Source: Chrysomallon squamiferum
Lineage: Eukaryota > Animalia > Mollusca
Length of the DNA stretch: 64,000 nucleotides
Reading direction: 5' to 3'
Assembly: GCA_012295275.1 (NCBI GenBank)
Contig: CM022670.1
Location: 18,848,001-18,912,000 of the forward strand
The number at the start of each line of letters is the position of its first letter. The stretch's first letter is position 1. The notes under the pieces are model-generated. The model saw only the letters and a list, made by a program, of their open reading frames with translations, was not told the DNA's origin and ran no database searches. Made by a program: the position numbers and the translations under genes. This document shows positions 1 to 64,000 of this stretch, one piece after another.

Positions 1-288
1 TAATATTGATTCATATATATTTTTTTATTTACTTTATTTTTCTTTCTTTCGTAAACTGCAGTAAAGAAATTGGTATTTAAAAAAAATATATAAATCTGGT
101 GACAGATGAATGTGAATAAAAATGAAAAATAAAAAAAGATCTTTTTAAATTAAATATTAATTGCTTTAGAAAGAGGGTGATTATAAAAACCTGTATTATA
201 TATAAATATAATATTATTAGTACATAAAATATTTACTTAAACATTTCAATCAGAAATAAATTTTAAAAAGTTGTATCGTATTTTGAAG

Positions 289-1708
289 TTCCTAAAAGTG
301 GACCCATTGTACATCCGTGGTTCTACAGCTTAGATTGCCGACATTATCCTGTCTTAGCACTTTATTGGAAGGTAAATATATTTTGTTTACTCTTACAAAA
401 AATGAATAGTAAAAATTATTGGAGAAATACTGATATTTGGAAAAATATGTTTGAAATTTAAAATTTACAATAATCCTAATGTAAATAATCAAGTGATCTT
501 AAAAAACAATATTCAAAATGTGGTTTTATTGTTTTTCCTAAAGATGAGTTTTCATTTGAACTTCATTTTACTTCATTATCATATAAACTTATTAATGAGT
601 TAATTCTGCAAGTTCTGTTTTAGAGCTTATATAGATACTATTCATGTATGGATATTCTAATGCACAATTTTCTGCCTTTCCATAAATAATTGTATAATAT
701 TTTGTTTTTGCTGTGAATATTATTGAAAAGTAAAAACAAATTATCAGGGACATTTACATGCAAATCCAATAATGCAAACAGTTTTCTGTGGTTGAATGTT
801 TGGCAACACTAGAATTGCTAAAACATGAATAACAAAAATTCTTTAATTTCGTAATTCCTTAATTTATTTATTTATTTATTTACTTACTTACTTACTTTAT
901 CTTCTTCTTCTTATAATTATTATTATTATTATTTATTATTACTTTTTTTTAATTATTTATTTCTAGGAAATACCATTACGTCAAAGAGGAAGCAAAAACT
1001 TGAAAAATTACAATATTTTCATTGGATCTCAGGAGCAATATGTAAATGGAACAGACGTTTCTGTTATTATCAGTTACACTGAGTTATGTTCAGGTGGATA
1101 CAGAACAGCTTTCATTCAAGCAGAAACATCTGCTGGAGCTTCTGATATTACTTCTATTAAAATATTTTCTCCAAACAAAGGTATGTGATAATACTTTATT
1201 AATTTCTATATATTAATCTTTAAGAAAACTTAGCATGTACTTTGGTTTAACTTCATTACTTATTTGTATTTTCAGAATATTTTTGTTCTTTGTATCTGTT
1301 GTATATATATATATTTTTTTTTTTTTTTTTTTTAAATGGAAATCTGGGTATGATTCAGTTTAATATGATTTCTAAATTTGGTATAATTCTTCTTATTATT
1401 ATTTTTTTTTTTATTATTATTTTTTTTTTAGTTCCTGCAAAACCATACAGTGTTCAGAAAATTATGAAAAATTCAAAACTTAAAGTAACTTGGAAGACAG
1501 AAAAAAACACCCATCCACCTGATGTTATACGAGTTCACTGGTGTTATGGATATTACTGGAAGAAAACAGATTTAGTCCATTGTCAGGTTAAAAAAAAGTT
1601 TTCTTTAAAAAATGATGTAATTAAAAACTAAAATTATTTTAAATAAAAATCATATATAACTATATTTTCAGTATGGAAACACAGTTATGTTAAATATTTA
1701 ATAAAAAA

Positions 1709-1760
<52 letters not shown>

Positions 1761-4700
1761 TATTATTTTTATTATTATTTTTAATTAACTTAAAATTAAA
1801 CATATCATTTAAAAAATACTTCAAAAATATCAAGGAAATAAAATTATATCATCTTTAGAATATTGTGTACATAACTGCATTTAATATTTAATTTTTTATT
1901 TATTTCAGAACGAAATTGCTGAAATTGTTGTTTCAAACACAGATGAATTCATGATTCACAGACGTTTCTCTGGCAATCCTATCAAATGTGCAAATTGTGA
2001 TTGGAGAATTGCAATTTCCATGGAGACAGATGGCATATCTAGTGGCTTGACATGGGAAAGGAATCCACTCAGTGAAAAAAGTAGAGTGGAAAAGCAAAAT
2101 ATTTTGTTTATTATTAATTATTTACATTATATTTCTTTTGAGGAAATTAAAATATATTACTTTGATAAACATAATGTTATTTCACTTAAATAGTTTTTTT
2201 CATATTTTTCTCTAAAAAAAACTCTTCTGTCATGGTCTCCATGTTTAACATCAGTTGCTAAAGTGCTTTTGGTAGTAGCAGCAAAACATTTTGTTTGTTT
2301 TATCATTTTAAGAACATCAGCGTACAAATGTTTTTGTATCATTAATCCATTTAGATTTTTGAATTTGCTGGTCATTACTAATTTTCTGTCTTTTGGTTTT
2401 GTACAACTGCTGGTAATGATCACTGTGTTTTAAATTGCATAGCTAAATTTTTATAGCTAAGGCTAATTTTGTAGAGCTAAAGTTTACGCAGTGGATTTGA
2501 TGATAGCTGTTTTATGTATTTTATTTTAGACTGCATTGGAAGTTCAAAGAAGCAGGATCATTTCAATTCAAGTGATAGTCTAATTATGTACAAATTGCTA
2601 GCATTGTTTAAAAAGTTACTGTACATGAAAAATTGCTAAATTTTTTGCCATTGTTGACTGCTAATTACTATATAAATTGTTCTGGAATTTACACCTTTAA
2701 TCTGAAGTAGACAGCATCTGGATTAGACAAGATTTTGTTCATAATAGATAATGATAGCTGGGCAAATTCTGCGACAAACGCACCCGCTGACCTCTCAGAA
2801 AGTGTGCCTGTTGTAGACGTGCTTCACAACAGCTTGCTCTGATTAGCATGTTAATTTTTTTCAAGGTTAAAGGCTGGGCAGGTCTTTGAAAGCATACCAA
2901 TTTATATTGAAATCCAGATTAGTCAAAGGCCGTTTTTTGCAGAGTCCACTATATATTTATGTATGTATATTTGACCTGAGCAGGATAAAGCTGATATATT
3001 AAGACAGTGGCCTGTTATTCTTTTTATCCAGCAATTCCAAACAAAATTAAAATGAAATTAACTATTTTATTTCTCAATACTCTTGACAGTAGTAGATCCA
3101 TGCATATTGATTTCACTGTTGCCTACACATCAAAACAATATATTTTTTAAATAACCACTATTTATTTGGCCTTTTAAAAACTAAACTGACAGTTAAACAC
3201 TGAAGTACATATATATAAATATATATATATATATATAAAACACATAATCTATTGAAGCAAATACAATTCTGTCTCAAAAAAACTATATTTATGGTCGGTG
3301 CCTGAAATCATAGAAATGTATCTAGTCATCACTTTTTGCCATTACATTCAGTGATTGCAGGATATAATTTTATACACACACACACACACATATATATGCT
3401 AAATGGAGATCAAAAATATGTTGCAGATATGATTAAATAATGTTTCTTCTTTCCGTATGTTGTACTCACACATAAGTACTATATACATAATTACAAATAC
3501 ATGTGTGTGTGTGTGTGTGTGTGTGTAATGTTTTTATTTTTTTTTTTACAGTAATATTCAAAGATGGTGATGGAAAAACTGTTATTATCATCTGTGTCCT
3601 TGTAACCTTTTTCATTTGTGTAATGATAATTTGCTTTTTATGGTAATTACAATTATTGTTTAAAGTTTAACATTAGCTGAACACTAATATATATACTGCA
3701 TAAACATACACACACACACTCACAAATATGATCATATTCACATACATATATATATAAAAAGAAAAGAAAAAAGTGACATACTGACATTTAAATGCACTGT
3801 TTTAATGGTAATCCACATAAACATCAGAGCTGTACCAGTAACTGCAGATTTTTAAAATTTAATTATATTATTTCGATTTTTTTTCTTTTCTTTTTTAGTT
3901 TTAACAGCAAGAAAGAACCAAGAGAAAAGATTGAATATCCATCTCATGTATATAAAGTAAGTTTAAATTATTGGTTTATTTCTTTGACAAAACCATACCA
4001 TCATACAGTTGTCTTCTTAACTTTTACCTAACTGGAAACTCTTAAGCTCACCCACTGTTATAAATACCCAACACTAACCTTTCTCAAAAACAAATTTTCA
4101 CAAATTTCAAAAATAATAAAATATTATTTTGTGGCAAGAAAGATATGGCAGTTAAATTCAAAATACTTTAAATGTATGTTCACTAGTTTCATCAGTGTTG
4201 ACTAATTATTAACAAAGAAAGAAAAATATGTTTTGACTGTGATATTTAGTGATTTGATTTTTTCTTTAGTTCTGTATAGTCTTGTATTCATGTACCTGTT
4301 ACCCAGTGTTGTTCTGTAATATTTGTCATTTCTTGTTTATTTTATAATTATTTCCACTACTTTACTTTACTTTAATTTGCTTTTTTATTTTATTTTATTT
4401 TATTTTACTTTATTTTTTAAATTATTTAGTTTATTGTTGAGCATATGAGTTTCCTGAAAGTACTTTTTGTGTTTTGACTTGTATCTAACCTAATCACTGA
4501 AAATTACATTAATACATTTAAAGGTTATTATTATTGGGGGGGTTTTGGGGGGGGAATTGGTTTTTTTTCCCAGTAATATATATATGTGGGTTTTTTTTAA
4601 TGTACAGTCCACTCAAAATTTACCTTTTTATTTGTAATTTCTAAAAGTCTGAACAATACAATCTACTGGAAAACAAGACCATAAGCTAGAAACAGCAAAT

Positions 4701-5829
4701 TTTGATCAGTTTAGACCGTAACTTCTTTGTGAATTAATTTGTAAATTTTTCCTTGTTAAAACTCTTGAGATTTAGTTTTAATGTACTGAATAAAATTAAA
4801 ATTTTTGTAATCTACATTATCATTTGTGTTTAAATCAGAATTTTAGTTTCTCATTTCCATTTATAATTAACTCATTCTTGGACTCTACCATAGATTAATA
4901 ATGTTGCCTGAGATCAAAATTATTTATTATTTCCAGATGGGGCCATCTCTGATTTAATGTGACAACTTGATTAATAGTTAAATAATTATGTGTGTGTGTG
5001 TATATGAAACATTAGCAATGTCACAATTATGCACTTTATGCTATCTAGACTTTACCAATGATCACTGATAATGTCATTCTCAAGCAGCGGACAGGGTGAG
5101 GATCATCAAAAATGGCTTGCTGACAGTTTATAAATAGATTTCAAAGAATAAATCTCTTTTGATACTGTTCTGCACACATTTCTATGCATCCTTGCTTTCA
5201 AAATTTAATTTCTTTTAACTGCAATCATCTCCAATATTCTTATGAATAAAAGTTAAAAATTTGCCTTACAAAGTCAAATAAGTAGGCTTAGCAGATGAGA
5301 TTTTTTTAAAAACAAATACACTTTCAACAGATCATTTAACTTTATTTCTGCCAAATTTCATGGAAATCTGTAATTGCAATCATGGTTTGTTCAATTATGA
5401 ACAATGTTGAATGCAATTCTTTGTTATGATAATGGATGTCACTATTTGAGGGAATGAAGACACATAATCCAAATGCTGTTGATCAAGAGCATTTGTTTAC
5501 CTTATTAATGTGCACTAATTCTGTCCTCAGCAATTTTTCGGTTTTTGTTGATATTTCCTTTGGCAACTGATTAAATAATTGTTTACACTTCTCTTTTATA
5601 CATTTTTAAGGAGATACGGGCATTTTTGTCAGGGTTTTTTACTCAGAGTGTGGCTAATTGACATAATAAAACAATAGGTAAAAACTGATACATTTTTCAG
5701 TGTCCTTCCATTAACAAGATATTTCAGAAAATGTGGTCTCATTTTGTTTTGTTTCTTAAGGCTCTATCCAATGAAACAGGACATTTCCTGGTATATTTGA
5801 ACTGAAGTATGTATAATATAATGAAAATA

Positions 5830-5860
<31 letters not shown>

Positions 5861-6407
5861 TATTTTATTTTTTAGTTATTTAAGAATACAGAAGATTCAA
5901 AAAAATCAACTGAGGTAAATGTTTTTCTTTTGCTTTCATTTTCATTTTAAAATTACAAAACAATTGGAATGTGATTCATATAAATTATATAATCCCAAAC
6001 ATATCAATATATGTGAGCATTAGTTTCGGAACATTAATTGCATTCACTTAATATTTATAATAAGTATATAAAAATATGTATATTTGAACTGAAGTATGTA
6101 TAATATAATGAAAATAATATTATATATATATATATATATATATTATATTATTTTTTTTTTTTAGTTATTTAAGAATACAGAAGATTCAAAAAAAAATCAA
6201 CTAGGTAAATGTTTTTCTTTTTTTGCTTTCATTTTCATTTTAAAATTACAAAACAATTGGAATGTGATTCATATAAATTATATAATCCCAAACATATCAA
6301 TATATGTGAGCATTAGTTTCGGAACATTAATTGCATTCACTTAATATTTATAATAAGTATATAAAAATATGTATATTTGAACTGAAGTATGTATAATATA
6401 ATGAAAA

Positions 6408-6445
<38 letters not shown>

Positions 6446-7280
6446 TATTTTATTTTTTAGTTATTTAAGAATACAGAAGATTCAAAAAAATCAACTGAGG
6501 TAAATGTTTTTCTTTTGCTTTCATTTTCATTTTAAAATTATGAAACAATTGGAATGTGATTCATATAAATTACATAATCCCAAACATATCAATATATGTG
6601 AGCATTAGTTTCGGAACATTAATTGCATTCACTTAATATTTATTATAAATATATAAAAATATGTGTATCTAAATTTCCCAGGTATGTTTGTGTCTGTGTG
6701 CATGTGTGCCTCTGAACGAAAAGTTGATGAAAAGACATTTATCAAAAAAATGTATATATAATAACACTTCTATTAATATTTAAAATATGTTGGGGGGTGT
6801 GGTATGTGTTGATTAAATAATTATTCCTTTGATTTTTTTTTTTTTATCGATTTATTTATTTATTTATTTTTTTTTTTCATTAAACAGCCGTTATGTGATG
6901 AACATTCTAGGACAGATGACAAAGACGAGAAACCAGCAATGAAAGACAGTGGACATAAAAGCAGCCTCTTATCTTCCAAAGAACAAAGAAGTAGTTTCAG
7001 CAGTGACAATAACATGAAAAGCACTTTAAATTTCTCATGTAATTCAGTTTTTAAATCAAAAATGACAGCATCTTCAGAAAAGACGTTTAATTGTGGAATA
7101 CATTCCTCTGGTAAGAGATTACGAGGACCTGGAGAGTTTGATATCTCAGACAGTAGCATGTCTGGAACATGCAGTGATCTGAACAGTGGTACATCTCATC
7201 ACTATGAGATGACTGTTGTAAATAAACTTGACACTAGCTGTGAAGCTTGTCCAAGTTCTCAGGAAACTTTGTTAGTTTAA
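289..7280 (+). CDS. Single-pass fibronectin type III receptor, gp130/Domeless (type I cytokine receptor)-like; 3' portion only, 5' end lies outside the window
   Basis: Frame-consistent GT-AG exons: 289-371 (VPKSGPIVHPWFYSLDCRHYPVLALYWK), 967-1180 (EIPLRQRGSKNLKNYNIFIG...AETSAGAS), 1432-1586 (VPAKPYSV...LKVTW...IRVHWC), 1909-~2080 (...SSGLTW; donor uncertain), 3552-3642 (TM segment TVIIICVLVTFFICVMIICFL), 3899-3956 (FNSKKEPREKIEYPSHVYK), 39-nt exon(s) at 5876-5914 and/or 6461-6499, and terminal exon 6888-7280 (Ser-rich tail). The FN3 motifs resemble gp130/Domeless membrane-proximal repeats. The family call is from recalled motifs, not a search. Confidence 0.7.
5792..6662 (+). repeat. Tandem triplication of a ~290-bp unit containing a micro-exon
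   Basis: Unit starting tatatttgaactgaagtatg recurs at about 5792, 6079 and 6372. Each copy carries (TA)n, an acceptor, the exon ttatttaagaatacagaagattc...gag and the donor gtaaat. Confidence 0.95.
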
Positions 7281-8930
7281 ATTCAGATTAAAATCATGGT
7301 TTCACACAGCTGCATCAAATATGAAACATAAAAACAGTTGAATCACACATTACCATTAATAATTTACTTACTATATTTATTGTTTGTTTGTTTGGATTAT
7401 ATATTTTCTTAAACTAAAATAATTGATTTTAATCATATTAGTGTTTACATTCTATGTTTATCATAACAATGTTTGTGCTGCATTTTACAAAAAATAGATT
7501 AGAATGATTCTTAAACCAGATTACTGATTATTGAAGTGAAATTTTCATAACCACCTTTTCCACTAACCTGTTTTTTTTTAGAAATGTACATAAACCACCT
7601 TGTTTAAAGTAATTCTACAAAATATTTTCATTATCTTCTTTATTTCTTCAAAACACGAATTCTCCGTCTCATTCCGATCAGTGCTCTATTTTAATTTAAC
7701 CACAAAGGACACATATTCAGTTTCTATTTCATTTTTAAATATTTTCCTTGATAAAAAAAAAGAAAGAATTTCTACTATTCTGTAAATAATTATCTACCTT
7801 TTGTTAAGTTTACAGCAACACTGGTACTTTACTGAAGCTATATGACATATATCATACATTAAAAATATATATATGTATATTTTATGATTACAACTAATGA
7901 GCAGTAATTAATAGGGAGCTATTTTTTGTATGTTATTTTTTGTCTTTAATCTAAATCTATATAAAATGAAGTGTTGATGCCAAGAGACAAAAAAATATGA
8001 TATTTAAGTCTTGATCCAATGATACATTTAAAACATTTTTATCCGAGTTTGTCTCATTATTGACACATTTACAGCAGTTTGAAATTAGTTTTTAATCATT
8101 TCACAATTTTATTTTATTATGACATTTTTTAAATTTTTATTATAAATCATTAAACTGAATTTAGCCATTTAATGTATTTGTCATTTATTCATTACATATT
8201 TTAAAAAGAAAATCCAAGTCTGTGTGTATGGATGGATGGGTGTGTATAAGTATGAATGTATATGTATGTGAATGTTTTTTTCTTCTAGATTGAAAAAGTT
8301 GATTTAATTTGTTCTGAAATTTTCAACTATGTTTATCTTTGTAATCAGAAAAGCTATAGTGTGGTATCAAAATTAAATTATTAAGGGATATGAACATTTT
8401 AGTGTGGAGGATAACATATTTTGGATCACAAAGGGAAATAAGAAAAAATGGTGGTTTTTTACTGTTTGAAAAGAAATCAAGCAATTATTATTTTTCTTTT
8501 CTTTCAAATATTTAATTTAACAAAACAGAAAAACAGACATTTATACATATTTATATATTTTATTTAAAAGTGATGATCTCAATAATTCTTATCTAATATT
8601 TTAAGTTAACTGACTTGTAACTAGCACAAGCATCAATAAAAAAGAAAAGATTTAACTTATGCTTTCCTTTAAACAAAATGATAAAACTGGAAATTTAGTT
8701 TTCTTTATTAAAGTTCATATTTTTATGCTACCAACTATTATTTTTATTTTCATGCTTATTAAAATTTTCAATTCCGTTTGGTGTCAATAAACATGAATGC
8801 ATTCCTGTTTCACTGCATTTTTGGAAACTCCAGTTTCAAGGTGGACCATTAGGATTTTGCCATCAGAACTATGCCATGTATTACTTAATGTAATTATGTC
8901 AGGAATTACTCTGATTTACTTATATGCATT

Positions 8931-11900
8931 TCATTTCATCCTCTTTCCCATCCAGAATCTAGGTTTGTCCTTGAAACTTTTAGTAATGTCATGAGCTGAA
9001 CGACGTATTTTTTTACGTTCAAAATGATGTTTTTCAGACTCCTCTTCTCTCTTTTTCTCCCAGTGACTCTGAAATAAATTTTATTTTCTATTTATATTCT
9101 GTATAGCTGTGTTCTAAATATTTAGTTTTAAATGTAGTTTTTAAAATTCTTTTTAAATTCCTAGCAATTAAAAATAATAATACTAATAAATACTTTTCCT
9201 TTAACAACTGAATGTTTAACAAGACTTTTTTTTTTTTGAGACCAAACACATGACTGATGAAAATACAAATTTCAGTTTTATCATTCTATAAAAGTTAATA
9301 TATTATTTAATTTTTAAAAAAACACTGACCTTTTTCAGAGTAAATGTCATTTCCTTATTTCCAAGAGATGCCATGTCTGTTCTGATTTCAGAATCATCAT
9401 TTCTTTCTTCAAGTCTCTCAGCAAGTGTTTTTCTGATTAAATTCAAATCAAATAACTATATTCATTCCATCTGACTTTTAAACTAGTGATATTTGGCAGC
9501 AACAGATGATAAATCAGACATGTAATTATTAATGTTCAAATGGAATGATGTTTTAGAATAGAAAAAGTTATTCATTAAAAACAGGTCTTCAAATTACCTA
9601 AATGAATTTTACATTCTTAAAATACTCACTGTTTCTAACACTAACAGTTACTAATAATAAAGCATAACAATAAAATTATATTATCATGAAGAAATGTGCA
9701 GCAGATATATATATTTTTCTAAATTTTTAAATGAAGAATATTTTTTATATAGTGAAAATGTAAAATATTCTTTAAATAAAAATACAGCAGTTTTGATTCA
9801 TATTTTTTTTTTTTTTTAATGTATAAAATTATACGATAAAATGGTAAACGCCAGGTAGGTAAGTATATTTTACTATCATACTTCCATATCATTAGCACAT
9901 GTCAAACCAATGTAATGTAAAAAAAAAATATGATCAATCACTTAAGTGACATTTAGTGGCATCTGAGATAACGACTTTATTTTTCAAATGTGAATGAAAT
10001 ATAATATAACATATTCTGAACAGTGAATATATATGGTTGAATAAATATATGTACAAATATGTAAGCATTTTGTGTCTTTGAATTTCACTTTAAAAACTCT
10101 CGGCACTTTTGTTCCAACCTAGTACATTATAAAAGCAAATTTCTCACTTGAGTTCTTTCTGCTTCTTTTTGTCCTGTAATGACTTGAACTCCTCTCCTTC
10201 TTTGATTTCATAGAACTTTGTCTTCATCATGGCTGCCTCCTGTCTTTCTGCCCATTGTTTCTGTTTGTGTTCTCTTGACACCAAGCGATGTTGTTTCTTT
10301 ACCTCATCAGTCCACACATGCTCATCATCAGAACTACTGCTTTCTTCATCACTTGGTCTACCTTCAACTTCATCCTAGAAGCAAAGAATAGGAATGTTTA
10401 TTTCTAAAAGAAATACTAGTCACTGGGCTGTAATCATATTGATACTGAGTTGTTGTTATGCCTTTATGAAAGATCTACATTTTTATATGTTTTGTTTTCT
10501 TTGTTAAAACCATTCATTCTGAAGTATATTTCACTAAGCTGTAGCATTAATTAATAATAACAATAACAATTAGGAAATAAATAACAATAAAATTTATAAC
10601 TAATAATTTTAAAAAAGCCCTTTTAATTTAATTATCCTAAATTTTGAAATATGATTTCAATCTATGGATTGTTATGTTAGTGTTTAAAGGCCTGCACAGA
10701 ATAACATGTGGCAGTCTATGTGTTAATATTCCAGAATTTTACCAAAAATTAGTATTCCCCTATTTCCATATATATCCACTCTTATTCAAACTAAAAAAGT
10801 TTCTCACCTCAATTTCATCAAACTGTTGTTCAACTACTGCTTGTTTCTTCTTTTTACTCTTGTCTAATTTTGATACAACTGGATTCAGTAGACGGTATTC
10901 ATCACTGGTTGTATCAATTTGGAAATCAGGGTTTGAAAACAGAGCAGAGAATCTGTTGTCTTTCATTATGCTTGACGTCAGTTTCTAAACAAATGTAAAA
11001 AATAATTATTATCTTCCTTCAAACTGAATCTCTAGATCCTGTCTTATTACTGGTAAGTAAACCCTAAAAAGCTTTGTTGTTTTATATACTGAGCATTTAA
11101 ATCTGTCAACATTACAGAGCAGTAAAGTCAGAGATAAAGTATAACCACTTTTACATCAAAAATACATCAAACCTGATACATAAATCTACCAGATTCTTTT
11201 CTTTTATTGTTTTATTTTGTAAATCATCTTTCTTGAAATAAAAAATACAGTATATTTAGTAGAATAAAATACTTTCTAAAATACAAAGTACAAAGCTATT
11301 AGAGGTCAAATTGAAAATAAGATAGAATCTTATATTACCTTCTTTTTCTTATTAGATCCTTCCTCATTCTCTGTCAGTTTCTCTGCCAAATCACGATTAA
11401 CCTTAGGGAGTTTCTACAATAAATACATTAAATTAGTTATTTATTTAACTTTTTATCAATAATAAAGGGTATTATAATAACTTGAATAAGTGTTTAAGAT
11501 CACATGCAGTATTCATTTGAAAAGGAAGAAGCAAGTAATTGAAAATTTAATTTCACCAGCGTTTTCACTTTACCTATTTACTGGATCAAATTGAAATGCA
11601 TGAAAAATCTTCACTTAAGGTGTGTTTGTCATGGAGGAAATAAAAAAAAGTTTTTCACCAGTTTCATCCTACATAGGTTCTTCAAGATCATTTGAGATTG
11701 CAGTCATTTTAATTGACATTTTTACAAGATTTATCTGCATCAAGACATTTTAATAAAATGTACTAACTTTCAACTGAACACGGTTTGTACGTTCATCCTC
11801 AATCTTCTCTCTGATTTTGCTCTTACGATAATTCTGATAAGCAAATGGATCAGATATTGCCTTTGCCTGCAAAAGAATAAAAACATATAATATTTTTAAG

Positions 11901-14900
11901 TCAGAATAATGAGACATAATTTTATAAAGTAGTCAATGACATAGGTGTACTTCATTATGAAAATTAGTTAAAAATATTAAATTTTCAGATAACTCAAACT
12001 AGTTACATATTTAAAACATTAATATAAAATTGTTTAAAAAAAATATATTAACACTAAATGCATTATAAACATGATTCACATTCTTAAAACACGAAAATAT
12101 ATATGTACATGTCCATGTGTTGTGTTACATGGTAGATGTGGTATGGTGTGTGTGTCTCTGTGTGTGTCCAAATGCAAGTATGCCTATGTTTAGGTATAAA
12201 TTAATGAGTTCATACAGATATATGTTTTATAATTTGATATATTTTACCTTATGATATAGTCTAATGTCCATGAAAAATCCATGCATGTAAGCTCGAAGAA
12301 GATTGGAGCCAATCAGATGTGACAGTCCCAAAGCTTCCAACTCGGTGCGAGTTACAAACTTGTAGTCATCATAGACTGAAATTGTTTTAGTATAAAATAA
12401 AATAAAAATAAAAAGGACAATGTACTTCATGGGAAGTGATGATTACACTCGGTTATTGATACTTGGGTCTTGACAGCCAAATGATAAATAACACTGTCTG
12501 CCTTCAGAGTGTGACAAATGGGTGCCATATGTTTGAGTCTTGACAACAGCATCTGACAAGGGTTTTTTTCAGTATTAAAATAAAAGCTAAAAGAATGTTT
12601 ATGTACAAAAATTATAGTATTCTCTATCAGTCTGAGAAATAAAAATGTGATAAAATGAGTGAAGTTTTTAAATATATTTTTAATTGTTTTTTTGTTTTTA
12701 TTTATTTATTATTATTGGGGGTTTTTTAATATTAAATGGCAAAATCCTTTTTGAAACTTACATTTTAACTTGAAATCCAAAAAGAAAAATATCTTATTTA
12801 AAAAATAACAGATGAAACAAAAAACAATAATTTATGGATATAATGCTATATCCCAAACAACTCTTACCTGTTAGTGTACTGCTTTCTTCTAACTCCTCTG
12901 TTAAATTATCCAAGAAAGAACACCAACGTGGAGCTGTTCCCAAACTCTTTAAGAAGAAAATGTAGAATTATTTTTAAATAATATACTGTATTTAAATACT
13001 AAAATATTAATGAAAAATTGTATATCAGTGGAGATAAAATGTTACTATCTTTATATCTAATAAAGATAAAATTAACCATTATAATATAATAATAAATTAA
13101 AGTGGAAAAATACACTAAGACATTTATTATTAAAAACATTCGTAAACTCAAATTTGAGTAAAAAACGACGTAATATATATATAACTTTGTTGATAAATTT
13201 CAGTTAATAAACATGTAATTAAGAACTGACTTACAGGAATGTAGTATGTCATTATTTTTGGAGCTTCGTTAGCCATAAACATGAGTCCTGAACCAGGTAC
13301 CTGACACAAATCATTGAGATCTATACCTGGCTCTATTGCAGTGAATGCTTTTCCCTGAAAAAAAAAAAAAAAAAATAATAAATAATAATAATATAATACT
13401 AACAATAATACTAATATAAATAAAAAAATAAAAATAATTATAATAAAAGAAGGAAAAGAAACTGTAGTAATAACAAGAATAACAATATTGATAACATCAA
13501 AGAAAAAATAATACTAATATTATTACTGTAATAATACAAAAAATATGTAATAATATTTCTAAAATGCCATCATTAATTTTGTTTTTACTATTATTTAACA
13601 CTTTTTCTTTGATAATTATTAGAAGAAGATAAGACAAGAGAAAAAGGAATTGTTTCTAAAAATTTTATCTTTTATATCCAGTGCTGTCTAAGAATAAAAT
13701 AAAACAAAAATAAAATTATACTACATCACATTATCCAAATTTCAGTTACATTTTATTAATGGTCACTTTCCCCATAGACTGTTAATGAAAAAAAACGTCA
13801 ATTTACTTATTTCTTTTTTCTTTTCATTTTTAATTTCTTTTCTTCCATCTTAGCATGCACTGAATTACTATCATTTTTAATTTTAATTTTGAAATTAACA
13901 TCTGAATATTTACCTGAAATTTAACACATTTGTATATTAAGTGAATTTTGTTGTTTGTAAGAAAACACACATAATAACAGTCCTTGACCAATTAACTATG
14001 GAGTGCTAGTTAGATCTAAGGCACCCTGAATGGATCCAAAGATCCACAACAGTCCAAAAGTTCATTAAAAGAAACTTAATCCAAGCCTTCCAATTTTAGT
14101 TTTCCAAACTGTTAAAAAACCACTACCCTTAAGGAACATGCCAATAATAGCTAAATTAATAAATTACAGTTTTTCTCTCCCACAGTTTGAGTATTTTACA
14201 GTCCATGGACAAGACCAGGTCCAGCTGGTTGTGGAACTCAATGTCTTTGATGGGCAGCTCATACTGATGGTCTTTTATTAACAGAGGTTTGTTTGATCTC
14301 AAGTCATACATTAAAATCTGAAACAAAGAATTAAAATTTAAGAACCTGCTGAGAATTAAATTAAACTTTTGATTATTTATGTACAAGCAGCATAGAATGA
14401 TTTTTTGTGCACTTTCCCTAGTTTTCACTTTTTAATCAATAAAATAGCATACCTGTTTGGAAATATGTTACTTACATTCAGAGAAAATAAAAATATGAAT
14501 TAGGAAAGACAAAAGGTAAGATACTCGTGGGAATACAATAACAGACACCCAAGCAATAAACTCATTTTTTCTTGCTGTTGTAAATAATCAGAGTAAATTT
14601 AATTTTATAAAATCTTAGATAAATATTGGGTAAATATACTTTGAGAGAGAAAATCCCTCATAAATAATCAAGAGCAGAGTAAAGAAATAAATAGGAATAA
14701 AACTGCTGATACTTACATGACCTGTATTTGTGCCTACAGCAATTGTAAGAGCATCTCTGTATTTCAGTGCTGTAACAGATGGCATCACTGGTAATCTGAA
14801 ACATTTAAATATTTTTATCAAATATACTAATTTGTCAAAAATATAATAATTGTTTATCTGGTATATTTTAGTATAATGATGATATGAGAGATAATTTCTT

Positions 14901-17900
14901 TGACAAAACTATATTGTTAGTAAGAAAAGACCCTTTTTATGCATCATTCCTTACACAAGAACTGTAACTGAGGTATACCTTTTTATATTTTTTCTAATTA
15001 AAATCAATATTAGAAAATAACTCCCATTTAATAAGTAAGACAAAAACATTTTGACATTTCCAAACATACTCACTGTAAATCTTCTACCAAACTTCCCAAA
15101 GCTGTATCCATCATCCCAGCTCTAGTTCTTGATCTTGGGTCCCAGCATTCTATGGTTCCCTGCAAAGATTTTTTTTTGTTTTTATTCTTTATTATCAGAG
15201 AAACTAACATTATGGAATCTTGCACTTGCGATGGCATCAAACAAACAAATGAAGAAAGAAGATAATAATATATTTAAGAAAATAAAGTTTGAAGTTTAGG
15301 GATAATTACTATTGCAGTCCTACTAATCTGTACAGAATGATTTCTCCAAAGAACAGAAAATTGTTATTTTATATATATATATAAACACACACAAAAACAT
15401 GCATGTTAGATCATTTACCTAAAATTATTCATATATAATTATAATGTTATTAAATAAGTCACCTCCTTGGTTCCACAAGCCAGTAGATCGTGCACTGGAT
15501 TGAACTCACAGCAGTTGATTTCTCTGTAAGAAACCACAAATTAATTTATTAGTGAAACAGAGGCGACATTAGAAAAGCAACAATTGTAAAGTTAATCAAT
15601 AACACGTATCAATTTTCATGTATAATATAAGTCAGAAAATGTAAGTACATTATTAAATATAATAAGCAATGACTGGCATAAAGGATATCATGAATCTACA
15701 CTCCCTTATTTAAACTAAACTACTGTAAAAATGCATCTTGGTCATATAAACTATTTAAAAAAAAAAAAAAAAAAAATAAAAAAAGGAAGAAAAGTTTCAA
15801 CAATCCCAAATGCAATGCTAAAAATAAACATGATCTGAAATTTGTAATCAATAATTAAATAATTTTAATAATTCCTAAAATAAATATATAACTTTAACAA
15901 TATAAGTAATAACATAAGTAATTTTTAATAAAAACAGTAATGTAATAATATAAATAATATAAAAAAAAGTAAATTTATAATAATAAAACCAATACCTAAA
16001 ATAAAAAATAATTTAACAATATAAAAACTTCTTAGCACAAAAATCTGATAATATAAATATTTCATAACATTAACAACAATTCAAGTGATAATTATTTTAA
16101 TTCAATTTACCTGAATGGAAATACTCACGTTGCATTTGTTTCCAAAGGCGACAAAAATCTGCCATGTTCCAGATTCAGTCGAAATATTTCATGTCTGCAA
16201 TGTATCAGTCAATACACTGTCATTACTATTATTACTTCAAATAAATCTGAGTTATTTTTTAAACAACTGCACACATAAGAAATAACTTATACTTCTGAAT
16301 ATATTCCTATAATGTGATTTACCATTAAGTTCTGTTTTAATTGTATTAGTTTCTATATCTGTCTTTACTGGTAGTGAAACCCCATCTATCAAGTCCTTGC
16401 AATTACATAAAATTTTGAAATACTAACTAAAATAGTTATCACCTGGTTTTTTATTTTAACCTTTTTCAAACTTTCCCTTTTAAAATATATTTTACATTCT
16501 AAGATGTAAATTAAAGGAATTGGTAAGTTTAAAATTAAAGATAATTCAAATATATATATATATTTTTTTTATTACTTATAAAGACAAATATTTCTATCAT
16601 TAAATGTATTTTGATAATATCCAAAATGAATAACACTAAATAATTAAACAATCAAATATTTTTTAAGATATATGCAATGAAGAACATACCCAACACCAAC
16701 AAAATACATGTCACATGTTGCCGCATGGTAGGCCAAATCTCTGCCATATTTTGGAATCCTTGTTCTGTAATATCTACCAAACTGTGAATGGAATTCAACA
16801 AATCGTTCATCTTGTAAGAAAACAATCTGAAAAATCAAAAGAATGATGAATAACATTTTAAGTTAATAATTTCATAAGATAAAGATTTAAACAGACAAAT
16901 CCAGCAAAGTCAAGGTTTTTCAACTTAATAAGTAAACATATAATAAGCTTTAAGAAGCACATACAAGTCTAACAACATATAGCAATTCAAAAAAATATTA
17001 ATTAACTGATTAAGTTAAAACTTTTTAGTAAATGCTATTCTGTATAAGGAATATTATAATATTAGCACATGATTAAAACAATGTATATTTTTGCTATTCA
17101 AAGCATGTTTGAAATGTTACGCTTTTAAGCTATTCACTATCAAAACAACAAGAAAGAGCTGAATATGTTAACATGTAAATATATTCCACGTTTAAATAAT
17201 GCCAGATTTTCTGCTATGGTGAAATATCAGACAGGAAATTCTTACTACTGTGTACTAACTTATCGCATACTCGATTGTTAAATATATATGTATCTTACAA
17301 TAGGCAGAACTGATTATACTCATTTTTTTAAATATGCAGTAAACAGATGTAAGCAAATGTAAACAAGAAGATTGATTCCTGACCCCAGCTCTGAGTGAAT
17401 GCTCTGAGATTCTTACCTTTGAATAATCATCAGACAACAATCTGAATTTGACCACTTCCACATCAAGTCCTCTCTCAAACTTCAGAGCCATTTGATGTAC
17501 ATCATAACATCTGACTCTGGGTTTGTATGTACCTTAATAAAAAAAACAAAGTAATTTTTACTATATTTTTGCAGAGAAAGAAATTTTCTATTGAACACGG
17601 AAGCATGAACTTTTGTAAACAGTTCAATACTATGAATAACAATTCCCACATCTGTTTAATAACATCTCAGTATATGCATATTTTAAACAATTATTATATT
17701 TATAACTGTATTTACCTGTTGCTAAAATATATTGGCCATCATTTGACACCTGTATACATTTGCTTACAGCTGGCATTTCAAAATCCTGAATAAGTTCAAT
17801 TCTTCGTTGAATATCTGAAAATGCAATGTTAAACTCCTCAAATAACAAACTGAAGCAAGAAGAAATGGTCCATATTACTAAAAATGTATCTTATATTGTA

Positions 17901-18782
17901 TGTAATACATCAAAGAAAAACAATTTGCTTAATGTTTCAAGTCAAATTAACTTATAATAGTATATAGTTCAAACTTTGGGTTATATATATATGAAAATGT
18001 ATTTTTTATTGAATATCAAAAGAAACTGTTTATTAAATTTAAATATGGGTAATAATAAATAAATAAATGATACAGGCAAAGCACGTTTGCCTATTACTTT
18101 TTACTTGTTATCACTGTTTCAAAAATTAATACCAAACTAACAATAACAACAGCAGACCTAATCATATCTGGTGAAATCAAATTTGTTGTTTACTTGATAA
18201 ACACACAAATTTAATTTGTAATACATACCGACATTGCTCTTTTGCAGTTTTCTTCTTTTCTGTTCTGATAACCACTATAATACAATTAAAATAAATGTCA
18301 ACCATACACATAGAATATTTGATACAAATATTATTTTTCTATAGACTTTTGTGGTTTATGACAATATAGTATTTACAATATAGCACTGAGAAAGTATTCT
18401 GTATCAATAAATTATTTATCAATTATAATCTTGTGCAGGTTACATATTTCTGTTACTGATTGAAGTGATTCTAACTTCAATACAATAGGAGAATAGCCAG
18501 TTACTAATCAAACGTAAATCATTTCATACATTAAATTTAAATTAGTAAATAATAAAATATGATTATTTTTATTACTACTAATAATGATGACGATAATAAC
18601 AACAACGACGACAATTATAAGTTAATATAAGTAACTGTTATTGTAATAAAATATTTATTAAAACAGAACTACTTAGACTCGTTAGGGTAAAACTAAAACG
18701 GTACATAGTTACTTACGTCAGGAAGTGACTTTCCAGCACTCAGATTATATATCTTCACGTTATTTGGATTAGAAACCTGCAT
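8931..18782 (-). CDS. NOL10: Nucleolar protein 10 (ENP2 homolog, WD40 SSU-processome factor), 19 exons, ~683 aa
   Basis: Starts [32 protein letters not shown]. Internal motifs [48 protein letters not shown]...[25 protein letters not shown]. Exons: 18717-18782, 18229-18274, 17716-17814, 17417-17532, 16690-16826, 16129-16194, 15463-15523, 15074-15159, 14717-14795, 14168-14317, 13235-13354, 12868-12946, 12248-12375, 11768-11866, 11339-11413, 10808-10984, 10148-10374, 9330-9432, 8931-9068. Total 2052 nt, all phases consistent. Confidence 0.97.
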
Positions 18783-20499
18783 CGTCGTTTTATTTTATAT
18801 TTCTTTCTTTTTCCAGTTTTACAATAATATAAGTTAATAACAAAACACGTGTGTTCAAGTAACATCCATGTTGTGATGAAAAGGGAAGTTGAAGGAGAGT
18901 TATCTTTACTAATTTTCTCCTCTTCCGTGAAACATAAATGATAAAAGGTATCGCTTTTTCGTTAACGTTTTCAAGCAGTAGTGTACAGGCCCATCAGTTT
19001 ACAAGCAAATAATATTCCATGATGTAATAAAAATATGAATGTTAACACTATAAGTATTTTTACTTAGTAAAATGACCACAGAAGAACTTTTTAAAAATCT
19101 TTTGATAATCATTATCTATTTTGATCATAGATGGCCGCAAAAATGGCACACAGTGACACAGCTACTACTAGTGAGTTACCAATTTGAAATGTCCATCAAA
19201 TGATTTCACACACATAGGTTTAAATAAAAATCCAGTACATCAGTTTGATAGTCAATTCTACACATAATAAGTAAAACATCGACTTAATGATTTAATTGAT
19301 TTCTGTGAATCATGTGCTTTACTCTTCCTGTGGAAATTCTCCGTATTCTCTCTTACGTACGTCTCAGTAGATTGTACATACTAACATACTTTTTTACATA
19401 GCTAATAATATTTGGGGACGCATTGGCGCAGGAAGACCCAGTCCAAGTATTTGGAGAGCAAGTCTCCATTTTTGTCTAATATTAACATTAATAACAAGTT
19501 ATTGATAGGAAAAATGTTATAGAGAAGTTTAATCTGTATCGTTGTGAAGGTGTTAACACAAATTTCACATTTCGGACTTCTGTTTAGACATTATATTCGT
19601 CATTCATCAGTGAATCTGAAACATACGCACAAAATAATGTATTAGCCGAAATATTTAGTGAAGATTTAGTAAATGAACAGCACATGTACTGAAGAGCATA
19701 ATCTGGGAGAGGATGGCGCAAGATAGGAATATGTAAAAACAACATTCGGAGGCTTTGCATATGAGGATCGAAAAAGTTGAATTTCAGTCCGAAAAATTAC
19801 ATGCATGTATTTTTATGTCTAACGCCCTATACTGAACCACCACGCCATCCCTCTATTAAAATTCTGATCGAAATGTTGCGCCATTTGGCCGTACAATCCA
19901 AATGTGTGGTTTGATGCTGATTATGCGGCTGCAGCCAGATTTGAAGTGGAAAGTTCAAATACAATCTCAGAACAATATAACTCGTCACTGAGACGTTATA
20001 ATCAGCAACAACACTACCGAATCTGACACTCGACCCAAACCTGAAGAGCACTGTGCTCCACAAGGACCCGACAGAACCACCACTAATGTCCTCTTACTTC
20101 TTTGAAACTAGTACCAACATAGTTGAATGATCAATGCTTGTACAGAGCCGAAAAAAGCCAGACACCACAACTTCAAAATGCTGCCAGAGATGAGGATGGA
20201 CATTCAGTTGTCTTCCGAGTTGACACAGATATGCTGCGATCAGGAGCTGGGGGTTTCAATATACATACACTTCCCCTACATCATTTATGTTTAAAAGGTT
20301 TAATAAGCTATGCTAATCGTATTACATCAAGGTTTGTTTACCAGACATGTTAAATAGATCATAATTGAATTTTTAGTTAGTGTCATATCCTGTATGTCCA
20401 AAATCATTTGATGGAAATTCCAGTTTGGAAGCTATGCAAAGGTTTTGAGTTTTGTTAGTTGTCGTTTAGTTTTTGGTAATTTTTTTTATTGTATTTCTG

Positions 20500-20560
<61 letters not shown>

Positions 20561-20949
20561 TTATTTTATTTTATTTTTTAAATATCTTTTAGTAGCAGAC
20601 AAAATTACAGGAAAAGGCGTATCATCATCATTATTATTATTATGTAAATTAAACACATCTTTTTTCTTTTTTTTCTCTGAATTGACCGGATTAGTTTATA
20701 AAAATTATAAAATCACGTCTTCCTCGCATTTCATATGTTGTAGATATGATGTATCTGAACGAATCATTCAAAGTTTTTCTGTAGAGTGGTAATAACTGAC
20801 ATAGCTTAAACTTTTCTCACACAGGTTTATTGTCTTGCAAGTATAAATATTAATAACTATTTAGCAAATTTTATAATTGTTTTTTGTCAATTACTCTTCA
20901 AATTCCGATGATTCAAAATTAAATGATTTATATCTGTGATGTGCATTTA

Positions 20950-20987
<38 letters not shown>

Positions 20988-21052
20988 TTATTTTTTTTTT
21001 TTTTTTTTTTTTTGCATCATTCAGTTAGCTGTATGGTAAATAAAGCGTTCTG

Positions 21053-21250
21053 TGTCTTCAAAAGAGAAGTTGTGCTGAATACTGTAAACTAACTCTATTT
21101 ATTCTTCACTCGTCCAGGATTTCGTACTTCAGGTGTCTAATCATATAATTATTTTTGGCACTCTCGGATGTTTGATACTGATGTTATCATTTCTGTTTGA
21201 TAAAAAAGTGAAATATTATATCTGCAGAAAATTATGAACACACACACACA
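21053..21250 (-). pseudogene. Near-identical orphan copy of the promoter/exon 1 of the cationic peptide-EF-hand gene
   Basis: Matches 27252-~27465 almost base for base (tgtcttcaaaagagaagttgtgctgaat...ccaggatttcgtacttcaggtgtctaatc...gatgttatcatttctg). It is truncated before the exon 1 donor and has no downstream coding exons. Confidence 0.85.
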
Positions 21251-21644
21251 GATATATAACATAATATCTCTCATGCTATTTTAGTACATATAATGGATGT
21301 TCATATCTGCTTTTATCTGCAGACAGACAAACATATATAAGAAAGTGAAGTATTATACCTGATCAGCTAACTGTAACTTACATCCTCCAAAAAGTTAAGA
21401 ACAAATATATATATATACATTGTAGTTTATTTCTGTTTTGTTGTTTCGTTTATGTATGGTATATATAATATAAACCCACCCCAAAAAACCCAGAAAAAAA
21501 CAAAACGATACTTATTTTTGATTAATGATGGATATGTACATTATAAAACAAACTAACAAAAATTTGGCAGTAAAGAGAATCATTTTGTAAAAGTATCATC
21601 TCTCTACCACAAGAAGTTGACACATATCATGCATGTAGGCGGGA

Positions 21645-21880
21645 GGTTTGATTGAAAGGTTTGTAATTTGCTTTAGCATAGAGGCTGTTCTTGTTCGTTT
21701 GATTACCAAAATATCTGCAGGATTTTCTCACAATTTCGATTTCTGCTTATATGCATAGTAAACTATCAGGCAAATCTTAAGACACAAAGTTTCTCATCAC
21801 AATGTTATCCTGATGATATTGATGGGAAAGAACTGTATAGAGAAATCAAAGAATGTAGAATGTTGATTAGTAGCAAAAAT
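21645..21880 (+). mobile_element. Degenerate hAT transposase fragment
   Basis: Frameshifted translation gives ERF...ICRIFSQFRFLL...QCYPDDIDGKELYREIKECRMLISS, resembling the segment before the dimerisation domain in ZMYM1-like hAT transposases (recalled motif). Confidence 0.55.
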
Positions 21881-21943
21881 ATCAGGAAAAATAATTTTTG
21901 TTAAGCTTCCGTGGATAACTTTAATAACGACCAAGAAGCAGTT

Positions 21944-22458
21944 AAAGGTTGACATCCAGTGAATGACTTCGAACATTTCGATATTTTTAATATTCAGATT
22001 TAGCGTTAAGATATAGAAATGAAGATAATGAAAACTCGTTATACAGAATTTTAATCTTTATTGTTGATGTTTGTTTTAACACAGATTTGGCAAACTTCTT
22101 TTCTGTTAAGATAACCTCTGTGAGTGAATCAACTTGGCATTATCATACTTGAGTACTTTACAACTTAAATTTTGACAATTCAGTTAATGCATTTGTGGAG
22201 TGAAGGTGAGAAAAGTTTCTCTATAGCTTAACTGTAGCCATGAATACCAGTTAGACATATATTGAATATAAACTATGTAAACTTCAAATGAATATCCATA
22301 CAACTTTTATTATTATATTATTATTTTGAAATATTCTTACTAATGACTGTTCAGTTCATTCAGAGCTTGTTGAAATTCTTCACAAGTAACTACTTCATCT
22401 GATACAAAAATAAATTAATAATAAAACTAAAACTTGCACTAGCTCAACGAAATGTAAA
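21944..22458 (-). pseudogene. Diverged 3' half (exon 4 plus 3'UTR) of a paralog of the cationic peptide-EF-hand gene
   Basis: 21944-22110 matches 25119-25290 (3'UTR with AATAAA). 22324-22458 matches 25614-25746 and encodes DEVVTCEEFQQALNELNSH* versus DDVVTLEEFQQALDELNSH*. No exon 2 or 3 found upstream. Confidence 0.85.
22130..22255 (+). mobile_element. hAT transposase C-terminal remnant (copy 1)
   Basis: acttggcattatc...ttttgacaattcagttaatgc...gtgaaggtgagaaaagtt reads as a degraded LA...LNFDNSVNAF..VKVRKV, like the end of the hAT dimerisation domain. A related copy lies at 29178-29292. Confidence 0.55.
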
Positions 22459-22674
22459 CGTACATATGTGTGTGTGTGTGTGTGTACACTTGTATTAAAA
22501 TGATGCAGGAAAGATATACCTTATAAGTATATATGTATGTATGTGTGTGTAGTATCTATGTATGGATGCATATGTATGAATATGTCAGTTTATACTTTGT
22601 AGTTATAAATGCAGACATGAACATGCATTATATATATAAAAATGATGCATGACATATATAATTATCTGTCTGTC

Positions 22675-22677
<3 letters not shown>

Positions 22678-22725
<48 letters not shown>
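22678..22725. repeat. (TG)n microsatellite
   Basis: Perfect dinucleotide run. Others in the window include (ATT)n ~1710-1760, ~20500-20560 and ~43965-44025, (CA)n 25844-25914, (TAGG)n ~29954-30000 and (AAT)n ~30235-30278. Confidence 0.95.
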
Positions 22726-22727
<2 letters not shown>

Positions 22728-22781
22728 GACATTCAACAGGTTGCCATGTTCAGATATAATATTTCATTTTTTTAATGGAAT

Positions 22782-23017
22782 AGAAATGATAACATCAGTA
22801 CCAGTATCCAAGAGCGCCTAAATAATTTTGTTGGTGACAAATTGTGTAGACACCTAAGGTACGAAATCCTGGTCGAATGAAGAATAAACAGAGTTAGTTC
22901 ACAGCATTCAGCACAATTTCTCTTTGGAAGTAGAAGAAATCGTCAAATATAAGTTTATTTTAATTTATTTGTAATCTCTGAATCAACTGAACAGTCATTA
23001 GTAGTTACATTTCAAAA
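22782..23017 (+). pseudogene. Inverted, internally deleted paralog relic (promoter/exon 1 fused to the end of exon 4)
   Basis: 22782-~22955 is a diverged reverse complement of 27220-27392 (agaaatgataacatcagta...gtacgaaatcctgg...gaagaataaacagagttagtt...cattcagcacaa), with the donor gtaagt changed to ataagt. It is followed at ~22976-23017 by ctctgaatcaactgaacagtcattagt (LNQLNSH*). Confidence 0.8.
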
Positions 23018-23157
23018 ACATAATAATAATAAAACTTGTACAAATATTCATTACAAATTAAAAAATATATATTTATAAAAATATGTATGTTTTTATATCT
23101 ATGGTAGCTTATGAGCAAAAGTGCTACGTTCTATAACATATTATAGTCTGTATTATT

Positions 23158-23200
<43 letters not shown>

Positions 23201-25309
23201 TTGTTGTTATTATTATTATTATTGCCTCCTATGAAACACAAAACTTTCCCGGATTTGTCACGAGTAACTTTATATAAATAGATTAATAGCAAAATGTCGC
23301 ATTTCCTGTAAGTGTTTTCAATAGAGATGATAACAATGGATATAGATATCTGATGATACATTTTTTTTATATTAATTACAAACTATTCGCATATCCAGTG
23401 TGTCAGATCGTGTACGAAACGATTACATGGTTATCAAAATAACTTTTTATTTATTTACTTCTTTATTTGTCTCAAATTATGACACAATTCGAGGTTGTTG
23501 AATTTATTTTTTATAAGTCCATATACTTTTTCAGATTTCATTTACTTGCGTATATAATTTTTTTTTTTTAATGTTTGTTTATTTATATCTGAAATGGATA
23601 GAATGAGGTAACTGTCCTTTACTTATTAATAATAAACATTTTGATTGTTTAATCCAGTTCACATATGCATACAAATGTGCATACGTTCATGCATACATAC
23701 GTAGATATATATATATATATATGCAAACATAAATAAGTTAACACACACAAACATACATATATTCATACACGGGTATGTATGTATCTGTGTATGTTTAATA
23801 CGCTATTGTTGGCTTTAATTATTTTGTGAAAGTTAATTCTTTATTTTAAGATCTATTTTTGTTAATTAGAAGAAGGCATAAATATAGAATTAAAAAAAAA
23901 CATGAACATTTAAAAAAATCAAAGTAAACTAATATTCAGAGCAGAAAGCGGAATTATCTAATGAAAGAATTGTTTATCAGTTCTAAAAAAACCACTGTGA
24001 ATTTCAAATTCTTCAGAAACATCCAGAAATAACAGGAATAAAAATAAAAGTTTAAAATGCGCTGAACTATGCAAAATTATCTTAAAACGCTTTTGAGAAA
24101 ATTTGCGAAATTTCATCGAGCGATTGTTCAAAACGTTATAGAATGAATATGTGAAATTTTAAAAGTAAATACATGAAACATTAAATATAAATACAAAGAC
24201 GTCAAGGAACCAGTAAAAAATAAATTTCAACATTTCTGCATGTAATCAGTTTTCAATGGTTTCTTAAAATAAATCCAAAGAGGAGTACAGGCATCCCGTT
24301 TCGAGAACATTCATAGCACAAAAACGGTAAAAATAATAATAATAATAATAACAACAACAACAATAATAAATATGTTTGGATCAAACTAAGCAATAACAAC
24401 AACAATAATCAATATGTTTCGATCAAACACATTTAGGAAACATAATCCTTGTTAAACTGCCGTTGGTAACGTTGATACAGGTACCTGACCATTTTATCAA
24501 TTTTCCAGAAAACCGCCTTTAGAGGTGTAGTAATTTGTATGTGTTAAATACAGTTTCTTTCCTTTCAAAATGCAACGCCTTCTTGGCTAAACCATTTGTT
24601 TAAAAACGTATACAAATAAATTCTGTTAATTATAGAAAGGAAACATTTAAATTAGGGAATAATTTAAAATATTTATGTACTTTCTAAAACGTATATATTC
24701 TTTACGTACATTTGCCATGTAATTACATATACTTGATAACTTGTCATGCCATAATGTTATGAACATTTTTTCAAAACGAACACGGCTAAAGCCTTAACAT
24801 TAAAACTACAGTATTCCTTAACTTTGAATAATTAATTATATATTACAAAGAAAAAAGAAATAGTTGATAAAGAAAAAGCGTGACAACCTGAAATTATCAT
24901 GTCAGTTATTGGTAGATGTAACCATAGGAATAATTATATTTAAATAACTAAATAAGTAAATAAATCATTAGTTTGTTAATACATCTGACTTCTCTTTAGT
25001 TATTCGACATAATTTTTTTAAGGACAATACGATGAGGAGGTATTAATGAAAATATATAAATACAAAATAGAAGACGAAGGCGACATCTCAGCACAAACTA
25101 ATAACCAAGTACCAAGAGAAAGGTTGACCTTCAGTGACTGAGTTCGAATCTTTCGATATTTTTAATATTTAATTTTAAAGTTCAGACCTAGAAATGAAGT
25201 AAGTTAAAACTCGTTATATAGGATTTTAATCTTTATTGTTGATGTTTGCATTAACACAAATTTGACATTTCAGACTTCTGTTTTGTTAAGTTGGTCATCC
25301 TTCGGTCAA

Positions 25310-25859
25310 TCTGAAATGTAGAAAAAACAAATAATGTCCTGACTTTAAAACAAACATTTTATAGATAGATTACCTTTTATAGAACATAGCACTCTTGCTC
25401 TTACGCACACACACACGCACACGCACGTTGCTAAACTTTTTAGTTTTACATTTATTATTTGTTTGTTTATAACATTTCTGTTTCTATACTTTCTAAGCAT
25501 CAACACATATATCACACTCGATTATTTTTGTAAGTTTTTATTGCTACTACTACTGCTGCTGCTGCTGCTCCTACTATTATTATTATTATTATTATTGTTA
25601 TTGTTATTATTAGTTTGAAATGTACTTACTAATGACTGTTCAGCTCATCCAGAGCTTGCTGAAATTCTTCAAGTGTAACTACGTCATCCGCTACAAAATA
25701 AATTAATAATAAAGATATAACTTGCACTAACTCAACGAAATGTAAATCATGAAGAAATTATAAATTAAATATTATTTTATTCTTCAACAAACAACTAGAT
25801 TATCTCCCCTTCGAACTCGTGCATTTACTTTCTCTCTCTCTGTCACACACACACACACA

Positions 25860-25921
<62 letters not shown>

Positions 25922-26645
25922 CTTTTCCTCATTATATTCTTTAAATAATCAGTTTACACAGAGATATCCGTTCATATTTTTTTTTCATTTGTTACTGCTG
26001 TTTTTATCAATAACATTTGCTCTCCCAATCTTTGTGGAAAAATCAGTGTTAAATAAACTCGATGAAAATATTTACTGTCACGATCAACGAAATCCATAAG
26101 TTCTTCTGCTTCTCGTGAACTTAGAATCGACTCAATTTCTTCTTTGTCGATCACACCATCATTGTTCGTGTCAAAGTCATTAACATCTACGTATGTAAAA
26201 ATATAAATTTATTAAGAAAAAATAACTAAATAATTTTATTCATAGATTGGCGAGATCAAGAATGAGAAAGCAAATGTGAAAGAACAGTATTATTAGCAGT
26301 GTATTCAGACCATATTCATGTATAAGACAAATTAAAAAAGTAAAATATCTAATGAGGCATACTTTATAATCAGAACAACAACACAAATGATAATATAAGG
26401 TAGTTTGAAGTAAGTGAAAAAGTTATTATTTTGAAATGAAGTCCATTTCAATTCCCGCTCCATGTATCTAGACCAATCTAATATTTAATAATTTTATAAA
26501 CTTGTTTATTACCTCTTTTCCCGTGAGTTAAAGCGTAGTATTTAACGTAAGATTTCGCTCTGCGCCAGGCACGACGTATTCTCCAAGCGTCACCGTTGGT
26601 AACAGCTATAGCGACAAGAACTACTAGGACAAGGACAAATTTCAT
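25310..26645 (-). CDS. 101-aa secreted prepropeptide: signal peptide, cationic amidated peptide, acidic two-EF-hand propeptide (candidate antimicrobial/toxin precursor)
   Basis: Coding exons 26513-26645 (ATG directly after the acceptor AG; MKFVLVLVVLVAIAVTNGDAWRIRRAWRRAKSYVKYYALTHGKR), 26076-26186 (DVNDFDTNNDGVIDKEEIESILSSREAEELMDFVDRD), 25630-25690 (TDDVVTLEEFQQALDELNSH), with the stop completed at 25310. All introns GT-AG with matching phases (1,1,2). Non-coding exon 1 ends at donor 27224; AATAAA at 25232-25237. Confidence 0.88.
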
Positions 26646-27223
26646 CTGTAACATAACATTGTTAAAATACTGGTATTTAAGTTTAAACGTCCAAATATAA
26701 AAATAAAAAAAAATAGAGAAATTAATAATAATAATAATAAATAATAAATAATAAATAATAAATAATAATAATAATAATAATGTATACGCAGTAATACTCA
26801 AATACTAACCTTTTCTCTTTTTTCGCATTTGTTCTGTAATACGTTTCGCATTCGTTTCAAAACATTTTAACCTTTTCTGTAATACTTTTCTCATTAATTC
26901 AGAAACATTGTTCGCATTCATTTGATAATATTACTCTCTTTCGTTCTGTATATAGCTTTTGCCTTACTTTGAAAAAGTTATTCCTTTTGTTCATGGCTAC
27001 ATTTCAATCTAATCGTCAAAACGAACAAATTATTTCTAGTATTAGATAAAATACAGAAACTTTCATTCGTGGCAGATGAAACTCTACTTGACAATTCAAG
27101 AAAAACAGAAATAAATAAACAAATAATAATAATAATAACAACAACAAGAATAACAACATCAATGATAAATTATAAAATAAATAATACAAAAGACGCATTA
27201 TAAATAAGTTAAAATAAACTTAC

Positions 27224-27330
27224 GTTTGGAGGTATCTTCTTCTTGCTCTATTGTCTTCAAAAGAGAAGTTGTGCTGAATGCTGTAAACTAACTCTATTTA
27301 TTCTTCACTCGTCCAGGATTTCGTACTTCA
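27224..27330 (-). promoter_or_regulatory. Putative core promoter and non-coding exon 1 of the peptide gene
   Basis: On the minus strand: GTACGAAATCCTGG (27313-27326), TATA-like AATAAATA (27295-27302), Inr-like CATTCAGCAC (27271-27280), then a consensus donor c|gtaagt at 27224/27223. The block is conserved in two other copies in the window. Confidence 0.6.
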
Positions 27331-27934
27331 GGTGTCTAATCATATAATTATTTTTGGCACTCTCGGATGTTGATACTGATGTTATCATTTCTGTTTTATA
27401 AAAAGGTGAAATATACCTGACCACCTAATTTTAGCTGATATCCTGCAAAATATTATGAACGCACACACTCGCACGCACACGCACACACACACACAGGGGA
27501 TGTGTACGTATGTTATACCTGGACATATACTGAACCTCTAGACTCTGATTGTTCGAAAGGAGTTTTGCCACAACTATGTGATGCCTGGGTCGATATCGTG
27601 CATTTTGTTATATTAAAGACAGCGAAAGATCAAACCGATGCGAAAAACGTGACCAAACTCATTTAAATGTAAAAAAATTCTTTGTTTATAGGTGCCTAGG
27701 TAGGATATTATAAATTTGTAGGTTAGGACACAGCCTTTGAATATGAGGATCGAAAAAGGTGAATTACCCACCGCGTCTGGAAAATTACATATGGGTATTT
27801 TTATGTCTAGTGCTCTACATCAAACCAGCAGTTGAATAAAGGTTCTGGCCGATTCAGTATAGAGCACACTGAACACTGATCATTATAATGTTTTCCGTAA
27901 TAAGTTTCACCCATTTCGGTTTTTAATTTCAAAG

Positions 27935-28225
27935 GGTCGTATGGAAAGTGGACACAAGACGACTTGGAAAGTGCCTTTCAGGCGCAAACTAACGACCTGC
28001 CTGAGTTCAAAAGGAAGTTGAACGCCACATGTCAATACCAGCATATTTCAAAATAAACATTTTTGAGGAATTTGAACTGCAGAAATAAATATGTAACCTA
28101 AATGGTGGTAACTCCACCTCAAAAATAGAAAAGACGTAGGACAGCCGGGCTAAATACAGAAGAACTGGAACACTCGCTCGTTGACTATATAATGGAATTA
28201 GATAATATGCTGATTGGATTAAATA
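27935..28225 (+). mobile_element. Degenerate pogo-like transposase 5' fragment (psq-type HTH and CENP-B-type HTH remnants)
   Basis: Fragments translate to GKWTQDDLESA and EELEHSLVDYIMELDNMLIGL, resembling pogo-family N-terminal DNA-binding motifs; frameshifted. Confidence 0.55.
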
Positions 28226-28229
28226 ATAA

Positions 28230-28345
28230 ATGCGCTTTATGGAACATAAACTCCGAATAGTTTTAATACTAGCATCTTATAGAACATAAATTCCAAATAG
28301 TTTGGCTTCTTGCATTTTACGGAACATATATTCCGACAGTATTAC
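28230..28345 (+). repeat. Three diverged ~40-bp tandem repeats
   Basis: Core ggaacataaactccgaatag / agaacataaattccaaatag / ggaacatatattccgacag at ~40-bp spacing. Confidence 0.75.
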
Positions 28346-29177
28346 TTTTTGCGTTTTACAAAACAATAATACTGTATAGTAAAGTATATCTTTGACACAG
28401 TGAATATGCTATTTTGAATTGATGTTTATTCCCTCCTTTCTTTTTATCCTTCTAATCTTAATCTCAGTTAGGCGAAAGATAATGTACTGAAAAGGATATT
28501 CGGAATTCCCTATACTGAATCACTTTGACCTTATGTTGAACCGAGGCATCTAAATCTATCAATTATGACTGGATTCATCTTCATTGATTCCATCTGGACT
28601 GCGCCATAATGGTCGGGAAGTTAGAGGGTTCACCTCCCCTAGATATAAAAAATATAATATCTTTCGTGCATCATTTTAATATATATAATGCATGTTATTA
28701 TTTGCTTTTATAACTTCAAAGAATGCATTGGCATATTCGTACATACAAAAATACATACATACCAAAGCAGACAGACAGACATACAAACATATACAAAAAG
28801 GTGAAATGTTATACCTGATCAGCTAATTGTAATTGATATGCTCCAAAATATGAACAAATATACATACACACACATGCACACGCACACACTCACATACATA
28901 CATACATATGTATATCATTTTAATATAATTATACTATTGAATATAATTTAAAGAGACAAAAAATAATAGTCAAAGAAGAATCAGGATGAATTAGATTGAT
29001 AATGTAAACAACATCCTAAAATTTTATTAACTGCTGTATATTTACAAAAAAATCTCTAATAAATGGAACCGTTTACAAACTAGTCACTTGACATGCAACC
29101 AGTACTGGAGGGGGCACAAATAAAGTTTGTATACCAAAACCTTTGATTAACAGTGGATGGTTTCACTCACGGCAAGT

Positions 29178-29292
29178 GACTTGGCATTATCGTATTTGAC
29201 GCCCTTTACATTTTGACAATTCAGTTAATGCTTCAGCCGCGGTGAAGGCGAGAAAGGTTCCTGTATAACCTAATGCAGACATGGATACCAAT
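29178..29292 (+). mobile_element. hAT transposase C-terminal remnant (copy 2)
   Basis: Encodes ...FDNSVNASAAVKARKVPV*; homologous to 22130-22255. Confidence 0.55.
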
Positions 29293-30232
29293 TATGCTTA
29301 ATAATAGAAATATTTTGACTATAAAGTTAAATAATTTATAAGATCTAATGTTTTATCTGCATGTTTGTTTCATAAACTACGGAAACCTCTACTTATAAAT
29401 GTCTTTCCAAGTGAATTCCACAACTAGAGCTGCAGAACAGATTTACTTTAACTGAACTTTAAAAAGTAACTTTACTGGATAACATGAATTTCAAATAGAT
29501 TATTATACAGGCCTAATCCATTTTGCGTTTTACAATTATGATATTAAGATTCTATTTTTGGTTGGAATAAAGTGATAAACTGATTTTTTTTTTTTCAGAG
29601 GATAGTAAGTCACAAAACATACAAAGTAAACATTTCAGGAGTAACTCAAATTGGGGCGCCAAAATATATATATATATATATACTGTGTGTTCATATTTCA
29701 AATTATTACCCACAAATTATGTATAAGCTTTTGTACACACATACATACGCACGCAAACGTACATACATACACATGTAAACGCACGTACTTACATTCATAC
29801 AGATATACAATAAATGGATGTATGGTCTGCAAAAACCGTTAGCTAATCAAATTATGAAATTATGTATTATTGAAAAACTGAACAAAAATAAATTAATATA
29901 TCTAAATAAATAAATAATTAGTATATGTAATTAAATAAATAGTTAGGTAAGAAGGTAGGTAGGTAGGTAGGTAGGTAGGTAGGTAGGTAGGTAGGTAGGT
30001 ATGCAGGTAGTCAGGCAGGCAGGCAGGCAGTTAGACAGTCAGAGGGATAGATACAGAGATAGCATAATCTAAATAAATAAATAGGTAGTAGATAGACAGA
30101 CAAACAGACAGGTAGACAAATAGATAATGTTATGGCTCTTAATTTAAAAATATAACACCAGAATTTTCTAATTTGTCACGAATGTTTGTTTATATTTTCT
30201 GAAAAAACCTTTAAAAAAATAAAAAATAAATA

Positions 30233-30283
<51 letters not shown>

Positions 30284-32516
30284 AATATAAACAGCGCATC
30301 CAAGCTGAACCGTTTATAAATGAAAATGAGAATTCTGGATAGTGCAAAATTCATTATCTCAGTTTCCAACATTCATATGTGTATGTGTGTGTGTGTGTGT
30401 GTAAATTAAGTGAACAGTTTGTCGTTGACATAATTTATTTTACACCGTCAGATGTTCATATCCAGTGTCCTCATTTCTATTTATAAATAGCTCAGCTTAG
30501 GTGCGATATTTTACTTTGTTTTCTTTTATGCTTCTGTAAATAATTAAATGTATATAATGCATTCGTGCCAAATCCGGTTAATGGTGGTGTCAAATAAACA
30601 TATGCTAAATAAAACAAAATAAAAAAAATAAAAAAAATCGGAACAAGCAGCTTGTTTTAGCCATGGAGTATCCTTTGTATTATTTATTTATTTAGAAATA
30701 GTACATTTAATAAACACTAATATTTTATCTAACATTTTTATTCAAAAGTCTTTAGCCATTGCTTTTGCAGAAACTGAAATATATCGAGTATATGTTCGAC
30801 AAAAGTTAGGAGTCAAGGTTCGAAGAAAAATTATAAATATTTTCGACAATGTGTAAAGTGAAATGAAAAATTTAATGAAATTGCATACAATAAATTAAAT
30901 AATAAAGAGACTTGAACAAATTTTTTCATGACGATGACAATTATTATGGTGATGATGATAGTTTTATCATGGTAAAAAAAAAAAAAAAAAAAAAAAAGAT
31001 TGACTAGTTAATTTAAATAAATAAATAAAATGCTTCACCCAAATTTAGAAAAAAATTAAATATGTTTTCTATAATTTATTATTTTAGCATTGGTTGGTCT
31101 ACAGTACACATAGCAACACACACATACACGTGTATATATAAATGTATTTCAAATGTATTTTTTTTTAGATGAAAGGTATATATTTTAAATCACAGTACCT
31201 TCAAATAGTAAGTCGGATAATGGGATATCTGTCAAATAATTTAAACATTCTTTTCTTTTCTTTTCTTTTTTAGTTTTTATTGCTGTTTTGTTTGTTTGTT
31301 TGATTTAGTTTTTTGTGGGTTTTGGGGAGGGGAGGTTTGCGTTTTCTGTTTGTGTGCGCGGGCGAGTGTGTGTATCTACTATCTGTTTTGGAACAACTTA
31401 TTATATAAAATGTACTTCAAAAATTCAAGTCCATATATATAGTAATCTGTTTGGTTTTGCACAAGCGACGAATGCAACGTTATTGTTGTACGGGGCAGGC
31501 TCAATTCTTTTAAAATTATTACGCCATTATCTACATTTCGCATATCAATGGCTTAAATAGAACCAGTCAATCCGTCCCCGCGGAACATGTTTAATCCTGC
31601 GAAATGGATGAAATTTAAGTGTCAAACTAATTATGTTATTTTCGTGTAAAGTAACGAATTACTGAAAGTTACAGTGCATGAACATTTTTTTATTGTGAAG
31701 AATATTTTATTTACAAATACAAGGTAGGGAATTTAAACCAATGATTTGGTTGTAAATATAATTACTGTAATAATAACTAATAACTAAACTTAAAATTATC
31801 CATTTATAAATTACAGATTTACGGCTAAATTTAAAATTTAAAGTTAATTTGTAAAAAAAAAAAAAACCCAAAACAGTAATATTATAAATGTGTTGATCAT
31901 GATGAAACGGATGAAAGACGTTTTTTATTCACGTTTGCATGCAAGATTACCGATTATCATACAGACGATCATAATGCACAAAATTCTAAGTAGTTCCATT
32001 TTGGACTGTATTTAATTTTGATTTCCATATTTATTTTATTTTATTTCATTTGTTATTGTAGTAGTTGTTGTTGTTATTTATTTCCTTTATATATATATAT
32101 ATAAATTTTATCATTATTTATATAAGAAAGACTTATAATAAACTGATAGTTGTTATTTATAGTTTTAGAGATGAAATGAATAAATGATATCTCAAAACCT
32201 AGGATACATGCAGCATAAAACTGTGGTTTAACTTTATAATCAAGGTCACTCTTATACAAAGTGTATTTTCTCATAATATGTTAAGCCATGACAGAGTCAA
32301 ATCCTTTTTTTTTAGATAAACCATATTTTTCATTTACCTGTGAAACAATACAGTGAATATTGGCAATATGTATTTGTAATAATAATTGTTAAAAAAATAA
32401 TATAATTTATTATCACTTCTTCAACTGTAATCAGTAATCATAAAACAAAGGTGTAAACAAGTTTATAGACTGTACTGTTGCAAAGTCTTACATAATGTAA
32501 CTAATGTTTCAGCAAA

Positions 32517-35500
32517 ATGGATGACCGACCAAAACCTCGCCCTCGTAGATCATCCACTCATCAACTAATGAGTGATGACAGTCAGGTGGAGCAAGGCGTG
32601 GTTAATCCAGCTGTGGTAAGTGTTAACAAATAAGACGTAAAGTGTTAACAACATATGGTCATTCTTTTTTTTTGAGAGCAGAGATTAATAAAGAAAATAA
32701 AAAATTGTAGGAAAATGTAATACTATTCCTAAAGATAAATAAAATGGGCACTGTTTTGTGTCCAAGTAAAATTAAAAGTGAACATTTTTGAATATTTTTT
32801 TATTTATTATTTGTTTTTACTCTCATATTAACTTGCATGCAAAAAGCTCTTTTTTACTTCTTTCTTTCTCTCTCTCTTTTTTTGTTTTGTTAGCAAATTA
32901 GAGATTTGAAAAAAGTAAATTAATCTTTTGCATTGTATTTTTTATAATAATTAATATGATAATAATCTAACTGGATGAGAAATTTATTTTAAAAGAATCC
33001 ATTACTGCTGTTCAGTTGATACAAATAGCATCTATATCATCTCATTACTAAAGAAAATAACCATTAATATCAATAATATAAAACTGGATTCTTTATATTC
33101 ATTCATTGTTCAATCCTACTGATACGACTTTGGGTCATCATTTTATGCAGTCTCTGAACTATGTTTTACAGTTGACCATGAAGGAATTACCTTTAATTCA
33201 TTATCTTTTTGCGAAATTTCAGCAGATGGATAGTGAAACTGCCTACCAAACATTTAGTCAGACTGAAGGAGAATCATCTGCAGCAGAGGTGTGTAAAAAA
33301 TATTTTAAATGTTAATTACAATTCAAAATAGAGCACAAAGGTTAAACAAAATCTTTTAAACTACTTGTTGGCTGTTTTGATTTTGTTATATTCTTTTATT
33401 CCCTTGCCTTTTTTTTTTTTTTCTTTTTTCGTTAAATGTATGATATATAAAATATAACCCTCTATAAAAAAAAAAATATAGATATTTTTTAATAAGTGAT
33501 GGATATGTACAGTATATAATATCACTGTTAAAAGTTATTAAAATTCATACTTTGGCAGTAAATAGAATCATTTTACTGAAATTTCATAATTATGATGTAC
33601 TGAAATATTAACCAATGTTTTAGATTGAGGAGATTGGGCAGGCCAAATCACTGGTGAAAGATTTGAAAACTCGTCGCAGACAGAGACAAAAAGAGGTCTG
33701 TATATTTAATTTTGTATCCTTTTTCAGAATTTAATTTTTATTAAATTAACATAAAATTTTATATTTTTTTAACTTGTTTCTTTCATTATTAACCGTATCT
33801 GTTTTTTTTTAAAAAAAATTTAACACAATGAATGGGCTAGAATTTGAAGAAAAGATGAAAATGGCAACCCTTTGGAATAAACATGCCAAATTAAATGAAA
33901 AAAAACTCAAAATTTCTAACTAATCCTAGTTTGTTAAAGAGATAAACATATTATCATATTATATCATTAATAACAATTTTTGGAATAAATACTTCCATCA
34001 GAATTCATAATGAAATCTGTCCTAAAGTGTGAAAATTTCAAAAACTCTGTGGTTATTTTTTTTTATTAATATTATTATAGAAGTGAAAAATATTTTACAG
34101 TTTAAGTAATGGATTATAATAAATTCTTACAACTTGAAGAAAAAGGCCATGTGAATAATATTTGTTACTTATGTTCTTATTTAAAAAAAAAAAAAAAAAA
34201 TTCATTGATTTATTTTGAAGTTGTCCAAACTCACAACACCTAAAGATGATGTGACTGGAGAGCTGAAGACTGTGAAAATGAAGAGTAAACAGAAAGTGGA
34301 AGAGACTTCCAGGGAAGGACTTGAGGAAGCAGTAGCAGAAGCAAGACAAGCTGCTGAGGCCAAGGATGAAATTGTCACTCTGCCAGCAGAAACAGAAGAT
34401 GGAACAGTGACCATGCCAACAGAAGATGGAACTGTTACTATGCCAACTGAAACAGAAGATGGAACAATTCCAATGCCTGACAAGACAATAACAAAAACAG
34501 AAGAAGGTTTGTATCAAAATGTTTTGTAAATAAATCTTTGTATTTTATAATGAGAACGACTTTTTGTGTAGTTTTCTTATCAGATAGATGTTCTTTTAAT
34601 AGATGTAATATTTTGATATCAATGTTCTTATATATTGTTGTTGTTTAACATATCAGTTAAATCCAAAACTTTATAGTCATATTTTTCACAAATAAATAAA
34701 TATGCATGTGTTTAATAGCTGCTTTAGAGACAGTTCGTACTGAGGAGGTACCTTCAGCACGGCTTGAAGAAACCACTGAGAAACCTCCAGAAACTCCTAC
34801 CTCTTCCCGCGGAATGTCTCTCAGAGCTAGAATGCGCAGCCGTGTACAAAAAGCTAAGGTAGAGTTGTTTCTGCTTAACACTTTATCTTGATTAACTTCT
34901 TTAAAATGTAAAAGTTAAATACTTTCATCTAATTTATTTATTTATTTATTTGTTTTATTTGTTATTGTTATTGGCTACTGTATAACAAATAACTAGTGTA
35001 ATAGATGATTTTATAATTTACTATAAATGACTTGCTTACATGTTTTTCGTGTATTTTCATCAGACTATTTTCTTATTATTGTTATTAATTTGTTGTTATT
35101 GTTGTTATTGCATCTACAGTCAGTTATATGGGAGTGTGTATATATCTGAATATAACTTTTAACTGTACACCTGAAGCTAGCATAATACTTTTCAACACTT
35201 TATTGCTTTCACAATCATATATACATAAGAAATAACCTTCCAATTCAATCCTTTTTTATGTACACTTCTAAAAGAAAATTTTAAAATTAAAAAAAATTAA
35301 CTTTCAAATAAAGAACAGTAAAAGAAAATATTTCAAACTTCAAAATTTATTTCCATTCTTGAAAATGACAGTTGTTATTTAGATTCAAACTGAAAATATT
35401 GCCGTTAGTTTTCTTGTTAATTTTAAATTCTTATTCTCGAAATTTCTGATTAATTTTCTAGGAGCAAGCAGAAACAGAATTGCGTGAAGAGGCTCGCGAA

Positions 35501-37532
35501 GAAAGACAACGTCTGAAGGATCTTCGTCAGAAAACTTTGACTAGGTTTGACACAGAGGTAAGTTCAGTTATCTATTTTTGTATCTAAAAAGACAGAAGGA
35601 AACGTAACTGTGAAATGTAATATGTGAATATGTTTTTTTTCTGAAGGGAAACAAAAGTAGTAAGATCAGTCCTTCCTACTGATATAGAAAGTTGTTTACT
35701 ATTCCATCCTGTTATCATGTTTTTTTGATTGTGAGACTGCGGATATTATTTGCTACATATTGGTAAACATAGCCAAGGTGTATGAAGGCAAAACCTTTGA
35801 AAGCATAAACCCTGGTTGTATATAATATATTAAAAATAAAAATTCTTTCAGTGGAATTTTATGCTGTAGTTGTATTTATTATTTTAATATGTTTATATCA
35901 TTTAAATATGTTTTGAGAAAGAGAAGAAATATGTTTTTTAAATCTACATATGGCAAGCATTTTTGGTTCCCCACTTTGTCTGTTCAGTATTTGTCATTTA
36001 TATTTGTTAAAGTCTGTGAACATGGTAAACATGGTTTTATAGCTGCTGACTGAAAAATGACAGCAATGCAGTTATATAGATAGGACATTTATATATTAAT
36101 ATTATAATTTGTTGTACTACTTTTAGAATTCATTTAAATATTAATATTATAATTTGTTGTACTACTTTTAGAATTCATTTAAATATTTTGTTTTGATTTT
36201 AGAAAGTATTAAATTCAGTATATCAACAAGATATAGTATTACTGTTATATAAACTTGATTATGTACTTGTGGGTTAATGTTGTGAAAATAACATGTAATG
36301 GTGTTATTGCTTTAATTTGATTGATTTATTTTTTCGATTGATTATATTATATTATTTATTTATTTATTTATTTTTTGGTTTTTATCATATAAAGATGAGT
36401 GATGTAGATATTGAAAAATTGGCTGAAGAACGTCGCAGAAAAGTTAAACAGCGCTGGGCAAAAATGGGAATGACGGACATGCAGGTAAGGAGTTCTTTTT
36501 GTTTTGTTATACTTATTTATGTTTAAAACTGTAAATTTCATAAATTTCATATTAGGTTTGTCGCATTTTGGTTCAAGTTAATTAATGTCTGACTGTGGAA
36601 GCATATATATCTGTGTATATAGTTATGTAAAATGGTAGCAAAACCTTTGAAGTTTTATGAATAATTATCAACATAATTTTGTGAATGTAATAACTGTTTT
36701 TACATTTTTATATGTTATATTTGAATACAAATTTTGATTTATACATCAAAAATATTGGCTGCATTGTAACACATAAATATTTTTGCAGTATAAAAAAAAA
36801 TCTTCAGAATATATATGTGTGTTTATATATATATATATATTCATAAAAATGTATTTTACAGTACGATGGTTATTTAGAACATTTTTCTTTTGATTGTGTC
36901 AGTGTGTTTGTTCATGCTTGGGGAAGGAATCTGCTCTTTAAAAAATCTAATATAATGTTTTATTCTATCAGGAGAGTGGCTTACCTAGCACAAAGGCAGC
37001 ATATGACTTTTTTACTCGTCACTGGAGTTCTGATGAAGAAGAGGACAAAGAGGTCAGGGTTATAAAACCAAAGCAGGAAGCAGAAGAAACTGCAGAAGGG
37101 GAAGAAACAGAAGCCAAAACTGCACAGCCAGAAGATGAACAGGTGAAAGATATTAATTGTTTTATAATATAAGATAATAATAATTAATGAAAATGGTTGT
37201 TGTATAGAAACAGAAAATCTTAGATTAAATAATAGCAGTTTAAGAATAAAATATTTCTAAAATTACATTTTTATGTGTGTTAAGCTTTGAATGGCTGGTT
37301 ATTCCATATTGATACATAATTATGTCAAGCTTGGTCTCAAAGTTAATTTCACTACCCCCAAAAAACATAGTGAACATATATTCTTTTTGCTAAATCTTAG
37401 GTAAGATTTCATTTATGTTGAACACACTTTTATTAATTCCAGACATTGATAGACAAAGCTAAAAAATATGGATAGAAAAATAGATAAATGATAGATGCAT
37501 AAATAGATAGATAGATAGATACATAGAATCAA

Positions 37533-37563
<31 letters not shown>

Positions 37564-40500
37564 TTCATGTTTGCTTATTATCATGTGCATATAATATAAA
37601 TATCAATAGCAAGAATAAAAGAGAATAATAACTTAATATAATTTTGTTTTTCTATTAATATCTTACAGAATAATGATTGCCAGTTAATTTTGAATAAAAT
37701 ATAATTTTTATTTTATTCATTTAGGAAGAAGAAACAACAGATGGTATGTAAAAATGCAATAATTTCTTCTAAATTTACAATGTGCTGTTATTGTAACAAA
37801 CTCAAGAAGATATACATGACTTATAAGAAGCCATTTTTATTTTACTCTGATGAAACTTATTAATAATAACATTATTAATTTATTTATTTAATTATTTATT
37901 ATTATTTTATTTTTGTCATATCTGCACAGCTGCCATATTTGACTGGAGGTTTTAAATAATTTGTTTCTTAGGAATTTTGGTATCTCCTCATTTATCTTAC
38001 CCCTTTTAGGGAAATGAAAATAAATTTAAAAAATGCTTGATAAACTAAGGATGTTGACATTTTGAATGATTTAGTCAGTTTGTCTGGTATGTTTTATTTA
38101 TTTTTGTTTATTTTATTTGTTTGTATGAAATGAATTAATAAATGAAAAATTATCAGATTCCTTATTATTGTCATACTTTGTTATTACTAAAGGGATAATG
38201 ATGTACCAAGTTCCATCTATTAGTTTTTTCTTCCTCGTCTGCAGAAAGGTATATATAAAATATCACTTGCTACTTACTATTATTAGGAGTCCAAGAAAGT
38301 GGGTTTCCTCTCTCATATCAAAATTATATCTATTAAAAAAAAAAAAAAAAACATGTTACAAATCCCAATATCTGTTACTGCAATATTCTTAGGTTGACCT
38401 AAACAATCATTCATTCTTTGTTCACCAAAAGCTAATAAAACAATAACTTTTTTTAGTATACACATAACGACTTTTTATATATGTTATTGAAGTAATGTTC
38501 CCTTTCATTTTAGATAAAAAGCCTTTGCTTGGAGAAAAGGATGTGATTGAGGGTGAAGGACTTATAGTTATAAGAAAGCCTGAATTCATAGATCCTGTTG
38601 AGAAGAAGAAATTGGAAGATAAACTTTTGTTTGTTCCTTCTACAGCACCAGGTATGTCAGTCACAGAATTTTATAAACATTTGTTTGCTCCCTATATAAA
38701 ATTATGTAGATAGTCCACTGAATTCAATGCATAAAATGCTTATCATATTAAAAATGTATAAAATCAGTTGTTAAAGCAGAAGAGCTGTTGGTTATGTAAA
38801 TTGTATTATTCATTTATTGTGACTTACAAATCAACAACTAGTAAGCCATGCACTTTGCTATTAATAATAGATCATAGAGTGATCACAGGTCTTTTTCTTG
38901 AATATCATAATTCACCAAAATAAATAAGTCAGATGTTTGACATTATCTTATGGTTAAATATATTCCTTCATTCATTCATGCTTCGTACTACTGTTATAAA
39001 TGAATTATTCAGTGCCATCAGCTGAGAAGATTACTGAAGAATTACAGCCTCGATACTTGGAAGAAGAAGGGTTCTATGTTGGAGTTCGTCCTGAAATTCC
39101 GGTCCGTAACCAGAACAAGATGGAGCAGAGATTGGTACATCAACCTGACAACAAGGTTTGTGTTGATAAGACATGGTAAAATTTCATAGAATATATATTA
39201 AATTTCATGTATAGTACTGACTGTAAATAGCAAAATATATTTTGTGTACTTCCAAATTCTTATATTAATGGATATCATGTTTGTTTATTAAAATGTTAGT
39301 ATGGTATTATTTAAAAAAATGTGAAATACATTTAGTATACCACCAAGATTTATGTGTTTGTTGACATCCAGTGTTTACTACTGATAAAGTGTAACAAAAA
39401 TATCTTGTTTTTCAAAATGTGGAAATGTTTACAAATGAAATAAAAAACATTATTTTGACTGTATTTCTGTTTTCAAGGGAAGAGATTGGTTTGGGGAGGA
39501 TGGGAAAATAATAGCTCTTCCAAATCCTCTGCGACCATCACCTTCAAGACCAGCAGTACCAGATGAACCAGACCCAGATTTGGAAACTGTCTTTAGGAAG
39601 GTATTAAGAAATATGTTGTTAGTGAAATACTATTTATATATAATTATATTGAAAGATAGAGTTATAATTGTTTTTGTTGAAATTTGGAAGTTATTTTTAG
39701 CAATATATGGTCATAACAATTCTAAAACTGTAGTTTAAGTTTATGATTTGTTTTATTTTCTGGGCTTTGATTGACAAGAATTGGTTATACTCTGGGTTTT
39801 GTTGTTGTTTTTTTCAATTTGCTATTAAATCTAATATTATTATTAAAATGGCTTTTTAAAATTCATTTGAATGAATACAAAATTATTTTTAAAATATTTA
39901 AGAACTTGTACATTAGATTTAATTATTTTTCCATTATGTTAAGTTAATCATTATTGTGTCATATAATACTACTGCCATAATTTTAAATCTGCACTCAAAG
40001 TTCATTTTCATATTGCAATTTTGTTTTAGTTTTCAGTTCACTTAATCATAATTATTAATTTAATATATAATGATGATGCACATATTATAGCAATATTATT
40101 TCCATTTGTAATATATAATCATTAATGTATGTTATTTTGTCCCTATCTAAAATATATTGATCATTTGTAGCTTTATTATTTCCTTTTATAAAATATCTTG
40201 ATTAATTAAAGCATTATTCTTTCTCTTTAAAAATACACTGATTAACTATCATCATATTGATTCTGAATTACACTGAATCAGTAACTAATCCTATATCAAA
40301 AGCACTAAATTCTTGAAAATTATTTTTTAAAATATTTCAGGCTATAGTCCGTGAATTTGATCAGCGATACATAGATGGAGCTATTGAAGGAAGTGGCCAT
40401 TATCAGTTGGATGTGGACATTAATTCTCTTGAATTTAGTCACCATCATTTGTTCAGCAGGGAACATGTTCTTTCTGAAAAACTGTTTGATCTCTATCAAC

Positions 40501-43500
40501 AATACTTCATCCGAAAAAAGAAAAATATGACAGAATTTTTAAGAGAGAAGGTAAATTGTTGGCCTTTTTATTTTGGGGAAGTGGGCAAGTTGAGCTCAAT
40601 TGATTTATTCCAGAGCGAAAGAATAAAAATGTAAATTTTAACAATTTAGTGAAATGTACATGAAGTAAAATGAGTGACCTGAAATTACACTTTTACTGCA
40701 GTTTTTGTTATTATCCTAGTTTGCTATTATGTGACATCAGTAGTTTTTAATTAGTTATTATATTTTAGTTAGTATCTTTTTTCTTTAAAAATATAATATC
40801 ATATTTATAATAGTGGAACAAACCTGATAAAAGGTGATTTATTTTATTAGATCACAGGTATTTTAGTGTTTTGTATGTAAGATTTGTTTGTAAATTAATG
40901 CTAATTTTATCTGATATATTTTAAGCGTTACTAATTGGTGATGCCTACAGATTCTGTAATAACTAGATTTTAATTTTTTCAGCTTCAAGCACTGAAAGGA
41001 TCCAAAATACATTTAGAAGAACATATCAGCAATAACAAGGTAAATATTTTTGCTATTTGTTTTAGGGATTTTTATTATTTCTTTGTATTTTCTTCAAATA
41101 ACTTAACACAACTGGAAGTAATGTTAACCTAAAATGAAACTTGATTATTCTGAAAACCAAGACTAATCTAATACATATTATTTCAATTTGAAGAAGTTCT
41201 TAAGTAAAGTGGTACCACATCTAACTTTGAATGTTCAATGAAATATTTTCACATTTTGTTATTTCTGTGTTAAGTCATGCAGTTAGTTCTTATTGAAAAC
41301 TGGTGGTAATTTTGTTTTAAAATTAATCTTTCAGAGTCAAATGAGTGCAAGTGATCGGAAAAACTATGAAAAACGACTCAAGGATTACAAATACGAAATA
41401 AAGTAAAAACCACTTTTTAAATACTTTTTTAAATACTAAAGATATTTCAACATTCTCTTTCCTTTTAAACTTTAAAATGGACATACAATCAAACCATGTA
41501 TTTCACATCCAACAAAATATTGTATTTGTTAAAAATGTAAATTACTTTTTAAATATTACTGTAAATCTTTTAACAAACATATTATAAGATTTACAGTAAT
41601 ATCTTGCTTAACGATATCCCGCTTTAACGATATTTTTTTACAAATTATGTAAATAGAAATTTAATAGTTAATTGCTCGAAATAAATGGTACAAATGGGTC
41701 CAATGCATGTGTTTAAGTCAGTTTTTCATTTGTATTTTGTTTGTTTTTTGTTCAGTCACATGCTAAAGCTTCCCTCATCTGTGATCAGTTTACATGCAGA
41801 CATTATACATGCATGTGGTGTTCAGATTCTCTCTTATCTTCTGCTTCCATTTAGACTTAACACCTTTGTCATTTATCCTTCCAGTATGTCAAAACAAATA
41901 CAGAGCAGTGAATGCTGATGATAAAAAGAAACAGACGCGAATAACTTCAGAAACAAAAAACAATATCTTAAATGAACACAAAACTGGTAAATCCATTAAA
42001 GACTTAGCTGCAAAATTTTGTTTGTGTCAGTCAACTGTACTGACGATTTTAAAGGATAAAGAAAAATATTTGAATGAGATTAAAAGAACTCACTCCTTGC
42101 ATTCTATGAGGGTACAAAACAAAGAAGGAAAAACTTTTGTCAGTATGTTAAATGATCAAATGCAATTATTAAATATGCCTGTGACTCAAACTGTCATATG
42201 TGCTAAAGCAGTACATATAAATTAGTCTCCCGTTTAACAATGCCTCACTTAATGATTGGAAATTTGGAAACAATTATATCGTTAAACCAAGGTATTATTG
42301 TATTTAGTCTACAGAAAAACAGAACTGAGCATTTTAGCTTCTGTTTGAATTTATTTTTATAAATAAAGAAGAATATGTAAGTTTTATTTTCTATACCTAC
42401 TCTGTTTACAGAATTAAAAAAATCATTAATAATACAACAACATTACAAAGAAAAGGAATAAAGTGTTTAGTCTAAATGTTTACTTTATCTTGTTCGTTTC
42501 ATGTAACTGCTGTACAAACAAAAGATAAAAAGCAATACAAGTATTAATTCAGTTTCAACAGGGAGAGTACATATTTGTAATTGGCATGTTTTTTCCATGG
42601 GTCATACAGAGAAGTGGGTTTTTTTCTTCAGTATTTACAAAAAATTCATAGTTTTGTACTATATTAATAAAGTTACCAAAAATAAAATAGTTCTTGATAG
42701 CCTGTGTTTTCCTATCAGCTGTTTTCTTAATCATAATGCTTGGAGTGGGATTGAGGGAAAGAGAAAGAAAATGAAACAGAGGTAGCAACAACAGTGGACA
42801 AAGCGTGAGAGCTGCTAAAGCTGTTGTTTTGTATTTGCAGACAAACACGACTGATGCGTGATAGAGAAGAAGAAATAGACAGAACTCTGCTGAAAAACAA
42901 TATCCACACTTGGAAAGAACTAAAAGCTCAGAGAGAAGAGCAGGGTTATACCAACACTTCATTAAAACTGAACATCACAAGGTAATAACAAAGAAATTAA
43001 ACTGATTTTCTAAATATTTAAAATAGCCACAGTATACAAATTAATATTATTCTCTATGACTCAGAAAAAAAAAAATTGATTTTATGTTCATTATATTTTT
43101 TTTTTTCTCCAAAATTAGAACTTTAAGGGAATAAATTTGATCATAAGGATTTTCTGTACATGGAAGATAATGACACTTTAATGAATGAAGCCTGAAATAA
43201 TGTGTTTTACTGAAAATAATGCCGAAATGACATATCAACATGCTTTTAAAAAACATTTATATAAATATGAATTAAAAATGTATAAGATAAGTATCTTTAC
43301 AAAGTTGTGTTATTAAATGGTGATTTATTTTATTTTATTATTTTGTTTTTTTTCTGCAGTGAAGAATCAAACAAAGTTGAAGATCAAGTTTGGTGGAAGA
43401 ATGAAATGGAAGAGGAGCTGTCTGAACTGAGGGAGGAATTTGAAGAAGAATACAAACGCAGATTAGCTATTTACAGTGAACAAATGCAGGCATTGGAAAA

Positions 43501-43963
43501 CCAGAAACAACAAAAGGTTGGTTTACTGATTAAAAGTTTAAACTTCATTTTGTAAATAACACACTGAGGCTGTAGCTCTTTCATAAAACACAAGACTGAA
43601 GTGTAGAGAGGTGCAGATTCAAGTTTTGTTATTTGTTTCTGTTAGTCCTTAAACAGAATGTAAGTAAGTAAAGTATGTGCTTTTTCTACTTTTTGAAACA
43701 TTCTTGCTGATAATTGATGAGATTGTCAAATAATTAAAGAACCATATTTTCTTTCCCAAATGAATTATTAAACTTCATAGAAATCCATTAAAATAGAAAC
43801 ATAATGAGGTGTTATTTACAGTTATGTCAGAGTGTTTAAGATGAACACTAGGATTTTTACTTAAAATACTCACAGTACTGAACCACCCAAGTGTGTCACA
43901 TTCTGCTGAAAACTAACTTAGTGCCCAAACAATCCTTTAGCAGCCATCCTCTTACAAGTGGAC

Positions 43964-44024
<61 letters not shown>

Positions 44025-47000
44025 TATAGATATGTTTAAATCTGTTATTTTATGTAAATATCACTAAGTCAATAAAAATAATAACTTTCTATATTGATTT
44101 ATTTATGTTAGGAAGAAGCAAAAAAGAAGTTGAAAAAGTCCCAGAAAGGTTCCCGAGTATCTGTTGCATCAAAGACATCAAATGATCTGAATGAGGTACA
44201 TAGCTTAATTTCAGACTTGTTAAAAGAAATATAGCCTTAGCAGAATGCAGATTTATTAAAATAAAATAAATGTATTTGTTTTGTTTTATATTTTATATTT
44301 CATTTTATTTGTTTCCCATTCTGCTTATAAGTAACATAATAATTTAATAATTAATTTTTTATTTTTTATATATAGCAATAAAGTCAACAAATTGCTCATT
44401 GTGTTAAATATTTGCTACCCATTCATATGCTTATATAAATTTAGTGTTTGGAAAATAATTTTTATTTATCAAACATAATGAATAGAAAATAAATTATGTG
44501 TTTCTTTATCTACAGACATTTCATCATCTAATTGACTTGTACAGAAATTACAGCATGTTTTTTTTTTCCATTACTTTCAGCCATATTCACAATATTTTAA
44601 TATATTCTGCTCATATGTGTGTTAATTCTTTGAGCATATATGTATGTAATGTATGTGTATGTATGCATGTAAAGATATATATATATATATATACATTCAT
44701 GTACTTAGTTCATCAGCAATTCTTAAAGATTTCAAGATGTTAATATAGCTTTTTTTTGTTGTTGAAAAAATTAAAAAGGAAACTAAATTTCTGTTTTGTT
44801 CACTGTTGTTCTTCAGGAGGAAAGGAATGCATTGCAGGAGATAATTGATGCTCCTGATTTGCCAGAACCAGAACCCCCAGAACATTTTGATGAGAACATA
44901 GTGAGAGAAGAAATTAAGAAAAAAGCACTAAAGATCCGAAGAAGACCTGGTTAATATTTAAGATGTTTTGTGTAGTGTATTTTATAATTATGTAGTATTT
45001 TCGTCTCTTACATTTTGTAGAAGTCTGAAAAAAAAATCTGTATGTTTTTGGTGAAATAATATTTATGGTTTAACTGGCGATAAATGTAAACAAATATCAA
45101 AGTGATGTTTTTATTATATAAATATAGGTAATATTATTATATATATTGTGTCAAGAATTATTTAGATTATAAATTTAAAATGTTTTCATTTTTACTGAAT
45201 ATTTAGTAATAATAATAATAACAATAACAGCAACAACAACAACAGTTAAAAAAATATTATTAAAATTATTATTATTATTATTATTATTCAGGTGAACCAA
45301 AACTTCTATTGGTTTTAACTAACAGTGCTGTGGTCACACCTACCAACCAGTGTCCAGTGTAAGTGATTATATTTTTCTTATTACGCATAATTATATTTTT
45401 TGCTGGGAGGGAATGTCTTGTTTTTTATTTTTTATTTTGATATATACACAGTAGGTATAATACAACCATATTTTTTTTAACATGAAGCAAAGTTTTGGGA
45501 TGGTCAGAAATGACCAGATTCAGATTTCAAGAGCTGTTTTTTACCAGTTTAAAAAACAGTTGTGATAAAATTTAAGAAAAAACAAAATTGAATTCATTTT
45601 ATAAAGGACATGTAAGGTCTACTTTCTGTTCATTTTATACAAGTTTACAGCTGGAAATAAATATTTAAAATTTTGTACAGTCAACATTATTTTTATGTTG
45701 TATGTGTATGTACAAATACAAATGATTAGCTTTTAATTTATTATCACCATTTCTGCCTCTTTTTCATTTTCTTATTACATTACTTCATCATCATCATTAT
45801 CATTAAAATTATTCATTGCAGAAAAGTAAAATATCTTTACCTGATATTTAATTTATTATTTCTTTTTTATTTAACTGAAATAATTTTTTTTTACATTTTT
45901 GCCTGATTTAATATTTTTCAGAAGAGAACAACAACGTCGAGATGATGTGTCTCACACAAAACTTTTTGTTAAAGTATTTTTCAACAATAAACAAGTTTGT
46001 CAGACCAACTCAAAGTAAGATAATGTTCTGTGTGTCTGTGAACATTGTAATCTACATTTACAAATTTATTAAAATATTGTCAGTAAAACTATGCTCTATA
46101 ATAAGATTGTGTGTGTGTGTAAGAAAGAGAAAGATGAGTTTCTGTGGGTTAAATATTAAAATGATTATGATTCATTGTCTGATGCAGTTTTATGATTTTA
46201 ACTGTACTTTACCAAATGTGTTGCATTATTATGAGCCACAGATTTTATGTTAGTATTTGTGTACTATATTTTAATTAAAATCTTTAAATATGTGTTTATT
46301 GACAGGAAAAGAATGAAAATTGACCTTGCTTGTAAACTTCCTAATATTTTATAGACTTACCCATTTCAGATTTTAAAGTAAAGTATATTGGGATGTTTAT
46401 TAATAAAATTTAAAAAAAGTCTTAGGAGGTGTATATCTTTAAAGAAAGAAATTTAAAATTAGTAGTTTGTTTATTTTATCAATGCAGCTGAATTGTTTTA
46501 TAAGAAACTTACCAAACAAATCGAACTACTTTTTAAATGTATATAAAAGATGAAAAATTAAGTTACCATATTTATAAATCATTTATCTTGCAGGCCTTTG
46601 TCACAGGATTTTACTGTCAACTTTGGGTACATTTACAACTTGAAAATTGTTCAATGGCCAGAAAGCATTAAGTATGAGGTAACATCCATGATATAGATAT
46701 TATTGTTTATACACTAGCTAATAAGACCAGAATAATAAGATTAACAGCAACATTAGGACAAAATAAAAAATATAATATTTTTGTTTTTCTTTACCAAGTT
46801 TCGTTAATCCAAAAGTTAATATGTCTTAAGGAATGTTTGTTTTGGATTTTATTTTTTTAACTGGTATAAACAAAAATAAATAAATAAATAAATTTTTTGA
46901 AGTAATACTAAGCTAGATGACTCATTTAAAAACATTAAAATAATCTATAAATTTCTAATATTAACTAAATATCTTGATTCTGAATGAAAAATCACTTTGC

Positions 47001-50000
47001 TTTTAAAACAGTTTATTATTTATGTTATTATTGTTGTTTTGGGGTTGTTGTTCTTTTTCTCTGCTTGTTGTATTAATGAAAGTTATTTATTTATTACCAA
47101 ACCATTTAATTTGAATTATTTATTTATTTAATTTATATCTTATATATTTATAGATTCAGAAAATTTATTAATAATTTATTTTTTATTTACAAATTAATGA
47201 AATTTATTTATTTCTTATTGTTTATTTACAGATTCATGAAAGTCATGGGTTGAGTAGTGTTTTACTGACAAGACTTTATGCAGGAATTCCAGAATCATCA
47301 ATCACAGCACAGAATGTACAGCTTGACGAATTCGAGTTCAGCTCTGAATATACAATACAGTTTAATCATGAAGCAGTTGGAAGTGGTATGATTTTTGTTT
47401 GTTTGTTTATTTATTTATTTATTTATTTATTTATTTTTTATATATATTTTTATTATTATTTATTTATTTATCTGTTTTTGTGTATTCTTTGTGGTTTTTT
47501 TTTTAAATTTATGTTATGATTAATTTATTTATCTTCTTTTTTTAATTTTTTTTTAAAATAATGATTTATTTATCGACATTTTTATTACACAGCAGTTATT
47601 ATTATAGAGAAATGCATACCCTCATTTTTTTCTACATTTTTTTTTTTCTTTAAATGTTGACAGTGATGGTGAATTTTGGGGTTGGGGTTAATACCAGAAT
47701 TTTTTGTTTTGTTTTTGTTTTTCATTTAATTATAAACAAAGAGATTGGGAATGTTCTGTTCAGATTAATTTATCATTATATGTGAGTTTTAATAATATTA
47801 ATTTTAATTAAATGTTTTCTGCTGACTGTTGTATATGATGAATGATCCATCACCACGTCAGTATTGCTTCATGAACCATTAAAATAATTGTTTTTGTTTT
47901 GTTATTTTATTACTGTTAGTAATATATATATATATATATATATATAAAGATATATTTTTAAAATTATTATTATTTATTTATTTCATTATTTTTTTAACTT
48001 TTTTGCTGTAAAGCTGTTTAAAAATGTTGAATAAATTATATAAAACATGCTGTAATTTATCTTAATTGCAGGTGTTCCTTTCACCTTTAAGACTCCCCAG
48101 AGTCCCATCATAATTCTTATGACAACAGGAAGATTGCGTAGTAGTGTAGCTTGGGGAATTGATGAAAACGGTCTACCACTCATTCCACCTGCAACAAATC
48201 TCACAACAAATAATATATTCAAGTACATTTTTATTACTAACTTTCAGTAAAAGAGTAGTTTAATCAAAAGTAGTTAACTGAATATATAACTTACAAGTTG
48301 AACCGATATCTCATGTTGATAGTTAATAATATTATCCATTCTTTTTAAGTAATAATATGTTAAAAAAATATATCATTTTTTTTTTTTCATTGTTGTATTT
48401 TTTTTTCATTTTGGGGGTTTTTATTATTATTTTTACTGAATTTTAATTTTTTTTTTTTTTATTTATTCATTATTTTTTGCAGTTAATTTTTTTTTGTTTT
48501 ATGTGCAGACCATTTAACTATTTATTACAGTGATAAACTGAGATGATTTGAGTTTGTTTATTATAAACATGTTATTTAATTATTATTAAATTATACAAAC
48601 TATCACAATTTGACTGTTTATATGACAAAATAGTATTTTTAAATATACATTCTTGTCAAAATAATTTTTCCATGAAATAATTCAGATATAACGTTTTTCC
48701 TGAAACAAGCATGGTGATGACTGTTTAAAATACATTTTATGTTTTATTTTTCAACTTAGTGCAATGAAACTCAATGATCCAGTATCTGCAATTGGTACTT
48801 CAGGAGTAATGAATCTAGAGCGGCTGGCTAAATGGTTTGAACAAGCACGTCTTGATCCAAATGACCCAGCCAATGCTGATTTTGTGTACCTGTTGGGTGT
48901 AAGTTAATATAAGAAAAAAAAATTGAAACCTTAAAAATTATAATAACTTACTGAAATATTAAGAATAGTGAATATTACAATTTTCAGGACTGAAACTTAA
49001 TACTAATAATCTTGGATGTTAATAATTAAACTTGTTATATAGGACAGTTGCTGTTTTAAAAACAAATATATTCATATGTGTATGTGTGTGTATATGTGTA
49101 CATCCATAAATACACACATGTATACAAGCATATACATCTATAGGGTCGTTCCATGTCAAATCACCCCCCCCCCCAAAACAAAATTAAACCCAACCATCTC
49201 AGAGTTTTATGAAACTTGGTATATTTGTTGACTGGGACAGCACCAAATCTGAAATATTAGCCCAATCGGATCTTCGTAAAATTGGTATTGTTGAAAAGGC
49301 AATATGACAAGGATTCCAAATCTATAGGCCTACATGTAGGCCTACAATGTCTTACTCGATGATCAAGAAAGATGGTGATTCCTAGCATCCAGAATTGATC
49401 ATTCAGGTTTTAGTTAATCAGATGTTAATGGCTGAAAAGGTGTTATTTTCATGCATGTGCATTTTTTAAATCTATATTGTGGCTAATCAAAAAATATTAC
49501 ACCCAGGAAACTTTTATATGTTTTAGTTAACATGTGGGAGATTAAATTTCAATAAAGGTCATCTCAAGGTCACGTGATCCACATGGTCAATTTCAAGGTC
49601 ATAGCAAACGTCAAAAGGTCAATCTACTCCAATAATGGAAGATTTGGAACAAAAATTGCAGATTTGGAATCCTTGTCATATTGCCTTTTCAACAATACCA
49701 ATTTTATGAAGATTGGCCCAGTAGTTCCTGACATATGAGGGTTCTAAGGTTGGTGGTCATGCCCATTTTTGCCAAAAATCTCAAAATTCGGTGGGCCATA
49801 TCTCCCACACCACTGATCCGATTGGACAAATATTTCAGATTTGGTGCTGTGGGATCCCAGTCAACAAGTATACCAAGTTTTATAAAAATCTGAGACAGTC
49901 GGGTTTAACCCATTGGGTGATTTGACATGGAATGACCCTATAAGAATATATAAAAATGCAGATGTCTGTATTTTATTTCAGTCAAAAGGAGGAGAAAGTC

Positions 50001-53000
50001 TTGGTCCCCGAGACTTCTTCCGACTGGAACAGCTGATAGAAGAATTCAACATAGCAACTGAGAAGGAGATAGCAGAAAATAAACGTTTCCGCTTGATTCA
50101 GTTGAGAGACTCTGAAGTTCCAGAGTTTCAGAACTACAAGTTTATCCCACCTTTTGAAAGAGAAATTCCCAGAGATGCATTCCTTGTTAGCAATAAAATT
50201 TGTTCTCATTTATCTCACTCAAACTCTCACTCTATCTCTTGCTCTCAATATCAGTGGCTCATTCTGTGTATCCTGCTCTCAAAATATATCTCTCTCCCTA
50301 TCTACCTCTCATTCTATTTATATCTGTTTCACTATTTGCTACAGGAAAAAATTTGTGAAATATAAATATGGAAGATATTTATATTTCACAAATTTTTTCC
50401 TGTAGAAAATAATATATTTATTTATGGTTTCATTGTTGTATCATTTTATATAATGTATGGATAAAATAAGATACATTCTTTTCCAAATAATAGCATTTAA
50501 TTAGATGATATTTCTGACATCGTTTAGTGGAAGGGGATTGTTTTTGTAACCTTCCATGTCAAGTTTTCTTTTTATATATGTTTGTCTGTCCTTTGTTGGT
50601 AAAATCAAGACTTGGTCTCTTGGTTATGAAATTTGTTATCAGGAGCTCTGTGTAGATTAGAAAATATAGTAATATTTTTATTTTGGTGATGAAATCAGAT
50701 TTTTATATCATACAGTTTTTCACTGAGTTAATCACTGTAAGGAATTCGAAGATATATTACTCAGCCACATTTAAAATCTGCAAACTAAATAATTTGAAAT
50801 TTCATATGTTCAGTTTCAATCTGTATGTTTAGTGACAGTGAATAAGAATTTATTTAAAGTTTTAATTATGTTTTTTAATCCATGTAGTTTCTAAGATAAC
50901 ACCTTCCTAATATGCTGTTAACGTCTTTTTTCTCTATGAATGACTACATACAATATATATATTTATACTGAAACTGAATTGCAAAAATGCTGAATTTTTT
51001 TATATGTGGATGAAAGTCACTCTAATATTTTTTTTTTTTTTTTTTTTGGTTAGACATCAAACTCAAATTATATATACAAAAATGATTCAATTGGTGTTTT
51101 AATGATAATAAAAAATAGTTTATTTTTTATTTATTAAATACTCATATTACCAGGAAAGATCTTTGCCGTTCTCAGTAATTAAATTAATGTTCGGAAATTT
51201 CCGTATTTACACTGGGTTTTATTCGCATGCAAAGTTGTATTTTAAAAGCGTAACAGGAGAGCGGCATCAGTCTCAAAATATAGTTCATATTGACAATGCA
51301 TATTTTCTTCTTCGCATTTAATTATTACAAAGTTGCCTTCTAATTTTAATAACTTAAATAAGAAAGGCATTTTAATATAAGCTCCGAAAATGGCTCATTT
51401 GTGGCATTATTTAATCAGCAAATATTGGCATCGTGTGTGTCGCGTCACTGTATTTTCGTTTGTGCAGAGTTGTCGCATTGAATTAATTTGATATTAACAG
51501 CGAAACATTAATTAATTCAAATATATTATCATATTGTAAAGGAGTGCCTGAAATCAGAAAAAAAAAAAAACAAAAAACATGCCGTAGTTTGTTTATGTAC
51601 CATGCATGTTTTCCAACTGTTTTTTTGTTGTGGAATGTTTTTTTTCCATATTTATAACTTAGATGGTCTGACTGGATAGATTTGTTCTTATCTCATGATC
51701 AGACAAATTGTATATATAAAAGTGCAATGGTACATATTAATTTAATTATTTATTTGTTTCTACCTTTATCATTTATTATTTAATTTATTTATTAATCTTA
51801 TCTTCTTTTTTTTTTTTTTTTTTTTAATCTAATGACATGACATTTGTGTTAAAGATTGGATAACAATTATATTGATACTCATTAATATTGTTATTGAATA
51901 TTTATTAAAAATTTTACAAAAATACAGTTTGATTTAATTATGAAAATTTATTTTATATTATTTTATTTTTTATTTTTGATATTAAATTTAAAATAGTTCT
52001 CATTAAAATATATATTTTTTATGTCAAGCTCAGTTTAATCTAGAGGAAACAAATTTAAATGCATAATGCAGTTTTTTCTTTTAATAGAATATTATCATTA
52101 CTGTTATTGTTATTTTATTTTTAGGAGTATGAAAAGAGACAAAGAGAGAGAGAAGTGATCAAGTCTGATAGTAATATAGAAATTCGTCATGCTGTAGCTC
52201 AAAAAAATATGCAGAAGGTACATAAGAAATTTCACCTTTAACTTTTATTTGAAAAGTTTAGTTTGATTATCACATAAATAGTTATTACAGTTAACTGAAG
52301 CACAGCCAAAATCTTTTGCAATCATTTTTTTTTTTTTTTTAAAGTGATAATTTCTTATATTAATTAAGGTTTGTAGAGAACTATATTAAAGCTTAATTAT
52401 GGTTGTATATTTTTGTGGTAATTGATAGTAATACCTAATATGCCTAATGTTTTGAATTACAGTATGATTGTCTTTTTTCTTTAGTATAAAAGGTTAGTCA
52501 TGAGATAATTTCTTGTTTTAACAACAAATGGCTGTTAAAATTTATTATAGCTTAAATCATATTTGTATTTTAAACTACAAGCTAAGCATCTATAATCTGA
52601 TATTCCAAAATCAGGAATCCTTCAAAATTCAAAAACATTTTAGAGCAGCTATACATAGTATAGCTTAACTTTTGGCTGGTTCTGTGCTTGCATATGTTTG
52701 TTTCAAAATTATTAAGAATGTTGTACAGTTGTGTATAAGCTGCATATGAAACATAAATTAATTTTATGGTTACATTTTTGAAAGCCATGACAAGACATTC
52801 TAGACATTCTGGATCAGTGATACTCCACTTGTATTAAAATCCATCACTATATAAAAACTCTGGAAACTTTGTATAGCCCTTTCACTTTTTAAATAATTTT
52901 CTACATGTATGATGCAGGTCCGAGATAAGGTGATGCATCATTTGCGACAACAGGCTCATCAGAAAGTGTTTCAAGATGTTGTGAAAGAAGACACACTGCC

Positions 53001-54018
53001 TCCTTTTATGTATGCATTAATTTCCAAATACTTATATATACCATAAATTTATAAATTAATTTATTTGTATTTATTTAGTACACATCCTTTTTAGTATCCT
53101 GCTATCAGTAATAGTATATTTGTTTTATAGACTGTTTGATATTAAGTATCATTTGTTCTTTTCTCAGTATATATTTAATGGTGTTTGTTTTTTCGGTATG
53201 CTAGGCTTTACTGAAGTTGCCAAAACACATCTTTTAGATTATTATTTTTGGTGATAACTCTAATTAATAAAATATGAAAAGATAAAGAACTGTCATGTCT
53301 CTTCATAAGTTATAAAGCTTGGAAATATTATTTAAAATTCAGTTCAAAGAATCAGATATTTTGTTGTAAGTATATAGCATTGTATTCCAGAGATCTGGTA
53401 TCAGAATTAATGTTCATGACTGAGAAAAGACGACCTTTGAAACCAGCAAGAAAGAAGCTTGATCCTCGACCAATCATCAGAGGACCTCATGACCCACCTC
53501 CTTACATTCTTGTCAATATCATCAGAGCTTTTGATATTCCCATACGCAAGTCAGCACTAAGGTAAAACTTTATACAATCCCAAAATATTTATTTTAACAT
53601 TTTAGCCAGTTGTTTATTTACATTTTCCAATGGAGACTGTAGCATTAAAAAACATTTCACTATTATTATGTAATTTTAAAATTATCTTCTTGTATGTTAG
53701 TGAATATAATGCCTGTTTGGAAATGTCTTACCAGTTTATATGAACAGGACCTTCCATAGTACATGGTTTTGTCTCTTCTTTGTTGTAGTGAAGGAGGGGA
53801 AGGAGGTACAACATCTAGGAGAGATACAGTACCAAATATTTTAGCAACTGTAAGTTTATTTGCAATAACTTGACTTTTGAGAAAAGGTATTGACTGAAAA
53901 TACATTATGCAACCCCATTTATTAAACATCTTGGGTAAATGATCAAATAACTGATGTATTTTTCTTTTTATTATTTAAAATATTATTTAAAATATTATTA
54001 TTATTCTCTGTCTTTGTC

Positions 54019-54084
<66 letters not shown>

Positions 54085-57000
54085 TTTATTGTTATTAAAT
54101 TAATGGCCCTTCCTTTCAGGCTTTAGTCCAGCCTTTTGTGGAAGCCATATTCCAAGAAACCATTGTACAAACCAGTGTTGTTGATGGACCAAATCCCAGC
54201 TTTAATGAGGAATTACGTATTGCTCTTGAGTAAATTTGAACTTAATTGTTTTTATATTTAAAGAACGTATATTTAATAATAGGTAACAGATAAAATGAAA
54301 ATTGTCAGATATTGTTTTAGAAAATCTTAAAGGCTTGATGACTAAGATATTTGGTACAGTTACACCTACAATAAACTGAAACCATTTACATGGTCAGTGG
54401 GTGCATACTAATGTTATGTTCAGCATTAAAAGCAACATTTCTTATCATTTTAGTTTTGATTATTCTTTCCGAAAATGCAAAGATATATATACTGCTAAAG
54501 TGTTTTTTGAAACATGGTATTTTTTTTGTATCTGTTAATTTTTAAATTAAGTTCAGTTTTATTAAAATGTTGTGTTTTTTTTTGTTTTTTTTTAAATGCT
54601 TTACATATTTGTAAATATTAATTAAAATTACAATTATTTATTTATACTCAATTTTCAGTAATTTAATGAAATGTTTATTATTTAATGATTCTTTTTTTTT
54701 TTTTAAGAGCACCAGCTAATGACTACAGTGCCAGGTCATTACAAAAAATTACTGACATCCTTTACCTTAATCTGTTTGATGAGGTTGTACATGATCTAGA
54801 GGTTAGTTTTACTTAAACATATGATTATAGAGCTGATTAATGTTGTAAACACAAACAATACAGAGTTTGGTGATGTACAATTTCACGATATAGAGGTTAA
54901 TGTTGTAAAAATACATGATGTAGAGGTTAGTGTTGTAAAAATACATGATGTAGAGGTTAGAGTTGTAAAAATACATGATGTAGAGGTTAGTGTTGTAAAA
55001 ATATAAGATGTAGAGGTTAGTGTTGTAAAAATATAGGATGTAGAGGTTAGTGTTGTAAAAATGCACAATATAGAGGTTAGTGTTGAAAAATACATGATGA
55101 AGAACTTAGTATTGTAAAAATACATGATATAGAGCTTATTGTTGTAAAAATATATCATTTAGAGGTTAGTGTTGTAAAAAAATATATGATGTGGAGTATT
55201 GTACTGTAAAAATGCTTGACAGAGAGCTGTTGTAAAAATACATCAGATTTAATAACAGACTTTTTTTAATGTTAGAAAGTTTACAGTTACCAATATAGTT
55301 TTAATACATAGAATTCTTAAATTTTAAAAAAGAATTAAATGATTAAACATGCTATTAAACTGTATCATTATATTCCATCAAACAATATTTAAGGTTGAAA
55401 TATATAAATTAGTTACATAGATTAATAATCTTCTATTGATTTGCAGAGTGAAAGTCAAAGAAAAACAAAAATTCATCAGCGCATTGAAAGGAAATGGCTT
55501 GGTTCCTTGCAAATTCCATTTTCAACAATTTACCTCAATTCAAAGGTGTTTCTAGTTACATGAAATAGTGTAGCTTACCTTTGTTTTGTTTTTGTTTCTT
55601 TCAGTTTCAAATGTATTGTTGATGTTTAATTTTATTTATTTATTTTTTATTATTGTTTTGAAATTATGATTTACTTTTAATTATAAAAGCATAATTTAAA
55701 AATAGGACATTTAATTATTTTTGTCTCATTATTATATTATCAATCTTTCTTTTTTACTGTCACCTTCCAACTCTGTCTCTTCATCTGTTTCTTTCTTTCT
55801 CTAACTCTCACTCTCAAGAATTATTTTTTCTGTCATATGCATACACAAATAAGTCTGACATAAATGTACACAGAATCTATAGTTGTTACTGGTTAAAATG
55901 TCTTATTTAATAGAAATTTAATTTCAGATTGATGGCATCTTTCGGATAAGAAAACCTCCCATTCTGCTGGGCTATAGTTCCAAGGAGAATGCAAATGACA
56001 CATATCTACAAGTTTTTATTACTACCCAACCTCCACTGAAAATACCAGAACCTGTCAAATATAAGGTAAACAAATTATTATTTGTAATGTTAATGCACAG
56101 ATCATCTGTTAAAATATTAATTATTTAGCTGTATCTACCTTCCAGTGTTTAGTACCTACCTATATGCACAAGAATCTGTCAAACACAAGATCAACATACC
56201 ACAGATTGATTATCTATTAATATATTCAGAATATAGAGGTTTGTGCCTTCATATTTCTGTCACCATTCAACTATTTCTGAAAATATAGGAACCTGAGAAA
56301 TACATGTTAAACATGTCATGAGAGTATTCATTAATAGCTTCAGTATCTGTAGGTATAAACAAAGTATGTATCATTACCCACCCATCCACAAAGAAGACAA
56401 GGTAACTCATTAAACTGATAATTAAACTGCAGATTAAGCATCAGTAAATTCTGCATGAATGCCAATTTTCTGCAGTCATACAACTAAACAAAAATCAATA
56501 ACTGGAATTAGTATTTTCATGAATTTATCAAACCATATATAGATTTGTTTGCATAAATTTTTATTAAACATTAAATATCTAGATGAAGAAAAATGGTGCA
56601 AACGTTCTACTTAAGCGAAACACTTAATTTATGGTTATGTATTGTATTATGTATATGGTAAAGACAGTACAGATAATGAAAAAGCAAGGACTATTTGTTA
56701 CATATTTATTGTTGTTTTATAGGAAGCAAAGTAAATTATAATTTTGAGCATTTTATTGTTATTACTTTTGTTATATTCATCTAATTAATGTCCTGTTAAA
56801 CAGTTTTTACCGAAGTATATTTTATCCAAGCAACTATAAAAAAAAAAAAATATATAACTGATCTGCCAAGCTTACTGTTATGATCATTGTTATCATTATA
56901 CTTATTTTTGCTTGTATTTGCAGTTTCCTTCAGTTGACAAAGAGAAATTACTGGAGAGATGTGATAAATGGCAGACAGAGATAGAAAGTAAATTCCCAAA

Positions 57001-60000
57001 ACGTCAGTATGTAACCACTGTAGTGGACATGAATTGCAAAACTGTTTTTGTCACTCGATATCTGAAGGCAATGAAACCTCCAGAGGAGATTTTAGCTGGT
57101 GGTGAAGTATGTAAATTTCATATTATTAATCAATTTATCTATATAAATAAAAGCAAATACCTGTGTGTGTGTTTGTCTGTTCTCAAAATATTTCTGACAA
57201 TAAGAAAAACAATAGTCTTTTTTTGTTTTACCATTTGACTAAGAATTAAATGGTAACATAATAAATATTATATTTATGTCTTTTAAAAAATATTAGAAGT
57301 CTATATAAATGTTTCTCTCATGGTTAATTCTGTGTTGTATGTTCAAGAATTGGAATGAGAAAGAATTTCTTCATCCTCACCTCCAGTGGAGAAGCCAAAA
57401 ATGTTGTCTCACAATGATCTCAAACTGATTGTGATAGTTACATTTTATATCTTATGTTTACTCAGAAACAATTGTTTACTCATTAAAATTTGCTTATAAA
57501 TAAATTGATTCACACACGTAGAAACTATAAAAATAGATATAATTATTGCAAGATGCTACAAAATATTTTTAGGAAGTTAAATAATATTAGCTATATGCAG
57601 TATAGCTTTTTGTTTGTTGTTGCAGTTGTTTTCTTTATAATAAAGATCATTTTATCTTGAAAATTTGCAATAAAGGTTATTCCTCTTTTCCTATCTACAC
57701 AAACTATTAAGCAATCTTTAATATTTTATTGACAGTGGAAAAATATACTCTGAATGATTAATATAGCATCACTTACTGCATTTTACATATGTGGTACATT
57801 TTTCAGGAAAAAGTTGCTTGGTTTGTATCTTTGATTCCATTTGTACCTGATGCATTTGTCTTTCCTGGGATGAGTGACCTTTGGAGTTCATGTGATGTGA
57901 GTAATCTGCAATATTTTTCTTTTTTTGGTTCACTGATGTGTGCTGCCACCATTCTTTTCATCCAAACTTCCCACTGTTGCACACACTTTATTTATTATTA
58001 TTGGATTAATTTTTTGATTACTGTACTTGTATGTGTAAATTATTTAAATTTTAAGTTCAATTCTGCTTTTTAGTACTATTATTCTTTCTTTTAATCTTTT
58101 TTTCTAGCAATTCATTCAGTTATTAGCAGGAGATGAAGAAGAACATTCTGTGTTGCTGGCAAACTATTTTATGTCAATGGGCAAAACTACATATCTTATT
58201 ACAGGTATGTGCAATGTAAATAAGAGTTATTTGACACTGTAGTTTATAATCTTACATATGACTTCAGTAGAATGATTCAATTACATAACCACTAACAAAT
58301 ACATTTTAATAAAAATAAAAAAGTAAAGGGGCTTTCAAAAATGTACAGAAATCTGCAAGAATAACTTCACAGCATTTTTCTTAGTCTTCAGGCCTTTTAT
58401 TTTACACACCTTATTTCTTTTTATTGAAATATTTATTTAATTATTTGTTTATTTATTCTTTCTATAGGTACTGCTATTCCCGAGGGTCCCACAGTTTATG
58501 TCTTGACCAAAGAGGCTGACCGGGGATACAGAATTTGGAATGCTGGTACAGCTGAATCATTTGATTTTCGTGACAGCCGCTGTCCACTTATTTCCATTGG
58601 TTGCCTCATTAACAGTGAAAATGTAAGCTTATTATAATAATTATCTTTTTATTTCATAATTATTGTCATTTAATATTTTTTTTCTTTTTTTTTTAAAGTA
58701 TTGATATTAATTACTGTCATATAAAAATAGTACATAATGTTTTGTTGTCTTTTATTTTCTAAATGTTTTTCATTGCTAGTAATGAAAACTGGGTTTAATG
58801 TGTTTTTAATAAGTTTTATTTCTAACATATAGAGCAAAATTTGTTACACTTACAGAGTTCAACATTTTAAATTTTTTTGTCATTAGATTATAATCTATAG
58901 TAAATAGACTTCAGGTGACATCTGGTGAACTCATCGTTAATCTTCTTTTTTTTTTTTTTTTTTTAGATCTGGGCAAATATTCAAGCAGCAGATAAACCAG
59001 CTCGGTTAGACTTTGATCTGACTAAAACCTCAGCCTGGAAGCCTTTTTTTGATTCTAGCTATCCATTTCCAGGGCTAGGCTCCATTCAAGTATATTTCTA
59101 TTACTATTTTCAGTAATAAGATTATTTAGTTTTCTGTTATACTTCAGTATATTTTTAAAGGCCTTAATAAAAAATTAAATTTAAGAAATGAAGTATAAAT
59201 TTACCTGAAAGAATGAGAGAGAGAGAGAGAAAATGAATGAGTGACTGAAAGAGAGAGGTGTTCTATTTTAATTTTAAATTTAAAAAAATTTTTTTACAAC
59301 ATATGTTTTTGTGCATAAGTATGTATCTGGTTTATTTTCTGTGGATTCAAATTCATAGAAATTATAGTACTGAATTAAAATAATCTGTACACTATATATT
59401 GTTTTTATCTATACTTATGTAAAATTGTTTCAGCCGGAGTCCCTAATATATGAGCCAGTAGATGAAAATTCAGTGGTTTTACTGAAAGAAACAATTGAAC
59501 AAGCTCTGAAAAACAAGATAATGGACTGGCGCAGTCGTTTTATCACTCGCTGGAACAGACACTGCACACAGATAATGAGAAAAATATTGCCATCGTATGT
59601 TTTACAGATTTATATATTTTAATATCTAAATTTATGGTTTTTAAAGAAATAACTTAATAAAGAAAAAATAATCATTATGTCCTTTGATACTTGTCATGGT
59701 GTGTGTTTTTTTTTGAATATAGGTGATATAGGCTATATTACTGTACATTTTCCTACTTTAAAAATTTATATTTAATCTTAAGTGTGAGAGTGCATTCTCA
59801 CTGAAAATGAAAAATCAGTATTTGCTTGATAATAAATTTATTTAGATGTGTGTAGATTATTTTTATTTGAGAAATCTAACTCCTGAAAAACTGGTTATTC
59901 ACTGTTGAAATTATAAAAAGGTGTCAATGTTAGGTGTGTATGCATTTATGAGAATGAACAGATGACACAATAATGCATCTCTGAAATTATTACAGGCTGG

Positions 60001-60709
60001 AAGAAAGCTGTGGCAAGGCTCCTAATCAGCAGTATCTACAGGAACTGGAATCATCTTTCAGTCAGTACAAGGTAAAAATCTTTTGCGAAACATATTGTGT
60101 TCTGTTTCTTATTGTAAGATACATTGAAATTATATTAGTTGATAATGTTAACTAAAATATTTGTATAAGAATTATATGTGTCATTCAGAGTAATGTTTGA
60201 TTGATTTATGTCACAGTAATAGAGAAAAGTAAAACTGTCAGTAAATATTTCTCAAAATAAATATTAAAAATTTACAATATTCATTTTCGCTTTGAACTCG
60301 AGATACATAATGAAGAAATACTCAGTCCTGGCACTAAAGTGGAGAAATACAGTTTTGAACTTAAGTTTACTCTGTTTGTAAAAATGATTGATTAAAATAA
60401 ATGGAAGTAACTCCCTATATATCTGCTTGGCATTTTTAGTGGCCTGTCAGAATATTGTTACAGTATGCTTTAGAAACCAGTCAGGTGCACAAACATTTTA
60501 AAAACTGATTTCTGTTTTAGGTTTCAGGTTTTCCACTGCATATGGAGTTCACCAATCTGGAACACATTATTCAGACTTTAAGAGCTACAGGGGTACATTC
60601 CCAGGAAACCAGTGACATAGAATTTGCCCTGGCTGTTTATGTCAAGGCCTACCCCAGTTCTATTATGTCTGTATGGGTTTATGTGGCATCACTCATCAGG
60701 ATTCGATAA
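32517..60709 (+). CDS. CC2D2A: Coiled-coil and C2 domain-containing protein 2A (MKS6; ciliary transition zone), ~42 coding exons
   Basis: Family motifs: [120 protein letters not shown] and C-terminal [29 protein letters not shown]. First coding exon 32517-32615 (the N-terminal acidic exons are less certain). Includes small exons 37725-37743 and 53789-53849; last exon 60521-60709. Probable non-coding exon ending at 31723. Confidence 0.95.
41594..42300 (+). mobile_element. Internally deleted Tigger/pogo DNA transposon in a CC2D2A intron
   Basis: Imperfect TIRs (ta)cagtaatatcttgcttaacgatat ... atatcgttaaaccaaggtattattg(ta) with TA flanks. The internal ORF encodes a CENP-B N-terminal-type HTH ([49 protein letters not shown]). 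No DDE domain. Confidence 0.85.
49143..49938. mobile_element. Non-autonomous DNA transposon with long TIRs and TATA target duplication (Sola2-like)
   Basis: Left end gggtcgttccatgtcaaatcaccc, right end gggtgatttgacatggaatgaccc, flanked by tata on both sides. Further inverted matches: ~49195-49272 with ~49815-49895, and ~49272-49323 with ~49661-49712. GGG termini and a 4-bp TSD fit Sola2; the superfamily call is inferred. Confidence 0.8.
54785..55245 (+). repeat. 30-bp minisatellite spanning a CC2D2A exon/intron boundary
   Basis: Consensus atacatgatgtagaggttagtgttgtaaaa, more than a dozen variably degenerate copies. The first overlaps the exon end gtacatgatctagag|gttagt (exon ends 54801). Confidence 0.92.
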
Positions 60710-63700
60710 TTCATCAAAATAGTTTTAAAATCATCAGAATTTTATTTGTGATTATTACTTATAATTATCATATTTAAACAGACAGTAAGATATCATTATA
60801 CATCTGGATTAGTTATCATTTTGATACAAAATTATAATTATAAATCCAGAATCCAGGAGGAACCTTTTGGATCCAGTCTAATTTTCATTTGGTGGATAAT
60901 TTAAGTATTGATGATCTCCTAAATCCACATTAAATTCCAGTTAATGTTAGGTATGTTCCAACCTAAATATTATTTAACAGATCATTGAATTTTTCATGTT
61001 TAAATCCTGTGATATATTCCAAATGCAGTCCATTTGTTATTTTATGTTTTTCTTATTCCTCATTTTTTAACATTCTGTCCGTCTTCACTTTATGATGTAT
61101 TTAAGAACTGAATCCCAGCAGATGAAAAGAGCATTGATAACATGCCATTACATTTTTGTTTTATATTTGGTCAAGAGCAAGTTAAAAACACATAATTAAG
61201 AAATTATCTGTCCTGAATTAAACCAAAATTTATATACTCATAACTTAGACCATAAGAATAAAATGTTAAATTAAAATTTTCTGTCTTAATTCAGAAAGTT
61301 AGCATTAATAAAGTTTAAAATAAATCAGGTAGTCTTTTTTTAAATGTTAAATTTCTGTTTATTTTGGGAGAAATGTTTAGAAGAGTTGTGATTGCTACAT
61401 TTTAATCAAAATTAAATGTATTTATATCATTAATAAAACCATTTATTTTTACTTTTTTTTTTTTAATTATTATCCAGAAATAAAAATCTTAATTTTCTGA
61501 AATGTATGTTTGATTACATATAATATTTGGTGCTTGTCACTAATCACAATGTATTTCATTATTTTTGTGTCTCTGGCTGTGTTTTGTTTTTGTAACTTTC
61601 AAGTAACTTTTGTTAAAGATAATTCCAGTACTTCTATTATTCCATCTATTCTGTCCATCTGATTTTAATCACAATTTCAGTTGAAAAATTATTACATTTT
61701 CCACTCATACGTCTCATTCACAATTACTTATTTTTATTGTAAAAACAATTTCATTTAACATTGTGTTTTAATATATTTTATATATAACTGGTCATTGTTC
61801 TGTATGGATACATTTTCCAAAGACAGTATTAGTTTTAACATATTAAACATTTTATTTTGAAGATGTGATTCATGATAATTATTAACACAAGCAAAAGAAA
61901 AAGATGTTGAGAACACCTATTCAGTTTCTTTATAATAAGATTATTATTACAATTTATTGTTTTTATATTAAGGATCAATAACATCCAGATATTGTCAAAA
62001 TGAAAATGGCCTTTTTTCAAAAACATTGTGCCATATTAACCATGCCTGTATATTTTATAAATTTTTGGTAATAACACAAAATAAGATTTTATAATGTAAA
62101 AATTGGATTCATTTCAATGTCCAAGCATTTTTTTTACAATTCAAAAAAAAAAAAAAAAATTTTAAGTTTTATTTGATTTTATGATGTACATTTGTATTTT
62201 ATTTATTTTCAAATACATGTGAATATTGATGTTTATTTATTTTAATATCCTGAATACCTTTTTATTTTCTCATTTCAAATATTTTGTCTTATTTTCTGTA
62301 GTCTGTAGTTTCCCAAGTTTAAAAATGTCTGAAGATTTCTTTACCATTTTAACTTCAGCACACCAATTTCAAATAATTTTTAAGAGTCACTAGGTTGACT
62401 CTGATATTCACCCACAAGCACGTACAACATCAACTGAAATGCAAATGCTGAAGTCTATACATCACATGCATATATTACTACACATTACTGATATTAATCA
62501 GGGCTGTTTTGTGCATAAACTTGAAATATTTTACTATACTGTTGTTGGTCTTGTTTTATGCTATAATTTTTTTTAAAACAGCAGTTGACTTGTACAATTT
62601 TTTTTTTTAATAATCTGAGTAGCTGATTAAAATCTGTTGAAAAGATTTCTTCAAGTTTCATTTTGTTGTTGAGAATAAAATATTTCTAAGATGTGTGTTC
62701 CTATTTTATTTTATTTTTTTTATTTCCCTTTGGAAAAAATTCAACACAGAAAATGACATTTTCCACTTTTTATTAATTACCTGTACACATCAAAACAACA
62801 AAAGCTTGTGTTGAATAATTTAAATACCAAAATGTGTGACTAACTGTCATCCTCAAAAGGATCTATATAAATTGTTGCCCTGAAATAAAATGGAAAGGGA
62901 AAAAAATGTGTATCACCTGACAACCAATTCAAACACCAGAAAAGCATTTTACTATGATTTTTTTTTTTTTTAATTTTTTTTTTCATTGCTTTCTGTGATT
63001 ATTATACACCAAGTAAACAGTAATAACTACATACAAAAATATTAATCACAAAATAGTAGAAATTAAATAAGCTAATTGTAAGGAAGCCTGAACAAAAATA
63101 TATAAGCATTATTAAGCATTATTAAGCATAAAAGGGTAATTACATTCACATATATTGAGAAGAAAATGCCAATTATTAAAATAAATAAAAGTGCTTGAAA
63201 TCAGTTATACCACTGAAAATAAACCATTCTTCCTTTAATATAATTTTCAGTTTAAAATAAAATACAGAGGTTCAAATTTATTTTACATTTTCCAGTAACT
63301 TTCAAAATCCTTTATCCAGAATATCAAAATCAAAAATATTTTCTTTTTCCCTTCTTTAATGTTACAATTACTTGATGCTGTATTACTGAAATCCACACAC
63401 ATACAGCATTAACACTAAGCCTGGTATTTCAGAATCATTCCAAAGTAAACTGGGCTTAAGGGTTATGAATAAAGGATTAACATATATTATTTAAATTTAA
63501 TTAACAAATATAATAAATAACATACAGAGTTTATCTTTATAAAATTATCATTAATGATCATGTCATAAATGTAATCATTATCTTCTGGGAATGAAAGCAA
63601 TATAAATATCTATATTATAATTTGCAACATTAGTATTAATTTCACAGTTTTAAAAATAAAATAAAATAAATTTAGAATTATTTTCAAAATCCAGTCATGC

Positions 63701-64000
63701 TAATAGTACATTTCTAAAATCTTGCATTATGAAAAAGCAATCGCATATCAAATATGTAGCCATGGATTAACATTACTAATCAAAACATATATACTATCAC
63801 AAAACAAAGTGCACCACAAAAACAATGTCCAGCATAATCCCCAAATAAAAAGAAAAGGTACAAACAAAATATTAATCAGAACAATTTTCATTTACTGATA
63901 ATTTTCAAGTTTTTAGCTCATGAACAAGACTGATTGCAAAGACTTATTCATTCAAAATACTGTAAAAAAAAAAAGGTCTATCTGTAACCAAATCTTATAA

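Follow-up and report, generated by a model that had tools for sequence, protein, structure and literature searches.

The minus strand of the window (the whole 64,000-nucleotide stretch of Chrysomallon squamiferum DNA that was analysed) carries an expressed, unannotated-looking precursor gene which recombines two known molluscan layouts, a myticalin-type peptide and a mytimycin-type tail. With a probability of about 0.6, we read its product as the predicted secreted precursor of an amidated, cationic, membrane-active antimicrobial peptide that would be masked by an acidic EF-hand tail.

Exon structure, transcripts and decayed copies

The region from 25.2 to 27.3 kb of the window contains a minus-strand gene of five exons, with introns that are all of the GT-AG type and 101 codons specifying a 101-aa precursor. 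Its features are the following:

27224..27246, minus strand: 3' end of exon 0, which contains 5'UTR only; donor GTAAG at 27223; joint 26645/27224 in run X2; its 5' boundary lies outside the mapped part
26645-26513 (133 nt), minus strand: exon 1, AG/GT-bounded, encoding 44 residues and the first base of codon 45
26586..26645, minus strand: codons 1-20 of exon 1, forming the predicted signal peptide (from the sequence, core and -3/-1 residues judged by eye)
26523..26585, minus strand: codons 21-41 of exon 1, the cationic peptide in its predicted mature form (from composition, pI, basic-site scan and single-sequence model)
26513..26522, minus strand: amidation/convertase signal G-K-R, followed by the opening base of codon 45 and a phase-1 donor; X2 and X5 contain the joint 26186/26513
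26186-26076 (111 nt), minus strand: exon 2 (phase 1/phase 1), with EF-hand loop 1, a 17-residue linker and the first three residues of loop 2
26172-26137, minus strand: EF-hand loop 1, residues 50-61, matching Pfam PF00036
25690-25630 (61 nt), minus strand: exon 3, with the remainder of loop 2, the exit helix and bases 1 and 2 of the stop codon
25232..25310, minus strand: exon 4, with the last base of the stop codon, the 3'UTR and AATAAA at 25237-25232; X6 record 13

The ATG of exon 1 sits directly behind the splice acceptor of the 5'UTR intron, both introns between coding exons 1-3 are in phase 1, and the fourth intron splits the stop codon, which is completed at 25310.

The gene is real, as the predicted splices are joined in RNA contigs from three studies. 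The contigs examined came from four of the nine public runs containing part of the window. The joint 25690/26076 was found in all four runs, 26186/26513 in two of them (X2 and X5) and 26645/27224 in one (X2), where its short side is 23 letters long; record 13 of X6 is made of the pieces 25244-25310 and 25630-25690, which end at 25310 and 25630. All the stretches skipped by the contigs have CT..AC ends. Unspliced pieces in X1 and X2 indicate that DNA or pre-mRNA was present in those libraries, and it is formally possible that the spliced contigs stem from a processed copy elsewhere. The contig depths, 2-8, are unfit for ranking expression. A reading made earlier from the letters of this DNA (hereafter the sequence-only reading) had assembled a 101-aa protein from three small exons and had named RNA junctions as a check: its protein length and its splices are borne out by the RNA joints, whereas the exons number five. 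A six-frame scan for a signal followed by a cationic stretch and G-[KR]-R matched only this locus in the window and gave no match in 20 locally shuffled windows, a result which, together with the RNA splice joints, rules out a chance reading frame.

A TATA-like/initiator-like pair at 27400/27379 was considered and rejected, being spaced closer than usual and lacking RNA support. An upstream reading frame of 12 codons (27343-27305, minus strand) lies in the putative 5'UTR exon.

Within 6 kb downstream, the gene is followed by three or more partial copies in decay. The window holds one intact copy, and no remnant retains exon 1 or exon 2:

22307..22458 (exon part 22341-22399), minus strand: decayed exon 3 copy with flanks; 88% at the nucleotide level, 16/19 amino acids identical
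21930..22110, minus strand: copy of the 3'UTR exon; 80% at the nucleotide level
21053..21216, minus strand: region of exon 0, copied recently, splice donor absent; 96-99% at the nucleotide level
22690..23032, plus strand: inverted remnant, an exon-0-like stretch then the end of exon 3, exons 1-2 missing (sequence comparison)
19516..19615, minus strand: further 3'UTR-like copy; 76% at the nucleotide level

In the exon 3 copy (22399-22341, minus strand), the original acceptor AG is changed, a frame-keeping AG lies three bases on and the donor is kept; this copy could serve the intact gene as a substitute for its last coding exon. The TATA-like motif at 27400 is altered in the 21.2-kb copy. About 40 bases behind the near-identical exon 0 copy, a long A tract on the minus strand (20950-21015) could mark a retro-inserted element. 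Contigs of the RNA libraries match briefly and then diverge at 27687-27813, 24520-24559 and 24932-24965, suggesting that dispersed repeats flank the gene.

The cationic peptide and its acidic tail

Judged by eye, residues 1-20 form a signal peptide with a hydrophobic core and small residues at -3/-1. Residues 21-41 include five Arg and two Lys, no Asp, Glu or Cys (pI 11.48), and end with Leu-Thr-His, after which comes G-K-R; the side-chain charge of this 21-mer is about +7 and that of the acidic tail about -17. On these points the sequence agrees with the sequence-only reading, which had described a 20-aa signal, a Cys-free 21-mer with five Arg and two Lys, and then GKR. That reading had also proposed that the 21-mer is an amphipathic helix and is released as such in amidated form, and both proposals stand in part. 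A single-sequence model places a helix at residues 20-42 (mean pLDDT 73.6), but the amphipathicity is borderline, the helical hydrophobic moment compared with shuffles giving p=0.13 for the whole 21-mer and p=0.055, 0.026 and 0.072 for the best 11-, 15- and 18-mer windows, respectively. Similarly, the G-K-R signal is present, but a furin-type R-I-R-R (R-X-R-R) at residues 22-25 and R-R at residues 28-29 make the exact 21-mer uncertain, a 16-mer or a 12-mer being possible. The predicted mature form may thus be the 21-mer or, if a furin-type cut occurs at residue 25, the 16-mer. When exon 1 was compared with Pfam at E up to 10, antimicrobial families included, no family was matched.

One RNA contig, record 10 of X2, differs from the window at 6 of the 133 positions of exon 1 and at none of the 172 positions of exons 2-3 (Fisher p=0.006); it should be noted that this variant is a single contig of depth 4.1, flagged as possibly erroneous. 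Four listed differences in exon 1 lead to three residue changes (N17S, I23A and S32P), and the R-X-R-R and R-R sites are retained. The X5 contig shows no difference from the window over 26513-26578.

The tail of 57 residues contains 20 Asp/Glu (19 in whole codons and one in a junction codon) against three Lys/Arg, which confirms the earlier count, and the first of its EF-hand loops, also recognised before, lies above the Pfam cut-off (25.9 bits against PF00036, cut-off 25.4) with the canonical 12-residue pattern (D, N, D, G, I, D and E at positions 1, 3, 5, 6, 8, 9 and 12). Loop 2, assigned by sequence pattern, spans an intron; it has ligands at positions 1, 3, 5, 9 and 12 and a fitting entering helix, with Asp at position 6 where Gly is usual. 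The profile scan and the fold model were run per exon, and loop 2, split over exons 2 and 3, lies outside both. Between the K-R site and loop 1 there are five residues, and between the two loops 17. A full entering helix needs more than five residues, and position 6 of loop 2 is Asp, which makes it uncertain whether the free tail binds calcium. Animal calmodulin genes presumably carry, at position 4 of loop II, an intron in phase 1, which is the place of the intron in loop 2 here; in that case the tail would be a shortened calmodulin-lobe cassette.

Relatives and known precursor layouts

Relatives were searched with single exons of 36-50 residues as queries, which is a weak test. With exon 1, none of 31 candidates among proteins of 78-2000 aa was retained at E up to 10, and the exon 2 region gave no candidate among proteins of 42-137 aa. 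Compared with 1.84 billion representatives, exon 2 had 388 matches with E no higher than 0.001, of which the 150 that were listed each match with at least two stretches at 33-58% identity and are generic multi-EF-hand proteins. Seventy-seven of these 150 pass a filter for a hydrophobic N-terminus, none of them with a cationic peptide and G-K-R in the 75 residues shown. Generic EF-hand proteins crowd this list and a true relative could rank lower. Unannotated oyster or gastropod proteins made of a signal, a Trp/Arg-rich stretch and an EF-hand pair may exist in databases. Among metagenome contigs (38 of 64 parts), 595 pattern matches yielded seven loci, each covering 19-20 residues around loop 1. 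In the Atlas, the best value for exon 1 was 0.77, which is not meaningful, and exon 2 found generic EF-hand clusters only; likewise, all 176 matches among solved structures were generic EF-hand. Searches of the open literature (bioRxiv supplements and subscription journals, in which many peptides of molluscs are published, being outside their scope) found no account of an EF-hand pro-piece joined to a linear amidated peptide, and neither did the available portions of PMC11359391, PMC12027567, PMC12466427, PMC9334734, PMC7889660 and PMC7653742.

In the mytimycin precursors of Mytilida, a dibasic site is followed by an anionic EF-hand extension (PMC8004829; PMC7653742), whose role is stated as unknown, and the mature peptide is Cys-rich with 10 invariant Cys (PMC8004829). 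Antifungal activity and expression in haemocytes further mark the mytimycins. The arrangement of signal, cationic peptide, dibasic site and anionic EF-hand extension is shared with the precursor described here. The sequence-only reading, which had noted only that the propieces of myticalins and piscidins are not described as EF-hands, missed this precedent, and the concept is less new than it had proposed (PMC8004829). Mytimycin variant A1 also has two loops, in which 6/12 and 8/12 positions match by eye, mostly at EF-hand consensus sites, with loop 1 preceded by 17 residues and the loops spaced by 23, compared with 5 and 17 here. The mytimycin peptide has 10 invariant Cys and, in the available descriptions, no Gly for amidation, whereas the present peptide has no Cys and ends with G-K-R; its lack of cysteines rules out membership of the mytimycins. 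The new part is only the pairing of an EF-hand pro-piece with a linear, Cys-free, amidated peptide, two elements which were not found together in our searches.

Myticalins comprise a signal, an Arg-rich cationic peptide with a pI above 11, Gly with a dibasic site and an anionic extension, the mature peptide having 23-42 aa with over 10% Arg and the extension 35-75 aa (PMC5577615). Pseudogene copies are reported for myticalins and modiocalins (PMC5577615, PMC12294457). Myticalins are further marked by antibacterial activity and expression in gills. Like the myticalins, the present peptide is linear and Cys-free, with a pI of 11.48, 5/21 Arg, G-K-R and an anionic tail of 57 aa. Myticalin genes have three exons, with a 5'UTR exon, an intron right before the ATG and a phase-1 intron after the dibasic site (PMC5577615, PMC12294457); the first two introns here are placed in the same way and two more follow, making five exons instead of three. 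The myticalin extension is encoded by one exon and is not described as a folded domain in the available text (PMC8004829 for the fold), whereas here it is an EF-hand pair. By eye, the present signal peptide is without the Cys residues and the C-terminal pattern of the myticalin consensus, and the peptide, which is not Pro-rich, has 21 aa compared with 23-42 aa. The signal-peptide mismatch and the two extra introns rule out membership of the myticalins; nevertheless, the precursor likely works like a myticalin though it stands outside that family.

Fish piscidins and pleurocidins and tunicate clavanins and styelins are made as a signal, an amphipathic cationic helix and an anionic C-terminal pro-piece. 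No EF-hand is known to occur in the pro-pieces of piscidins/pleurocidins or clavanins/styelins, and, as regards these helical antimicrobial peptides of fish and tunicates, exon 1 here is without a Pfam match. Precursors combining a peptide with EF-hands are also known from annelids and molluscs, in their genes for myoactive tetradecapeptides (PMC2762978), from the Helix gene behind pleurin (PMC8398477) and from nucleobindin/nesfatin (PMC9004410). The present precursor shares with the EF-hand neuropeptide precursors a signal, a peptide, a dibasic site and a C-terminal EF-hand region; no common peptide motif was seen with those available, and its peptide is far more cationic and in single copy. 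Pfam contains a myoactive tetradecapeptide family; membership of it was rejected, as exon 1 matched nothing in Pfam within the E limit of 10. Pleurin membership was rejected on the C-terminus, Leu-Thr-His and not PRXamide (PMC8398477).

Possible functions and genomic neighbourhood

Starting from the observed exon structure, splicing, composition and EF-hand loop 1, processing was predicted according to the rules used for myticalins (PMC5577615). Signal peptidase would cut after residue 20 and a convertase after K43-R44; a carboxypeptidase would then trim the end and the amidating enzyme would use G42, so that an amidated cationic peptide is released. The acidic tail (about -17) would neutralise the peptide (about +7) and mask it during biosynthesis; the tail may bind calcium and the released peptide would kill microbes. 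Because loop 1 of the free tail is not preceded by a complete entering helix, the peptide's C-terminal portion might complete EF-hand 1 in the precursor, or might dock on the tail, both of which are speculation. Basic amphiphilic helices dock on calmodulin.

Host defence is favoured by the splicing seen in RNA contigs, by the order of domains and the placing of the first two introns, which are those of the myticalins (PMC5577615), by the anionic EF-hand extension known from mytimycins (PMC8004829), and by the helix predicted for residues 20-42. The combination of a variable peptide and a constant pro-piece in the X2 variant suggests the same function, and the decayed downstream copies, by their resemblance to duplicating defence-peptide families (PMC5577615), would also count for it. 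Against it stand the borderline amphipathicity, the presence of only one intact copy and the lack of a Pfam match for exon 1; furthermore, the internal R-I-R-R and R-R could yield shorter, neuropeptide-sized pieces. The sequence-only reading had left the choice between host defence and venom: host defence is still the best reading and nothing points to venom.

The internal basic sites lead to a different view of the precursor, that of a neuropeptide or peptide-hormone precursor, in which these sites would free a short amidated receptor ligand from the 21-mer and the tail would help in sorting to granules or in storing calcium. This route had been named earlier only as a refutation; EF-hand neuropeptide precursors, namely those of the tetradecapeptides (PMC2762978), pleurin (PMC8398477) and nesfatin (PMC9004410), make it a rival, albeit one that we consider unlikely. 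While R-X-R-R at 22-25 and R-R at 28-29 are both kept in the X2 variant, as such a precursor would have it, the peptide is in single copy, has no PRXamide C-terminus and no Pfam match, and the variation of the peptide exon and the local duplication and decay differ from what conserved receptor ligands display. The EF-hand exons, which are invariant in the one variant contig, would also fit a precursor whose working product is the EF-hand pair itself, that is a small protein which binds calcium and is secreted into mucus or shell matrix, and in which the cationic segment would sort, anchor or form a complex. The EF-hand calcium-binding protein of the pearl oyster mantle is secreted. Such a protein is among the mantle-expressed transcripts of the pearl oyster (PMC3191542). 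However, the Gly before K-R makes sense only if the upstream peptide is amidated, and after cleavage loop 1 is preceded by no more than five residues, so that the free domain would be weakened; we hold this explanation to be unlikely as well, if anything more so.

A venom component or an anti-predator cytolytic gland peptide is improbable. Anatomy alone cannot tell cytolysins from antimicrobials, and spider venoms contain linear cationic peptides with acidic spacers (PMC7889660). By contrast, among the 24 matches to one exon of the neighbouring CC2D2A gene the best relatives are abalones and limpets (Haliotis, 77-79%; Lottia and Patella, 76%), cone snails and cephalopods being absent, and the Raphitoma venom paper, in its available portion, lists only an unrelated 214-aa EF-hand protein.

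Returning to the antimicrobial reading, we tentatively propose, as a possibility that we rate well below the reading itself, that the gene is the founder of a family, so far undescribed, of antimicrobial peptides of molluscs that are helical and amidated, and in which a calmodulin-lobe-like EF-hand pair acts as a calcium-dependent safety catch. The C-terminal half of the peptide would stand in for the entering helix that EF-hand 1 lacks, or would dock in its hydrophobic pocket; calcium of the secretory pathway would keep the peptide folded away until cleavage at G-K-R frees it, and the same EF-hand cassette would have been recruited independently behind the mytimycins and behind this unrelated peptide. 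Cys-free antimicrobial peptides are rare in molluscs. According to a 2025 paper, no amphipathic helical antimicrobial peptide has been described in bivalves (PMC12294457); in the portion available, helices are also predicted there for myticalin C, and helical peptides from gastropods and cephalopods are listed in a review, likewise available in part. The 21-residue peptide and the 57-residue tail would provide a minimal test system for calcium-dependent silencing by an EF-hand pro-piece, and a conserved tail would be a handle for hypervariable peptides that similarity searches miss.

The gene is placed between NOL10-like exons and the CC2D2A gene. The NOL10-like multi-exon gene (10144-18782, minus strand) has Pfam matches to NUC153 at 10763-10984 and to the NOL10 N-terminal domain at 17258-17533, and by eye its start lies near 18780. 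The CC2D2A gene (34200-60700, plus strand) has 23 segments matching a Haliotis protein; over all its exons, identity is 53-60% with named molluscs compared with 52% for Branchiostoma, a freshwater mussel being level with Haliotis. This gene thus points to a mollusc, of no particular class, as the probable source. Its introns contain a transposase-like helix-turn-helix remnant (41785-42225, plus strand), for which CENP-B_N and HTH_SB are below the cut-off, and a minisatellite-like tandem array (54809-55158) with repeating translations. Finally, a Ser-rich frame of 155 aa (6813-7280, plus strand), without a Pfam match, resembles an exon of another gene.
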